From: Chiloscyllium plagiosum
Taxonomy: Eukaryota
Length of the DNA: 64,000 bases
Direction of reading: 5' to 3'
NCBI RefSeq assembly: GCF_004010195.1
Contig: NC_057718.1
Coordinates: 59,106,838-59,170,837, forward strand
In this document: one piece after another, positions 1 to 64,000 of the stretch
Numbering within the stretch: position 1 is the stretch's first letter
Layout of the letters: the number at the start of each line of letters is the position of its first letter
The notes under the pieces: generated by a model
What the model was told of the DNA's origin: nothing
The model's database searches: none
What the model saw: only the letters and a program-made list of their open reading frames with translations
Made by a program: the position numbers and the translations under genes

Positions 1-1935
1 AATTATCAATAACATTTCTGTCCTCACTTTCCATGAGTTTCAGTTCTTATTTTGGCTACCTGTGACTTGTATGTAGACAGTTTTAACATTGCACCCTCCA
101 TTTCCTGTCATTTCACAGATTTTTCTTTTTGTTCTGTGGACACTTAACATATTTCTCAGAATTTTTTTTAATGCATCCAGCATTTCTTCGAGCAGCGTAT
201 GTCTATTCACAAATTTAACTCCTGTCAAACTGAGAAGTCTGCCCATACTTGTTAATTTGGCGCAAAAACACAACTCCTGCCAGCAGAGATTGGGGAATTT
301 CCAGTGAAATCTCTGCAATCTTGATTTCTGCATTCTTCTAAATGGAATTTCTGCAATCTGCTGAATTCTATTATGTGTACTACCCCAAGTCTTTCAAAAT
401 CTGTCAAAGTCTGACCATAAGTAGTCAATAAATTGTCTTTATTAGTCTACCAGTCTATCTCAACACACTGACATCTGCAGGAATTTGCATTGTCATTGAA
501 AAGGTACATTATTTCCATGAACTAGTGGGTATAAGGGCTATTTTGGCACTTGCCTATCCTGTTTGCCAAGAAACTGCATTCACTACTTGATAGCTGGGTT
601 GGGACTCGGTGGTTTCCAATACTTTTGCCTCAACCTATCAATCTCTGCTTTTGGTTAGTCCCAAAGTGAGTTGGTTAACTGAACTTTGAGAGTCATCCAA
701 ACAGCACTTTAATGTATACCTAAACTGCAGCGGTTCAAGAAGGCTGCTGATCACTACCTTTTCAATGCTGGTAAGACATGGCCACTTGAATGGCCACTTC
801 CTACAAAATAATAAAATAATATCTATTTCCCATTGTTCAAGATTTCTTTTATAACCTCTTGGCGCACAGTCACCATATTTATGCTGGGTTTCATCGAGAA
901 GCCAGATCAAGAACTTGTCTCATTTGCCTTTTGTGGCTCCAAAAGGAATGGTAAAGAATAGACAAAACCTGGTCTTCCTCAATCTTATTTCCTTCAATGA
1001 CTGCTTAAAATCTCTCTGGAATTTTGCATGCTGGTAATTGTCATTGTGTCATATTCCAAGAGAAATTGACTAGCAGTCTGACTGTTGAAAATTCTTACTT
1101 TCTTTACATTGACCAAAGGATGCGAAGACTGCAGTGGTTTTGCTACTACACTGACCAAGCTTGTCTATCTCAGCACAATGTGAAGAAAGCTAGGATGTTA
1201 ATGGTCAGTTTGACTTGGTGTCTCGTTGTAAGGGCGAAGAAATTCTTTAATTTTTTTATTGAATTCTTTAAACTCTAATCACTAACTTTTGTCAGAGCCA
1301 TTTGAAATTGATTAACAAAGCCAATCTAAGCAGTTGAGTGTCTACAGCTGGAGTAGGTTTACAGATATAGTTCTCCAATTAAGTAAAGTACATTAATGAG
1401 CTTCCTACTCAGAATTGTACACAATTTCTGATAAAGCAAAAGGTAGATAAGTTACAAATGCATACATGATGGTTTTCATTGCAAATGTTAATAATTTGCA
1501 AGATGAAAGATTTAATGAGAAAGAATAGATTTAAAAACTAATAATACTAATGGGCTTAAAAATGCTGCCTGCTCTAACACAGTATAAAACTGTAAAAATT
1601 GATCAAAGGCCTGACAGGAAGTTTTATGTGAACATAAGTAAAGGCTGACAAGAACCTGCTGTGTGTGCCAAAGGTTCCCATGATGGAAAACTGAAACATG
1701 GTGCTCACTGACCACAGCGTGAGCCTTGACACAGGTCGTAAATAACTTTGTGATATATGAACACATTAAACAGCCGACTGGTGTATTAACAGCAGTAAAT
1801 CTGTGACAGGAGAAATGCTTGGCACTCAAGACCTTGTCTTTCTGATATTAGTTTCAGATTAATAGGGGTAAAGCAAACACATCAAATCACTAGTAGACTT
1901 TGATTTCATAAACCTTTCATATATTTTCTTCTCAG

Positions 1936-2032
1936 ACTTGCTTATATGGATGCAGAGTTCAGAACCATTAAGCTGAAGGCTGAGGATTCTGCAGGTCGAG
2001 AGCATATGATCACAATTAAATTAAAATCAAAG
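1936..2032 (+). CDS. FANCL: FANCL coding exon (equivalent to human exon 6)
   Basis: ttctcag|A CTT GCT...TCA AAG|gtgagg. 97 bp translating LAYMDAEFRTIKLKAEDSAGREHMITIKLKSK, matching recalled human LVYADTCFSTIKLKAEDASGREHLITLKLKAK. Confidence 0.96.
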
Positions 2033-2361
2033 GTGAGGCACTGGTAATGGTTTCAAAGGTATAATGTTGGGATTCCTTTTGAACAGTTTTGTATATTAAA
2101 AAATGTCAATATAGATACAATGAGTTGCATTTATTTACTTGTGCAACTTGTTTCTGGTTACTATTTGGCCGTGCACTTTCATCTTAAGAGTTTGAGATTT
2201 GAAACCTATGATATAAGATGGTCAGGTTCGCAATTGCATTTTATTTTAGGATAGTTATACTTTAGCCAAAAGCTGAAACTGTACAGTATAACATAATTCA
2301 TTAATCAGTCTTGAATATTTGATGTTAACTAAAGATCGCAAACATAAGGATTTTCTTATTT

Positions 2362-3760
2362 GTTCATTGGGTGTCCACATCTCGGCCAGCATTTTTGGCC
2401 TATCCCCAACTGCCTTGGAGAAGGCGGTACAGAGCTGACTTCTTGAACAGCTGCAGCCATTGGGGTGTAAGAATACCCACAGTGCTTTAGAAAGGGAGTT
2501 CCAGGATTTTGACCCAGGAACTGTGAAAGAAGACCAATTATAGTTCCAAAACAGGATGGTGTGTGTGTCTTGGATGGGCATTTTCAGGTGATGGTGCTCC
2601 TGTGCATCTGTTGCCCTTGTCCTTCTAGTTGGTAGAGGGCACAGGATGAGAAGGTGCTGTGAAAGGAGCCTCTGAGTTAGTGCAGTGCATCTCGTAGATA
2701 ATACATACTGCTGTCACTGTGCATCTGTGCAGAAGGGATATTATAGTAGCAGATAGGGTGATAATCAAGCAGACTGCTTTGTCCTGGATAGTGTCAAGTT
2801 TCTTCAGTGTTGTTGGAACTGTACGCATCCTGGTAAATAGAATTTCATCACTTATGTGACTTGTGCTCTGTGGATGGCGAATGCATATTCAGGAACCGGA
2901 GGCAAGGTCCAATCTGTTGAGTACCCGGCTTCTGACCTGTCTTGACGTGTATGGCTAGTCAATTCCAATTTCTGGTTGAGGGTAAACCCCCGAATGTTGT
3001 TAGTGTGGGACTGAGCAATGATAGTGCTATTAAATGTCAATGGTAATTATTACATTCTCTGTTCATTTGAGAGGGTCATTCCCTGGCACCTGTAAAGTAT
3101 AAATGTTACTTGCCACTTATTGGCCCAAGTTGGAATGTTGTCTGTGTCATACTGCAAATGGAAACGGACTACTTCAGCATCTTAGAAGTTGTGAATGATT
3201 CTGAACATTATCCAATCAAGAGCAGACATACTCCTTTTGATCTGATGAAGGAGGGAAGATCGCTGATGAAGCAGTTGAAGATGGTTGGGCTAAGAAAATT
3301 TGAGGAGCTCCAGTAGTAATGTGCTGGTGCTGAGCTGATACATCCCTAACAAACACAACCATCTTCTATTATGCTAGGAATGGTCCCAACCAGCATAAAA
3401 TTCCTTCCCCTCCTCTCCCCTCCTGATTCCCATTGTCTCCAGTCTTTGGTTCCTTGATGCTAGACATGGTCCATATCAAGAGAGTCAGTCTTGTCTTCTT
3501 CTTGGGTGAGCAAATGTTTATTAGAATTAGCTTCCAGAATACCCGCAGTGCTTTTAGGAAGGGTGTTCCAGGATTTTGACTGAGCAACAGAAAAGGAACA
3601 GCAATTATAGTTCCAAGACAGAATGGTGCATGTCTTGGATAGGCATTTTCAGATGGTAGTGCTCCTCTACATCTGCCACCTAGAAGGACAAGGGCGGCAG
3701 AAGATACAGAATTGGAAGGTGCAGTCAAAGGAGTCTCTGAGTTGCTACAGTACATCTTGA
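2362..3760 (-). mobile_element. Decayed non-LTR retrotransposon (CR1/L2-group) 3' part, plus a second copy of its 3' region at ~3535-3760
   Basis: ORF remnant LKKLDTIQDKAVCLI. The same family recurs at 37490, 55730 and 63395. Confidence 0.8.
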
Positions 3761-3917
3761 AGAACTGGAATTATTTAAGAAATATTTAAGGGACACCGAT
3801 AGACTTATTTGCAGGTTTTCCATTTTAAGGTTGTGTACTTTTTTTTTAAACAAAGTAACTTCTTGGATAATTTAAAAATCTATAAAATGCATTTCTTTCC
3901 AGAATCAGTATTAAGTA

Positions 3918-4332
3918 CAGTGGTGCCCCCTGCACCTGCAGGGGATATGTTCCAAGTCCTACCACAGATGGCAGCAAACCCTTTCAGTTAAATGGGAAGT
4001 TTACCTTCCCGGCAACTCCTGGTCAATGATTCTGAAACGTTCCATGTAACATGTTTGGGCCACTGTAAACCTGTGTCTGCGTGGGTTTCCTCTGGGTGCT
4101 CACGTTTCCTCCCACAATCCAAAGATGTGCTGGTTAGGTGAATTGGCCATGCTAAATTGCCCACAGTGTTAGGTGTAGGGGAATGGGTCTGGGTGGGTTG
4201 CTCTTCGGAGGGTCGGTGTGGACTTGTTGGGCCGAAGGGCCTGTTTCCATACTGTAGGGAATCTAATCTAATCTAAACCGCGGGTAACTGAAACTCGTAG
4301 TAACCAGACCGGTGGATACGACAGTTGCCCTG
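3918..4332. mobile_element. Tc1/mariner-pogo (Tigger-like) MITE, interrupted by a SINE
   Basis: TA|cagtggtgccccc...ggggatatgttccaag start and ...gccctg|TA end, giving a TA target duplication. The start resembles Tigger/MER44 termini from recall. Confidence 0.6.
4072..4273 (+). mobile_element. 5'-truncated HE1-type V-SINE
   Basis: V-domain gggtttcctctgggtgctc...tccaaagatgtg, CR1-like tail and (atcta)n end. TSD taaacc at 4066-4071 and 4274-4279. Confidence 0.9.
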
Positions 4333-6089
4333 TACGTCATGCCCTGCCTTGCAAACTACGATATCAAAACAGGTATTGAAGTGATCTTGTGTATCTTGCT
4401 GATAGCTTGGGGTAGTATCATTGAAGTTGTCTCTGTCATGCTCTTCCCATCCTATAATTGACGCTTGAACAGATTCGTTTAACCCAACGATAATATATTG
4501 TTCCAAGTTTTGTCATGGCTTTCAAATTGTCATCTATTGAAATATTCCTTGATTTTAAACATCATCAATTCTATTTGCTGTTCCATAAACTGTTCAAGGA
4601 AATATTTTGCAGCTATTGTCCCTGTCCACAATTGACAAGCCATGAAATGTCCAGTTTTGCAGTGGTTGGAAAAAAGAACATGTTTTCTTCTTCAAGTAAA
4701 TAACTTTCCATATAGTACTGAGAGCAATAAATAAAAAAAAAATCCTCTTATTTGTCATTTAGTTGTGCCTCGGCCATTCAATGTTGATTGTGAAGCATAA
4801 AATCAGAGCACTCACATGTTAAACCTTGTGATAGGTGACATTGGGAGTTAACACAGAACTTGCAGTGTGCTAGAGGGAAATATAGTATGAATTTTGATTA
4901 AGGCAGCAAGTCATAAAATTGCCAATGTTCTCATTTAGGTCTTTATATTAAAAAAAAATTAGCTTTTGTGGAAAAGTGATAGTGTGAGCCAGGAGGACTG
5001 GATTTGAGTCCGACCTGCTCTAGAGGTATGTAGCAGCATCTCTGAACAAGCAGGTTCAAAAATATCTCAAAACATTTTGTGGCTTGCATCTATTTACTGG
5101 TGTCTTGTTTGTGTTTTCAAAACAACATTAGTATTTTCATGTAGATGTGCAGTAACACTCAATGTACAGTAGTTTATTCTTGGTAGCAAAGAACAATTCT
5201 ACCATAAAATTGAGATAAACATTAAACAGAAAATTAGTGAATTATGTATTACCTTTGAAACGTTTAACACTTGAGTAGCATGGAAATAATTGAAGGACCT
5301 AATAAATAAAGTTGGTTTAAAAAATAGTAACAAATATTGATGCCTTGAACTCTGAACGGAGCATAAAGTAGTTATTTGTGCAGGGAATATTCAGGTTTGA
5401 TCAATAAAGAGTTTTGATAGGGCACATAGGTTGATCTAATGTAAATGTTATCTGAAGAATGCACAACAAATTTGGATGATATAAAACGTATGCTTGGGGG
5501 ACAAAAAATGATGTTAGCAGAGGTGTTTGGTGGTGCAGTGCTCTAGGGCCAATGCCATGGAAACCAGAGCAACCACAAATGGTAGGCGTACTTTGGTAAG
5601 GCCCATGTGGCACTCCATGTTTATAAGAGTGCGAGAGCTGATGTGTGTCTCGTAGTACATAGAGAACACTGCTCATGACTTCAAGCAACTTCTAAGACCT
5701 GTTTGATGTCTGCTTTGCCAATTTTTGACACTACAAGTTAATCTAACATCATTTTATAATTAATATCATTTAATATGCATCTAAGAGGTCCACACATCTA
5801 ACCATTGCCCCCACCATCAACCTCCCCTAGAGGTACAAAAGGCTCAGCCATCCAAATTGCAAATATGGTGCTTTCGACTAGCTTTTCTCATGCTACAAAG
5901 TTTGTAGAAAACAGTGCTGTCAAGGTAGTCAGTCACATTTTTGCTTGCTGCATCTTGCTAGGGGCCAGAAGAGATTTGTGCCAGTCAGCTATGAACCTTC
6001 CAACGTTGGGAATCTATAGCTGTAGCTTCTTTTCAATTGTGACATTCCAGGGACATTGAGTGCAAGCCACTGATAAGGGAAGCTGTCTG

Positions 6090-6560
6090 CAGAAGTAACA
6101 GGTGCTACCAACTAATGGTCTTCACAGAGCAAATTTTCTGTCACTACTTCAGTATTTAACATTGTCTGAGTCATCTATGATTCAAAAAGGGTGTGGTCAC
6201 TCTGCTCTCTGTTGCTGCAGTACAGAAGTATCAAAGGCTCAGTACACCATGACCAGCAACTTCATAGTTTTGTCTGTTACCAGAGAGAAACAGGAGGAAA
6301 GCACCCATGGCTTTGCCAAGTGAGCAGGTTTTGGAATGGCGTCAAGTGCTATCAATCGTACATGTGGCTTTGCGGGTCCTCCATATTAATGGAGAAATGC
6401 CCTGGAACCATAGGGCTACCACTCTGTCAGCATGCAGTTGGATCAGAAAATGCCATAATGCCTTTATTTTGAGTCACCTAGCTGTTTTGGCCAATCTTGA
6501 GCCACTTCCACTGATTCCTGGTCCCAAGAGATATTTGCTGTCCCAAGGTTCATGGCTCCT
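6090..6560 (+). mobile_element. Degenerate PIF/Harbinger transposase fragment
   Basis: Frameshifted peptides VTREKQEESTHGFAK / HVALRVLHINGEMPWNH / GYHS resemble the Harbinger GF...GAIDCTHVAI...NRKGYHS block. Confidence 0.6.
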
Positions 6561-7729
6561 GTCCAATGCCCATCATGCAAGAACATGATAAGTGAGTGAA
6601 GATGCCAATCTATTATTTGGTTTTAAATAACATCATTTAAAATAACATTAATTTCTGTATAGAAACGCCCATTTCCTGGGAGTGGGAAATCATTTTTGCG
6701 CATTTCGAACTTGGTGACATGTGCTTGACAAGGAAAACTCTTGCTTTAAGTTGCAATGGGCCTCAAACTTCTTGAAACTCTTCACTATCCTACCATTTAT
6801 GTCATATATGTTCAATATATGTTTCCCAGTGTAACTGGGAAAAAATATCTTTACCTGTCTCTTCTTTGGTTTTGTTAGGCATAGTTCTGATCTTCCCCAC
6901 ATGAACATGTGTGGAGGACTATTTAAATTGAGTGCAGAAAGGACAAAAGTGTTTATATGTATATCCCTTAGTGAGGAATCAATAGTTTCGGAAAAGAAGG
7001 GAGGAAGGTTAGCTCAGAAATTTAATACCAGTAGTTTTACATTTTGAAAGTATCTGACACTTTTTAATTCTAGTTAAGTTTTACAAAGATGTCCTATTAT
7101 TTCGGATCACGCCTCTTTCTTGAATATTTGCTGGTGTATTTCAAAAAATAAACCCAATAGTGAATTCGCTGCATTTTTGAGACTTGCTGGTGTAGAATAG
7201 GGCTTCCCAAACTGTGTGTGAGGGAAAGTTGAAGCCTCAATCTCAGGGTCTGCAATAACTGCATCAGTGAGGCCTTCAGAAATAGTTGCAACTTTAGTGG
7301 ACATTGTAGTGCTCTCTGAGGCCTAATTGCTACTGCAAAAAAAAAAGCCTAGGGAGAGGTAGGCTTTCATCTTTTTTGGAGAAACTCTACCTTTTCATCA
7401 TATACCCCTGCACACAACTACTGTTACCCACACCTATCCCCACCATAAGCCAACTATACATTGTTCTAGTTGATGAAGGGCTAAAGCTGTCCTGTCTCTG
7501 TTCAGTGACTGCAATCTGAAGCCACCCATTCCCTACACAACTCTCTACCCTGATCACATGGAGTCTAAGGCATTAAATTGGGTTCACATTAGGAAAAGGT
7601 CAGTGAGGTACTGCTGTACATACTTAACTGTATCAAGTTTCAACTTTTGGTTGGTTGAGACTAGCAATACCTGATTTAGTATTACTCTTGTGCTTTTTGT
7701 ATGCCACAGTCACAAACAGCAATGATGAA

Positions 7730-8235
7730 ATTCCTGTCCTTGGCATGTTGCAATGTTCCAGTGAATCACAGCGAAAACTGGAGGAGTGACATCTCCTCTT
7801 CAGACCAGGCATTTACAACCTTCTGGGCTCAATAATGAGTTCAACACCATCAGATTGTGAACCCACTCCCATTCCTTCCTTTTCTTTTAGCTTTACCTCG
7901 ATGCATTCTCTGCCACCATGTCCTCTTTCCCCCCCCCCTCTCCCAACTCCAGTGGGACTGTCTGTTCTTTCCAGTCTGGCAATGAGACACGCCATTTGTT
8001 TTGCCATTCTCACATTCCGATCTTTTAATCAGAACTATCAACATAGTTCTCCCTCAGCACTCTACACTCCATCAGCCCCACACACACACCACTCCATAGA
8101 TCAGAACTATGCCTAAATTCTGCCCCCTCCACACTTCATGTCAGCTCTGAAGAATCATCTAGAGTCGAAACGTTAGCTTGCTTTCTCTCCCTGGGTGCTG
8201 CTTGACCAGCTGTGATCTCCAGCACTTTTTGTTTT
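7730..8235 (+). mobile_element. Penelope-like element 3' end (GIY-YIG tail plus terminal repeat)
   Basis: VLGMLQCSSESQRKLEE*HLLFR...QPSGLNNEFN is a typical PLE ORF end. It is followed by a pyrimidine tract and a degenerate hammerhead core ctgaaga...gaaacgtt at 8147-8174. Confidence 0.8.
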
Positions 8236-9526
8236 TAATGATGAAATCCAGCCTTTTTATTGAGTTGTTTTTCTAACCATAATCAGCAGAGTTTTTTTTA
8301 GGTGACACTCGACTTAGATCTTTGTCTATTTCTTTATTTAAGAGCAAAAAACTTTTATTGTAAGTATTGGGCATAGTTTTGACTGCTTTTGAAGAGGGTG
8401 TATTCCAGATAAGTGCCGCGAAAATGGAGAAAGCTGAAATTCCTGGTAATTCTTACTTGGTAACTTTAAAAGTGGTTCAAGTGTGAATGACTTTCAGGAA
8501 AGTTCAACAGTTCTGTCCTGACATATTCATTAAAATTGATTTTTCCCTGAACAAATTATTAAAGTGGTTAGTATTGGAGTCTTGACCTTTTTTCACCTGC
8601 AAAGGTGCTTGACTATTTGCCTTTGTATCCCTTGGTTTAAATTTCTTAACTCACCACAAGCTAAGAATCAAATGGGATTTGTTTTTATTCTTCATGGATC
8701 AGGTATAACTATTGAGGTTTCTGGATTCTTAGCTCACTTACATGTGTTTAAAACTTCAGTGATTGTAGCAAGGTCAGTCATCTAGACCTCATTGAATATG
8801 AGGAGCTGTTAATCTGTTCCAATCAAGTAGACCTGGCTGACATAAAAAAAGATGAATGTCAGGAATATTGAGCTCCTAAATACCTGACTCCATGGGAGAC
8901 ACTGATCATCTAAAGCTATGCATTTGTAAATAAAGAGTAATTGCTGATGGGATGCCAGCCTCTGAAGAGTTATTATATAAACTTTTGTCATTGTTATAAT
9001 ACATAATTTAAGGAATCCTGTGTTCATCATCTTTAAATTTTCTAAGGAATTTAACAAGTTGTGTTTTATTTATCAATCACTGACTTTAGATGAAGGTGCA
9101 AGAGAAAGAGGTGTGAAATCTAACCAAACTAAAATGGAAGTGCAACTTTTCATTGTAACATATATGCAGACGTCCATTGGTTGAAAAAAAAATCAAATAA
9201 ATGAGTTTGAAAATGCAGTATTGAAAAAGAACTGTCAATGCTGGAGATCTGAAACAAAAACAGAATGCTGGACAAACTCAGCATCTGTGGAGAGAAAAAT
9301 AGAGGTAATGTTTTCAGTCCAGTGACCCAGTTTTGACAAAAGGGTTACCATACTCAATGTTAACTCTGTTTATTCTCTATAAAATTACATCTTTTTAAAA
9401 GATCTTCCACAAAGAAATGACTTGCATTGAAGTCAAGAGTTCAGAGGTTTGATTGGTTAGGTTTGTGACACTTGTACAGACAACAGCAACCTATTCCTTA
9501 CTTGATATCTTTTTGTTTATCTTCAG

Positions 9527-9595
9527 TACCCAGCTGAACCACCTGATTGTTCCACAAATTTTCCTGTTCCATTTGTGATTTCTTGGACACAGCAG
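9527..9595 (+). CDS. FANCL: FANCL coding exon (exon 7 equivalent)
   Basis: cttcag|TAC...CAG|gtacaa. 69 bp, YPAEPPDCSTNFPVPFVISWTQQ (human YPAESPDYFVDFPVPFCASWTPQ). Phase 0/0. Confidence 0.96.
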
Positions 9596-10060
9596 GTACA
9601 AGTCAAATTCTGTAAATGTTTTCTTAACTATCCTTTGTTTTGTTTTTGAGTACCATAGTGTTGTTGTCAAGGGAATGTTCAGTCTTTATAAATTATACGA
9701 ATAATATAAGTGTGTAGCTGAATCTACTGATAAACAGGCATCTTGTTTGGAAGAACAATCTTGTGAAAATATTTCAAAGTCAGTTGTTTGAACCTCCCTT
9801 ATGTTTTGCTGAGTTTATTCAGCCATAAGCTGAACTAATCAGCTTAAAAGGATTCTTGATCTATATTGTTATCTGATCTTAGGCAAGATGCTGGTAACTT
9901 TGTTACAATTGGCTCATAGACTGGAAGAAGACAGACAAAGAATTTGATCCTTAACCAATGGCATATGCAAAGGCATATGGGTGGACTTTGTGCACTGAGC
10001 TGTGATAAAGCCTCCTTAATCAAAAAATATAAGTGTTTGGTAATGTAAATGAAAATCTCT

Positions 10061-10603
10061 TATAGGAGTTATTATGTTATGTGAGATTGTATAGGACATT
10101 GGTGAGGCCTCTTGTGCAGTTCTGGTTGCACTGCTATAGGAAGGATATTATTAAACTGGAGAGAGTTCAGAAAAGATTCACCAGGATGTTGCCAGGAATG
10201 GGTGGTTTGAGGTATAAAAATAGGCTGGACAGGCTGGGACTTCTTTCACTGAAGCAGGAGGCTGAGGGGTGACTTTATATAGGTTCTTAAAATAATGAGG
10301 GGCATAGATAAGGTGAATAGCAGGGGGTTTTCCCCCAGGCTCAGTGAGTTCAAACCTAGGGGGCATATTTTTAAGGTGAAAGTTTTAAGAGTATGAGGGG
10401 CAACTGCCAGAGGAAATGGTGGATGCAGTTACAATTATAACATTTAAAATCTATTTGGATAAGTATGTGAATAGGAAAGGTTTGGAGGGATTTGGGCCAA
10501 ATGCAAGTAAGTGGGATTAGTTTAGTTTAGAAACACTGTCGGCGTGGACTAGTTGGACTTAAGGATTTGTTTCCATGCTGTTACAACTCTGTGACTCTAT
10601 GAT
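10061..10603 (+). mobile_element. CR1 LINE 3' fragment
   Basis: RLYRTLVRP...KLERVQKRFTRMLPG and a tgactctatga tail. Confidence 0.92.
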
Positions 10604-11528
10604 TGGGCCCAGGAATGATTCCATGAAGAAATAAAGAGGAGAAAAATCATTGTATTTTACGAACTCCAAAACGATTATAGTTGTTGGCCTCAAATAGACA
10701 AAAAGGCAATTGAATACAATTTTTATTAGTTGGATATCTGGCAAGATATAATGATATTCTAGTTCTTTTATCTAAACAAATGCCAGTTCCATTATCCAGT
10801 TGTGTATAAACCAGATTCAATTTGGTGTAGCAAGTGAAGCTACGAATAATTTCCTTCAATTTAAAAGACAATATTCCTCCGTTTAACGTCGGCAGAAAAC
10901 TGGTCATCCCCTAGGAAGAGGGGAATTATTTTTGTTCACTGATCCTTTTAGAACTTAGTGACATATACTTGTTGAAGGAAACTTATTTATTTTGCGCTAT
11001 TTTCAGTCTCGACTGCCTAAGCACTTGAATAGTTCGGCTTAGTGTCAGACATTCAGTCTGCAGATTTGTGCAGCTAGGGAAAAAAATACTCTTTACCTTG
11101 TCTGTCCTTTTAGTTTTGTTTCAATAAACCTAATAGTTGCAGTTTTGAAAAAAACAATTATGTTTTCCTGAAATATGCAGCAAACCTGCTTTTGAGCTTG
11201 TTTAGCAAGCTAGCCCTGCCTTCAATGCCACCCAAATGTATTGATTGATTTGTGACTCATAAAAAGTCATGGTCCAGATCTTCAAGTGTCTGGGTCGCCT
11301 AATGCACTGATTTTGTGGGAATTGATTGAGAAATCTAAACTTCCAATGGGCCATTACCCTGCACTTCTGGGATCCTCCTAAAAAGTCTCTGACTCTTGAG
11401 TTAAAAATCAGACACTTCAGATTAGTTTCAGTATACTTACCTGGATGATTATGAAGGAGAAATTAAACAGATAAATTGTAATGTATTGTTGTTGTGGTTC
11501 TGTTCGCCGAGTTGGAAATTTTTGTTGC

Positions 11529-11563
11529 AAACGTTTCGTCCCCTGTCTAGGTGACATCCTCAG
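11529..11563 (-). ncRNA. Minimal type I hammerhead ribozyme core (PLE-associated)
   Basis: Minus strand CTGAGGA-tGTCACCT agac AGGGGAC-GAAACGTTT: CUGANGA, stem II with one mismatch, GAAA, and palindromic ACGT stem III. Confidence 0.65.
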
Positions 11564-11675
11564 TGCTTGGGAGCCTCCTGTGGAGCGCTTCTGTGGTGTT
11601 TCCTCCGGCATTTATAGTGGCCTGTCCCTGCCGCTCCGGTTGTCAGTTTCAGCTGTCCGCTGTAGTGGCCGGTAT

Positions 11676-11773
11676 ATTAGATTAGATTAGATTACTTTAC
11701 AGTGTGGAAACAGGCCCTTCGGCCCAACAAGTCCACACCGACCCGCCGAAGCGTAACCAACCCATACCCCTAC
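11676..11773 (-). mobile_element. HE1-type SINE 3' tail running into the gap
   Basis: (ttaga)n tail followed by acagtgtggaaacaggcccttcggccc. Confidence 0.88.
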
Positions 11774-11942
11774 NNNNNNNNNNNNNNNNNNNNNNNNNNN
11801 NNNNNNNNNNNNNNNNNNNNNNNNNNNNNNNNNNNNNNNNNNNNNNNNNNNNNNNNNNNNNNNNNNNNNNNNNNNNNNNNNNNNNNNNNNNNNNNNNNNN
11901 NNNNNNNNNNNNNNNNNNNNNNNNNNNNNNNNNNNNNNNNNN
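11774..11942. other. Assembly gap (N run)
   Basis: 169 N. Confidence 1.
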
Positions 11943-13130
11943 TATCCGTTTTTGGCGAATACCTTGTACAGGTGTTCCTCTTCCTCTTTTTGCAGTTCTG
12001 GTGTGCTGCCGTGTGTTGTGGCCCTTTTTGAATCGTGTCTTGATGCAACTTCGTTTGTGTGTGTTGGGGTGGTTGCTTTCATAGTTCAGGACTTGGTCTG
12101 TGTGTGTGTGTGGCTTTCCTGTATACCTTTGTGGTGAATTCTCCGTTCGGTGTTCTCTGTACCATCACGTCTAGGAATGGGAGTTGGTTAACCTTTTCTT
12201 CTTCTCTTGTGAATCGGATTCCTGTGAGTGTGGCGTTGATGATCCGGTGTGTAATGTATCTCCTGGGTAACTTTTTTTTCTGCTGATTTTCCAATTATGT
12301 GCACCGACCCCGACTCCTTCCTTGACCCCTGACTACAACCCATGATCCCTGATCTCCCTTGGATTGCTGCATAAAGGGTCATGGATTTTCGTTTCACTCA
12401 ATGCTACTTTGCCAATTTGAACCCTTTTCATGTTTCAGCACTTGATTGAACTATAACATTTTTGAAGATGCCAGGATCTGTTAGCCAGATGATTTGATAA
12501 ATTCTGCATTTTCCAGGATTAGCAGTATTTATTTGTGAATTTTCCCGCCAGGGAACTATCACATTAATTATTTGAAACTCGTCTAATAGTCGAAGATTGA
12601 GATGGTAATTCACAGCCCTGGATTTACTACTTTCTCCTTCCTCTGCCACCATTCTACTTTGCGATTGAATTGCTGAGCTTCTATGTGGCTGATGTCCTAA
12701 TAGATTAGAAGTTACCATGTCTGAGCAGTTGGCAGCTTTCTCCTCCCGGTTAGTGATATCAATGCCTCCATCATTTAGGGTGACCTTGAATGTATTCTTA
12801 TACCTTTTTCCTTTGGCCACCCATTGAGTGTTGATCAATAGACAACTGGCAGAAGCAAACTTGCTGCATGAGGTGGGTTTTGGATATTGGGACACATTGG
12901 CCTATAGATGGAGCAGGGCATTGATATTGGTAGAAAAAGCTTCATGTTGTTTCACCAATCATCCCATTTGATCACTGTAGGGACTATTGATGGAATCTCT
13001 CAAAATTCATAATGTATTGTTGATAGATGGACCAGGATTCACGGCAGTACAGGCAACAATCTTCACAGCACGACCTTTGTTAATTTTCACAGATCCCTGG
13101 TGTCAAACATGCATTCCATCTTGAAGAAAA

Positions 13131-13750
13131 CAGCGCTGGCACAGTTGATTCAGTGCTGGACTTTTTCATTGATTTGGGAAATGTGGCTACAGAGATATGG
13201 GAAGTATTGCATGTATTCTAGAGGCACCCTGTCAATGTATGTGGATCAGGGATGCTAAACTGGCCACAAGAACGTTTGTCTTGGCGATTGTTTAAGAACA
13301 GGCCTAGAATTTTATTAAAGGTAATGAAAAGGTAAAGCAGCCTTTGCATTTGCGATGACGTCACTTCCGCCCCCACCGACCTCGCAGCCTCCCCGATCGC
13401 CGCCCAAACAACCGCCTCCGCGATCGCCATGAAGACAATCGCCGACAGATTCGCGACCTCCGCGGCTATGGGGAATACCTCTGTCTCTGTGGTCGCCGCA
13501 GCCACTTCCGCCCCCAGTGACGTCACTATCAGCGCTGGCACAGTTGATTCAGTGCTGGACTTTTTCATTGATTTGGGAAATGTGGCTACAGAGATATGGG
13601 AAGTATTGCATGTATTCTAGAGGCACCCTGTCAATGTATGTGGATCAGGGATGCTAAACTGGCCACAAGAACGTTTGTCTTGGCGATTGTTTAAGAACAG
13701 GCCTAGAATTTTATTAAAGGTAATGAAAAGGTAAAGCAGCCTTTGCATTT
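13131..13750 (+). repeat. Perfect 221-bp direct duplication (13131-13351 and 13530-13750) flanking a 178-bp GC-rich insert
   Basis: The two copies are identical by direct reading. Confidence 0.97.
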
Positions 13751-13953
13751 ACTGTGCAGAGTGAGCCATCATACAGCAGCCATCCAAAAACTGAAGGTCA
13801 GGGAAGTCAAAAGTAGTTTTCATTTGAAAACTTTCCTATCTAGAAGATATTGAATTTTGACAGTGGTGATATGTCAGGTTGGACAACGTGAATGGTGAAC
13901 AAAGTAGGAGTGCTCGTACAACCTTGTTTGACACCAGCCTTGATGTAAAAGGT

Positions 13954-14089
13954 CAACTAGGAGAAAGTGAGGACTGCAGATGCTGGAGTACCAGAGTTGA
14001 AAAATGTGGTGCTGGAAAAACACAGCAGGCCCAGCAGACTCTCATGCTGCCTGGCCTGCTGTGTTTTTCCAGCACCACATTTTTCAACT
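13954..14089. mobile_element. Fold-back Penelope terminal-repeat mini-insertion lacking the ribozyme core
   Basis: Inverted arms gttgaaaaatgtggtgctggaaaaacacagcaggcc / ggcctgctgtgtttttccagcaccacatttttcaac. 14-bp TSD ttgatgtaaaaggt at 13940 and 14090. Confidence 0.82.
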
Positions 14090-15769
14090 TTGATGTAAAA
14101 GGTGTCAGTTTCAGATCATCTGCTTAGGACAGTGGCACTCATTATTCTGCAGAAGTCTCAAGGTGGTGAAGACCGTCAATCAGCAACCAATAAACTGGAT
14201 GACACTCCACAGGATTTTCCATAGGCTTGTGTGATTTGAGAGACTTAAATGCCTTGGTCAGGTCAACGAAGGTGAGGGACGATTCTTGGTTTTGCACCAA
14301 CAATTTTCCTGTGTCTTCTAGTCACGAAGACCATGTCTGGAGTACCTTCGGATGATCAGAAACCATAGTGGATTTCTAGAGGAATTTCTCAGAGACTGGA
14401 CAAAGAATTCAGGTCAGGATCTTGTTTTTGATAGAGAGGAGAGAAATGCCCCTGTAGTTTTCACAATTCCCTTTATACCCACAAGTAGATTGTGACAATG
14501 GCTATGTTCTTGACATTTCTGGGGATGTCCTCTTTATCCCAGAGATGGAGAGTAAGCTGAGGGAGTCATAATTTGAACTGACCATCAGCATGGTAGACCT
14601 CAGTGCGTATATACCACCTAGATCTCTCACTTTGTTGGTTTCCATCTGTTAGATGATTTCATTGATGGATCACTCTAGGAATTCTCCGCAATGTGCTGTG
14701 GGATGACTTTGTGGATCTTCTTTGTGAATACTCTGCACTCTTGGTTGAGGAAGAGTTTGAAGACCACCCTCCAATGCTGAAGGATGGCTTTGTTGTCCTT
14801 GAGGATCTGGGAGCCATCCTGTGATTAGAGAAGATTAGTCGAATGTGAGTCTTGCCTTGGTAGTCTAAAAAGCTTGTGCATGTCATGCTGGTCTGCATAA
14901 GCTTGAATCTCCTATGTCTTCTCCACTCAGTAATTGTGCTTCACATCATCAGTACATAGCTAGATATCAGCCTTTGGCTGGTGCTATGTTGCTGTCATTC
15001 GCTGGGAATATCGGTGGCTTTGCCAGAGTCTCATTGCTTCCACTTTTGAGCATAGATTTGGGTGTCATTCGTGTCAAATCAGTTCTGGTTCTATTACAGA
15101 GCAAATCTAATAGTCTCTATGCAGATATCAAGGACGGCAGGCTTCAGTTGATCTCAGAATGCCTAGATTTAGGTTATATCAGGGATGGGTACTTGGTCAA
15201 GTCCATTGTGCATCTGGCCCGGGAACTCTTTCCGCTGCCCCAGAGCCTTCAAGGCAGCAATATCCAGTTTTCTCTGGGTAATATTGCCCAGACCTCTGGG
15301 GACCTTAATGTGGTCTTCAGCTGCTGCTTCTGGTGAAAGATTGTGTTTATAACAATCTGTACCTCCCTCCCCAGGGACGCTGCAGTCACCAGGATTACGA
15401 TCTCTCCAGTCAAAAAAACAAGCTAAGCTTCAGAAACTGGAATGTGAAAACATTTGTTGGCAACCTAAAGTCTATTAACTGCAAAAGGCAAATGGCCATT
15501 GTGACCCGAGGATTGTCTAAGAGGAGTGGTGTTGATGTAGTACAAACACCACTCCTCTTAGAAAATCTTTGCTTGCTGTGATGGGACAGTGAAGGACTTT
15601 TGTACAGGGTACACTTTCTTTTGAAAGTTTCTAGCTGCCTCCTCCACCTCTTCAATATGAGAACAGAGTGTCCTAAAGAGGGTTGCTCAGTCATTTATGC
15701 AACTGTATCATAGAATTCCAAGATTACAGAAAGAAGCCAATAGGCCTGTTTATCATGGCCAATCCTCAA

Positions 15770-16215
15770 GGGGCACCAAGTGGCTCATCAATTGCCACTG
15801 CTGCCTCACACTACCAGCAACTCTGATTCGATTCCAGCTTTGGTAACCGTGTGGGGTTTGCTCTTTTTCAATGTGTCTGGGTAGATTTCCTTCCTCTGGT
15901 TTCCTCCCACAGTCCAAAGATGGGCTTAGGTTAGCTGGATTGGCCATAATCTTAATGCTGGGTTCCAGGGATAGGTCAGGAGCCTGAGTCTTGGTGGGAT
16001 GCAGAATAGATTGACCAAATGGCCTCTTTCTACGCTGTAGCAATTCTATGACCTAATCTTTGGACTGTGCAAGGAAACCGGAACACCCAGAGGAAATCCA
16101 TGCGGACACAGGGAGAATGTGCAAACCCCACATAAGGTCGTCCAAGGTTGGAATCAAGCCCAGAATGGAGCCTAGGTCCCTGGAGCTGCAAGGCCTCAGT
16201 GCTAGCCACTATGCC
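15770..16215. mobile_element. Two HE1-type V-SINEs in opposite orientation (+ ~15770-16050, - ~16060-16215)
   Basis: tRNA-like heads and V-domain on each strand. Confidence 0.82.
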
Positions 16216-19200
16216 CCTAGGATACCAAGCACTTGTATATTTTGTTTCAAAATACCTCAATGGTAAATTTTGATATGTGCTTGAGAGTACTAATAAGGCC
16301 TTTGTTTAACATCACAACTGAAAATGGTACCACAACTTGAAGAGTAAGCCTAGAGTTTGTGCTCAAAGTCCAAGAATGGGACTTGTTAGGAGCATACTGT
16401 GAACATCAATATGTGTAGGACATTTTAAACTATAGAAGGCACAGTGTTCCATAAGCGGCAAAACTAAAATAAAGACTATTCATGTGGGACTTTCTATTAA
16501 ATGGACACAAGTCAGAAACTGTAGAATGTAGGAAAAGCATAAGAATGTTCAGAATGGTGGCCGAAAAACTAACACTTTAAAAAAGCTAGAACATGAAAAG
16601 CAAGGATACCAAAAAGGAAAATGTCAAATATGGAGATCCTCTAATTTTCAATAATTGCACAAGTGCAAACAAGTGAGTCACAAGGCATTTCATGGACATG
16701 ATGATAAACTTTGTTATGCAATTACATTCAGCACAAAATAATTTGAATCTGAAGTAAATTATATAAATTATAATAATTTGTATTAAATTATAAATTATAT
16801 TTTATCTTTATATCCCTTTTTGCCTTTAATTGTTTTAAAATAAATATCTGGCCAAATCTGTAACCGGAAGGTGTATGAATTACAACAAAATATTGAAACA
16901 GAGTACATGAATATTGTAATAAAATACATGTATTTTGTAACCATTTGCTACATTTGTTTATTTTGCAAAGATTTGATCTGTGCATTTGTTACCAAGTATT
17001 AGGCAGTAGTATTTGAATATATTTTTAATTAAGGCGTATGATTTTTTTTCACGGCTAGAGTTACAGCTTGACATTTTTACATGGCATCCATATTGAAATG
17101 CATAATTTTCCTTATGGTCCCTGTCTTCCTGCTGGGATGATAATGTTTTGATGTATTTTTCTGCTGCTGTGATGAGAGGGTTGCTGCTGCTGCTCTGACA
17201 TATTCATTCAGATGAATAATTATAACTTGTGCAATGTCAAGCAGATGATGGCAGATCTTTGCACATCAAGCCAAAGCCTGATCGCCAGTGCAGGTGTTTC
17301 ACAGCATGATCAGATAAAGCCAGTGGTTTGAAGCTGAGATGGCACATCTTGACTAGTGAGGAATGAGCATCAAGGGCAAAGTGGCCTATGCCCATATGTA
17401 ACTGTTATCTCACTGGACAGCTTTATCTAGTGACAGGGCTGTTAACCTCTTGCTCTCAACTGTAACAAAAGTAAAAATATTAATTGAAGCCTCTGACTTC
17501 CTCATGGAAAGCCACCTAAAGGTAAAGGGTTAATTTCCTACAGACTAATCTTTGATTACAACCTTGTTAACATTCTGAGGTCTCTTTTATTTAAGAAATG
17601 AATTAGCTTTCCTGGAGATCAAGACAATAATGCACCTTTCCTTATTGTGCTTTTGAATATATAAAACATGGCTTCATGTCAAAAAACAGACTCCAAGCTA
17701 AAGGCATTCAAAGTAGTGAAGTCTGACTTTTGACTCAAGCAGATTTTTGTGTTGTTAATTCTCTTACTCATGTAGTCACCTTTTTTAGTGATGTTCTGTC
17801 AGTGTGATTTAGAAAATGTAATGGTTGAATTGTGTATTAAATTAACAGTCCGTGGTCTGCACCACAAAGATAACCATAGAAATATTGATTTTAGTTAACC
17901 CGTCATAAGTATTACAACCATTTTTACCCACAAACTTAACTTCAGACTTGTGATTATAAAAGGGAAGAAGATTTTTTTAAAATGAATTTAAACATATGTA
18001 GCATAAATGCCTTATTTGTGGAAACTAAAGTATGTTTGATGAGCTGTCAAGCACCTGACTGCCTCAAGGCCTTGAAGTTGAAAATGAAAGTGATTGCTTG
18101 GAAATTTATATCTGAAAAAAATCACATTGAAGTTGAAATGGAATGTGGATAATGTAAATACTGCAGAACTCAATTAGTTATCTGCCTGTAATGTGCGAGG
18201 AATTTGATTTTATAAAGAGTGTGCAAATAAACTACGCTTAAGCCAAGCGGTAGCAGACAGTACTTTAAATTAAGGTATTAATGATCTAAACTGCTGGAAT
18301 GATTGGCAAGGTTACAGTGAAAGTTTAAGTTCCGATAAGCTTTTTGTTTTTAAAGTGAAAGAAGAGAGAAAATCCTTACAAATTCTGAATGAGCCAATGT
18401 TAAATTCACAGAGGATCATACATTTTGTAAGTTTTGATGCTACTTGGCCCAGTTACGCATTGCAAGCTAAAGGGGTGGGGGGGATGTTGAACTATTTGCT
18501 TTGGATTTCCACAGCAGATGGAGCCACTTTACTGTAATACAACCATAAATAAACTTTCAGTAAAAATTGCTGAGGCAGACTAAACCTTTCAGGATAGTTT
18601 ACATTAAAGCAAAAGCATGCGCCTGCAGCAGAATGGATAAGTATAGAATGTAGATCTGCAGTCTGTCATGCTGACAAGGGTTAGTGGCTTTGAGCCACAC
18701 ACAATCAGTTGTCAATCATTTATGTGATTCACAACTTGAGCATAAGAAAATGCAACTGAGATGGAGACATTGGATGTAGATGAATGCAAATATTTGATTT
18801 CCTTTCAAATGAGCAGAGATGGGGCAAACATTTTACTTAATTTGTGAAATCTGCTTTGAGATTGATAAATACATTAGGCATTTAGAGAAAGATCCTGCCC
18901 TTCAGGTGTCTATGTCTATAGCTTCACATTAAGTGTGTAGTAAATTCGAGTATCTTCCTTTGTCATGTCATTGGTTTCAACGTGTAGCATGGGTGAAAAA
19001 GAACTGCAAAAAGTTGAATTGTACATTTTGTTTAAATGTCTAAGTTTATATGATGAATGTGTTTTGACTGAAACTGTGATATCGCCTTCAATTTATGAGT
19101 GCATTTGCTGAATTCTGCCCAAATTATTAAAACATGCCAAGGTGCGATCAAAGGTAAAATTCTAAGTTGTTCTTTGTCAGGAATCTTGTATTTTCAGTCT

Positions 19201-20009
19201 GGATATTGCATATACAATTGCATAAATGCAAGCCAGAAAATTTAAATCGAAGACTTCTCCACTGTTCGATTTAAGGAGGAGTGGAAAATCCAAATTGCCA
19301 ACATGATAGAAAAATGTACATAACATTGCAATAAGTGCTTCCCACATGAATAGTAATCTCTATTACTGGGCAGAATTGTGTGCGTGAAGTCATCAAGTCC
19401 ATCGGAAGGAGTAAGAAAGGCTACTTGGAGAATATTCTTTTCCCAATAATGCATGTTGGAATATTTCTGTGCATCCCACTGCCTCTGCAGCAATGTACTG
19501 AACAGATACCATTTATACCGGCTTTGCTTTTAATTATGTTAGTCTGCATAGACATGGGTGCGTTAGCTTTTTTGTCACAGCCCAATATAAATCCCAGGGC
19601 ATTGCTGAATCCCAAACCCATTATGCCTACAACTCTCTTGAATTTACATTGAATGTGCTGGTAAATGACAATTATTGGTACCCATCCGTGTGGAAACCCC
19701 AGAGAGGTCCTGTAACCATTTGAGGAAGTATTCACAGCCAAATCTTGGAGGTAGAGTCTTTCTTACTGCAACACATGATCTTTATTGATTTTATAGGCTC
19801 TTAGAATGTCATTTATGATGTCATTCTGGATTCAAGACCCCACGTTGGAGACTTGCACGTGTAACTATGCTGGTATTTAAATTCAATACAAGGGATTGCA
19901 TAGACATTATTCAAGGAGTATGAGAGTTCTGATTAGCATTGTCCAATATTTGATTGTTGTTTATTGTTTGAGGGATTCTGCTTTGCACTCATTGGCTGCT
20001 GCATTTTGT

Positions 20010-20806
20010 AAGTTATCTTTTTCCCGGCAGCTTAATGTTCCAGGATACAAATGCTATAGGAAGGATAGAGTGGGGGTGGGTGGGGGTGGAGGAGGGAGGA
20101 GAGAGACAGGAGGGGCAGTGGCATTTTTGATAAGGGATAGCGTTACGACTATACTTGGGGAGGATACAGAACTGGCTGAAAGGTAGAAGACAGAGTGTGG
20201 TGGTAGAGGGTTGTTTGTCAGACTGGAGGCCTGTGACCAGTGGTGTGCCACAAGGATCGGTGCTGGGTCCGCTGTTTTTCATCATTTTTATAAATGATTT
20301 GGATGTAAACATAGGAGGTATGGTTAGTAAGTTTGCAGATGACACCAAAATTAGAGCTGTAGTGGACAGCGAAGAAGGTTACCTCAGAGTACAACAGGAT
20401 CTTGATCAGATGAGTCAATGGGCTGAGGAGTGGCAGATGGAGTTTAATTTAGATAAATATGAGGAGCTGCATTTTGGAAAAGCAAATCAGATTAGGTCTT
20501 ATACACTTAATTGTAAGGTCTTGGGGAGTGTTGCTGAATAGACACCTTGGAGTGCAGGTTCATAGTTCCTTGAAAGTGGAGTCGCAGATAGATAGGATAG
20601 TGCAGAAGGCGTTTGGTATGCTTTCCTTTGTTGGTCAGAGCATTGAGTACAGGAGTTGGGAGGTCATGTTGTGGTTCTACAGGAATTGTTGGAGGGATAT
20701 GGGCCAAGTGTGGGCAAATGGAACTAGATTGGGCTAGGATATCTGGTCAGCATGGACGAGTTGGACCAATGGGTCTGTTTTAATGCTGTACATCTCAATG
20801 ACTCTA
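20010..20806 (+). mobile_element. Internally deleted CR1 LINE
   Basis: Endonuclease remnant LNVPGYKCYRKDR..GGAVAFLI joined to RT SGVPQGSVLGPLFF..SKFADDTK, then a 3' tail. Confidence 0.93.
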
Positions 20807-21224
20807 AATCAAACCACTTTTCTGATCTGTTCCTACATTTCTGGCCTGTTCCTACATTTCTTGCCACCAGACTCCTCGTTTCCTCCTGCCAATAGACCCC
20901 ACTAGCACTGTTCATGAAGATGATATATTTAAAGTTGCCAGTGTTAGTTTGATGTATTTCCTGGAAATTTAATCAAGTGACATTTGCTGTCATGGCATTT
21001 GATGATGTGCCACTTTCCCATTTTTTACTAGTATTTTATTTGGCTTAGCTGAGTCAGTGTCATGGTTTCAACAATCCTGAGTAAAATATTTGACTTGTTT
21101 TGTATTCTGATAAATAGCCTGCTGTATAATATTTAAGGTTAAGTAATGCTTATCAAAAAAACTACTGTGATCTTGCGTTATCGTACTGTAAAACAACCTA
21201 AAAGAATATACATCTCAATCGTGT

Positions 21225-23140
21225 CCCTTCTCAATCTTATCTGTTCTCGGGAAAGCAACCTAGGTCTGCCTTAACTCTCTTCAATACTGAACGTCTCCAG
21301 CCCAGGCAACATCCTGATAAATCTCCTCTGCACCCTTTCTGTTGCTATCACATCCCTCCACATAATATGGATAGGGTTCAATTAGCTCAGTTGGCTCTAT
21401 GACTAGTTGCCAATGCAGAGTGATGCCCATAGCATGGATTCAATTCCTGCACTGGCCGAGGTTACCAAAAAGGATTCTCCTTCTCAATCTCTCTCCTCAC
21501 TTGAGGTGTGATGACTCTCAGGTTAAGCCATCACCAGTCATCTCTCTCTCTTTAATTAGAGAGCAGCCCCATGATCTGGTAAGACTATGGTGACTTTACC
21601 TTACTTTATAATAATGCATTCCAGAACTGCACACAATAATCTAGGTGTGGCCGAACTAATGTTTTATACAGCTACAGCATAACTTCCTTGCTCTTAAATT
21701 CTATGCCTCAGCTAATAAATATGCCTTCTAAACCACTTTATCCAGTTGTATTGTTACCTTAAGGGATTGGTGTGTAAGCGAATGTCTCTTTGATCCTCAG
21801 TGCTTCCCAGAATCCTACTGTTCATCAGGTGTTCTCTTGTCTTGTTTGTCCTACCCATGTGCATCACCTCATATTTATCTGGATTGAATTCCATTTGCCA
21901 CTGATCTTGTAACTTATTTCTTGTAATCTAAAGGTATACTCCTCACTATTTGACACTCCTCCAATTTTTTTGTATCATCTGCTAATGTTCTGATCGACCC
22001 TCCTACATTTAAGTCTAAATCATTTATATAAAACACAAATCACAAGGTCCCAACACTGACTGTGTGGGACACCACAGGACACCAACTTCCAGTCATTGTG
22101 GATTCACTTTGTCAGATTTCCATGGCTCCATAGGGCTCTTACTTTTGCTACGCATTTCTCTTGTGAGATTGTCACAAAAGCCTTGCTGAAATCCAAGTAG
22201 ATTACAATAGACCATAAGACATGGGAGCAAAAATTAGACCATTCAGCCCATCAAGTCTGCTCCACCATTCAATCATGGCTGATAAGTTTCCCATCCCCAT
22301 TCTCCTGCTTTCTGCCCATAATCCTTGATCCCCTTGATAGTCAAGAACCTATCTATCTCAGTCTTAAGTATGCTTAATGCCTGGCCTCCACAGCCTTCTG
22401 TGGCAATGAATTCCATAGATTCACCAACCTCTGGCTGAAGAAGTTTCTCCTTGTCCCCGTTCTAAAAGGTCTTCGCTTTACTCTAAGGCTGTGCCCTTGG
22501 GTCCTAGTCTCTCCTACCAATGAAATCGTCTTCCCAACATCCACTCTGTCCAGGCTATTCAGTATTCTGTAGGTTTCAATTCGATTCCCTCTCACCCTTC
22601 TAAACTCCGTTGGGTATAAATCCAGTGTCCTCAAACGTTCCTTACATATTAAGCTTTTCAGTCTTGGGATCATTCTCGTGAACCTCCTCTGAACACACTC
22701 CAGGGCCAGTATATCCTTCCTGAGATATGGGGCCCAAAACTCTGCACGATACTTAAAATGCTACTTCTTTGCCCATTCTCTTAACCTATCCAAATCCTTC
22801 TGCAACCTCCCTGCTTCCTTAATGTCACCTGTCCCTCTATCTATCTTTGTATCATCTGCAAACTTAGCCAGATTGTCCTCAGTTCCTTCATCTAGATCGT
22901 TAACGTATAAAGTTAAAAATTGTAGTCCCAACACTGACCCTTTCGGAACACTACTCATTATTGGCTGCCATCCTGAGAAGGACTCTTTTATCCCCACTTT
23001 CTGCTGGCTTTCTGCCAGACGGCCAAGCTTCTGTCCATGCTAGCACCTTGCCTCTGACAGCATGGGTCCGTGTCTTTCACATTAAAAGCCTCCTCTACAC
23101 ACCTGGTTACTCTTTGAAAAATTCAGTCAGGTTGGTCAGA
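21225..23140 (-). mobile_element. Adjacent CR1 LINE fragments (~21225-22210 and ~22211-23140)
   Basis: VPKGSVLG..AKFADDTK and RRNFFSQRLVNLWNSLP motifs. Confidence 0.88.
21370..21607 (+). mobile_element. tRNA-derived SINE nested in CR1
   Basis: A-box-like tagctcagttgg, B-box-like gattcaattcc, and a gactatggtgactttacc tail. Confidence 0.7.
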
Positions 23141-24897
23141 CATGGGATCAGTCATGATCCTATTGAATGATGGAACCGCTCAAGGAGCCAAACAACCTAT
23201 GCTTGTTCCTATTTCTTCTAATCTTATGACTTCTCTTTAACAAAACCACGCTGGTTGTATGTTTGTTTGTATGTTTATTTGCTTTTGTTTAATCCCTTCC
23301 TCTCCAAATGCAGATTAATTATGACTCTTTAAATTGCTTCCAAACGTTACCCCACCACCAAGGTTAGAACAGCAACAGTCTGATCCCTTGTACAACATTG
23401 TGTGCGTCTCTCTCTCTCTCTGTCTCTCTCTGTCTCTAAGTTCTGTGATACACCTGATTAGGTTCCAGGGATTTATCTACCTTTTGTGTTTTATAATCTC
23501 CAACACCTCCTCTTCTGTTTTATGGACACTTTTCAAGATATTACTGTTTATTTCCCCAAGTTCCCTAGCATCCGTTATTCTCCAGAGTAAGTATTGAGGT
23601 GAAATATTTCTTTAGTATCTTCCCCCATCTTTTGTGGTTCCACTCATAGATGGCCTTACACTCTCTGTGAGCAGTCACTTCCTCTCGTGTTTCCTGTGGC
23701 TCAGTTCCTCTGATGCAAGCAATGATGTTTGACACAGCTTTGATATGCCTTGCTTAAGCCTTGAGGCCTCTTAAGTTGTACTAGTTTAGTACTTGACATG
23801 TAGGTGGTATTTAATGGAAGTGATGGGGATCTTGCTGGCAGGCTAGAAAGCTAGTTAGAATTCTGTGTTGCCATTTTTTTAAAGTAAGGCGAACTCATTA
23901 AATGACACTTGGGCATGTAACTGGATAGTGGCGGGCTTATGCCTGGAGCAGAAGTCACCCCCGGCCGTCAGCTGCCAGCATATGAGAGGCCAGCAGCTCG
24001 AATGAATGGCAGTGCTACCAGGGAGGCTATGGCTGCTGCTAGTGTGACAGCCAAGCGAAGGCTTAGTATTAACGTTGGATTCCAGCCTGCAGGAATGCAG
24101 TATTGTAGTGGAAGAGAGTCGGCAACAGGGGCCCGGCGGGTCTGTCAGTGAGTACCTCCCTTCTTACTGGGTGCCTCAATCCTGCCTTTGAATGAAGGAA
24201 ACCATCCATTCCAGAAGCCTGCAAGCAAACTCTCTCAAAGTTTGCTTATCCTGCGTCTGGTGTAAACAGCCTGTGATGCACTACTTAGTTAATGCAAGTG
24301 GTTGCCTGGTGGTGACTTTAAGTGGCTATTAATTGCCCAGTTAAGGGTCTCTATTGACTGCCCAGAGGGAAGGCTGAATCTGTCAGTCCCAGCTTGGGCA
24401 ATACTCAGTTGGGATCCCCAACTGCCACCCTACCACCCAATGAAATGTCCCTCTGCTGACAAATGCCATAGAGGAGAGCATTAAGTTCACTTTGTATGTG
24501 AGAATCCAGGCCTCCATTCTGCGTCTGTGTTACTATGCTTCTACTGGGGTTATTGTGTGTATTTTGTTTTAGCTGTAGTTTTTGCATTCGCTTGGTATTT
24601 TGAAATTATTTCAGTCAAACAATAATACTTCAGTCTCAACTGTATCCTATGAAAGGACATTACTTTATCCACTCCTTTATTCTGAAAAACAGGCATTCTC
24701 CAATTCTCTCTGCTTTCTGCCTCTTAAGTCAAGTTAGTACCCAGACTATAATTCCGCCTTTAATCCCATGGATTTCAATTTTGCTAACAGTTTATTCTGT
24801 GGTGCCTTGTATTGTATATATTCAAATCATCAGCACTACGTTCATTAACTTCTCTACCATTTCATCAAATAACTCTGTTAAATATTTCCTTTCTCAG

Positions 24898-25048
24898 AGC
24901 TGTTTGATACATCTTCACAGTCAGTTTTTGGCAGCAGTGGAGTCACTGCAGGAATTCTGGGATGTTATGGATGAGATAGATGAGAAGACCTGGGTGCTCG
25001 AACCAGAAAAACCAGCACGTGCAACCACAACGCGCAGAATTGCCATTG
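24898..25048 (+). CDS. FANCL: FANCL coding exon (exon 8 equivalent, DRWD domain)
   Basis: ttctcag|AGC...ATT G|gtacat. 151 bp, SCLIHLHSQFLAAVESLQEFWDVMDEIDEKTWVLEPEKPARATTTRRIAI(G). Confidence 0.98.
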
Positions 25049-25185
25049 GTACATTTCTTTTACAGATCTATCTGACTAGTTTTGAAATGATATTGAGAAA
25101 ATATATGAATAGTACAGATGCTGATATGCTATTCAGCAGTTCCTTAAACAAAATCGTTAAAGGAATATTGATTTTTTTTTTAAAA

Positions 25186-25556
25186 AGAGGCTGAGGGGTG
25201 ACCTTATAGACATTCATAAAATTGTGATGGGCATCTAAGTTCTTTTTCCCAGGGTAGGGGGTCCAAAACTAGACGACATAGGTTTAAAGTGAGAGGGAAA
25301 AGATTCAAAAGAGACCTGAGGGGCAATATTTTCACCAGGGATGTGCATGTATGGAATGAGCTGACAGAGGGAGTGGTGGATGCTGGACAAATACAACATT
25401 TAAAATGCATATGGATGAGTACATGAATAGGAAGGGTTTAGAGGGATATGGGCCAAATGCTAACAAATGGGACGAGATCAGTTGAGTATATTTGGTCAGC
25501 ATGGACGAGTTGGTCTGAAGGTCTGTTTCGTGCTTTATAATTCTATGAATCTATGT
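25186..25556 (+). mobile_element. CR1 LINE 3' fragment
   Basis: gaggctgaggggtgaccttataga...ggatatgggccaaatgc and a tctatga tail. Confidence 0.88.
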
Positions 25557-25837
25557 AAGAAACCTCCAGTAATGATGATCATATTGACTTTATTGTTGTT
25601 CTTACTTTCTGAAGTTATGGTAGAAAACCCTATATTTGCTTAGCTTTAGCCTTTAATCATTCATTGTTTTCCTTTCAGGTCTTATATGTTGTGAAATTCA
25701 AGACTGTAAGCAGGTTAACCCCTGATATATAACCACGTTTAAACAGGGGAAAAAAAAATTCCCTTCAATTACCAGAAATGACCTTGACCCCGGCCAGCAA
25801 TGTTTTACTTATACATACACAAAACGAGAGTCTTATC

Positions 25838-26022
25838 TCGATGCTGGAAAGACTCTTCAGCATCTGTGAAGAGAAATTGGAATTAACGTTTCAGGTCCTG
25901 TGATTGAGGATAGGTCACCGGACTAGAAATGTTAACTCTGATTTCTCTTTACAGATGCTGCCAGATCTGCTGAGCTTTTCCAGCAACTTCTGTTTTTGTT
26001 TCTGATTTACAGCATCCACCAT
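25838..26022. mobile_element. Degenerate inverted Penelope terminal-repeat element
   Basis: Imperfect inverted arms cagcatctgtgaagagaaat / atttctctttacagatgctg around a decayed tgagga...gaaatgtt core. Confidence 0.65.
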
Positions 26023-26599
26023 TTTTTTTTGTTCTTTATTAGTAATGTTGTTTCTATTCATGTAATAAATACCACTCACTATTTTCAAATGAAATCAGAA
26101 TAACAACATAACTAAAGACACAAATACAGTATTAATTGATTACTACATTTTCCATCAATTACAGGTTTTAAATTGGGAGCGGGTAGGAGTAGAGAATTGA
26201 TCCTAATTGTTGTTTACAGAAGTGTAGAAAATAGGTTAATTCCCAGTAGTATTTAGTAACGAGTTTCCCTCCACTTTATAATTACTGTCTCCTCCAATCC
26301 CAGCATTCTGCCTCCAATCCCCACAATTGACTCCCCAAGCTGACTATCGCAGCTGCACCCGTTGACTTTCAGTGAACAGATTTCCAGGACAGACTGGCAA
26401 ATGGTTGTGACTGACAAGGAACAGCAGTCTTGATTGATGAGTGACCAAGCACCTGACTGATCACTGCAGCTCCCTGCCAGAGTTACTGCTAATTCCCAGA
26501 TTGGGTGGACTCGACACCCAGGACTGACTACGATCCACTCCCTGGACTGTAAGGATATGGGACCTATGACTGTGAATGCCCCAATTGACTTGACCATGT

Positions 26600-27620
26600 C
26601 CAATCCTTACAAGAAAGTCGTTGATGTAGCAGAGGAAAAGGTGGGGAGTGGCGCCTGGTGTAGCTGCAGAAGATGGACTGTTTCATGTACCCGACGAAGA
26701 GGCAGGCATAGGTGCAGCCCATGTGGATGCCCATGGCTACCCCTTTGATCTGAAGGAAGTGGGGGGATTCAAAGGAGAAGTTGTTGAGGGTGGAGGCCAG
26801 TTCCACCAATCAAATGAGTATGTCGATGGAGGGGTACTGGTTGGGTTGGTGGGAGACGAAGAAACTGAGGACTTGAAGGCTTTCGCCATAGTAGATGGGC
26901 ATGTACAGAGACTGGATGTCCATGACGAAGATGAGGCATTGGGGGCTGGGGAAAGGTAAGTTATGGAGGAGGTGGAGGGTGTGAATAGTGCTCCGAATGT
27001 ATGTGGGGAGTTGCTGGACCAAGGGGGCAGGACGGTGTCAAGGTATGAGGAGAAAATTTGGTGGGGCATGAGCAGGCTGAGACGATGGGTCGACTGGCGC
27101 AGGCAGGTTTGTGAATTTTGGGTAAAAGGTAGAACTGGAAGGTATGGGGTTCTGGGAATATGAGGTTGGAGGCTGTGGATGGGAGATCCCCTCAGGTGAT
27201 AAAGTTGTGGATGGTCTGGGATTGGGAGGAGGTTTGGTGATCGGAGGTGAGGTTGTGGTCAAGGGGGCAGTAGAAGAAGGTGTCTGTGAGTTGGGGCCTG
27301 GCTTCAGCAGTGTACAGATCAGTGTGCCAAACTACCACTGTGCTCCCCGTTTGTCCCCTGGTTTGATGGTAAGGCTGGGGTGAGAGTGAGGGGGCTGCGC
27401 ATTGCATGGGTGAGAGGGGTGGACAGGTTGAGGCGGTCAATGTCACGGCAGCCTTTGGAGATGAAGAGGTCGAGTGCGGGTAACAGACCAGCATTGGGTA
27501 TCCAAGTGGATAGAGTATTTTGGAGGCAGAAGAAGGGCAACTCAGAGTGTGGGTGGGAGTCCTGATGGAAAAAGTAAGTGTAGAGGCGGCAGAAGAAAAA
27601 TTCATTGACTCAATGCGTGT
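26600..27620 (-). mobile_element. Penelope-like element RT fragment
   Basis: TLNNFSFESPHFLQIKGVAMGIHMGCTYACLFVGY and LIFVMDIQSLY are PLE RT motifs. Confidence 0.92.
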
Positions 27621-28619
27621 GGAATTCGTTGGCCCAATCTGTACACTGATATTATAAATGACTTACTGTGGCAGTACCACCTGACTGAGCACAGTCCCCT
27701 TTGGTTTGACTGAAGACCACTCCCCTTAAAGTTTGAGACATGATGTTTATTTGAAGCACATTCAGTGTGTTGGCTGCATAAGCCACAGACACCGATTGCA
27801 GGGTAACTTTAGAATGATGCCATACAGCTGCTCCCTCGACTGACCATGGCTAGCAAACCTGACATGCTGCCTGGATTTGCATTTCCACTAAATGAGACTG
27901 CTGAAGTACTGTGAGCCTGCAGTTGTAAATGAGGCAGCAAAGTTCAAAAAGGCAAGGCAGAAATACAGTGAGCATTCAAGTGAGCACAATGTGAGTAGTG
28001 AGCGCTAAGAGAGCTAAGAATTCTGAGATACATTCTGTTCCAATGCATGAGCTGGATGTGTGTTCCTGTGGGCGGGGTAGCAGCAACTTTATTATCAAAG
28101 ATGTCTGTGAGCTCCAAAGTGCAGTAATGAAGTGATGAACTCTATGATAAGTAAGTTGATGATGAGCCATGAGGATGTGAGGCTGGTCCTTGGCTGATGC
28201 CAGTCTCTATGCAGAGAGGGTGCAAACAGTCACTACCCATGAACTGTATTCACATACCCGGGAATTCTGGCAGACCCCATTAAGCTGCAGCCACCTGGTA
28301 CCTTTGCTAACTTTATGTCAGGAATTGGCATCTTCTATTTTCTCTCCTGTACCCGAGAAAGTAGAAATCTGCGTACAAGCGAGGTGGAATTAGGTAAGAG
28401 TGAGGTGTTGATGTAGCAAATGGACTCCTTGTCACTCATCAGTGAAACTGTCATCTTTGCAAATGCAGAAAGTTAGTTTTCTTTTTTCTCAACATCAAAG
28501 CATCTCATTTTTCCATTCTTGCCATTTTTTTTCCAACAATTGCCATTGCTCACTTTGTTTACAGTGAGAAAATTCCACCCATTAACTCTTGTTCCTTTGT
28601 AACATTGAAAGTTAAGTTA

Positions 28620-28920
28620 ATCGTAGATTCCTACAGTGCAAAGTAGGCATTTTGGCTCCTCATGTCTACACTGACCCTCCAAAGAGCATTCCACCCAGAC
28701 CCAGACCCCTAGCATATTCCTGTCATCTCATTTACCACAGATAACCCACCTAGCCTGAACATAACTGGAAATTGTCAATCCACCTAACCTGTACATCTTC
28801 AGCATGTGAGGGGAAACCCAGGGTCGGGGCGCGGTGGAGGAGGAAATGTGCAAACTTGACATGGACACTTGCCCAAGGCTAGAATTGAACCTGGGTCCCT
28901 GGCGTCAGATCCCTGCCATC
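28620..28920 (-). mobile_element. Diverged HE1-type SINE
   Basis: V-domain remnants and gaattgaacctgggtccctgg (B-box on the minus strand). Confidence 0.75.
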
Positions 28921-29265
28921 CTAATTTTCTTAGAATTTAAGTATATGCAAGTGAAACATTGAAATTATTACTCAGTTTTCTGGCAGTTCTTATAAAATTG
29001 TATGATCTGCTCAACAGCAAGTGTCAATTAAATAGCTCCTTCATTCATAAAAGTAGCAGGTTATTTCCCAGGAGAGTTTTCAGATAAAATTAGATAGTAC
29101 AGACAATAAGGATTTGTGACAAATCACCAAAAGCTTTGTCAAAGAGATGGAGAGACTCCAATATAAACTACACTGCTTGCTTTATGTCAGCATTCTCAGT
29201 AGTTTGAAGTTTGTTTTTTTTTAAATGAGTTAGCAATTTTAATTACTTGTTCTTGGATTTCGCAG

Positions 29266-29349
29266 GTAATAATGTTTCAATAAATATAGAAGTGGATCCA
29301 CGGCATCCTAAAATGTTGCCTGAATGCTGCTTCCTTGGTGCTGATCATG
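29266..29349 (+). CDS. FANCL: FANCL coding exon (exon 9 equivalent)
   Basis: cgcag|GT AAT...CAT G|gtatgt. 84 bp, (G)NNVSINIEVDPRHPKMLPECCFLGADH. Confidence 0.97.
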
Positions 29350-29443
29350 GTATGTGACCCTCTTGAAATGGGTTCCTGCTTTTCAAATTTTTTGCATATT
29401 GCACTCATCTTGTAAAATATTAACCATACTGATTTGATCCTAG

Positions 29444-29489
29444 TGGTAACTCCACTGAGAAATAAACTGAACGCCAACATGCATCTTTG
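29444..29489 (+). CDS. FANCL: FANCL coding exon (exon 10 equivalent)
   Basis: cctag|TG GTA...CTT TG|gtaagc. 46 bp, (V)VTPLRNKLNANMHL(W). Confidence 0.94.
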
Positions 29490-29603
29490 GTAAGCAGTAT
29501 TCAAATATTGGTCTCATCTGAGCGCTTGATGAAAAGCAATTGCCTTCTGCACCTCATGGTTAAAGGAAAAACTTTGCAATTAAATATAGGATATGCTTTT
29601 CAG

Positions 29604-29685
29604 GTCTCCAGAGTGCACCGTGCTGCAAAATCTAAAGGATATGTTGGAGGTAGACTTTCCATCCCCGGACAGCCATGAAAAGTCT
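29604..29685 (+). CDS. FANCL: FANCL coding exon (exon 11 equivalent)
   Basis: ttttcag|G TCT...AAG TCT|gtaagt. 82 bp, (W)SPECTVLQNLKDMLEVDFPSPDSHEKS. Confidence 0.95.
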
Positions 29686-32179
29686 GTAAGTTACAGCCAT
29701 TGTCTGATCATTAGGGAAAACTAAAAATTGCAGATAATGCAGTTTTCTGGGGACTATATTGAGCTTTTAAAATATGTACATGGCTTCAATGTTGTAAAGG
29801 ATGTCTAAAGTTTTCACTTCAGATTTCTGCAAATTTCTGCAGCATTGAAGAGAATTATGGGGAGCACACAAAACTTGAAAAGTATTTGTATATATGTTTT
29901 TCTTTGGGAGGATATTTTATGGAAGTGGCACCTGTAAAGTAGAAATAGCCCTCCATATACATTGAGATAAAGTGAAGGCAGTAGGCGATTTAAAGCAATA
30001 TAAATTGTATTGCATGTCAAAAGCCTGTGCTGTTCTTCATTTCTAAACGTTACTATCGAAGCAAAATTCTTATTTTGTCTGTTAAGCATGTTTACAAACA
30101 CAATACTGAAGAAACTCACCATGTTTGTGGCGAGATAAACAATATTAATGTTTTGAGTCTGGTCTGATTTCTTCAGAACTAAAACATGTTTACATGTTCC
30201 TGCTATAAAGGAAGGCAATAATCACCACTGCATGTAAATATGTTACTTCTCAAAGATTTATAAGATCTGCTACAAATACAACTCGTCAATTATGCAAGTA
30301 AGCTGAAATTATTGTGCAAATGTGGAATTTATTTATTAATTTAAATTTTTTCTGAAAAATGAATGAATGCAGGTAGTTAAACAAGCTTTGCCACTTCATT
30401 TCTCACTCAGTCTATTGGCTGTCTACCACTCAAAAGATGCATAATTAGAAGAACGTTGTTAGTCACACAGACTGGTCACTCCTGCACTATGCTAATACAC
30501 TCTATCTTAGACTGGAAGAAAATGCCTTCAAGTATGAGACTCTTTTATGTCTTCTAACTAGTCAGGAAATGGCATTGATATCTGATTACTGGATATTCTA
30601 ATAGCAATAGTATGGGAAATGTAGATTTCTCCATTCTACAAGAGCTATAACTGCAAATTATGTTTCTATCAATTTTCCATAAAAATAAGTGCAATTATTA
30701 TTACAAATCTAAAAAAAAATTGTACATAAGATTAACACTTAAATCTTTAATTTGTAAAACACTGGAATGCATGTGTAGTTGAAATAGTTTTAGTTAAAAT
30801 CAGAACTTTTTTGCTTCAAAACTTCAAGGAAGGCTTTTGGAAAATGTATTTATTAGCTTAATATTCACTTAATATTTGATGGTCCCTTGAAATAAATTAA
30901 ATTTCAAATGTACCTACATGCTTTCAGGCCAATCATACTCATTAGACAAGGGGCTGATATTCAATACATTTCATTAACTGAAAATTACAAAATGGTGGAT
31001 GTAGAGTTCTGCACACATCAAAAAATTAATATAATTCATAATCACATCATGGGAGATAATGACATTTGCATTCAATTTTTGCATCCTTCCTGTTTATATA
31101 TTTATCTTCCTTGGAGTATTCTTTTCTTAACACTTGCCTTGCAATTTGTCAAAAGTGACATTTTTTCCTTCTAGCTAGCCAGTAAATTGTGAATTGCTTG
31201 TACTTAGCCTAAACCAAAATCTTCTGACTATCACATCATGTTAAAAAAGAAGATAATGACATATCAGGTAGTAATTTGTTTTTTCCTCTGCTCATCCATC
31301 CAGAAAGATTCTCAAGTCCTTCTGTTGCATCATCCAACTATGTCAAGATTTTTTTCCACATTTATTAATTGGAACTTTCTTTCACGTGTTCAGAGTTCTG
31401 TGTGTGTGAAGAAAGACTTCTTGATATCAGTTCTAAAAATAGCCTTTTACTAGTTTCAATCTCTGATCCTTATTCTGCTTTTGAAAGGTAAAGTAGTGTT
31501 CTGTATGTGCTGCAATATCATGAGTAACTTTTTTTATGAGATCATATGTTCCGTTTCATTTTTAGATGGAAAAGTTCCTAGTTCTGGAGTGTTTTCTACT
31601 AACGCCTGATATAGATCAATCTTTTTGCTCTCCACATTTCTCTAACGGAGGTGGATTTTCAACTGTGCCATCTCAGAAACACCATCTTTTCATAAGACAT
31701 TTTATAAATGTCCAGATTTTTACCTATTATGCCCCATAACCCAACTGTCCAGGCAGCTCTCTCTTATTTAGAGGTCAGAGCATAAGCAGTGTTCAAGCTG
31801 CAGTCTAACGAGAGCACTGATGTTTGACCAGTTATCTTCTGACTTCTAATCAAGTGTCTTGGATTTGTTCCACATTCATTTGCAGCTCTACATTTGTTAG
31901 CATGTTTGTCATGGAGTCAACAAAGAGTCCCTAAGGTTTGCTTAATTTGTTTTCTTAGGGATTGAAAGATCATTTGTAGTATGTGTGTCTTTCTACTTGA
32001 GAGTACTTGATTCATATTGCATTCCATTTGTTCTTACCTTTTGTATATTCTGGAGCTGGCAGTTCCCTGTGCATTGGTCATGGAATCATAGAATGGGTAA
32101 AGGTCAGAAAGAGGTTGGTCAAGCTTTCATGCCTGTGCCGACACCTTGAAAAAGCAGTTTGTATCCTTTAAGATTAGGG

Positions 32180-32830
32180 GGCCAGCAGTGTGGCAATAAT
32201 GTCACTGGACTGATAATCCAGAACCCTGGGATGATGGTTCATAATCACATCATGGGAGATAATGACATTTGCATTCAATTTTAAATGTCTGGAATGAAAA
32301 GCTAGCCAAATAGTGACCATAAATAATGTCTTTTGTCATTTAAACCCATCTGGATCACTAATGTCCTGTAGAGAAGGAAATCTTACCATCCTTATCTGGT
32401 CTGACCTACAAGGGGTGGCACGGTGGTCACAGTGCCAGAGACCTGGGTTTGCTTCCACACTCGAGTGACTGTTTGTGTGGAGTTTGCATATTCTCTGTGT
32501 GGGTTTCCTCCGGGTGTTCTGGTTTCCTCCCTCAGTCCAAAGATGTGCAGTTTAAGTGGATTGTCCATCGTGTCCAGGGATGTGTAGGTTAAATGGATTT
32601 GCCATGATAGGTGCAGCATTACAGAGATAGGGTAGGAGGCTGGGGCTAGGTCTGGGTGGGATGCTCTTTGGAAGATCGGTGTAGACTCAATGGGCTGAAT
32701 AGCCTGCTTCCACACTGTAAGGGTTTTAATCATTCTCATCTAATCATGTGGTTAACTCTTTACTGCCCTCTGGGCATTTATGGATAGGCAATAAATACTG
32801 GCCTAGCCAGTGATGCCCATATCCCATGAA
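32180..32830 (+). mobile_element. tRNA-derived SINE with a nested HE1-type V-SINE (~32413-32745)
   Basis: The outer SINE resumes after the insert (tggttaactctttactgccctctgggca...gccagtgatgcccatatcccatgaat). The inner copy starts ggggtggcacggtgg and has a V-domain. Confidence 0.8.
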
Positions 32831-34480
32831 TTATTAACAAAAAAATTAGTAAAGTATATTATCTAGTCATTTTCATATTGTTGTTTATGTTAACTTAGTG
32901 TATACAAATTGACTACTGTACAAGTTGCTACACATCAAACATAGTTCAGATGTTATTCTGGGTCATCATTAGGTCAAAGAAAGCACAATGTAAATATGAG
33001 TTTGTTCTTTTTCTTTCCAAAGCATTTTAATTCCACTTCTTAGTTTGGCATTGCCTACCCATTTGACTAGTTTTACATTGAACTGAATTTGGGCCATCTG
33101 TTAGTGGGAAAGCAGACCAGGTCAACCCATAATTAAGGATACTGTACATTGACTGCATACTAATCAGGCCATACATCCCTAGCCACACCACAATTTTATA
33201 AGTGATAGCAGAGGCACTGTGAATCACCTGATTGTCGCCCAGTTGAGCGGTCAATTAATGTCCATGTAAGACCTCACACTGCCATCGCTTTGATTTAATG
33301 GTTAGCAAGAAAGGCCTGAACTCAAATTGCACAATAAGTTTAGTAATTTGGCATACTATCATTTAAAGAGGTAAGCTGCCTCTTGCCAGGTTGCAAATAC
33401 CAATCAGAGGCTTCTTTTGCAGTTCTGAAACTACACATCCACGCCCTCTCTCCCTTCCCTGCCCAATATTCCCACCACCACTCTCTTTGTTGGACATGTC
33501 AGATTGAGTACAATGGGATCTCAGAAATACCTAAAGTCTGTCTGTCACTCAAAACCATCTCCTCAGCAAATACCAGTAGTCTCCAGTTGTACGGTGCTGT
33601 CAGTATGCAGAGATCCCAGCCTTCAGTTGAGGCCAGCACTTCCATGAAATGGAACATCTTTCGAGAGAAATGAAAGGCTGTACCTAAAAAAGTAAAAGCG
33701 TGCGAGGCCACTAAACAGAGGCAGATTCTCCCCTTAACTTTCAAAGGTGCGTAAGACCTACACTCAACATATGATCTATTCTGTTTTCAATCAGGGCAGT
33801 TAGTATCTGAAAAACAATAGTGGCAAGACCCAATGCACCTCATTTCTTATCTGATTTTCCTCTGACATTCTGTTTCCAGTGAGTAGTTTCTTACTGAAGA
33901 TGTAAAGGGAAAAAAGGCTTACGTTTATGTAGCGTGTCTTATAACATCCTTGCAACATTCAATTATGATCAACTGTCCCAGTTGTTGCCCAGTTGATATA
34001 TTACCTAATGAGTCAGATTCCTGACAGGAAGCTGGCTGGCTTGATCATAATTTTTGTAACCAAACTGATCTTTTATTAAAACATAAACATGCAATGTTTC
34101 AATCTTTGTTTTAATAATACAACTAAACAGAAGTTATTAACAAAGACACGAAGATAAACAAGAAACAAAATCATTCCAATCCTTTATAAAACAGATTAAA
34201 AGATTTTTAAGTACAAATGAGAAATAATCCAAGCACTCATTACAAATTGAACAGAAACAACAGCTTTGTATTGTAACTAGTATGCACTGGTACATTGTAC
34301 AAACATTGTCGCAGCTCTTAGAACATTCAATACTTTGCCAATAGCAAAACATCATCTAGCTCTATACCAAGGGAGAGAGAATTTTTTAAATACTTTGATG
34401 TGCTTCAAGTAATTAAAATTTCAACTCATCTGCTGGAACTGTAGATAGGTTTTTTCTAATTGTTATTACTATGCTTCTGA

Positions 34481-34709
34481 AGAGAAAATGAGGTCTGCAG
34501 ATGCTGGAGATCAGAGATGGAAATGTGTTGCTGGAGAAGCGCAGCAGGTCAGGCAGTATCTAGGGAACAGGAGAATCGACGTTTCGGGCATTAGCCCTTC
34601 TTCAGGACTCATTAGCCCTTCTCCATTCCTGAAGAAGGGCTAATGCCCGAAACGTCGATTCTCCTGTTCCCTAGATGCTGCCTGACCTGCTGCGCTTCTC
34701 CAGCAACAC
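34481..34709. mobile_element. Palindromic Penelope terminal-repeat mini-element with two inverted hammerhead cores
   Basis: 84-bp inverted arms (34524-34607 and 34627-34710, 1 mismatch). 16-bp TSD attactatgcttctga at 34465 and 34710. Confidence 0.9.
34629..34656 (+). ncRNA. Minimal type I hammerhead ribozyme core (mirror copy on - strand at 34578-34605)
   Basis: CTGAAGA-a-GGGC taat GCCC-GAAAC-GTC. Confidence 0.7.
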
Positions 34710-35564
34710 ATTACTATGCTTCTGACCTAGCTTCTTTCAAGTGCTGACCTATCTCTGACACAGCTTTGATTTCTTTTCTTCTTTTCTTTTAAAACTTCAA
34801 GACCTTAATCTCACTTATTTACCCAACTGTCACCTGTATCCCAATACTGTGGTATGAGATTCATTCTAACTTTGTATGCTAAAATAATGTAAGTACTTTA
34901 AACTCTTTTACTTTGGAATGCTACTACAGCAAATGTACCTCCATCGAAAGACTTCTCAGCAGTTCAGAGCTTGATACCTGCTTCACTCTTGAACAACCTC
35001 CCAGCAGCGAGTAAATGTGGAAGTCAAGTTTGGATCAGTCTTGTCTTCCTCCAGCACCTCCCCCTGCCCCAGTCAACTGGATGGTCCCCTAGAAACTCTG
35101 TGTAACTTTCTCTCATTTGGAATTATGGCTGTTGTAACTTTTTAAAGCAAATTATTCACTAAACAAAAAAACACATGGTTCAGTTTGAGTTCCAAGAACT
35201 CTGGTTTGCAATAAAAATATTTAAAAACATATATATACCTCAGTTTCAAAATACTTAATAACAAATAAATTACTTTTCAAGGATTTCTGGAATAATATTG
35301 TTGATGTCCTTGTTGAGAAATCAGTCAGCAGCCTCTCTACTATTGTCAACTGCAAACCTACCTTCCAAGTCAGTAAACCTTTTGGGATTCTTACACTTTT
35401 GCATGCTCTAAGATAGGCCTTATCAGCAAATTAGTAAATGGGACATGAGCAATTTGTCCTTTCGTAAACATATTTGGTAACTGGGCCTCAATATCCAATC
35501 TCTGGCTTATTCATCAAGGTAATGACTTGATCAATCAGAATTAAACTGTCTGATTTAAAGATCT

Positions 35565-35683
35565 AGGAGAAAGTGAGGACTGCAGACGCTGGAGATCTGA
35601 GTCAAAAGGTGTGGTGCTGGAAAAGCACAGCCGGTCAGGCAGCATCCGAGGAGCAGGAGAGTCAATGTTTCAAATATAAGCTC
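35565..35683 (-). mobile_element. Solo Penelope terminal-repeat insertion
   Basis: ggagaaagtgaggactgcagacgctggag...; imperfect 12-bp TSD atttaaag[a/g]tct at 35553 and 35684. Confidence 0.78.
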
Positions 35684-36227
35684 ATTTAAAGGTCTGACAG
35701 GCAGCCATGTGGAAAATTAACAATGCATCAGTTTTTCTGATGTTGGTTGATGGACAAATTAATTGCTTTTCATAGAAAATCTAGTTAAAATTTATCGAAG
35801 GAGTTGATGAGTTTGGTGAGGTCAGATTTTCCTCTTCCAAGTTCAAGTTAATTGATATATTACTATACAGATCAACATAGAGGTTATTTCTCACAGTCTT
35901 TATTTGGTGTGGATTGGAAGTAAGGCTGTTGGGTTTGAGATTGCCCAAACTTGTTTTGTCATCCTATTTCAATATGGGTACCATGTTTCCAATCCAAGGA
36001 TGCTTTCTCTGTTCCCATTGACTACTTCATCATGATGGTCAGTACTTTAGAATTCCTTGCTCATCACTCTCAGCACTATGGTATAAACAGAATATATGTC
36101 AGTGAATATATTTGTTTTGAATTGCTTTGTAATCTTTCTAGTTCCAGTTATTATCAGAACTTTAATTTTACCCAGCAAATCTTAAATTTGTCTGTTGATC
36201 ATCTTGTCACTTGGATGAACTAATCAC

Positions 36228-36680
36228 TCAAATTTGATTTATTTATTGTCACATGTATCAAAGTACAGTAAAAAGTTTTGTTTATGAGCAGTGCAGGCAT
36301 ATCATAGTCAGCAAAGCCAGATCATAGGGTGAGGAAAAAAAAACTTAGAGGTGATGTTGTACAGGCCGTGCACTAGGCAAGATCAGCATTATTTGAAGTT
36401 AGAAAGTCCATTTGTCAGTCTAATAACGGCTGAGAAGAAGTTGCTCTTGAACTTGCTGGTGAGTGTGTTCAAGCTTCTGTATCTTCTGCCTGACAGAAGA
36501 GGTCATAGGAGACCATTACCGGGGTGCGATGGGGATTTGATGTTGGCAGCTTTTCCACAGCAATAAGCTGTGTAAATGGAGTCCATGGATGGAAGGTTGA
36601 CTTCCATGGTGGTCTGGCTTGTGCATGCAACCTTCTGTTGACTGTATTGACTATTTTGTGGTCACTCTGCTTTGAGTCCA
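36228..36680 (-). mobile_element. Rex1/Babar-type LINE 3' fragment
   Basis: Minus strand encodes ..LSGRRYRSLNTLTSKFKSNFFSAVIRL, typical of Rex1 C-termini, and ends in an aataaat-like tail. Confidence 0.75.
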
Positions 36681-37102
36681 TTTAGACTTTTCATGGTTTT
36701 CACCTCTTAGTACTCCCTGCTGGGCGTCGAGAATAATTTAAATATTACATTTCTCTTTGACTATTGTGGTTTTTATTTGTGAAAATAAACATTTCCAAAA
36801 ATAGTTTTGGGGAATCTGCTGTGATTATTTTGGTGAAAAGCATATGAGCAAACTGTAGTTACAAGAAAAAAATTTGGGAAATTATTTAATTGAGGTGTTC
36901 TGCTCATCATATCGGCAGAGCTGAAGTACCATCAATGCTGTTTGAAGTTTGTGGGACAGTGCAGATATTGTCAGTACATTTTAAAGCTAATGTATATAAG
37001 GTATTATATTTATCAAAATGACTTTGTTCTTTGGAGTTTATGATCCAGGCAGTGTAGATGAATTCTTAAAAGAAGCCAATTTTCTTTATATTTATTTGAC
37101 AG

Positions 37103-37219
37103 AGTTTCAGTATGGAATGTGGAATCTGTTATGCATACCGTCTGGCTTCATCCATACCGGATCAAGTGTGTGATGACCCACGCTGTGGTCAGCCATTCCA
37201 TCAAGAGTGCCTTTATGAG
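37103..37219 (+). CDS. FANCL: FANCL coding exon (exon 12 equivalent, RING N-half)
   Basis: gacag|AGT...GAG|gtgagt. 117 bp, SFSMECGICYAYRLASSIPDQVCDDPRCGQPFHQECLYE, with C4HC3 RING ligands. Confidence 0.98.
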
Positions 37220-37349
37220 GTGAGTAGAACTTAAAAACACATCTCAAAAAAAAAAACAAGTTACAACTTGTTTCTTTGTGTACTGCATAAAGTTTCTTAA
37301 TGTGTATTTGACACTATCTTGTTAATTATTGAAATGTTCAATCCTGCAG

Positions 37350-37421
37350 TGGTTACGAGGGCTACCTCATTCAAGACAGAGCTTTAACGTCATTTTTGGA
37401 GAATGTCCTTATTGCAATAAG
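37350..37421 (+). CDS. FANCL: FANCL coding exon (exon 13 equivalent, RING C-half)
   Basis: ctgcag|TGG...AAG|gtaaga. 72 bp, WLRGLPHSRQSFNVIFGECPYCNK, including the conserved E2-binding Trp. Confidence 0.98.
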
Positions 37422-37489
37422 GTAAGAACAGATTAATGATCAGAAACTAAATTGTGTACAAGAGAATGATCTATCTTGTCTCCTTCTGA

Positions 37490-38990
37490 GGTACTCAACA
37501 TCACAGATGTTAGCCTTCAGCCAATTTAATTCACTCCACATGATATAAAGAAACAGTTGAACTTGGTGCAAATGTTATGAGCCCTGAAAGCATTCCAACA
37601 ATGGCAGTGAAGACTTGTGCTCCAGAACAAGGATGCCTCTGTTTGACCTGTTTCAGCACAGTTACAACAGTGGCAATACTCACCAATCTGGAAATTATTC
37701 AACTATATCCTTTTCACAAAACCAGGTCAAATTCATCCTGGTCAATTATAACACCATCAGTCTACTTGCAATTATCAGAATAGTGATATCAGATGGCACA
37801 AACTCAACAATAACCTGCTCATTTTCACTCAGTTGGGCTCATCCAGGCTTCCCCCTTCATCACAGACTCGGTCCAAACATGGACAAAAAAAGTCAAGCTC
37901 AAATGAGGATGACTGCCTTTGAATGAGTGTGGCATCAATGCGCTTGATCAAAACTGGAGCCAATAGGAATCTGGGAGAAAACTGTGCTGGTTGGAGTCAT
38001 ACCTGGACCAAAGGATAATGGTTTTGGTTGTTGAAGATCAATCATCTCCATTCCAGGACATCACTGCAGGAGTTTTAGGTAGTACCCTAGACCCAATCAG
38101 CTCCAACTGCTTAATTAATAAACTTTCCTCTATCATAAAGCCTAAATTAGGGATGTGCATGGATGATTATACAATGTTTAGCACATTCACGACTCTTTGG
38201 ATGCTGAAGCAGTTGCCCATGTGCTGTAAAGCCTGGACAATATTCTGACTCGGGCTGATAAGTGGCAAGTAACATTTGTGCCACACAAGTAACAAGCAAT
38301 AAAGACCTCCAACAAGAGCAAATCCAGTTGTCACCCCATGATATAGCACTGCCATTACTGAATTCCCCCGCATCCTGGGGTTTCTATTGACCAGAAACTG
38401 AATTGGATAGCCATATAAGTACTGTGGCTACAGGAACAGATTGGAAGTTGGGAATTCTGCCAAAAGTAACTCACCACCTGATTCCACAAAGCTTGCCTAC
38501 CATTTGTGAGACACAAGTTACTTGCCTGGATGAGTGCTATTCCAACAATACTCAGGAAACTTGACACCATCCAAGACAAACCAGCCAACTCGATTGACAC
38601 TGCATCCACTAATTTCAACATTCGCTTCCTTCACATCCGAGAGCATTGGCAGTATTGTGTACCATCTACAAGATGCATTGTAACAACTCTCATCAAGGCT
38701 CGATAGACAGCACCTTCCAAACACACCGTCTTTACTACCTAGAATGAACACTACCCAAATGCAAGATCCCCTCCAAGCCACAAATCATCTCATTTAAAAC
38801 TATATTGCTATTCTTTCACAGTCGCTGGGACAAAATCCTGGACTCATTCCTTAACAATATTGTGGATGTAATTGAATGGACTGTATCAGTTCACAAAAGT
38901 GGCTTGCCACCACCTTCTCAAGGGAAATTTGAGATGGTAAATAAATGCTGGTCTGGTCAGCAACAACCTCATCCCATGAATAAATGAAAA
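37490..38990 (+). mobile_element. Decayed CR1/L2-group LINE
   Basis: ESYLDQRIMVLVVEDQSS..DDYTMF and LRKLDTIQDKPA, plus a 3' tail. Confidence 0.85.
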
Positions 38991-40144
38991 AAAATCCCGA
39001 TTTAATGTAACTAAATCAGTTTCTGTTTCAGTAAGTTTTTCCAAAGAAAATTCTGTTTACAAATTTTAATCTGAAGCCAAACCTACCTGGAACACATGCT
39101 GATGCACCCATCATTTTCTGTTCATTTAACATGAATGTAAGGAAAAATGTTGGCTTCATCTGTATGAATGGTTTCAGTTATTAAGTGTTTCTCGTTGTCA
39201 AGGGTTCTATATCAAGTGTACACAAGTGGAAAATTTTGTGCTTTAGTTTCTAGGCTTTTCTGTGGAATGGCCATTTTACTCTGTCACAAAAATGGTGAAA
39301 TACAGTCAACTGTGATATTGGTTAGGTGGAAATTTTCACAGGAAAAACAAGGCTGAAGTGAATGTCCAGATGAGAATTGGAAAATAATTACCTGAAAAGC
39401 ATATTCAAAAGATATGTTCTTCACTTTTCAGCTAATTGGCAGAACATTATAAATATATTTCCAATATGTGTTATGGTATTGATCTATTATTAAAGATGAA
39501 TGTTTAGCCTTCAACTCTAAAATGCTAGGAATGTGCCTTAAAATCTAAGTTAGAAAGACATACCCCACTAATTATATTTTTTCCTCTTGTGCTGTATACA
39601 GCTTTTTTTAATATCATGATATTGCATAGTAGAGGAGGAAGTTGGTTCCTTATTGAAACTTGATTTCTGTTCAATGACAATACTGAGCTCTTTGATCAGT
39701 TACCTAAAAATGGAGAAGTTTTGTTTTTTTTAGTATATTTACAAATGTTATAATCCATCTGTAACTCTAGATTTTAATCTGCTTTCTTTATGTGGAAAAG
39801 TCTGCTGTCTTAATCTACAAAAACTGAAACAGACACTTTGTCTGTATTTTAACTTCATGTTCATGTTTTCTAAAGTGCCAAATGTTCTTGTTGAGTATTG
39901 AAGGTGTATGGAGAGCATGAAAGACTGAGAAATTGGATCAGCTGGTTTGGGCAGATAATTTTAATTTTCTGTTGTAATATTGAATATTTTCATTATTTTG
40001 AATAATGCAGCCCAGCATGCAGCATTTGTACAACTACTTCTGTTTTAACCAAGTAAAATATTTGTGGGATTTAAAAACAATAAAAATGGCTTATCAATTC
40101 AATTAGATAAACAAGGCAACCTTTTTTGCGTTGTCTTGTGTTAT

Positions 40145-42670
40145 CTCAGAGTCATACAGCACGGGAGAGGCCCTTTGGCCCATTGAGGCTGTCCTGACCG
40201 TTATATACTGACCTTACTTTCCAGCATTTGGCCCATAGCCTTAAATGTTAAGAGACTGCAACTGCTCATCCAAGTACTTTATAAAGATTGACGTTTCTGG
40301 CCTTTGCTACCCTCCTGTGCAGCGCATTCCAAATTTCCACAAACCTTTGGGGGAAAAGTTTTCTTTTATCCTCAAATCCTCTCTAAACCTGCCCTTCACC
40401 TTATTTTTATACCGCCTCTTTATTGACCCTTCAACTAAGTACTACAACTGCTTCCTATTCATCGTGCCCATGCTGCTCATAATCTTAAACACTTTATCCA
40501 GATCTCTCCTCAACCTTCTCTACCCGAAGGCAAACCGTCAGAGACTATCCAGCCTCTCTTCATACCTAACATACTCCATCCCAGGCAACATCCTGATGAA
40601 TGTCTTCTGCACACTCTCCAGTACAATCACATCTATCCTACAGTGTGCTGACCAGAACTGCACACAGTACTCCAGCTGTGGCCTCGCAAAAATTTTGTAC
40701 AGCTCCAAAATAACCTGCCTGCTTTTATAATCCATGCCATGACTGATAAAGTCAACTGTCCCGTGTGCCCTCCTAACTATCCTGTTACCCGGTCATGACC
40801 CTTTCAGGGATCTGTCGATAAACATCCCAAGATCCCTCTGTATTATGAGCTTCCTAGTGTCCTGCCATTTGTTGAGTACTCTCTTGTCTTGTTACTTCTT
40901 CCAAAGTGCATCACTTCACACATCTGTGTTATAGTCCATCTGCTACTGATATGCCCATCTGACCAACCTGGTTATATCTTCCTGTAACATAAGACCTTGT
41001 CCGCACTATTAACAACACTGCCAATCTCTGTGTTATCCACAAACTTATTTGCCAACCTTCCCAACATTCTCCTCTATAGCATTCACATATCTTACAAACA
41101 GTAAGGGACCCAACACTGATGACTGTGCTTTGCCACTGGACACAGCCTCCAGACACACACAGTTTTCAAGTACAACCCTCTATCTCCTGCCACTAAGTCA
41201 ATTTTGAATCTGACTTGCTACATTATCCTAGATCCAATGTGGTTTTTACCTCCATTGTTTCCTATGTGGAAATTTGACAAAGGCTTTCCAAAATTCCACA
41301 TAAATATAACAGCTGCAGTATCCTCATGTACATATCTGATCACCTCAAAAAGTTTTCATCAGATTTGTTCTGATAAAGCCACATTGACTATTCCTGATCA
41401 AATCTCACCTTTCAATGAATTACTTTCTTCAGAATTTTCTCCAATAGTTGAATTGCAATTGATGTGAGAGTTGTTGGTTTGGAATTCCCTGGTTTATCTC
41501 TAGCAGCTTTGGGACAGAGCTCCTGTAATTTCCTCCCTCACCTCCCACAGCAATCTGGAATACAACAAATCTGGATCAGGATAGTCACCTGATGAAGGAG
41601 CATCGCTCCGAAAGCTAGTGTGCTTCCAATTAAACCTGTTGGACTATAACCTGGTATTGTCTGATTTTTAACTGAATATTCCTAGACATTCAGGGTTCCC
41701 TGGCCTCTTTGCTGGTACGTTTCATCTTAAAGGGAACGTTATGGGTCAGTATTTCCTTTTCCATTTCCTTTTGAAATGTCTCCCACTGTTCTGCAATAGA
41801 TTTTCCTACAAGTTCCTGCTGCCAGTCTACTTTGGCCAGATCCTGCCTTATTTTAATTAAAACCTGCCTTCCTCAGCCCAAACCTTTTTTGCAGACCATC
41901 TTTTTCCTTTCCATAACAAACTTAAAATGTAGTGTAGTCATCGCTGTTATTAAAATACTCTCCCACTGCCACCTTGACCACATGTCCAGCTTTGTTCCCC
42001 AGAATTTGCTGCAGCACTGCATCACCTCTTGTTTGACTTCTGACATGTTGACATAAAGAGCTCTCCTGGATATATGTCAATAAATCCACACCCTCTAAAT
42101 TCATTACACTATGATCATTCAAATTAATGTTAGGGAAGTTGAAATCCTCCAATATAATTACCCTGTTATTATTACTTTTACACATCGAGAAATGTGACTC
42201 CCATTTTTATTCTTAAGCTCGATCCACAAAGCCTTTTTCGAAGACCCTTCCAAGATGTTGTCCTTCCTTATTGTAGTCACTAACTCCTTAATTAATAATG
42301 CAACACTACCCTTTTACATCCTCCCCTATTCTGCTTGAACATCGTTTCCCCAGAATGTTGAGATGCCAACTCTGCCCCTCCCTCCACTACATCTCTGTGG
42401 TACCAACAACATTGCTGGAAACTCAACGTGGCTGAACTCCTGCCTTGGTTCTTTTACTATAGTATGCTTTGTCTCTATTGTACTAATGCTGTATTCTCTC
42501 CCTCCGCCAAACTAATTTAAATTCCTCCCAGCAGCATTAACAAACCCACCCACAAGGTCCCATTCAGTTGCAGGTGCAGACCGACCCACTTGTACAGGTC
42601 CTACCTTCCCCAGAAACCGTCCCAGTACTCCAGGAATCTAGAACCCTCCCTTTTTGCACCAATTGTTGAG
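40145..42670 (-). mobile_element. Decayed CR1 LINE (endonuclease to 3' end)
   Basis: LYKIFARPQLEYCVQFWS..ESVQKTFIRMLPGM and RVIILEDFNFPNI motifs. Confidence 0.9.
41586..41620 (+). ncRNA. Minimal type I hammerhead ribozyme in a PLE terminal-repeat fragment (~41580-41675)
   Basis: cac-CTGATGA-a-GGAGC atc GCTCC-GAAAGCTA-gtg. Stem I cac/gtg, 5-bp stem II, palindromic AGCT stem III. Confidence 0.72.
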
Positions 42671-43292
42671 ACTTGTGCTCAAGTTAAATGATATAGCTTT
42701 TTGGTTGCTTTTAAACACTTCTTGCTTTTTTATAACAGTGCAAAGCATTTTATAACCTAGTCTTTTCCACCAAATCCAAATAATTTAAGTACAAATAGTA
42801 CCTTCACTGTCAAATTATCAGTGCTTCCTCAAATGATTTACATCTGTGTAACATAGTATGATCTTGCTTGCTCCTTTATTAATTATATTTTAATTTGGTA
42901 ACTTTTGAAAGAACAGTGCTTTAGAAGTTATACAAATTTTTGAAATAATTTGAAGTTTACTTGGAAAGAAGATGTTGTGACTGTAGAATGCTATTGGCTA
43001 GTTAATCAAACAATAAGCAAATAAATAGACTGCATTCAGTGTTTAAATTTCTTATTTCACAAGTTAGCCATTTATCAATACATTATGAACAAGAAGATTT
43101 CTTTGGCATAACATTAAGGACTTGTTTTATCCTGAGTTCTCAAATTATTTTACCTAAAGAAATCAAGTAGTTTGTTATACAACAAATCACCAGTCCTTAA
43201 AGATGACATCATTATCACATTGTTTTGTGGTAAACAGTAACAAAATAATGCAGGAAAGTTTCCATTCTTAATTTTTCTTCCCCTTTCTTTAG

Positions 43293-43328
43293 CCAATTAC
43301 AGTAAAGATGACTATCAAGAAATCCTAA
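43293..43328 (+). CDS. FANCL: FANCL terminal coding exon (exon 14 equivalent)
   Basis: Polypyrimidine tract then tttag|CCA ATT ACA GTA AAG ATG ACT ATC AAG AAA TCC TAA = PITVKMTIKKS* (human PITLKMSGRKH*). Confidence 0.95.
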   Translation, partial: PITVKMTIKKS

Positions 43329-43584
43329 CCACGGTTGTGTGAAGATTCTTCATATGAATATTTGTTAACAAGATGTCTAGTTTCTGAAGTTGACAACCAT
43401 GTTAAGAAATTTATTGATCTACTCCTAATTGTAAGAAGATTAACCTTGTATATCTGGCAGCTTATAAACTTGATTTAATGAATGCTGTGATTGCATACAC
43501 TAATTTGTCATAACTGCAAATAGTTAATACAATTCTTGTGATAAAAAGAATTTCAAAATCCCATGTAACAAAAGCTGAATCAGA

Positions 43585-43590
43585 TTTATT
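43585..43590 (-). terminator. Putative VRK2 polyadenylation signal AATAAA
   Basis: First minus-strand AATAAA (plus tttatt) after the stop at 43752, with a U-rich downstream element. A second candidate lies at 43410-43415. Confidence 0.55.
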
Positions 43591-43601
43591 CTGTCGCCAT
43601 A

Positions 43602-43607
43602 AATAAA
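43602..43607 (+). terminator. Putative FANCL polyadenylation signal AATAAA
   Basis: First AATAAA downstream of the FANCL stop, followed by GT-rich sequence. Confidence 0.6.
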
Positions 43608-43751
43608 CTGATGATGTAGAGTGTTCTTAATAGTGCTAAATTTAGTCTGTCTATTCAATAGCTTTATGCAAAAGAGACTGTTAAACTGTCTGAAAAGTTA
43701 ACTTATTACACAGCACAGAAAGAGTGACGGCTCTGATAAATTGTACAGTAC

Positions 43752-44213
43752 TTAAAAAAACATGATTACTAGGATAATCGAAACTATCAAGACAAGAACC
43801 GCAAAACCATATAGTAAGACATCTGATTTTATTCGGATTTGATCCTGGAACATGATGGAAGGTACTGTTGGCTCAGTCACTCTTGTTTCCTTCTGAACAG
43901 TCATTGTGACCTCTGGTTTACTGTAAGTAAGCTGAGGACCTCTTGGAAGTTCAGTTGGACCAATTATTCTAGCTTTATTCTGAACAGTCATTGTGACCTC
44001 TGGTTTCCTAACCTTGACCTGAGGTGATATTGAAGATTCAAATAAACCAGTCATTTTTGGTTTGTTTTGTACAGTCATTGTGACCTCTGCTTTTCTATCC
44101 CTTAGCTTCAGTGAAGCTGCATGTTCGACATTACGCAGTGTGCTACTTTTCTCTTTTGTCGATTTTGGTTCGTGTTGAGTTTGTCGTCTTGTTTTGTGTC
44201 TTGTTACAGCTGC
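43752..44213 (-). CDS. VRK2: Terminal coding exon of a tail-anchored protein, most likely vaccinia-related kinase 2 (VRK2A-type C-terminus)
   Basis: Acceptor tttctcgtacag|GCA. 154 codons including the stop, AAVTRHKTRRQ...VLLYGFAVLVLIVSIILVIMFF*. The C-terminal hydrophobic anchor and convergent position next to FANCL match the known vertebrate VRK2-FANCL arrangement. No kinase exons were recognised in the window. Confidence 0.75.
   Translation of the reverse strand, partial: AAVTRHKTRRQTQHEPKSTKEKSSTLRNVEHAASLKLRDRKAEVTMTVQNKPKMTGLFESSISPQVKVRKPEVTMTVQNKARIIGPTELPRGPQLTYSKPEVTMTVQKETRVTEPTVPSIMFQDQIRIKSDVLLYGFAVLVLIVSIILVIMFF
43833..44093 (-). repeat. Coding tandem repeat, 3 x 87 bp (29 aa), core K[AP]EVTMTVQ
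   Basis: acagtcattgtgacctctg recurs at 43897, 43984 and 44071 (period exactly 87). Confidence 0.93.
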
Positions 44214-47200
44214 CTGTACGAGAAATTTATTATACACATTAAAATGATGAAAAGTAATAGATGTCATTGAAAATGATACATAACTCAAGACCACAACTAA
44301 GTTCTTTAATTGTTTATTAGAGTAGAAAATGTTATTGTAACTTCTTCATATTGTATCTAAAGTTATTTGAGAAAATTGCATTTCCAAGTGCAATAAGTTT
44401 TAACAATATCACTCGAAAGTTTGAATGTCCTGACTATATGCTACTGCTTTTCCACCAAAGAAATACAGCATTTATTTTACCATAAAGTATCAAGATACCA
44501 CATAAGTTACATTACAAATGTTTTAAAAATGCAAGACGATGACTAACTAGTAGATTTTGTAAAAGGAAAAAAAAATTGCAATATGTTTCTGGTAACATTT
44601 TAAAATGAAAAATACATAGTTTAGTGAAGTCTCCATATTAAAGTCAAAGTCTTGAAGTAAATCATAAAATGAAACTTTTGTTTTTGTAATATTACATATT
44701 GATTTGTGAATTGGGAGGTGCTTTTTCCAGCTTGTTTAAAGATGTTGATGAAGTTGAACCAACTAATGTTGATAAACTGTGATGAAAAGCACTGAAGAAC
44801 ATCCCTATCACACCATCACAAATCCATTCAATCCATGACATAGGCACTTTGTTTTTGTAGAGAAGAATGGTTCCATCATCTTTAAGTAATAAGCCAAGAG
44901 ACCATCGTGAACTATTAAATTTTCATGTGTTCATCATTAAGTTACATAACAGCTGCTAATGGCTATGCGATTATTAGCAATGAGTTCTTACACTTGATTT
45001 TTGGAGGATGTACAAGTAAGTGATAGTACCAGCCTGGGAGAGCAGGTAACTGGCTCAGTCAGTAGAGCTATCCTTGAGAAGGGTGTGTGTGTTTGTGTTC
45101 AAGTCCCATTCCATTAGAGTCGACCACAAAATTAAAGTTGACAATGTAATACTTAGGAGATGCTGCTGGAACTGTCGTCTTTCATGTTAAAAGAAGTTCA
45201 TGTTAAAATGAAGTTGCTTGTGCCAGCTCTGATAGAAGTATATGATTCTATGAAAATATCTGAAGAATGCTGCTGCAAGTTACTTACTTCAACTTTTATA
45301 TTTACAGCTGTGACAGGAAAGTTCTGTTCTTAGTGATGAAAGGTGTTCTATAAATGCAAGCTCACAAAAAGAAAACACTCTAGTTAAGAAAAAAATCTTT
45401 CCATGATTTTAAATTAATTTTAAAAAGGAAATCAAGATTTTGACTAATCAATCAATATGACATGGACAATTATAACCAGAATGTAGCTAACTTTTAAATA
45501 AGATCGGCCTGGAACTACATTCGTTAAAAAGACGGACGTACAGATTTATTTGTCTATTCAGTTGCTGAACGGTTTGGTATAATGACAACTTTATAGTTGG
45601 GAATTTCCTCAAATTTTTCATCAGCTGTTAGAAGAATCCTAGATACCACTTTTATGAGCATTAATGAGGTTTTCATTGTACTTCTAAGAAAATTACAATA
45701 ACTGAGGAAATTCCTGCTGCATGTATTTTTTTGTGGCAATATTTAAACTTCAAAGTGTTGCACTCTTCAAATTCACCATTTATCTGATATATGATTCATC
45801 TTAATTCCTCACACTGCTGGTCCTTTTAAGGCAATGATGGTGTAAATTAGACGTCTTGCAATAGGTCAGCTAAAACTGACATTGGATCTGAGTTATGAAT
45901 TCAAACCTAAGTTCAAACATAGACATATTTTGAAGTATTTTGTTTAAGGTAAAACAGGGGTCCTGAAAAGGGGGGTGTTAACTGTCCTAAATTCTGCCCA
46001 GATTCACTCCCTTGCAATGGGGCATAGGCCCTGGTCAAATCCCATAAAACTTCAACTATCCATTTTCACACCAGGACACGATGGTTAGCTGCTCTTTTTG
46101 GCTACAGACTTTGATTTAGAGGTTCTGGAGTGAAAGAGAAATTCTTGGACAGGAAGACCAAAAGTAGCTGCTCTTATACCAGGAAGAGGAAAAGACTATT
46201 TTGAAACAAAAACAGAAATTACTGGAAAAACTTATTGTTAGTAGAATGCTGACATAAACAGATTCTCCGTTTGACAAGATGGAATTTCTAGAGTTTGAGG
46301 GGCCAAGAAGGACACCCCTTGGAAGGTGGTCAATGAAACTCCGGAGAATGGGTAAAGAACATCAGAGGATTCACCCTGATGTGCTGGGGAGAAGGGAGCC
46401 CTTCAAGGCCACATATGTTTAGTGTGTGCCATAACACATAAACATAGTATGGGGTTTTTGACAGTGCTAATTCATTCTTTTTTATCTGCAGTTTAATGTA
46501 TTAAGTTGCCTAGTAAATAATGTTTAGCCTATGTTGTTGCAGTGAAAGTCTTAATTTGTGAAATCTTGTTTGATACTTTGTATTGGTTACTGGAAATGCA
46601 ATGCAGGCTTCTCCTGGCATAAAAGTTAATTTAAAATGACCTCCTGACCACTTCAGCTGCAACACCAGCTGAAACTAGGTACAGTAGGCAAGGCACATCT
46701 CTGCCCATTCGAGTCTGAAATTGTTATCCAGTCCTAATATCTGCACATCTGAGGTCAGAAAAGGTAATTAGCGCTTCAATATATACCTCTGCAATTTTGC
46801 ACTAAGTTTCAATTTCTATGTTGAAATCAAATTAAATGATTGTCAGGTACCCTTGTTATGTTTGATTCTCTAGTTATTTCAGCCACAAGCCCACATCCCC
46901 AACACATAATACCATGGCTTAGAAAGAAAATTCAAGTGATAGAGGATGAGTATTTATTTTAGCCTTGTTGCAAGTTTGTGCAGTGCAAACATTTATTACA
47001 GTACAATTTATGGCAACATCAATACATGAGAATTATTATTTTTAGCATTTTCAGTTTTTATAGCTTGTTTTGATATTGGCAGAGGTAACAATGGTGGCTA
47101 GATACTTGTCCTTCTTTGAATATCACTTTGTCCTTGTTTGAATGTCATTTTGTGATCTTAAAGAAATTTGAAAATCTGCCACCCATCAGAAGGATGACAG

Positions 47201-47514
47201 TTGCAGCAAAAATGATGGTAATTAACTTTACTATTTTTTACCTAATCATCAGACAAACATTCAGCATGGGCAGTAATCTGGCAGAGAATTTCGTTCGGCA
47301 ATTAATAATTCACCCAATTTCATTCCATTGAAATCTCACATTGTCTGATGTAAACTTCAGTGCATACCAGAACATTAATGCTTGATTTGTATTCAAACTA
47401 AGTTTAATACTGCTAGAGTTGCTTGGTCTGCTACTGGGAAGATCACAGCCATGACAACCTTCCTACAGCTTTCCCCATCTATGTTTGAAAGAACATCGAT
47501 TAAGCAAAATTCAA

Positions 47515-47810
47515 GATTAGATTAGATTACAGTGTGGGAACAGGCCCTTCGGCCCAACAAGTCCACATCGACCCTCTGAAGAGCAACCCACCTACATTTA
47601 CCCCTTCACCTAACACTATGGGCAATTTAGCATAGCCAATTCACCTAACCTGCACATTTTTGGACTGTGGGAGGAAACCGGAGCACCCAGAGGAAACTCA
47701 CGCAAGCACGGGAAGAATGTGCAAACTCCACACAGACAATTACCTGAGGTGGGAATTGAACCTGGGTCTCTGGCACTGTGAGGCAGCAGTGCTAACCACT
47801 GTGCCACCCA
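47515..47810 (-). mobile_element. HE1-type V-SINE, near full length
   Basis: Head gggtggcacagtggttagcactgctgcctcacag, V-domain and (ttaga)n tail. Confidence 0.93.
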
Positions 47811-48419
47811 AAATTCCAAAACTAACTCCAGCCAAAATTTAAAGGAGACACATCTTTAGTTCCAGGACTCCATTGCAGTCAATTTTTGGATTTGTCTAAG
47901 TCGTTCAGACTTGATACTGAGTATTGGTAACTGTTGGTAGGCAATGCTGGAGATTTCCACAGAAATCATCTACAATATACAGGTTAAAGTGGAAAATTGA
48001 CATTCTGGTAGGGCTTTCTGCTCACATGTCTTGGGCAGTCACTGGTACCAACATACCCTCTAATGTTCTTGTTGTGTACAGGTGTTTTTAAATCTTTTGT
48101 GCACAGCAACTTAAAGGTCCAGCTTGTGTGAAGCTTTTAGGTTGTGCATAATTGGGATGGGTACAGTTTTGGTGAACTGGTCAAACCAACATTATTTTAG
48201 CTGCAACATTTGCCTATGCCAGAAATAGCTGTGGGAGGTCAGGCAGGTAGTCTGGAGGGAAAAGAACACTTGTGGGGCAAGACTGTGTAGTCACACTGAT
48301 AAACTGCATTCTATAAGGGGAACATTTAAAATGTAAATATTCATAAAAAGCTTTGCTGAATGAAGAACAAGCTGCAATGAAAATTAGTAATGTTGAACAA
48401 TGTGATAGTTGTTCCTGTC

Positions 48420-48950
48420 ACTATTTTTGCACATGTTAAATAACTAGTGGAAACAGAATATTCTTTTTTACATTGTCAAAGTTGTTCATAGTTTTTAATA
48501 CCTCACCAAGGTCACCTTTTAATCTTCTCTGCTCCAAGGAGAAAAAGCCCAATTTCACTAATCTGTCCTTGTATCCAGAATCCCTCATTCCTGGTCTCAT
48601 TCTAATAAATCTTCTTTGCACTTACTCCAGGGCTTTGAGCAGGGAAGGACGTTAAACTGAAAACAGTACTCCAAAGGTGGACAGACCATTTATTTGTAGA
48701 GATGTAGCATCACTTCCACTTTTTGTTTTACTCTATGCCTCTCATTTATCGGAACCACTTGGCTGCCTTAACAACTATTTTAACGTTCCTGGCTACCTTC
48801 AAAGAATTATGCACTTCAACCCTCAGGTCCCTCTGCTCCTGTACTTGCTTCAAATTGAACCTGTATTATCTCTCCATGTTTCTTCTACCAAAATGTATCT
48901 CCTCACATTTCTCTGCATTGAAAATCATCTGCCTAAGTGTCTACACATTT
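48420..48950 (-). mobile_element. CR1 LINE fragment
   Basis: QRRFIRMRPGMR..FSLEQRRLKGDL. Confidence 0.85.
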
Positions 48951-49034
48951 TGAAGACTTTATTATTTCAGTCAACTTTTAAATGAAAGCCATTCCACTCT
49001 GACCTTAAGTTCATATGGACCATCTCAGCCCTTA

Positions 49035-49285
49035 AACCCCTCATCTTCCACCTTGGGACCCTTCCATCACACGGCATTAACATCGACCTTCCCAGCTACA
49101 TTTCCCCCCAGCCCCAATCCCTATTTATCTCTCAGCCCCCTTGCCCCTCTACATTCCTGATGAAGGGCTTGTGCCTGAAATGCCAACTCCCCTACTCCTC
49201 GGATGCTGCTCAACTGCTTGTGTTTTTCCAGCGCCACACCTTTCGACTCTGACTCTCCAGCATCGGCAGTCCTCACTTTCTCCTT
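49035..49285 (+). mobile_element. Penelope-like 3' end with degenerate hammerhead (49157-49184)
   Basis: LIFHLGTLPSHGINID ORF end, then ctgatga-agggcttgtgcct-gaaatgcc and the terminal gtcctcactttctcct. Confidence 0.8.
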
Positions 49286-52119
49286 TATTCCTAAAGTGGC
49301 GTTCAAATTACTTCTCCCACACGAGAGATGGAAAATCAAAACCAAAGACTATGAGGCAGTACCCAATCTTTTAAAAGCGTTTCTACAATTTTCAATAAAA
49401 TAATCATTTAATTTCTGAAATGAATGCTGCCAGAGATCCAGTCAGTGTGTTTAAAACATCTTGTTGGGTTTGAACTTAGTTTAAATAAACTCTGAACCTG
49501 TGACCGCTGAATTGAATTTTAATACTACTCAATTGTATTGCTGTGTGTAATTTAATTACAAACTATGTTGTCTGTTGTTCCACTCATTGGAAACAAATAC
49601 CGCTTACTGGATCATTTAGTTATAACAATGTCAAGGTCTATACTTTATAAAGAATACCTTTTACATAAAGAGCTGAGCTAATCTTTTAAATTTATACTTC
49701 AGTCACGCCTAATTTAACAGGAGTACGCATGAGTCAATAATTAAATGCATTTTCTTCTTCAGTTGGCCATTTCTGATTTTTTTTCTGCTCTGACATACAT
49801 TACCCTGACAATAACCTTTACTAATTCAGCATTACTTTGTGTTATGCTCACATATTGTCAGCTATTTTGCTGAACATTCGACTAATTCTAAACTACACAA
49901 CCAATGCACATCTAACTGACATTCCTTTTCTCAGATGTATCCAATTTGTATCACTTAAAGTAATGAATATCTCCCAAATGCAATTTTCATTCATTTAATT
50001 AATTTCCCTGCACTTAACATTCTATGGCATCCACTATATCTGAATGATGAGATTGAAAAGTCTCACTATGTTGGATCACAGGCTTCATTCGAATGGAGAT
50101 CGTGAGGTGAGAGAGCCCAAAATCAAAGAACAGTAGAACATCTGTTGCTGTCATCACAAGAGCCTTCAGTCAACTGGGCCTTGGTTCAATACCCAGGACA
50201 GGGATCGAGGTTTCACGTTTGTGAATCATGGTTGAGAGTGAAGGCAACCAGTACCTTTGAGATGGGATCAGGATGAACACCTCCCAGCTCTATCTTCAGC
50301 TAAGTACAATCATCTTTTCTGAGCATAATGTGATTACTCAGCCTGGTTTCTTTGAAGTGACTGGCAGGGCAAGAAATCTGGAAATGAGGGGACTGCAGCT
50401 TAATTGCACAGTGCAGAGGTTCAAATGCCTGCATCAGACAAATAAATATTTTTATCTTTATACTGTTTTGGCAAGCAATGCTTTGCTGGATCGGAAAGCC
50501 TTTGTGCATGCTATTGAATCCAGGCATGTCCAGAAAACAGGCACAGCACAGACCAATTTTTGCAAAACTCCTTTTCCTAGTTGTCCATAAATGACCTTCC
50601 CGATTAAATACAGACTCAGTTTTATTATTCATTCTGTCACATTCTAAACCCAGCTCACAACTGATCACTGACATGCAGACATTCAGCATGAATATCTTCT
50701 CCCATGAATTTATTCACTGTCTATAAAGTAAGTTGGATTAACTATCATTCTGCATAAAAGTAAACTTGAATACAACAGTTTCACAAACCAACCTATTTGT
50801 AACTATAATGTTAGCAGAGAATTTTAAAGTCATGGCAGCATAGAGTTTAATTTTCTGTCTCGAGTGTTTATGAAGCATTAATATTCCAGACAATAAACTC
50901 CAGATACACCACACAAATGTCTTTTTGGATTTTTTTTTAAGCTGTGATATCAATGCCCTTTGCAAAAATGTGCATGCACACAGTGTAACCCCATTTCCGA
51001 TCTGCAATGGAAAAGCAAACCCATTCTTTAAAACTGCGTAAGCCCACACTGATAATTGATTGAAGCTCTGTTTCAAAGAAGTTCAAACCTCGAGTAAGGA
51101 AAATGGCTCATAAATAACCGGCTCTGGATTTTAGATGGCACACTTCCAAACAGATAATGACCAGAGAGACACCAGTGGGCCGAGGTCAGTTGTAAGTAGT
51201 GTAACCTTTGAGGGCTTGCACTCAGTTGGTTCAAGTCCAGACCACTTTGAAGTAGTTTCGACTTCAGTGCTTTTTTTAAGCATGACAAATGAGGGGCACA
51301 GTTCAGAGGCTCTCAATATCTGCAGTTGCAAAGACAAGTAAATCAACCTTCCTTCACTTTTACTATCTTGTACATTGTTGCTCTTATAAAATTTACTAAC
51401 CTACTAAACATAATTCCAGGTTGGAAGCTGATGTGTAAGACATAGCCCTCTATAAATTCAAGTATTTACACTGCAGCAAAATAAAATTGCAGCAATTGGT
51501 ACCCAATGTATAAAAATCAATACCATTGCTAACATAAAGTCAATGACAATTCAATGTTGGTGAAATGTATTCAAATTTCTGGCTGTGCCTTTATCTTCCT
51601 TTCCTCAAATTAGAAATTGTGGATTGAATCTTACCACAAATTGGCCAAGTGTCAGTTTCGTCAGGTTTCATGGAAGGTTTCTCTCTGTGATGCCTAGCGA
51701 GATTCCCCACGGGATGTTAACCCATCTCATAAGGCTCCATATCCCTAAAACTTCCCTCATTCAACACTGGCTAGATTCTCCCATTTGAAGGCGGAGGTAA
51801 GTGCGATTGCTGGGATATCCTTGGATTGCTGGCACCAGTGACAAGTTTGACTCCCAGTCAGGTACAGCATTGACAATCCATACTCTTCTTTTACCACCAA
51901 TGTGGCACAGCTGACATTTCTTTGCACATACAACTGCACGCTCCTACCTCTAGCACTAGACCACACAGGATACCTGACCACAGCCATATTCCCTCTTACA
52001 GCCAAAGCCTATGTTATTCAGGACCAGGGAAAATTGTGCCTATTGTGTCTCATTATGCTTCTCTACGATCGCTATGACTATCAAAACATCCATTTATTGT
52101 GCTAATGCGATGGTTCTTT

Positions 52120-52390
52120 TTAGATTAGATTACCTATAGTGTGGACCCTCCGAAGAGAAAGCCACCCCCCTATATTTACCCCTGACTAATCCACCTAACA
52201 CTATGGCAATTTAGCATGGCCAATTCACCTAACCTGCACATCTTTGGACTGTGGGAGGAAACCGGAACACCCGGAGGAAACCCATGCAGATACGGGGAGA
52301 ATGTGCAAACTCCAAACTGACAGTTGCCCGAGGCGGGAATTGAACCCGGGTCCTTGGCACTGTGAGGCAGCAGTGCTAACCACTGAACCA
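52120..52390 (-). mobile_element. HE1-type V-SINE
   Basis: Same head, V-domain and tail as the 47515 copy. Confidence 0.92.
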
Positions 52391-52410
52391 CTGGTCTATT
52401 TTTATATCAT

Positions 52411-52760
52411 TAGAATCATAGAATCATATAGCACAGAAACAGACCCTTTGGTCCAACCAATCAATGCATACCATTATCCCAAACTAAACTAGCCCACCTA
52501 TCTGCGCTTGGCCCATATAACTCCAAACATTTCTTGTTCATGTACTTATACAAATGCCTTTTAAACATTGTAACTGTAATCACATCCATCTCTTCTTTTG
52601 GATGTTCATAATACATGTGAAACACACTTTATGCAACAATATTGCCTCATGTCTTTTTAAAATCTTTCTCTTCTCACCTTGAAAATATGCTCTCTACTTT
52701 TGAAATTACCCCAACCTAAGGAAAAGACATCGGCCATTCACCTTATCTATATCCGTCATG
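52411..52760 (-). mobile_element. CR1 LINE 3' fragment
   Basis: (tagaatca)n tail and cttggcccatat motif. Confidence 0.8.
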
Positions 52761-53250
52761 ACATTCTACACAATTAGAGCAAGACTTTTATTCCAGTCTA
52801 CATTATGCAACAGAAAAAAGTGATTCATATTTTATATTTTCAAACCTGCCACAAGGGCACATAGAACTCCACCTGTCATCTCTAGAAAATAAAGCTACAG
52901 ACATTACCAGAGTCTTCAAAAAGTCATATTCTAACCCAAGTACGTTTTCTCGAATTACCTTAATTGATCTTACAGCTTAGTGATAGTAAGACTTTCTGAA
53001 TATGAAAAAGTGGGGTATGCTTTTATGTTCAATGCTTCTAGCAAACAAAACTCTAACAAGAATGCAAAAGTTGAAAACTTAGTTGCATTGGTTTTGTTTT
53101 TGTTCTTACTAAGCTGAGGGATTGACAGATGGCATTTTGGGGAAGTTAGACACTCGTCTGTACCCTGTGTCAGATCAGTTGTAGCAAAGGATAAAATAGA
53201 AGCAAATCATCCCTTATTTTAGACAATAATCTACTTTGAATTGAACCACG

Positions 53251-53338
53251 TTATTGGGATGATCTTGTCTCTCCATGATTGTAAATGTTATTTCCTGAAG
53301 ACGTTTACAATCATGGAGAGACAAGATCATCCCAATAA
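53251..53338. repeat. Near-perfect inverted repeat: 38-bp arms, 12-nt loop
   Basis: ttattgggatgatcttgtctctccatgattgtaaatgt / acgtttacaatcatggagagacaagatcatcccaataa. Confidence 0.97.
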
Positions 53339-55259
53339 ATTACTGTTTCTCAAACCAGATCTCAAAAGCAAACATTTAGTATTCAAATTCATGATACTAC
53401 CTTGTATATCTTCTTTTGTGCTCTGAAATTTTATTCTACGATCTCATTTCAGAGTTGATGCACAGAAAGGACTTTGTTGTAATAGAGATATACTAGGGTT
53501 AGTTTAATACTAGTCATAGCAAGAATGAAGTAGTTCTGACAAATATACAAAATAATTGAAATCAATTCAAATAGTTAACAGATCTGAGTTATAGTCATAG
53601 TCCTAATAAATTTCCTGCTTGTTATTTGTTTGGAAAACAGAACGGATCCAATGATAAACCAAACAACTACTTAATTTACTACAGTATTTCCCAAAAGACC
53701 AAGTAAAATTCCATTTTTTGCACCATCAACCATCCGTGTATATTCCTCTGTTAATATATTTCTGTGCATTGTAAATTAAGTCATTGTCAAACTGGTCTGC
53801 AAATATCAATACTGCAATTTTTCAGATAAATCTCTCCTGTTGGTTCAAGTTACACTAGATGAAAGCCAAGGTTTGTCTTTGAATGAGCTAATTTATGACT
53901 GCACTATAACAGATACAGAAAACAAACCAAAATCAGCACCATCTGTGCAGAGATGTTTTTAACAATATTCATCCATTAGTCAGTCAAGACAAATTTGTGA
54001 GCAACTTATTTGATATTCGGAGACCTGGATGGTCTAAAGTTAATATTTCAATCCAGTGTTATTACAAAAACAAAAAACTCTTTAAGGATGTAGTAACTAT
54101 GATATTGATATAGGCACCCAAAACATTTCAAGGGTTTGGAATGGACAGAATGTATATGGAATCCGAAACAAGTCCTTGGGTAAATGTGGATTTTGCTGAA
54201 GTTCGCTTAAAAAACTCAAATTGAATATTATTGAAGTTCAAACATCAATTTCCAAACTAATTTTGCAAATAATCAGATTACTGATATTTCTTCCCCCACA
54301 CCCCCCACATTTAGATACTTTCTCCTTTTTAAAAATATCACAACCGTTGTGATTTTGAATACCTAAATTATATGTCCCCTTCATCTCTTGACTCCTAAGG
54401 AGAACAACTCAAGGCCTCTTCACAAAACTGATACCTTTCAACCCCAGTACCACAGCAGTAAATCTCTGCACCCTCTTTTAGCTCTGGATGTGCTGTGTGT
54501 TTGTGAACTGGACAACACAGATTGAAGGTGAGAGACATATGTGTCAGAGGTAATAGGACGGACAAGAAAAATAATGCAGTGAGTTGTTACGATCTGAAAT
54601 GGTAGTGAAATCAGATTCAATAACAGCTTAGAAAAGGAAATGGGATAAATCCTTGAAAGTATTTTTTCCCCCCCAAGGCTGGAAAAGTAGCAGGGTAATG
54701 GAATTAATAGTATAACTCCAAAGAACTGGCTTAGTTACATTTAAGCAAATAGTCTTTTATTTTACACTGCAGCATTTTATGACAATGGAATGAACTATGT
54801 GTTCTACCCCAAAGTATTTCAGAACTGGAAATTTACTTTGGATTTAAAAGATTCCAGAACAATTTAGCACCAAGTTCAACAGTGGCTTTCGGTGCAAGAA
54901 TTACAGTATGGGGCAAGAAAATCCCATCCAAAAATATTGATTTATGCAGTGTCTTTATTTCTCATTAGGACCCCCATGTTCATGAGGGGTCGAAACCTCA
55001 CTAGAACAGCATCCTGGAAAAAAAAACTACAATTGTTTACAATACTCATGCTGGACTAGTAATAGAGATATACAGTTAATGAGCTGGAGTCCACATTTGA
55101 GTCCCAGCAGAGCAGGTCAGTAAAATCTGTAATTAAAAATCTAATGATAACTGTCAAACCATTGTTGATGGTTGTGAAAACACATCCGATTCACTAATGC
55201 CTTTTAGGGAAGGAAAACCGCTATCCAGACCTACACATGACCCGAGACCCAAAGAAACG

Positions 55260-55635
55260 TAGAATCATAAAACTCCTACAGTGTGGAAGCAGGCCAATTG
55301 GCCCATCAAGTCCACACTGACCCTCCGAAGGGTAATCGACCTGCAACCCCCCTCCACCCCCACCCCCAAAGACTATTTCTATAACCCTGCATTTCCCGTA
55401 GCTCATCCACCTTGACTGCACATCCCTGGACACTGTTGATAATTTAGCATGGCTAATCCTCCTAACCTGGACATCTTTGGACTTGTGAGAGGAAACCAGA
55501 GCACCTGGAGGAAACCCATGCAGGCAAGAAAAGAATGTGTAATCTCCTCACAGATAATGGCTTCAGGTGGAATTGAACCTGGGTCCCTGGTGCTGTGATG
55601 ATACAGTGCTAACCACAGAACCACCGCACCACCCT
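55260..55635 (-). mobile_element. HE1-type V-SINE
   Basis: V-domain, head and CR1-like tail on the minus strand. Confidence 0.85.
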
Positions 55636-55729
55636 TATTTGCTTAACTCTCTCATTAAAAAAATGAAACTGAAAAATGTCAAACTGGCATGAACCTAAGC
55701 TTGGAAATTACGACAGTAAATAGCCCTAA

Positions 55730-56780
55730 TGACCCTGCCGCAGCCTCCTTCCTAACATCTGGAGGCTGGAGCCAAAATTGGGAGAGCTGTCTCACAAACT
55801 AGACAACTCCTGACCTCATTACAGCTTTGGGTCAAACTTGGACAAAGGAACTGAATTCCTTTGAGGTGAGGGGAGAGTGACAGCCCTTTACATCAAGGCA
55901 GCAAGTGTGACATCAAGGAGCCCGAGCAAAACTGGAATCAATGGGTTTCAGGGGGTAAACTGTCCAGTGGTTGGAGTCATTCCTGGCATATTGGATGACA
56001 GTAGTGGCTATTGGAGGTCAGTTATCTCGGCTGCAGGACTTCGTCAGGGTAGTTTCTTCATCCCAACCATCTTCAGCTGCTTCAACAATGACCTTCCCTC
56101 CATCATAAGGTCAGAAGTTGGGATGTTTACCAATGACTGCATAATGTTCAGCACCAGTTGTGACTTCTCAGATACTGAAGCAAAGAAACAAGACCTGAAT
56201 GTTAAAACTCAACTAGACTCATGGACTCATCACATAAACACAGTGACTACAGAAGCAGGTCAGAGGCGAGGGATACTGTGGCAAGTAACTCCACTCCTGA
56301 CTCTCCGTAGTCTGTCCATCATCTACAAGGCACAAGTCAGGAGTTGATGCAATAGCTCCACTGATCTGAATGGGTGCAACTCCAGCAACAATCAAAAAGC
56401 TTGACACCATTCAGGACAAAACCACCTGCTTGATTGATACCACACCACAATCACCCTTTCCCTCCACCACCAACAAGGTGCACTGCAGAAATTCACCAAA
56501 GATCCTCAAAGAGCATCTTCTAAACACAACCATTTCTATCTGGAAGGACAAAGGCAACAAATACATGGGAACACACCACATACTAGTTCCCCTCTAAGTC
56601 ACTTATCATCCTGACTTAGAAATATATCACCATTCCCCCACTGTTGCTGGGTCAGAATCCTGGAATTCCCTCCATAATGGCATTGTGGATCAACCCAGAA
56701 AGCACGGACTGCAATAGTTCAAGAAGGCAGCGCACCATCACCTTCTCAAGGGTAACTAAGGACAAGCAACAAATGCTATG
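55730..56780 (+). mobile_element. Decayed CR1/L2-group LINE
   Basis: FSCFNNDLPSIIRSEVGMFTNDC and IKKLDTIQDKT. Confidence 0.85.
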
Positions 56781-57780
56781 AATTATTAAAATATAAAGAT
56801 TTGTAGTAAATTTGTCAGGCATGGTATCCCATTCATGAAACCATGCTGACTCAATGCTTTGCCATTACAATCTTTATAACAGACTCGAACATTTTTCCAA
56901 TAACTGATGCTAATCTAACTAGCTTATAGTTTTTTTGTCTCTTTCCCTTTGAGACAAAGGTGTGCTACATTAGCAGTTTTCAATCCTCTGGGACTTTTTC
57001 AGAACCTAAGGTTTCTTGGAAGATTACTACCAGTGTATCCTCTATCTCTGCAGTTACTTCTTTTAAATCCTAGTTAGCATCTCATCAGGTCCAGGGGACA
57101 AATCACTCTTTAGCCCCATTAATTTTTTCCGCTGTTTTTCCTCCAGCGATAGGCATTCTATTTAATTCCTCATCCTTTTTTCCTTGATCATTCAGTATTT
57201 TGGAATGCTAAGTCTTCTATTTTGAAGATTGATACAAGTGATCTGCCATTTCCCAGTTCCCCAGTATTATTTCCTCTGCCTCATTCTCTAAGAGGCTTAT
57301 GTTAACCTTCGCCTCTCTCTTGCTTTTTATGAGTTTAAACCAGTTCTTGATGTCAGTCTTAATATTACTTGCAAGTTTACTCTCAAAGTTTGTCTTCCTC
57401 TTTATTGGTTACCTTCCCTTGGTTTTTAAAACTTTCTCAATTCTGACCTTGCATTAGTCTTTGTCACATTATATGTTTTTGTCTTTCAATTTGATAGTTA
57501 ACCATTGCAGGAATACCTACACCAAATGGACTACAATGGTTCAAGGTGGCTAGTCATGACCATATTGTCAAGGGAACTCATTATGGACAATAAACATTGG
57601 CCCAACCAATGAAGCCCATAATGCACAAAATCTTTCTAATCTGGCCTACCACTACCTGATGCATGACACACTTGTGATGTGATAATATCTTGATTTTCCT
57701 CAGTAAACCATATTCTGATAGAATCTTGCTTTAAATCCTAGTAGGCATCCGATCAGATCCAGGGGACAAATCAATCTTTG

Positions 57781-58264
57781 GACAATAGACAATAGGTGCA
57801 GGAGTAGGCCATTCTGTCCTTCGAGCCTGCACCACCATTCAATATGATCATGGCTGATCATCCTTAATCAGTATCCTGTTCCTACCTTATCTCCATAACC
57901 CTCGATTCCACAATCCTTGAGAGCTCTATCCAACTCTTTCTTAAATGAATCCAGAGACTGGGCCTCCACTGTCCTCTGAGGCAGGGCATTCTACACAGCC
58001 ACCACTCTCTGGGTGAAGACGTTTCTCCTCATCTCTGTCCTAAATGGTCTACCCCATATTTGTAAGCTGTGTCCTCTGGTTCGGCACTCACCCATCAGCG
58101 GAAACATGTTTCCTGCCTCCAGAGTGTCCAATTCTTTAATAATCTTATATGTCTCAATCAGATCCCCTCTCAGTCTTCTAAACTCAAGGGTATACAAGCC
58201 CAGTCACTCCAGTCTTTCAGCGTAAGGTAGTTCCGCCATTCCAGGAATTGACCTCGTGAACCTA
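57781..58264 (-). mobile_element. Young CR1 LINE 3' end, truncated by the gap
   Basis: YTLEFRRLRGDLIETYKII..RRNVFTQRVV and a (gacaata)n tail. Confidence 0.92.
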
Positions 58265-58441
58265 NNNNNNNNNNNNNNNNNNNNNNNNNNNNNNNNNNNN
58301 NNNNNNNNNNNNNNNNNNNNNNNNNNNNNNNNNNNNNNNNNNNNNNNNNNNNNNNNNNNNNNNNNNNNNNNNNNNNNNNNNNNNNNNNNNNNNNNNNNNN
58401 NNNNNNNNNNNNNNNNNNNNNNNNNNNNNNNNNNNNNNNNN
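58265..58441. other. Assembly gap (N run)
   Basis: 177 N. Confidence 1.
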
Positions 58442-59090
58442 CAGATGCAGCAGGTAATCAGGAAGGCTAATTAATGGAATGTTTGTCCTTATTTCAAGGA
58501 GATTGGAGTATAAGAATAGCAAAGTCTTACTGCAACTACACAAGGTGCTGGTGAGACCACATTTGGAATACTGTGAGCAGTTTCGGTGGATTCTTGATCA
58601 TTAGGGGAAATCAAATGTTACAAAGAAAATACAAGAGAGTGGACCTGAGGAATGGTGGATCAGTCATGATCTGACTAAATGGCAGATCAGGCTCAAGAGC
58701 CCAAATGGCCTACTCCTGTTCCTATTTCTTCTGGTTTATGGTCTGAGAAGTGCACCCCAATATTACTGAAAAACCAGAACTCAAAAAAAATAGTGCAACT
58801 TAAAACAACCACCCTTGCTTGAGGAAAAAGTACAAGCAAAACGAATGGGACTGAAGGCTGACAAACCTCCACAACTTGATGGATTACATTATAAAGGTCA
58901 TTTAAAACAAAACTGGCTGCACAGGTAGTGGATGCATTAGCTGCAATCCTTAAAATTCCCTAGATTTTGGAATGGTCCCAGCAGTGTGGAAAACTGTAAG
59001 ATCCTTATTCAAGAAACAGATAGAAAGCAGGAAAATTTAGGCCAACTATCAGCATAACATCTATCATTGGAAAAATGCTAGAATGCTTTG
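58442..59090 (+). mobile_element. CR1 LINE fragments
   Basis: QQVIRKAN..LQLHKVLVRPHLEYCEQF, followed by further RT-upstream remnants. Confidence 0.8.
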
Positions 59091-59107
59091 GCCTGGATAT
59101 TGCTCCC

Positions 59108-59392
59108 TAACCACCTGACGAAGGAGCAGGGCTCGAAAAGCTAGCGCTTCCAAATAAACTTGTTGGACTATCACCTGGTGTTGTATGATTTTTAACTTTG
59201 TCCACCCCATCCCAACACCGGCACCTTCAAATAATCACTCTCAATGCATTCTCTATGGTAATGCCTCTACCAATCATTGTCCACTTATCAAACAATAAGC
59301 ACTGTCCTCTAATAAGCACAAATGATGGTTTTCCCTTAACTAGTATTCTTGTAAAATGTCCTGATGAGTGGAGGGTAAAAAGCTTCAATGAG
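59108..59392 (+). mobile_element. Two adjacent PLE terminal-repeat fragments with hammerhead-like cores (59115-59143 and 59361-59386)
   Basis: ctgacga-aggagcagggctc-gaaaagcta (same family as 41589) and ctgatga-gtggagggt-aaaaagcttc (decayed). Confidence 0.65.
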
Positions 59393-61259
59393 TACAGTTC
59401 TATAGTACCAAACTGCTATAACTATTCTTATGTTTACACCTTGTAAAATGCACTATTGTCTTAAAATGCAACTTTTCTTTGTGTGTGTGTGTCTGTGTGT
59501 GTCTGTGTGCATGAGTGCTGGAACATTCAGAATTTCAGTTGATGAGTGAAGAAATAATCCTTTTTATTTAAACCCATGAAAGCTTATGATGATCATACTT
59601 ATTCCAGGGGCTAAAAGACATAGAATACATTTTCTTTTTTAAAATCACAGACCGTAAGGGAAAAGTACAATGGTTTTGGTTCTCTTTCAATTCTGTCTGT
59701 AACAATTACTTTTTCTTTCAATTTGCATTGAAATTAAACATCTTTATTCTAAACAGAAAAGGCCTATACAGTGTATACTAAGATCTTCTGTAAAAAGCCA
59801 AATGCCTGAGCGAAATGAAAAATCCTCCCTGCAACTCTAATAAGAACTAATGTATTTAGGAATTAGATTAAAATTCCAGTCTGTCACACCCATCATCCAT
59901 TGACCTTTGCTTTCCTGCATTCCCAATCTATTAAGAAACTTGATGGAACATAATATATTCTCACTTCCTCTTTACCATAGCCTTGTTACCTTTGGCTACA
60001 TGCAACAAAGTGAACCGAGGTATTCAAAACATATAGGCACATAGGTAAAACATAAAATCCCCTGTGTACAAGCAACAATTTATGAGGCAAAACCATCTCA
60101 ACTACTTCAGACCCCAACATCTTCCAATTTGATTGAGTCTACTATTACAAATTAGTTAATTGAGCAAATATATATGTTGCACCAAAACACAACCTTATTC
60201 AAAATGGAACTAATTTCTCCCATCTTTCCTTTGTTTACCTCCTAACCAGCATATAAATAAAACCTAAAAGATGCAAGAGCCTATATGTTGTTATTAGGAT
60301 AGATGAATGTAAAAACAGTTAATATTGTCACCTGCAGAGGCTATATGTGTATTGAAATCCAGGAGGCAGAGTCCCTCTGCTTATGATACTTTCCTAATAA
60401 GTACCTGTTTTGTGAGTTGTGCAGTGCAATTGGTTTTGAATCTGGCAGAAAGGCTACAGGACCATTGACCCACCCTTGTGTGCTATTCCTGCACACAAGA
60501 TACAGTGAGCAAAATGGCAACACAGTGCCACTGGGAAGAACATGGCGAAGACCTGAACCATACACAAAAAAAGAGAAGCAAATTTAAAACTACAGTTGCA
60601 TTACTGAATTGCCCAATGGTTTTGAGAGATTGCTTTTTTTTTTAACAAGTCAGGACTGAGCAGAAAGAACGGAATTATGCTTTTCAAACTGATCAATAGG
60701 ATAAACAAGCAAACAAAAATAAACATAGCCATTGGAAAAGAGGGACTCCATAATGTCAACATTTTGGGCCTGTCTGAGAAGGATCACAAGGACCTGCTGA
60801 GGAACATGTTGGAGGATCAGTTTTAGATAAAAGGTGAACTTCAGAATACACCAATTCAAGCTAATGGTTTATAGGCGATCAAAAGAATCAATCAATCAAT
60901 TAATCAGGAGGTTCTGTGACAAGAACTCTGAATTTCCAATTTTCAGTTATCTAATTGGACAATAGACATTGCCATAGCTTCAACGAAAGTCTAAGCTTTC
61001 CAAAATGATACTTTTCAGATGAAATGTCAGTATATGAACACATTGCTTGTCAAAAGGTGGCAGAAAATTTAAAGCCATTATAGCTGAATGATGATACCTG
61101 AAAGTGCTGGGTGCAGGTAGCAGTATTGACACTCAGTCATGAAGCAGAGACCAAACAAACGGTGTGTGAGTGCAGCCTCCCACATTCCCTAAGAAGCTGT
61201 CTTTTAAAACCTGTGTAAAGACTAAGCGCAAAGAAAATTGAGCTCACCACTGCAGGAAA

Positions 61260-62420
61260 TCAGGCAAAGTCAGCCTGGTTCTGTGAAAGAGAAAATCATA
61301 CTTAACCAATTTGTTGGAATTCTTTGAGAAAGTAACATATGCAGTGACTGAAAGGAAGCAGTGGAAACTCTGCACTTGGATTTCCAGAAGGCATTTGGCA
61401 AAGTGTCCTATCAAAGATTATTGAGGAAAACAAAAGCTCGGTTTGGGGCAATATTGATATGGATAGAACATAGGCTAGCTAACTGGAAATGGACTGCAGG
61501 TATAAATGGTTCGTTTTCTAGCTGACAAGCTGTAACAAGTGATGCAGGCTTCACCATTTTACAAATCATACAAATGACTTGGATGAAGGGATGGAACATA
61601 TGGTTGCTGAATTTGCTGATAACACAAAGGTAAGAAAATAAGTTGTGAGGAGGGCATAAAGAGATGACAAAAAGATATAGATAGGTTAAGATTTGACAGA
61701 TGGTGTATGATGTGGGAAAATGTGACATTGTCCAATTCAATAGGAATTATAAAAAGCATATTGTCGGAATGGTGAGATATTGCAGAATGCACGTTGTGAT
61801 TCAACATAGTATGATTCATGCATCTGAAACCTAGATCCTCTGCAAGTAATTAGGGAAACTAATAGATTCTGTCATTTATTGTGAAGGCAATTAAATACAG
61901 AATAAGGGAGGTTATGCTTCAGTTATACAGGGCTTGGTGAGATCACACATGAAGTACAATGTATAGTATTAGCATCCATATTTAATGCAGTTCAGAGAGG
62001 ATTTGCCAGACTCATGGCTTGAACAGATGGATAATCTTATGAGGAATGGTTGAATAATCTAAGCTTGTATCCACTGGAGTTTAGAAAGTAAGAGGTAACT
62101 TGTTTCAAACAATTAAGATCCTGAGAGTCTTGAAAGGGTAGATGTTTCCTAGAACTTAGAGGTCAATGTTTAAAAGTCAGGCTTTCTCCATTTATGACAA
62201 AGATGAGGAATATTTTTTTTTACTTAGGTCATGAGTCTTTGGAACTCTCTTCCTCACAAAGTGGTGTTTGCAGAGCCATTAAATATTTTTAAAGGCAGAA
62301 GTAGATAGATTTTTGATTACCAAAAAGGTTATTCTGGGTATTTGGGAATGTGGAGTAACGGATCAGCCATGATCTTACAGAAAAGCAGAGCAGGTTCAGG
62401 AGCCAACTGGTCTACTTCAT
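61260..62420 (+). mobile_element. Decayed CR1 LINE RT/3' region
   Basis: ttggatttccagaaggcatttg (LDFQKAF), gaatttgctgat (EFAD) and a CR1-like 3' UTR. Confidence 0.85.
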
Positions 62421-63394
62421 ACATACACTAGTAGTAAGGTAGAACCAAAAGGTTACAGTTAGACATGACCAAGCAGCAAGTATGTGCAGCACACCAGAGG
62501 CAACATTAAACAAAGCACATGCATGAGGTTAATGGCAACACAGGCCTCAGTCAAGATTCACAGTAGAGAATTCTCCAACTAGAAAGAGAATATTTTCTAC
62601 CTCATGAGTATGACATAATGCATGTGTGAAGTTAAATAGTTATAGGTATCAGACACCAAAAGAAAATAGTGATGCACACTTGCCAAAGTTAACACAAAGT
62701 GTGCACTCCAAATTTCATCTAAAGTTCATCACAAGCAAATGAGAGTCAAAGCCAACATGAAGACAATCAGGTGTCTGATAATGCACACGATGCAAGTACA
62801 CCGACAAAGCAAGAGCACCGAAGTAGTAGATCCAAATCACAGGAAGGTGATACTATCAGAAAGTCAGGAGGATGACTAAGCCACTTATACGCAGTATAAA
62901 CTTCTAAATTCTTAAAATGATGAACACAAATCTATCCTTTGTGTAAGTAATTGCATTAACATCCTGTGTATGTATATTGACTCTCAAGGAAAGCCATGTT
63001 ACCTTTTGAAAAAAATGTTGCTATTGGACTCGAAGAAAATGTGAAAAAGATGTCTACATATCATTGAGGAACCAGGATGTAAATCAGCATATGACTAGCA
63101 GACTGTGTCCTGCTGTTCATATTGCTGTTGGTCGATGTGTGTGTTGAATCCCAAAACTAGACCTGTTTGTTCCTGTAATGTGTCTATAAATTAATTCTAA
63201 TCTTCAACTAAAGAGAACCCTGCAGCCAAACTAGAAAGAAGCAACTTTTATTTTGCAAATAGTTCATTTAATTAAAGTTTTTAAGGGGTGATTTCTGACA
63301 AATATTGTAGTCGCTAAGGAGAGGATTCAAAGCTGGATCACCTGATTAGTTTTCACTTAATGGAGGATACCACTATACCAGCTGAGTTGGAAGT

Positions 63395-64000
63395 CAGTGG
63401 TGGCAACAGCTGCCCAGAGGCTTGTGAGACCCACTTAAAATACTGGGGCCAGTGTTCTTAAAGAGTTGGACCAGAATACGGTTGACATGCTTCGATTCTA
63501 AGTGCTCATTCACTTTGTTCTTACTTAGAGGTTGCCAACCCCTATAGCATGCATTGCTTTTTAGCATAGAGGGAGAGGTGGGCAGTTTGTTATGGTTCAG
63601 AGCATTGAACAGATATGGGGGTGGACATGTCACTGTGTTTGAGAGTAAACATCTACAGATGGTGGATTTCAAGTACCACTTAAAGGGATACTCACCACTT
63701 ACAGGTAGAATCACAGTTGGAGTCTACAAGGTCCAATGTGCCATCATGAGCAAACATTTCTACTTCTGATTTACAATGGAGCGATGGTCAATAGTGCAGC
63801 ACCTGAAGTTGGCAGGACCTTGGGCACTCCCCTGAAAACCTCCTGTTGTGATGTCCTGGAATTGAGATGACTAGCCTCCAAAATCTTTTATTGTGCCTGG
63901 TATGAACTCAAGCAGGGAAGGGTTTGCTACTCCCAACACCTAGTAAAACTTCAATTTTCTTTGGGCTTTCGATGCCATGCTCAGACAATGCTGTCATGAT
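63395..64000 (-). mobile_element. Decayed LINE fragment (same family as 2362 and 37490)
   Basis: Shares gaagttggcaggacc..actccc..gtgatgtcctgg and gggctttcgatgccatgctc motifs with the 3200-3480 region. Confidence 0.55.

What the first reader, a model, noticed from the sequence alone, without database searches (positions are those of the whole stretch)
34465..34725. TSD-flanked palindromic mini-retroelement carrying a hammerhead ribozyme core on each strand
Seen: a 229-bp insert between exact 16-bp target duplications. It is made only of a Penelope terminal repeat folded into 84-bp inverted arms with 1 mismatch. Each arm holds CUGAAGA-stem II-GAAAC-GUC, and the inversion pivot sits just 5' of the cores. 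Established: Penelope-like elements carry minimal type I hammerheads with palindromic stem III, thought to act as dimers. Inference: this is either a non-autonomous ribozyme-bearing fold-back element mobilised in trans, or a recurrent product of Penelope TPRT with template switching. In the FANCL pre-mRNA it would form a long dsRNA that sequesters the sense ribozyme.
Basis: partly seen in the sequence, partly recalled or inferred. Interest (0 to 1): 0.75.

Follow-up and report, generated by a model that had tools for sequence, protein, structure and literature searches.

The report
Twin-primed Penelope stub in shark FANCL
This 229-base mirror-image insert in a FANCL intron is one of more than 6,600 short back-to-back stubs of a Penelope-type jumping gene in a shark-like genome; each is likely built afresh when both cut DNA ends copy the same 5' end of the element's RNA, and its ribozyme is predicted to be locked inactive in the hairpin.

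Summary
The anatomy is real: exact 16-bp TSD, 84-86-bp arms with one mismatch, a minimal hammerhead core on each strand, in a FANCL intron. It is not a separate fold-back family. It is the pseudo-LTR end of an abundant GIY-YIG Penelope-like element (Neptune/Nematis-type linker), in the published 'inverted copy + one-sided tail + TSD' form. The genome holds at least 6,683 such pivots. The pivot site is shared, but loops vary, and identical junctions recur in four subfamilies and in both arm orientations, so palindromes are likely made anew at each insertion. 77 of 78 compact palindromes carry the 35-nt tail on one arm only; arms end at two fixed sites (+94-97, +127-133). Copies stop sharply at +1, an Initiator-like site at the 5' edge of helix I, and 59% of 14,680 such ends carry an extra G (27% expected), as a capped RNA start would give. 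No excess of ends at the ribozyme cut (1,164 vs 1,167). Best model: twin priming on the capped 5' end of the RNA; ribozyme a passenger. The scan noted this before on other DNA (8 notes, two in this genome).

The parts
34465..34480 (+). Left target-site duplication (16 bp). Its last 3 bases also match the element's continuation (+130..+132).
   Evidence: subfamily continuation seen in L097, L105
34481..34607 (-). Long arm, element sense on minus, +3 to +129 (+1 = first A of ATTCC before the core)
   Evidence: 1 difference in 127 from many copies of the same subfamily
34481..34515 (-). PLE 'tail' between the two priming sites (about +95 and +130), present on this arm only
   Evidence: tail defined in PMC11167929 and PMC8557442
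34578..34605 (-). Minimal type I hammerhead core, minus strand; the loop gives it a 5-pair helix I (two G-U) on paper
34608..34623 (.). Junction loop: CT + 13-nt templated re-copy of arm sequence (34610-34622) + C
   Evidence: (D4)
34624..34712 (+). Short inverted arm, -1 to +85 (+88 counting 3 bases shared with the TSD), no tail
34629..34656 (+). Minimal type I hammerhead core, plus strand; GUC at 34654-34656; helix I = C-G, U-A, U.U, A-U
34710..34725 (+). Right target-site duplication
37103..37217 (+). FANCL RING exon downstream. The upstream exon is at about 29600-29685, so the insert is intronic.

Best explanation
This is a young, dead-end stub of an endonuclease-bearing Penelope-like retrotransposon, likely built at insertion by twin priming. 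In the model, the GIY-YIG nuclease makes a staggered cut of about 14 bp. Each 3' end primes reverse transcription at one of two fixed sites 35 nt apart (about +95 and +130) near the 5' end of the element's RNA. Both cDNAs run to a likely capped start at +1 and are joined head to head with small templated insertions. SHOWN: parent element, family size, two 3' end sites, one-sided tail, sharp +1 boundary with extra G, variable loops, no excess at the ribozyme cut. INFERRED: that +1 is a capped start; that both arms are primed from target nicks; that one RNA usually serves both arms. The hammerhead is a passenger: each transcript holds one sense core, predicted to be locked in the hairpin.
For: Parent: copies run upstream into an ORF with C-X4-CxxC, YIGETGR and CCHH residues; its relatives carry GIY-YIG and RVT_1; copies run downstream into a candidate ATG at about +167 (L152, L191). 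Family: 6,683 exact pivots, control 0. Two 3' ends: of 98 anchored arms, 23 end at +94-97 and 72 at +127-133, single-arm copies included. 77 of 78 compact palindromes have the tail on exactly one arm; TSD 12-18 bp in 64 of 78. 5' hot spot: 50 of 98 arms end at -7..+21, against 5 at -8..-60 and 11 at +22..+65. Genome-wide, 14,680 arms break at +1 against 42,681 that continue natively; 8,649 of the 14,680 (59%) have an extra G, 27% expected. Both arms reach +1 with 0-1 base between, or overlap, in 8 of 50 listed pivots (by eye), too tight for a hairpin loop. Identical junctions occur in both tail orientations and in 3-4 subfamilies. Arms agree at seven lineage markers in 93 of 105 arm-pair comparisons in 100 palindromes. 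Both TSD edges share a G-rich-outside, C/T-inside profile in 83 targets. In vitro the anole PLE protein cuts and extends both strands and starts at two sites bounding the tail (PMC11167929, main text, methods and most references read: parts 1-3 of 4).
Against: No RNA start was seen at +1: no read-start pile-up in the one raw RNA run with reads. The extra G is weaker in non-palindromic junctions (18 of 41 by eye, p 0.016) and could be terminal-transferase addition at a stall. About 11 of 100 listed native-G rows end at -1, others at -2 to -5 (by eye), and the L009 loop copies sequence from about -45 to -60, so some templates extend past +1. This copy's short arm reaches -1 and ends at +85-88, short of the +94-97 site. 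12 marker discordances (some elements with two) suggest two RNAs at times. The in vitro paper reports no difference in start site between strands.
Confidence: 0.72

Rival explanations
1. Single priming plus snap-back: one cDNA runs to the RNA 5' end, folds on itself and copies itself. This is related to the self-priming idea in PMC3846280.
For: Many loops look like snap-back products (GG/CC or TTC/GAA pairing, templated re-copies), including this one. Arms usually share lineage markers.
Against: Short arms end at the same +94-97 site that single-arm copies use. Either arm can extend further 5', including the tail-less one. Junctions with both arms full to +1 and 0-1 base between exist. Snap-back may still finish the joint after twin priming.
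Confidence: 0.15
2. A non-autonomous palindromic mini-element is transcribed and retrotransposed as a whole, and its centre is reshuffled later by hairpin cleavage and repair.
For: Shared left end and pivot in the 26 distinct loci among the 30 BLAST loci read. Some junctions recur (10 of 50 for the commonest).
Against: The same junction occurs in several subfamilies and with the tail on either arm. Subfamily variants sit on both arms alike, as expected if each palindrome is made from single-arm RNA. This copy's one mismatch is a rare change (36 arms genome-wide, 25 of them G>A). None of the other 25 BLAST loci read has this loop. Short, single-arm and long copies form one series.
Confidence: 0.07
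3. Hammerhead self-cleavage (retrozyme-like monomers or circles) defines the RNA template and the pivot.
For: The core meets most minimal-HHR features (PMC4209133). Retrozymes derive from PLE pLTRs (10.64898/2026.07.22.740005, abstract, introduction and part of methods read).
Against: A type I cut lies 3' of the core (+32/+33), while the pivot is 5' of it. Ends at +33 number 1,164 against 1,167 at control +35. This copy is not a tandem array. HHR mutants do not affect insertion in vitro (PMC11167929).
Confidence: 0.04

Closest known systems
EN+ Penelope-like element insertion with inverted 5'-truncated pLTR, one-sided 30-40-bp tail and TSD (PMC8557442 passages; Pen2a_Av in PMC3846280 passages)
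   Same: Head-to-head inverted copy, tail on one side only, TSD, Inr-like motif in the pLTR, hammerhead in the pLTR, C-terminal GIY-YIG parent.
   Different: Reduced to the pLTR 5' end alone (229 bp) and present in thousands. The fixed +1 stop with extra G, and the reading of the two arm ends as the two RT start sites, were not found in the papers that my searches returned; PMC3846280 proposes antisense self-priming instead.
Poseidon_Ac (PAc) of Anolis, in vitro (PMC11167929)
   Same: Two RT start sites bounding the tail, inside the pLTR-ORF junction; both strands cut and extended; HHR dispensable for insertion.
   Different: PAc is Poseidon clade; this parent has the CX2-5CxxC linker. The paper does not analyse palindromic stubs.
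Minimal type I PLE hammerheads (PMC4209133, results and discussion read)
   Same: Core, extra base before helix II, G10.1-C11.1 pair, palindromic CG at 15.2-16.2. That paper also notes dual min-HHRs on opposite strands 100-700 bp apart in Schistosoma.
   Different: Helix II is 4 bp, not 7-8. Helix I has a U.U mismatch in this subfamily.
Non-LTR retrozymes (10.64898/2026.07.22.740005)
   Same: Short, non-coding, PLE-derived, type I HHR.
   Different: Retrozymes are direct tandem repeats; this is a single inverted pair.
LINE-1 twin priming (recalled, no call)
   Same: Two target nicks prime on one RNA and give an inversion.
   Different: There the inverted and direct parts do not overlap. Here both copy the same stretch and give a palindrome.

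Membership tests
EN+ Penelope-like element (insertion of) | Parent ORF with RT and C-terminal GIY-YIG endonuclease upstream of the pLTR | tested here: met
   EN ORF runs into this repeat in L052, L061, L063. The piece itself had no Pfam hit; homologs at 65-72% identity carry GIY-YIG and RVT_1. No single full-length copy was fetched.
EN+ Penelope-like element (insertion of) | Inverted 5'-truncated pLTR, one-sided 30-40-bp tail, TSD | tested here: met
   77 of 78 one-sided tails
Neptune/Nematis clade | CX2-5CxxC linker before GIY-YIG, and CCHH motif | tested here: met
   C-X4-CxxC and the CCHH residues read in the L061 ORF; definition from PMC8557442
Neptune/Nematis clade | Placement in an RT phylogeny (Neptune versus Nematis) | not tested
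   no tree built
Minimal type I hammerhead (min-HHR) | CUGANGA/GAAA/UH core, unpaired base before helix II, G10.1-C11.1, palindromic 15.2-16.2 | tested here: met
   against PMC4209133; helix II keeps its stem while its loop varies among four subfamilies
Minimal type I hammerhead (min-HHR) | Helix I of 4-5 bp | tested here: inconclusive
   Plus core: 3 pairs + U.U. Minus core: 5 pairs through loop bases. Pair probability about 0.01 even in an isolated arm. One subfamily has a perfect AUUC/GAAU helix.
Minimal type I hammerhead (min-HHR) | Self-cleavage as a dimer | not testable with these tools
   needs in vitro assay; no genomic trace of cleaved templates
Non-LTR retrozyme | Direct tandem repeats, each with an HHR | tested here: not met
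   single inverted pair
Self-propagating palindromic mini-element (MITE- or SINE-like) | Copies descend from a palindromic master and share loop and arm asymmetries | tested here: not met

The most novel reading that the evidence does not exclude
These stubs are a genome-wide record of the Penelope insertion reaction. A PLE dimer primes both target nicks at the two tail-bounding sites on one capped RNA whose start coincides with the 5' edge of hammerhead helix I, and copies the same stretch twice. This would explain the long-unexplained inverted pLTR and one-sided tail without an antisense template, and would show that the ribozyme does not process the template.
Probability: 0.6. Interest if true: 0.55.

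Novelty: new member of a known kind. Interest (0 to 1): 0.3.

Why it matters
The locus itself is an ordinary young transposon stub in an intron, with no evidence of function. The family statistics matter more. How PLEs make inverted ends is described as unresolved (PMC8557442, PMC3846280), and thousands of short copies give sharp, testable predictions for the existing in vitro PLE system: two primers, two start sites, run-off at a cap, no need for ribozyme cleavage. Thousands of near-perfect intronic hairpins could also be a source of dsRNA, which was not tested here.

Tried and rejected
Rfam: no hammerhead family hit, only hairpin-type matches below threshold. Ribozyme cut as pivot: rejected. 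'CTCCATTCC' as a native upstream sequence or a circle junction: only 187 matches with mixed continuations, mostly snap-back-type junctions. The 34557/34677 mismatch as a sign of two templates or of editing: its recurrence among BLAST hits was selection by the query; only 36 arms genome-wide differ there. A splice acceptor at +1: no AG at that site. RNA: no RNA holder listed. One raw single-cell run (about 2 in 100 of it read) shows family reads on both strands, a depth step at +1, 11 reads across a palindromic joint and no start pile-ups, which mirrors genomic copy structure; a second raw run laid nothing. No listed read or contig spans this locus, so expression, editing and circRNA remain untested. 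Look-up of earlier findings by sequence gave nothing. Searches for a paper on cap-derived G in PLE junctions gave none; the cap-G signature, the Initiator consensus and the FANCL motifs are recalled knowledge. The dimer-cleavage paper on PLE hammerheads (recalled) was not itself listed. Supplements of the cited papers were not opened and may describe such stubs; Repbase/Dfam entries could not be checked.

Full report
Observation. The TSD is exact and 16 bp, the insert is 229 bp, and the arms 34524-34607 / 34627-34710 have one mismatch. The RNA fold is -199.5 kcal/mol, z -24.8. Each strand has a CUGAAGA-A-GGGC(UAAU)GCCC-GAAA-CGUC core. FANCL lies on +, and the insert is in the intron between an exon at about 29600-29685 and the RING exon at 37103. 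The left 41 bases are unpaired, and the loop contains a 13-base re-copy of arm sequence. Coordinates below set +1 at the A of ATTCC, four bases before the core (34625 on the plus arm).

Parent element. Among 30 loci taken in genome order by an exact core pattern (4,804 matches), several continue upstream into a pyrimidine-rich UTR and an ORF with C-X4-CxxC, YIGETGR and CCHH residues. That ORF piece had no Pfam hit. Its best relatives, named from carpet sharks (65-72% identity), carry GIY-YIG and RVT_1. The linker marks Neptune or Nematis (PMC8557442 passages); no tree was built. Two loci continue downstream of the tail into a candidate ATG at about +167. The repeat is therefore the pLTR, which sits both after the ORF and before it.

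Family. An exact pivot pattern matches 6,683 places, reversed control 0. The 30 BLAST loci read (26 distinct) mostly share the left end and the pivot but differ in loop and TSD. Among the first 50 pivots listed, about 35 loops are distinct; the commonest occurs 10 times (by eye).

Two 3' ends. I anchored 98 loci on +65..+94 (the first 100 listed of 3,793 matches, two pairs being the same locus). Of these arms 23 end at +94-97, 72 at +127-133 and 3 elsewhere. In 78 compact palindromes from loci L031-L233, 77 carry the tail on exactly one arm and 64 have a 12-18-bp TSD; 7 had none detected. This is the 30-40-bp tail that lies between two RT start sites in the anole PLE, whose protein cuts and extends both strands (PMC11167929, parts 1-3 of 4 read).

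A sharp 5' boundary. 50 of the 98 arms end at -7..+21, 5 at -8..-60, 11 at +22..+65 and 32 beyond -100. Genome-wide, with one fixed filter base, 14,680 arms have a non-native base just before +1 and 42,681 have the native one; 3 of the 100 listed non-native rows were mutated long copies (by eye). 8,649 of the 14,680 (59%) carry an extra G in sense, against 27% from base composition. In non-palindromic junctions the share is 18 of 41 (by eye, p 0.016). The native context TCATTC fits the Initiator consensus, and reverse transcriptases are known to copy a cap as an extra G (both recalled). Drosophila Penelope has an internal TATA-less promoter (PMC2377424 passages), and an Inr-like motif was noted in a rotifer pLTR (PMC3846280 passages). 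I read +1 as a capped start: priming in the 5' pLTR gives stubs, priming in the 3' pLTR gives long copies. Against this, some copies end at -1 to -5, one loop copies upstream sequence, and no read starts were seen.

Made anew each time. The junction type of this copy (GGAATG|GAGAAGGGC) occurs in 11 loci, in four subfamilies, with the tail on the right arm in 6, the left in 4 and neither in 1; other junctions behave alike, though two small classes were one-sided (5 of 5 and 3 of 3). Arms agree at seven lineage markers in 93 of 105 comparisons in 100 palindromes (that set includes the BLAST-selected loci). Unshared differences are mostly C>T and G>A (85 of 136), as expected after insertion. This copy's long arm is one base from many single-arm and long copies, and that base is a rare change (36 arms genome-wide), so the insertion is young. 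A palindromic master is thus unlikely. Simple snap-back does not explain why short arms end at an independent start site, why either arm can reach further 5', or the joints with both arms full to +1. It may still finish the joint, as this copy's templated loop suggests. Both target edges show the same weak G-rich-outside, C/T-inside profile (83 targets), consistent with a symmetric double cut.

Ribozyme. The core meets the min-HHR features of PMC4209133 (parts 1-2 of 4 read) except for a short helix II and an imperfect helix I. In either full-length strand the probability of stem II is 0.0000, and forcing it costs 13-20 kcal/mol; in an isolated arm it is 0.8-1.0. On both strands the antisense arm is transcribed first, so there is no kinetic window (inference). 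Cleaved RNA would start at +33, but ends there are no more common than at +35 (1,164 vs 1,167; both lists include some merely mutated copies).

Novelty. The shape is published (PMC8557442, PMC3846280), and opposite-strand min-HHR pairs were noted in PMC4209133. My searches returned no paper on twin priming or a capped run-off for PLE palindromes; supplements and repeat databases were not seen. I reached this reading before consulting earlier notes. Eight earlier notes of this scan say much the same, two in this genome; they are not independent support. Verdict: a real, ordinary young member of a known insertion type, with a useful mechanistic inference. Interest 0.3.

Noticed in passing
window 41585-41650: A second PLE-type minimal hammerhead family (core at 41589; a relative at 59115). 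In raw RNA run X20, over 100 reads have loose ends at about 41585 and 144 end at 41646-41649 in poly(A): polyadenylated ends just past the ribozyme, probably from other copies.
   Followed up: no
L070/L071, L097, L114, L121, L165, L166, at about -113: A recurrent junction of the PLE 3' end to about 200+ bases of a CR1-like LINE piece (identity recalled) in the same subfamily as the window copy: likely a non-autonomous chimeric source locus.
   Followed up: partly
window 35567-35692: An older single-arm copy of the same repeat, 1.1 kb downstream and 75% complementary to the right arm. Further remnants at 13961-14082, 25953-25987 and 49143-49282.
   Followed up: no
L025 1460-1760: The palindrome continues into flanking host DNA instead of ending in a TSD.
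   Followed up: no
L150 (minus strand 1330-1660): The loop between the arms is a tandem run of about 13 copies of the tail segment, suggesting repeated re-priming at the tail.
   Followed up: no
L152 1608-1982; L191; L075; L173: Partial tandems or inversions in which sequence from the ORF start is joined at or within a few bases of +1 of a second copy.
   Followed up: partly
L004, L007, L023, L029, L033, L058, L141: Arms that differ at lineage markers, candidates for insertions built from two different RNAs.
   Followed up: partly
window 43752-44345 (minus): A 197-codon open frame with repeated EVTMTVQ motifs and a hydrophobic C-terminal stretch, no Pfam hit; possibly the last exon of a convergent membrane-protein gene next to the FANCL 3' end.
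   Followed up: no
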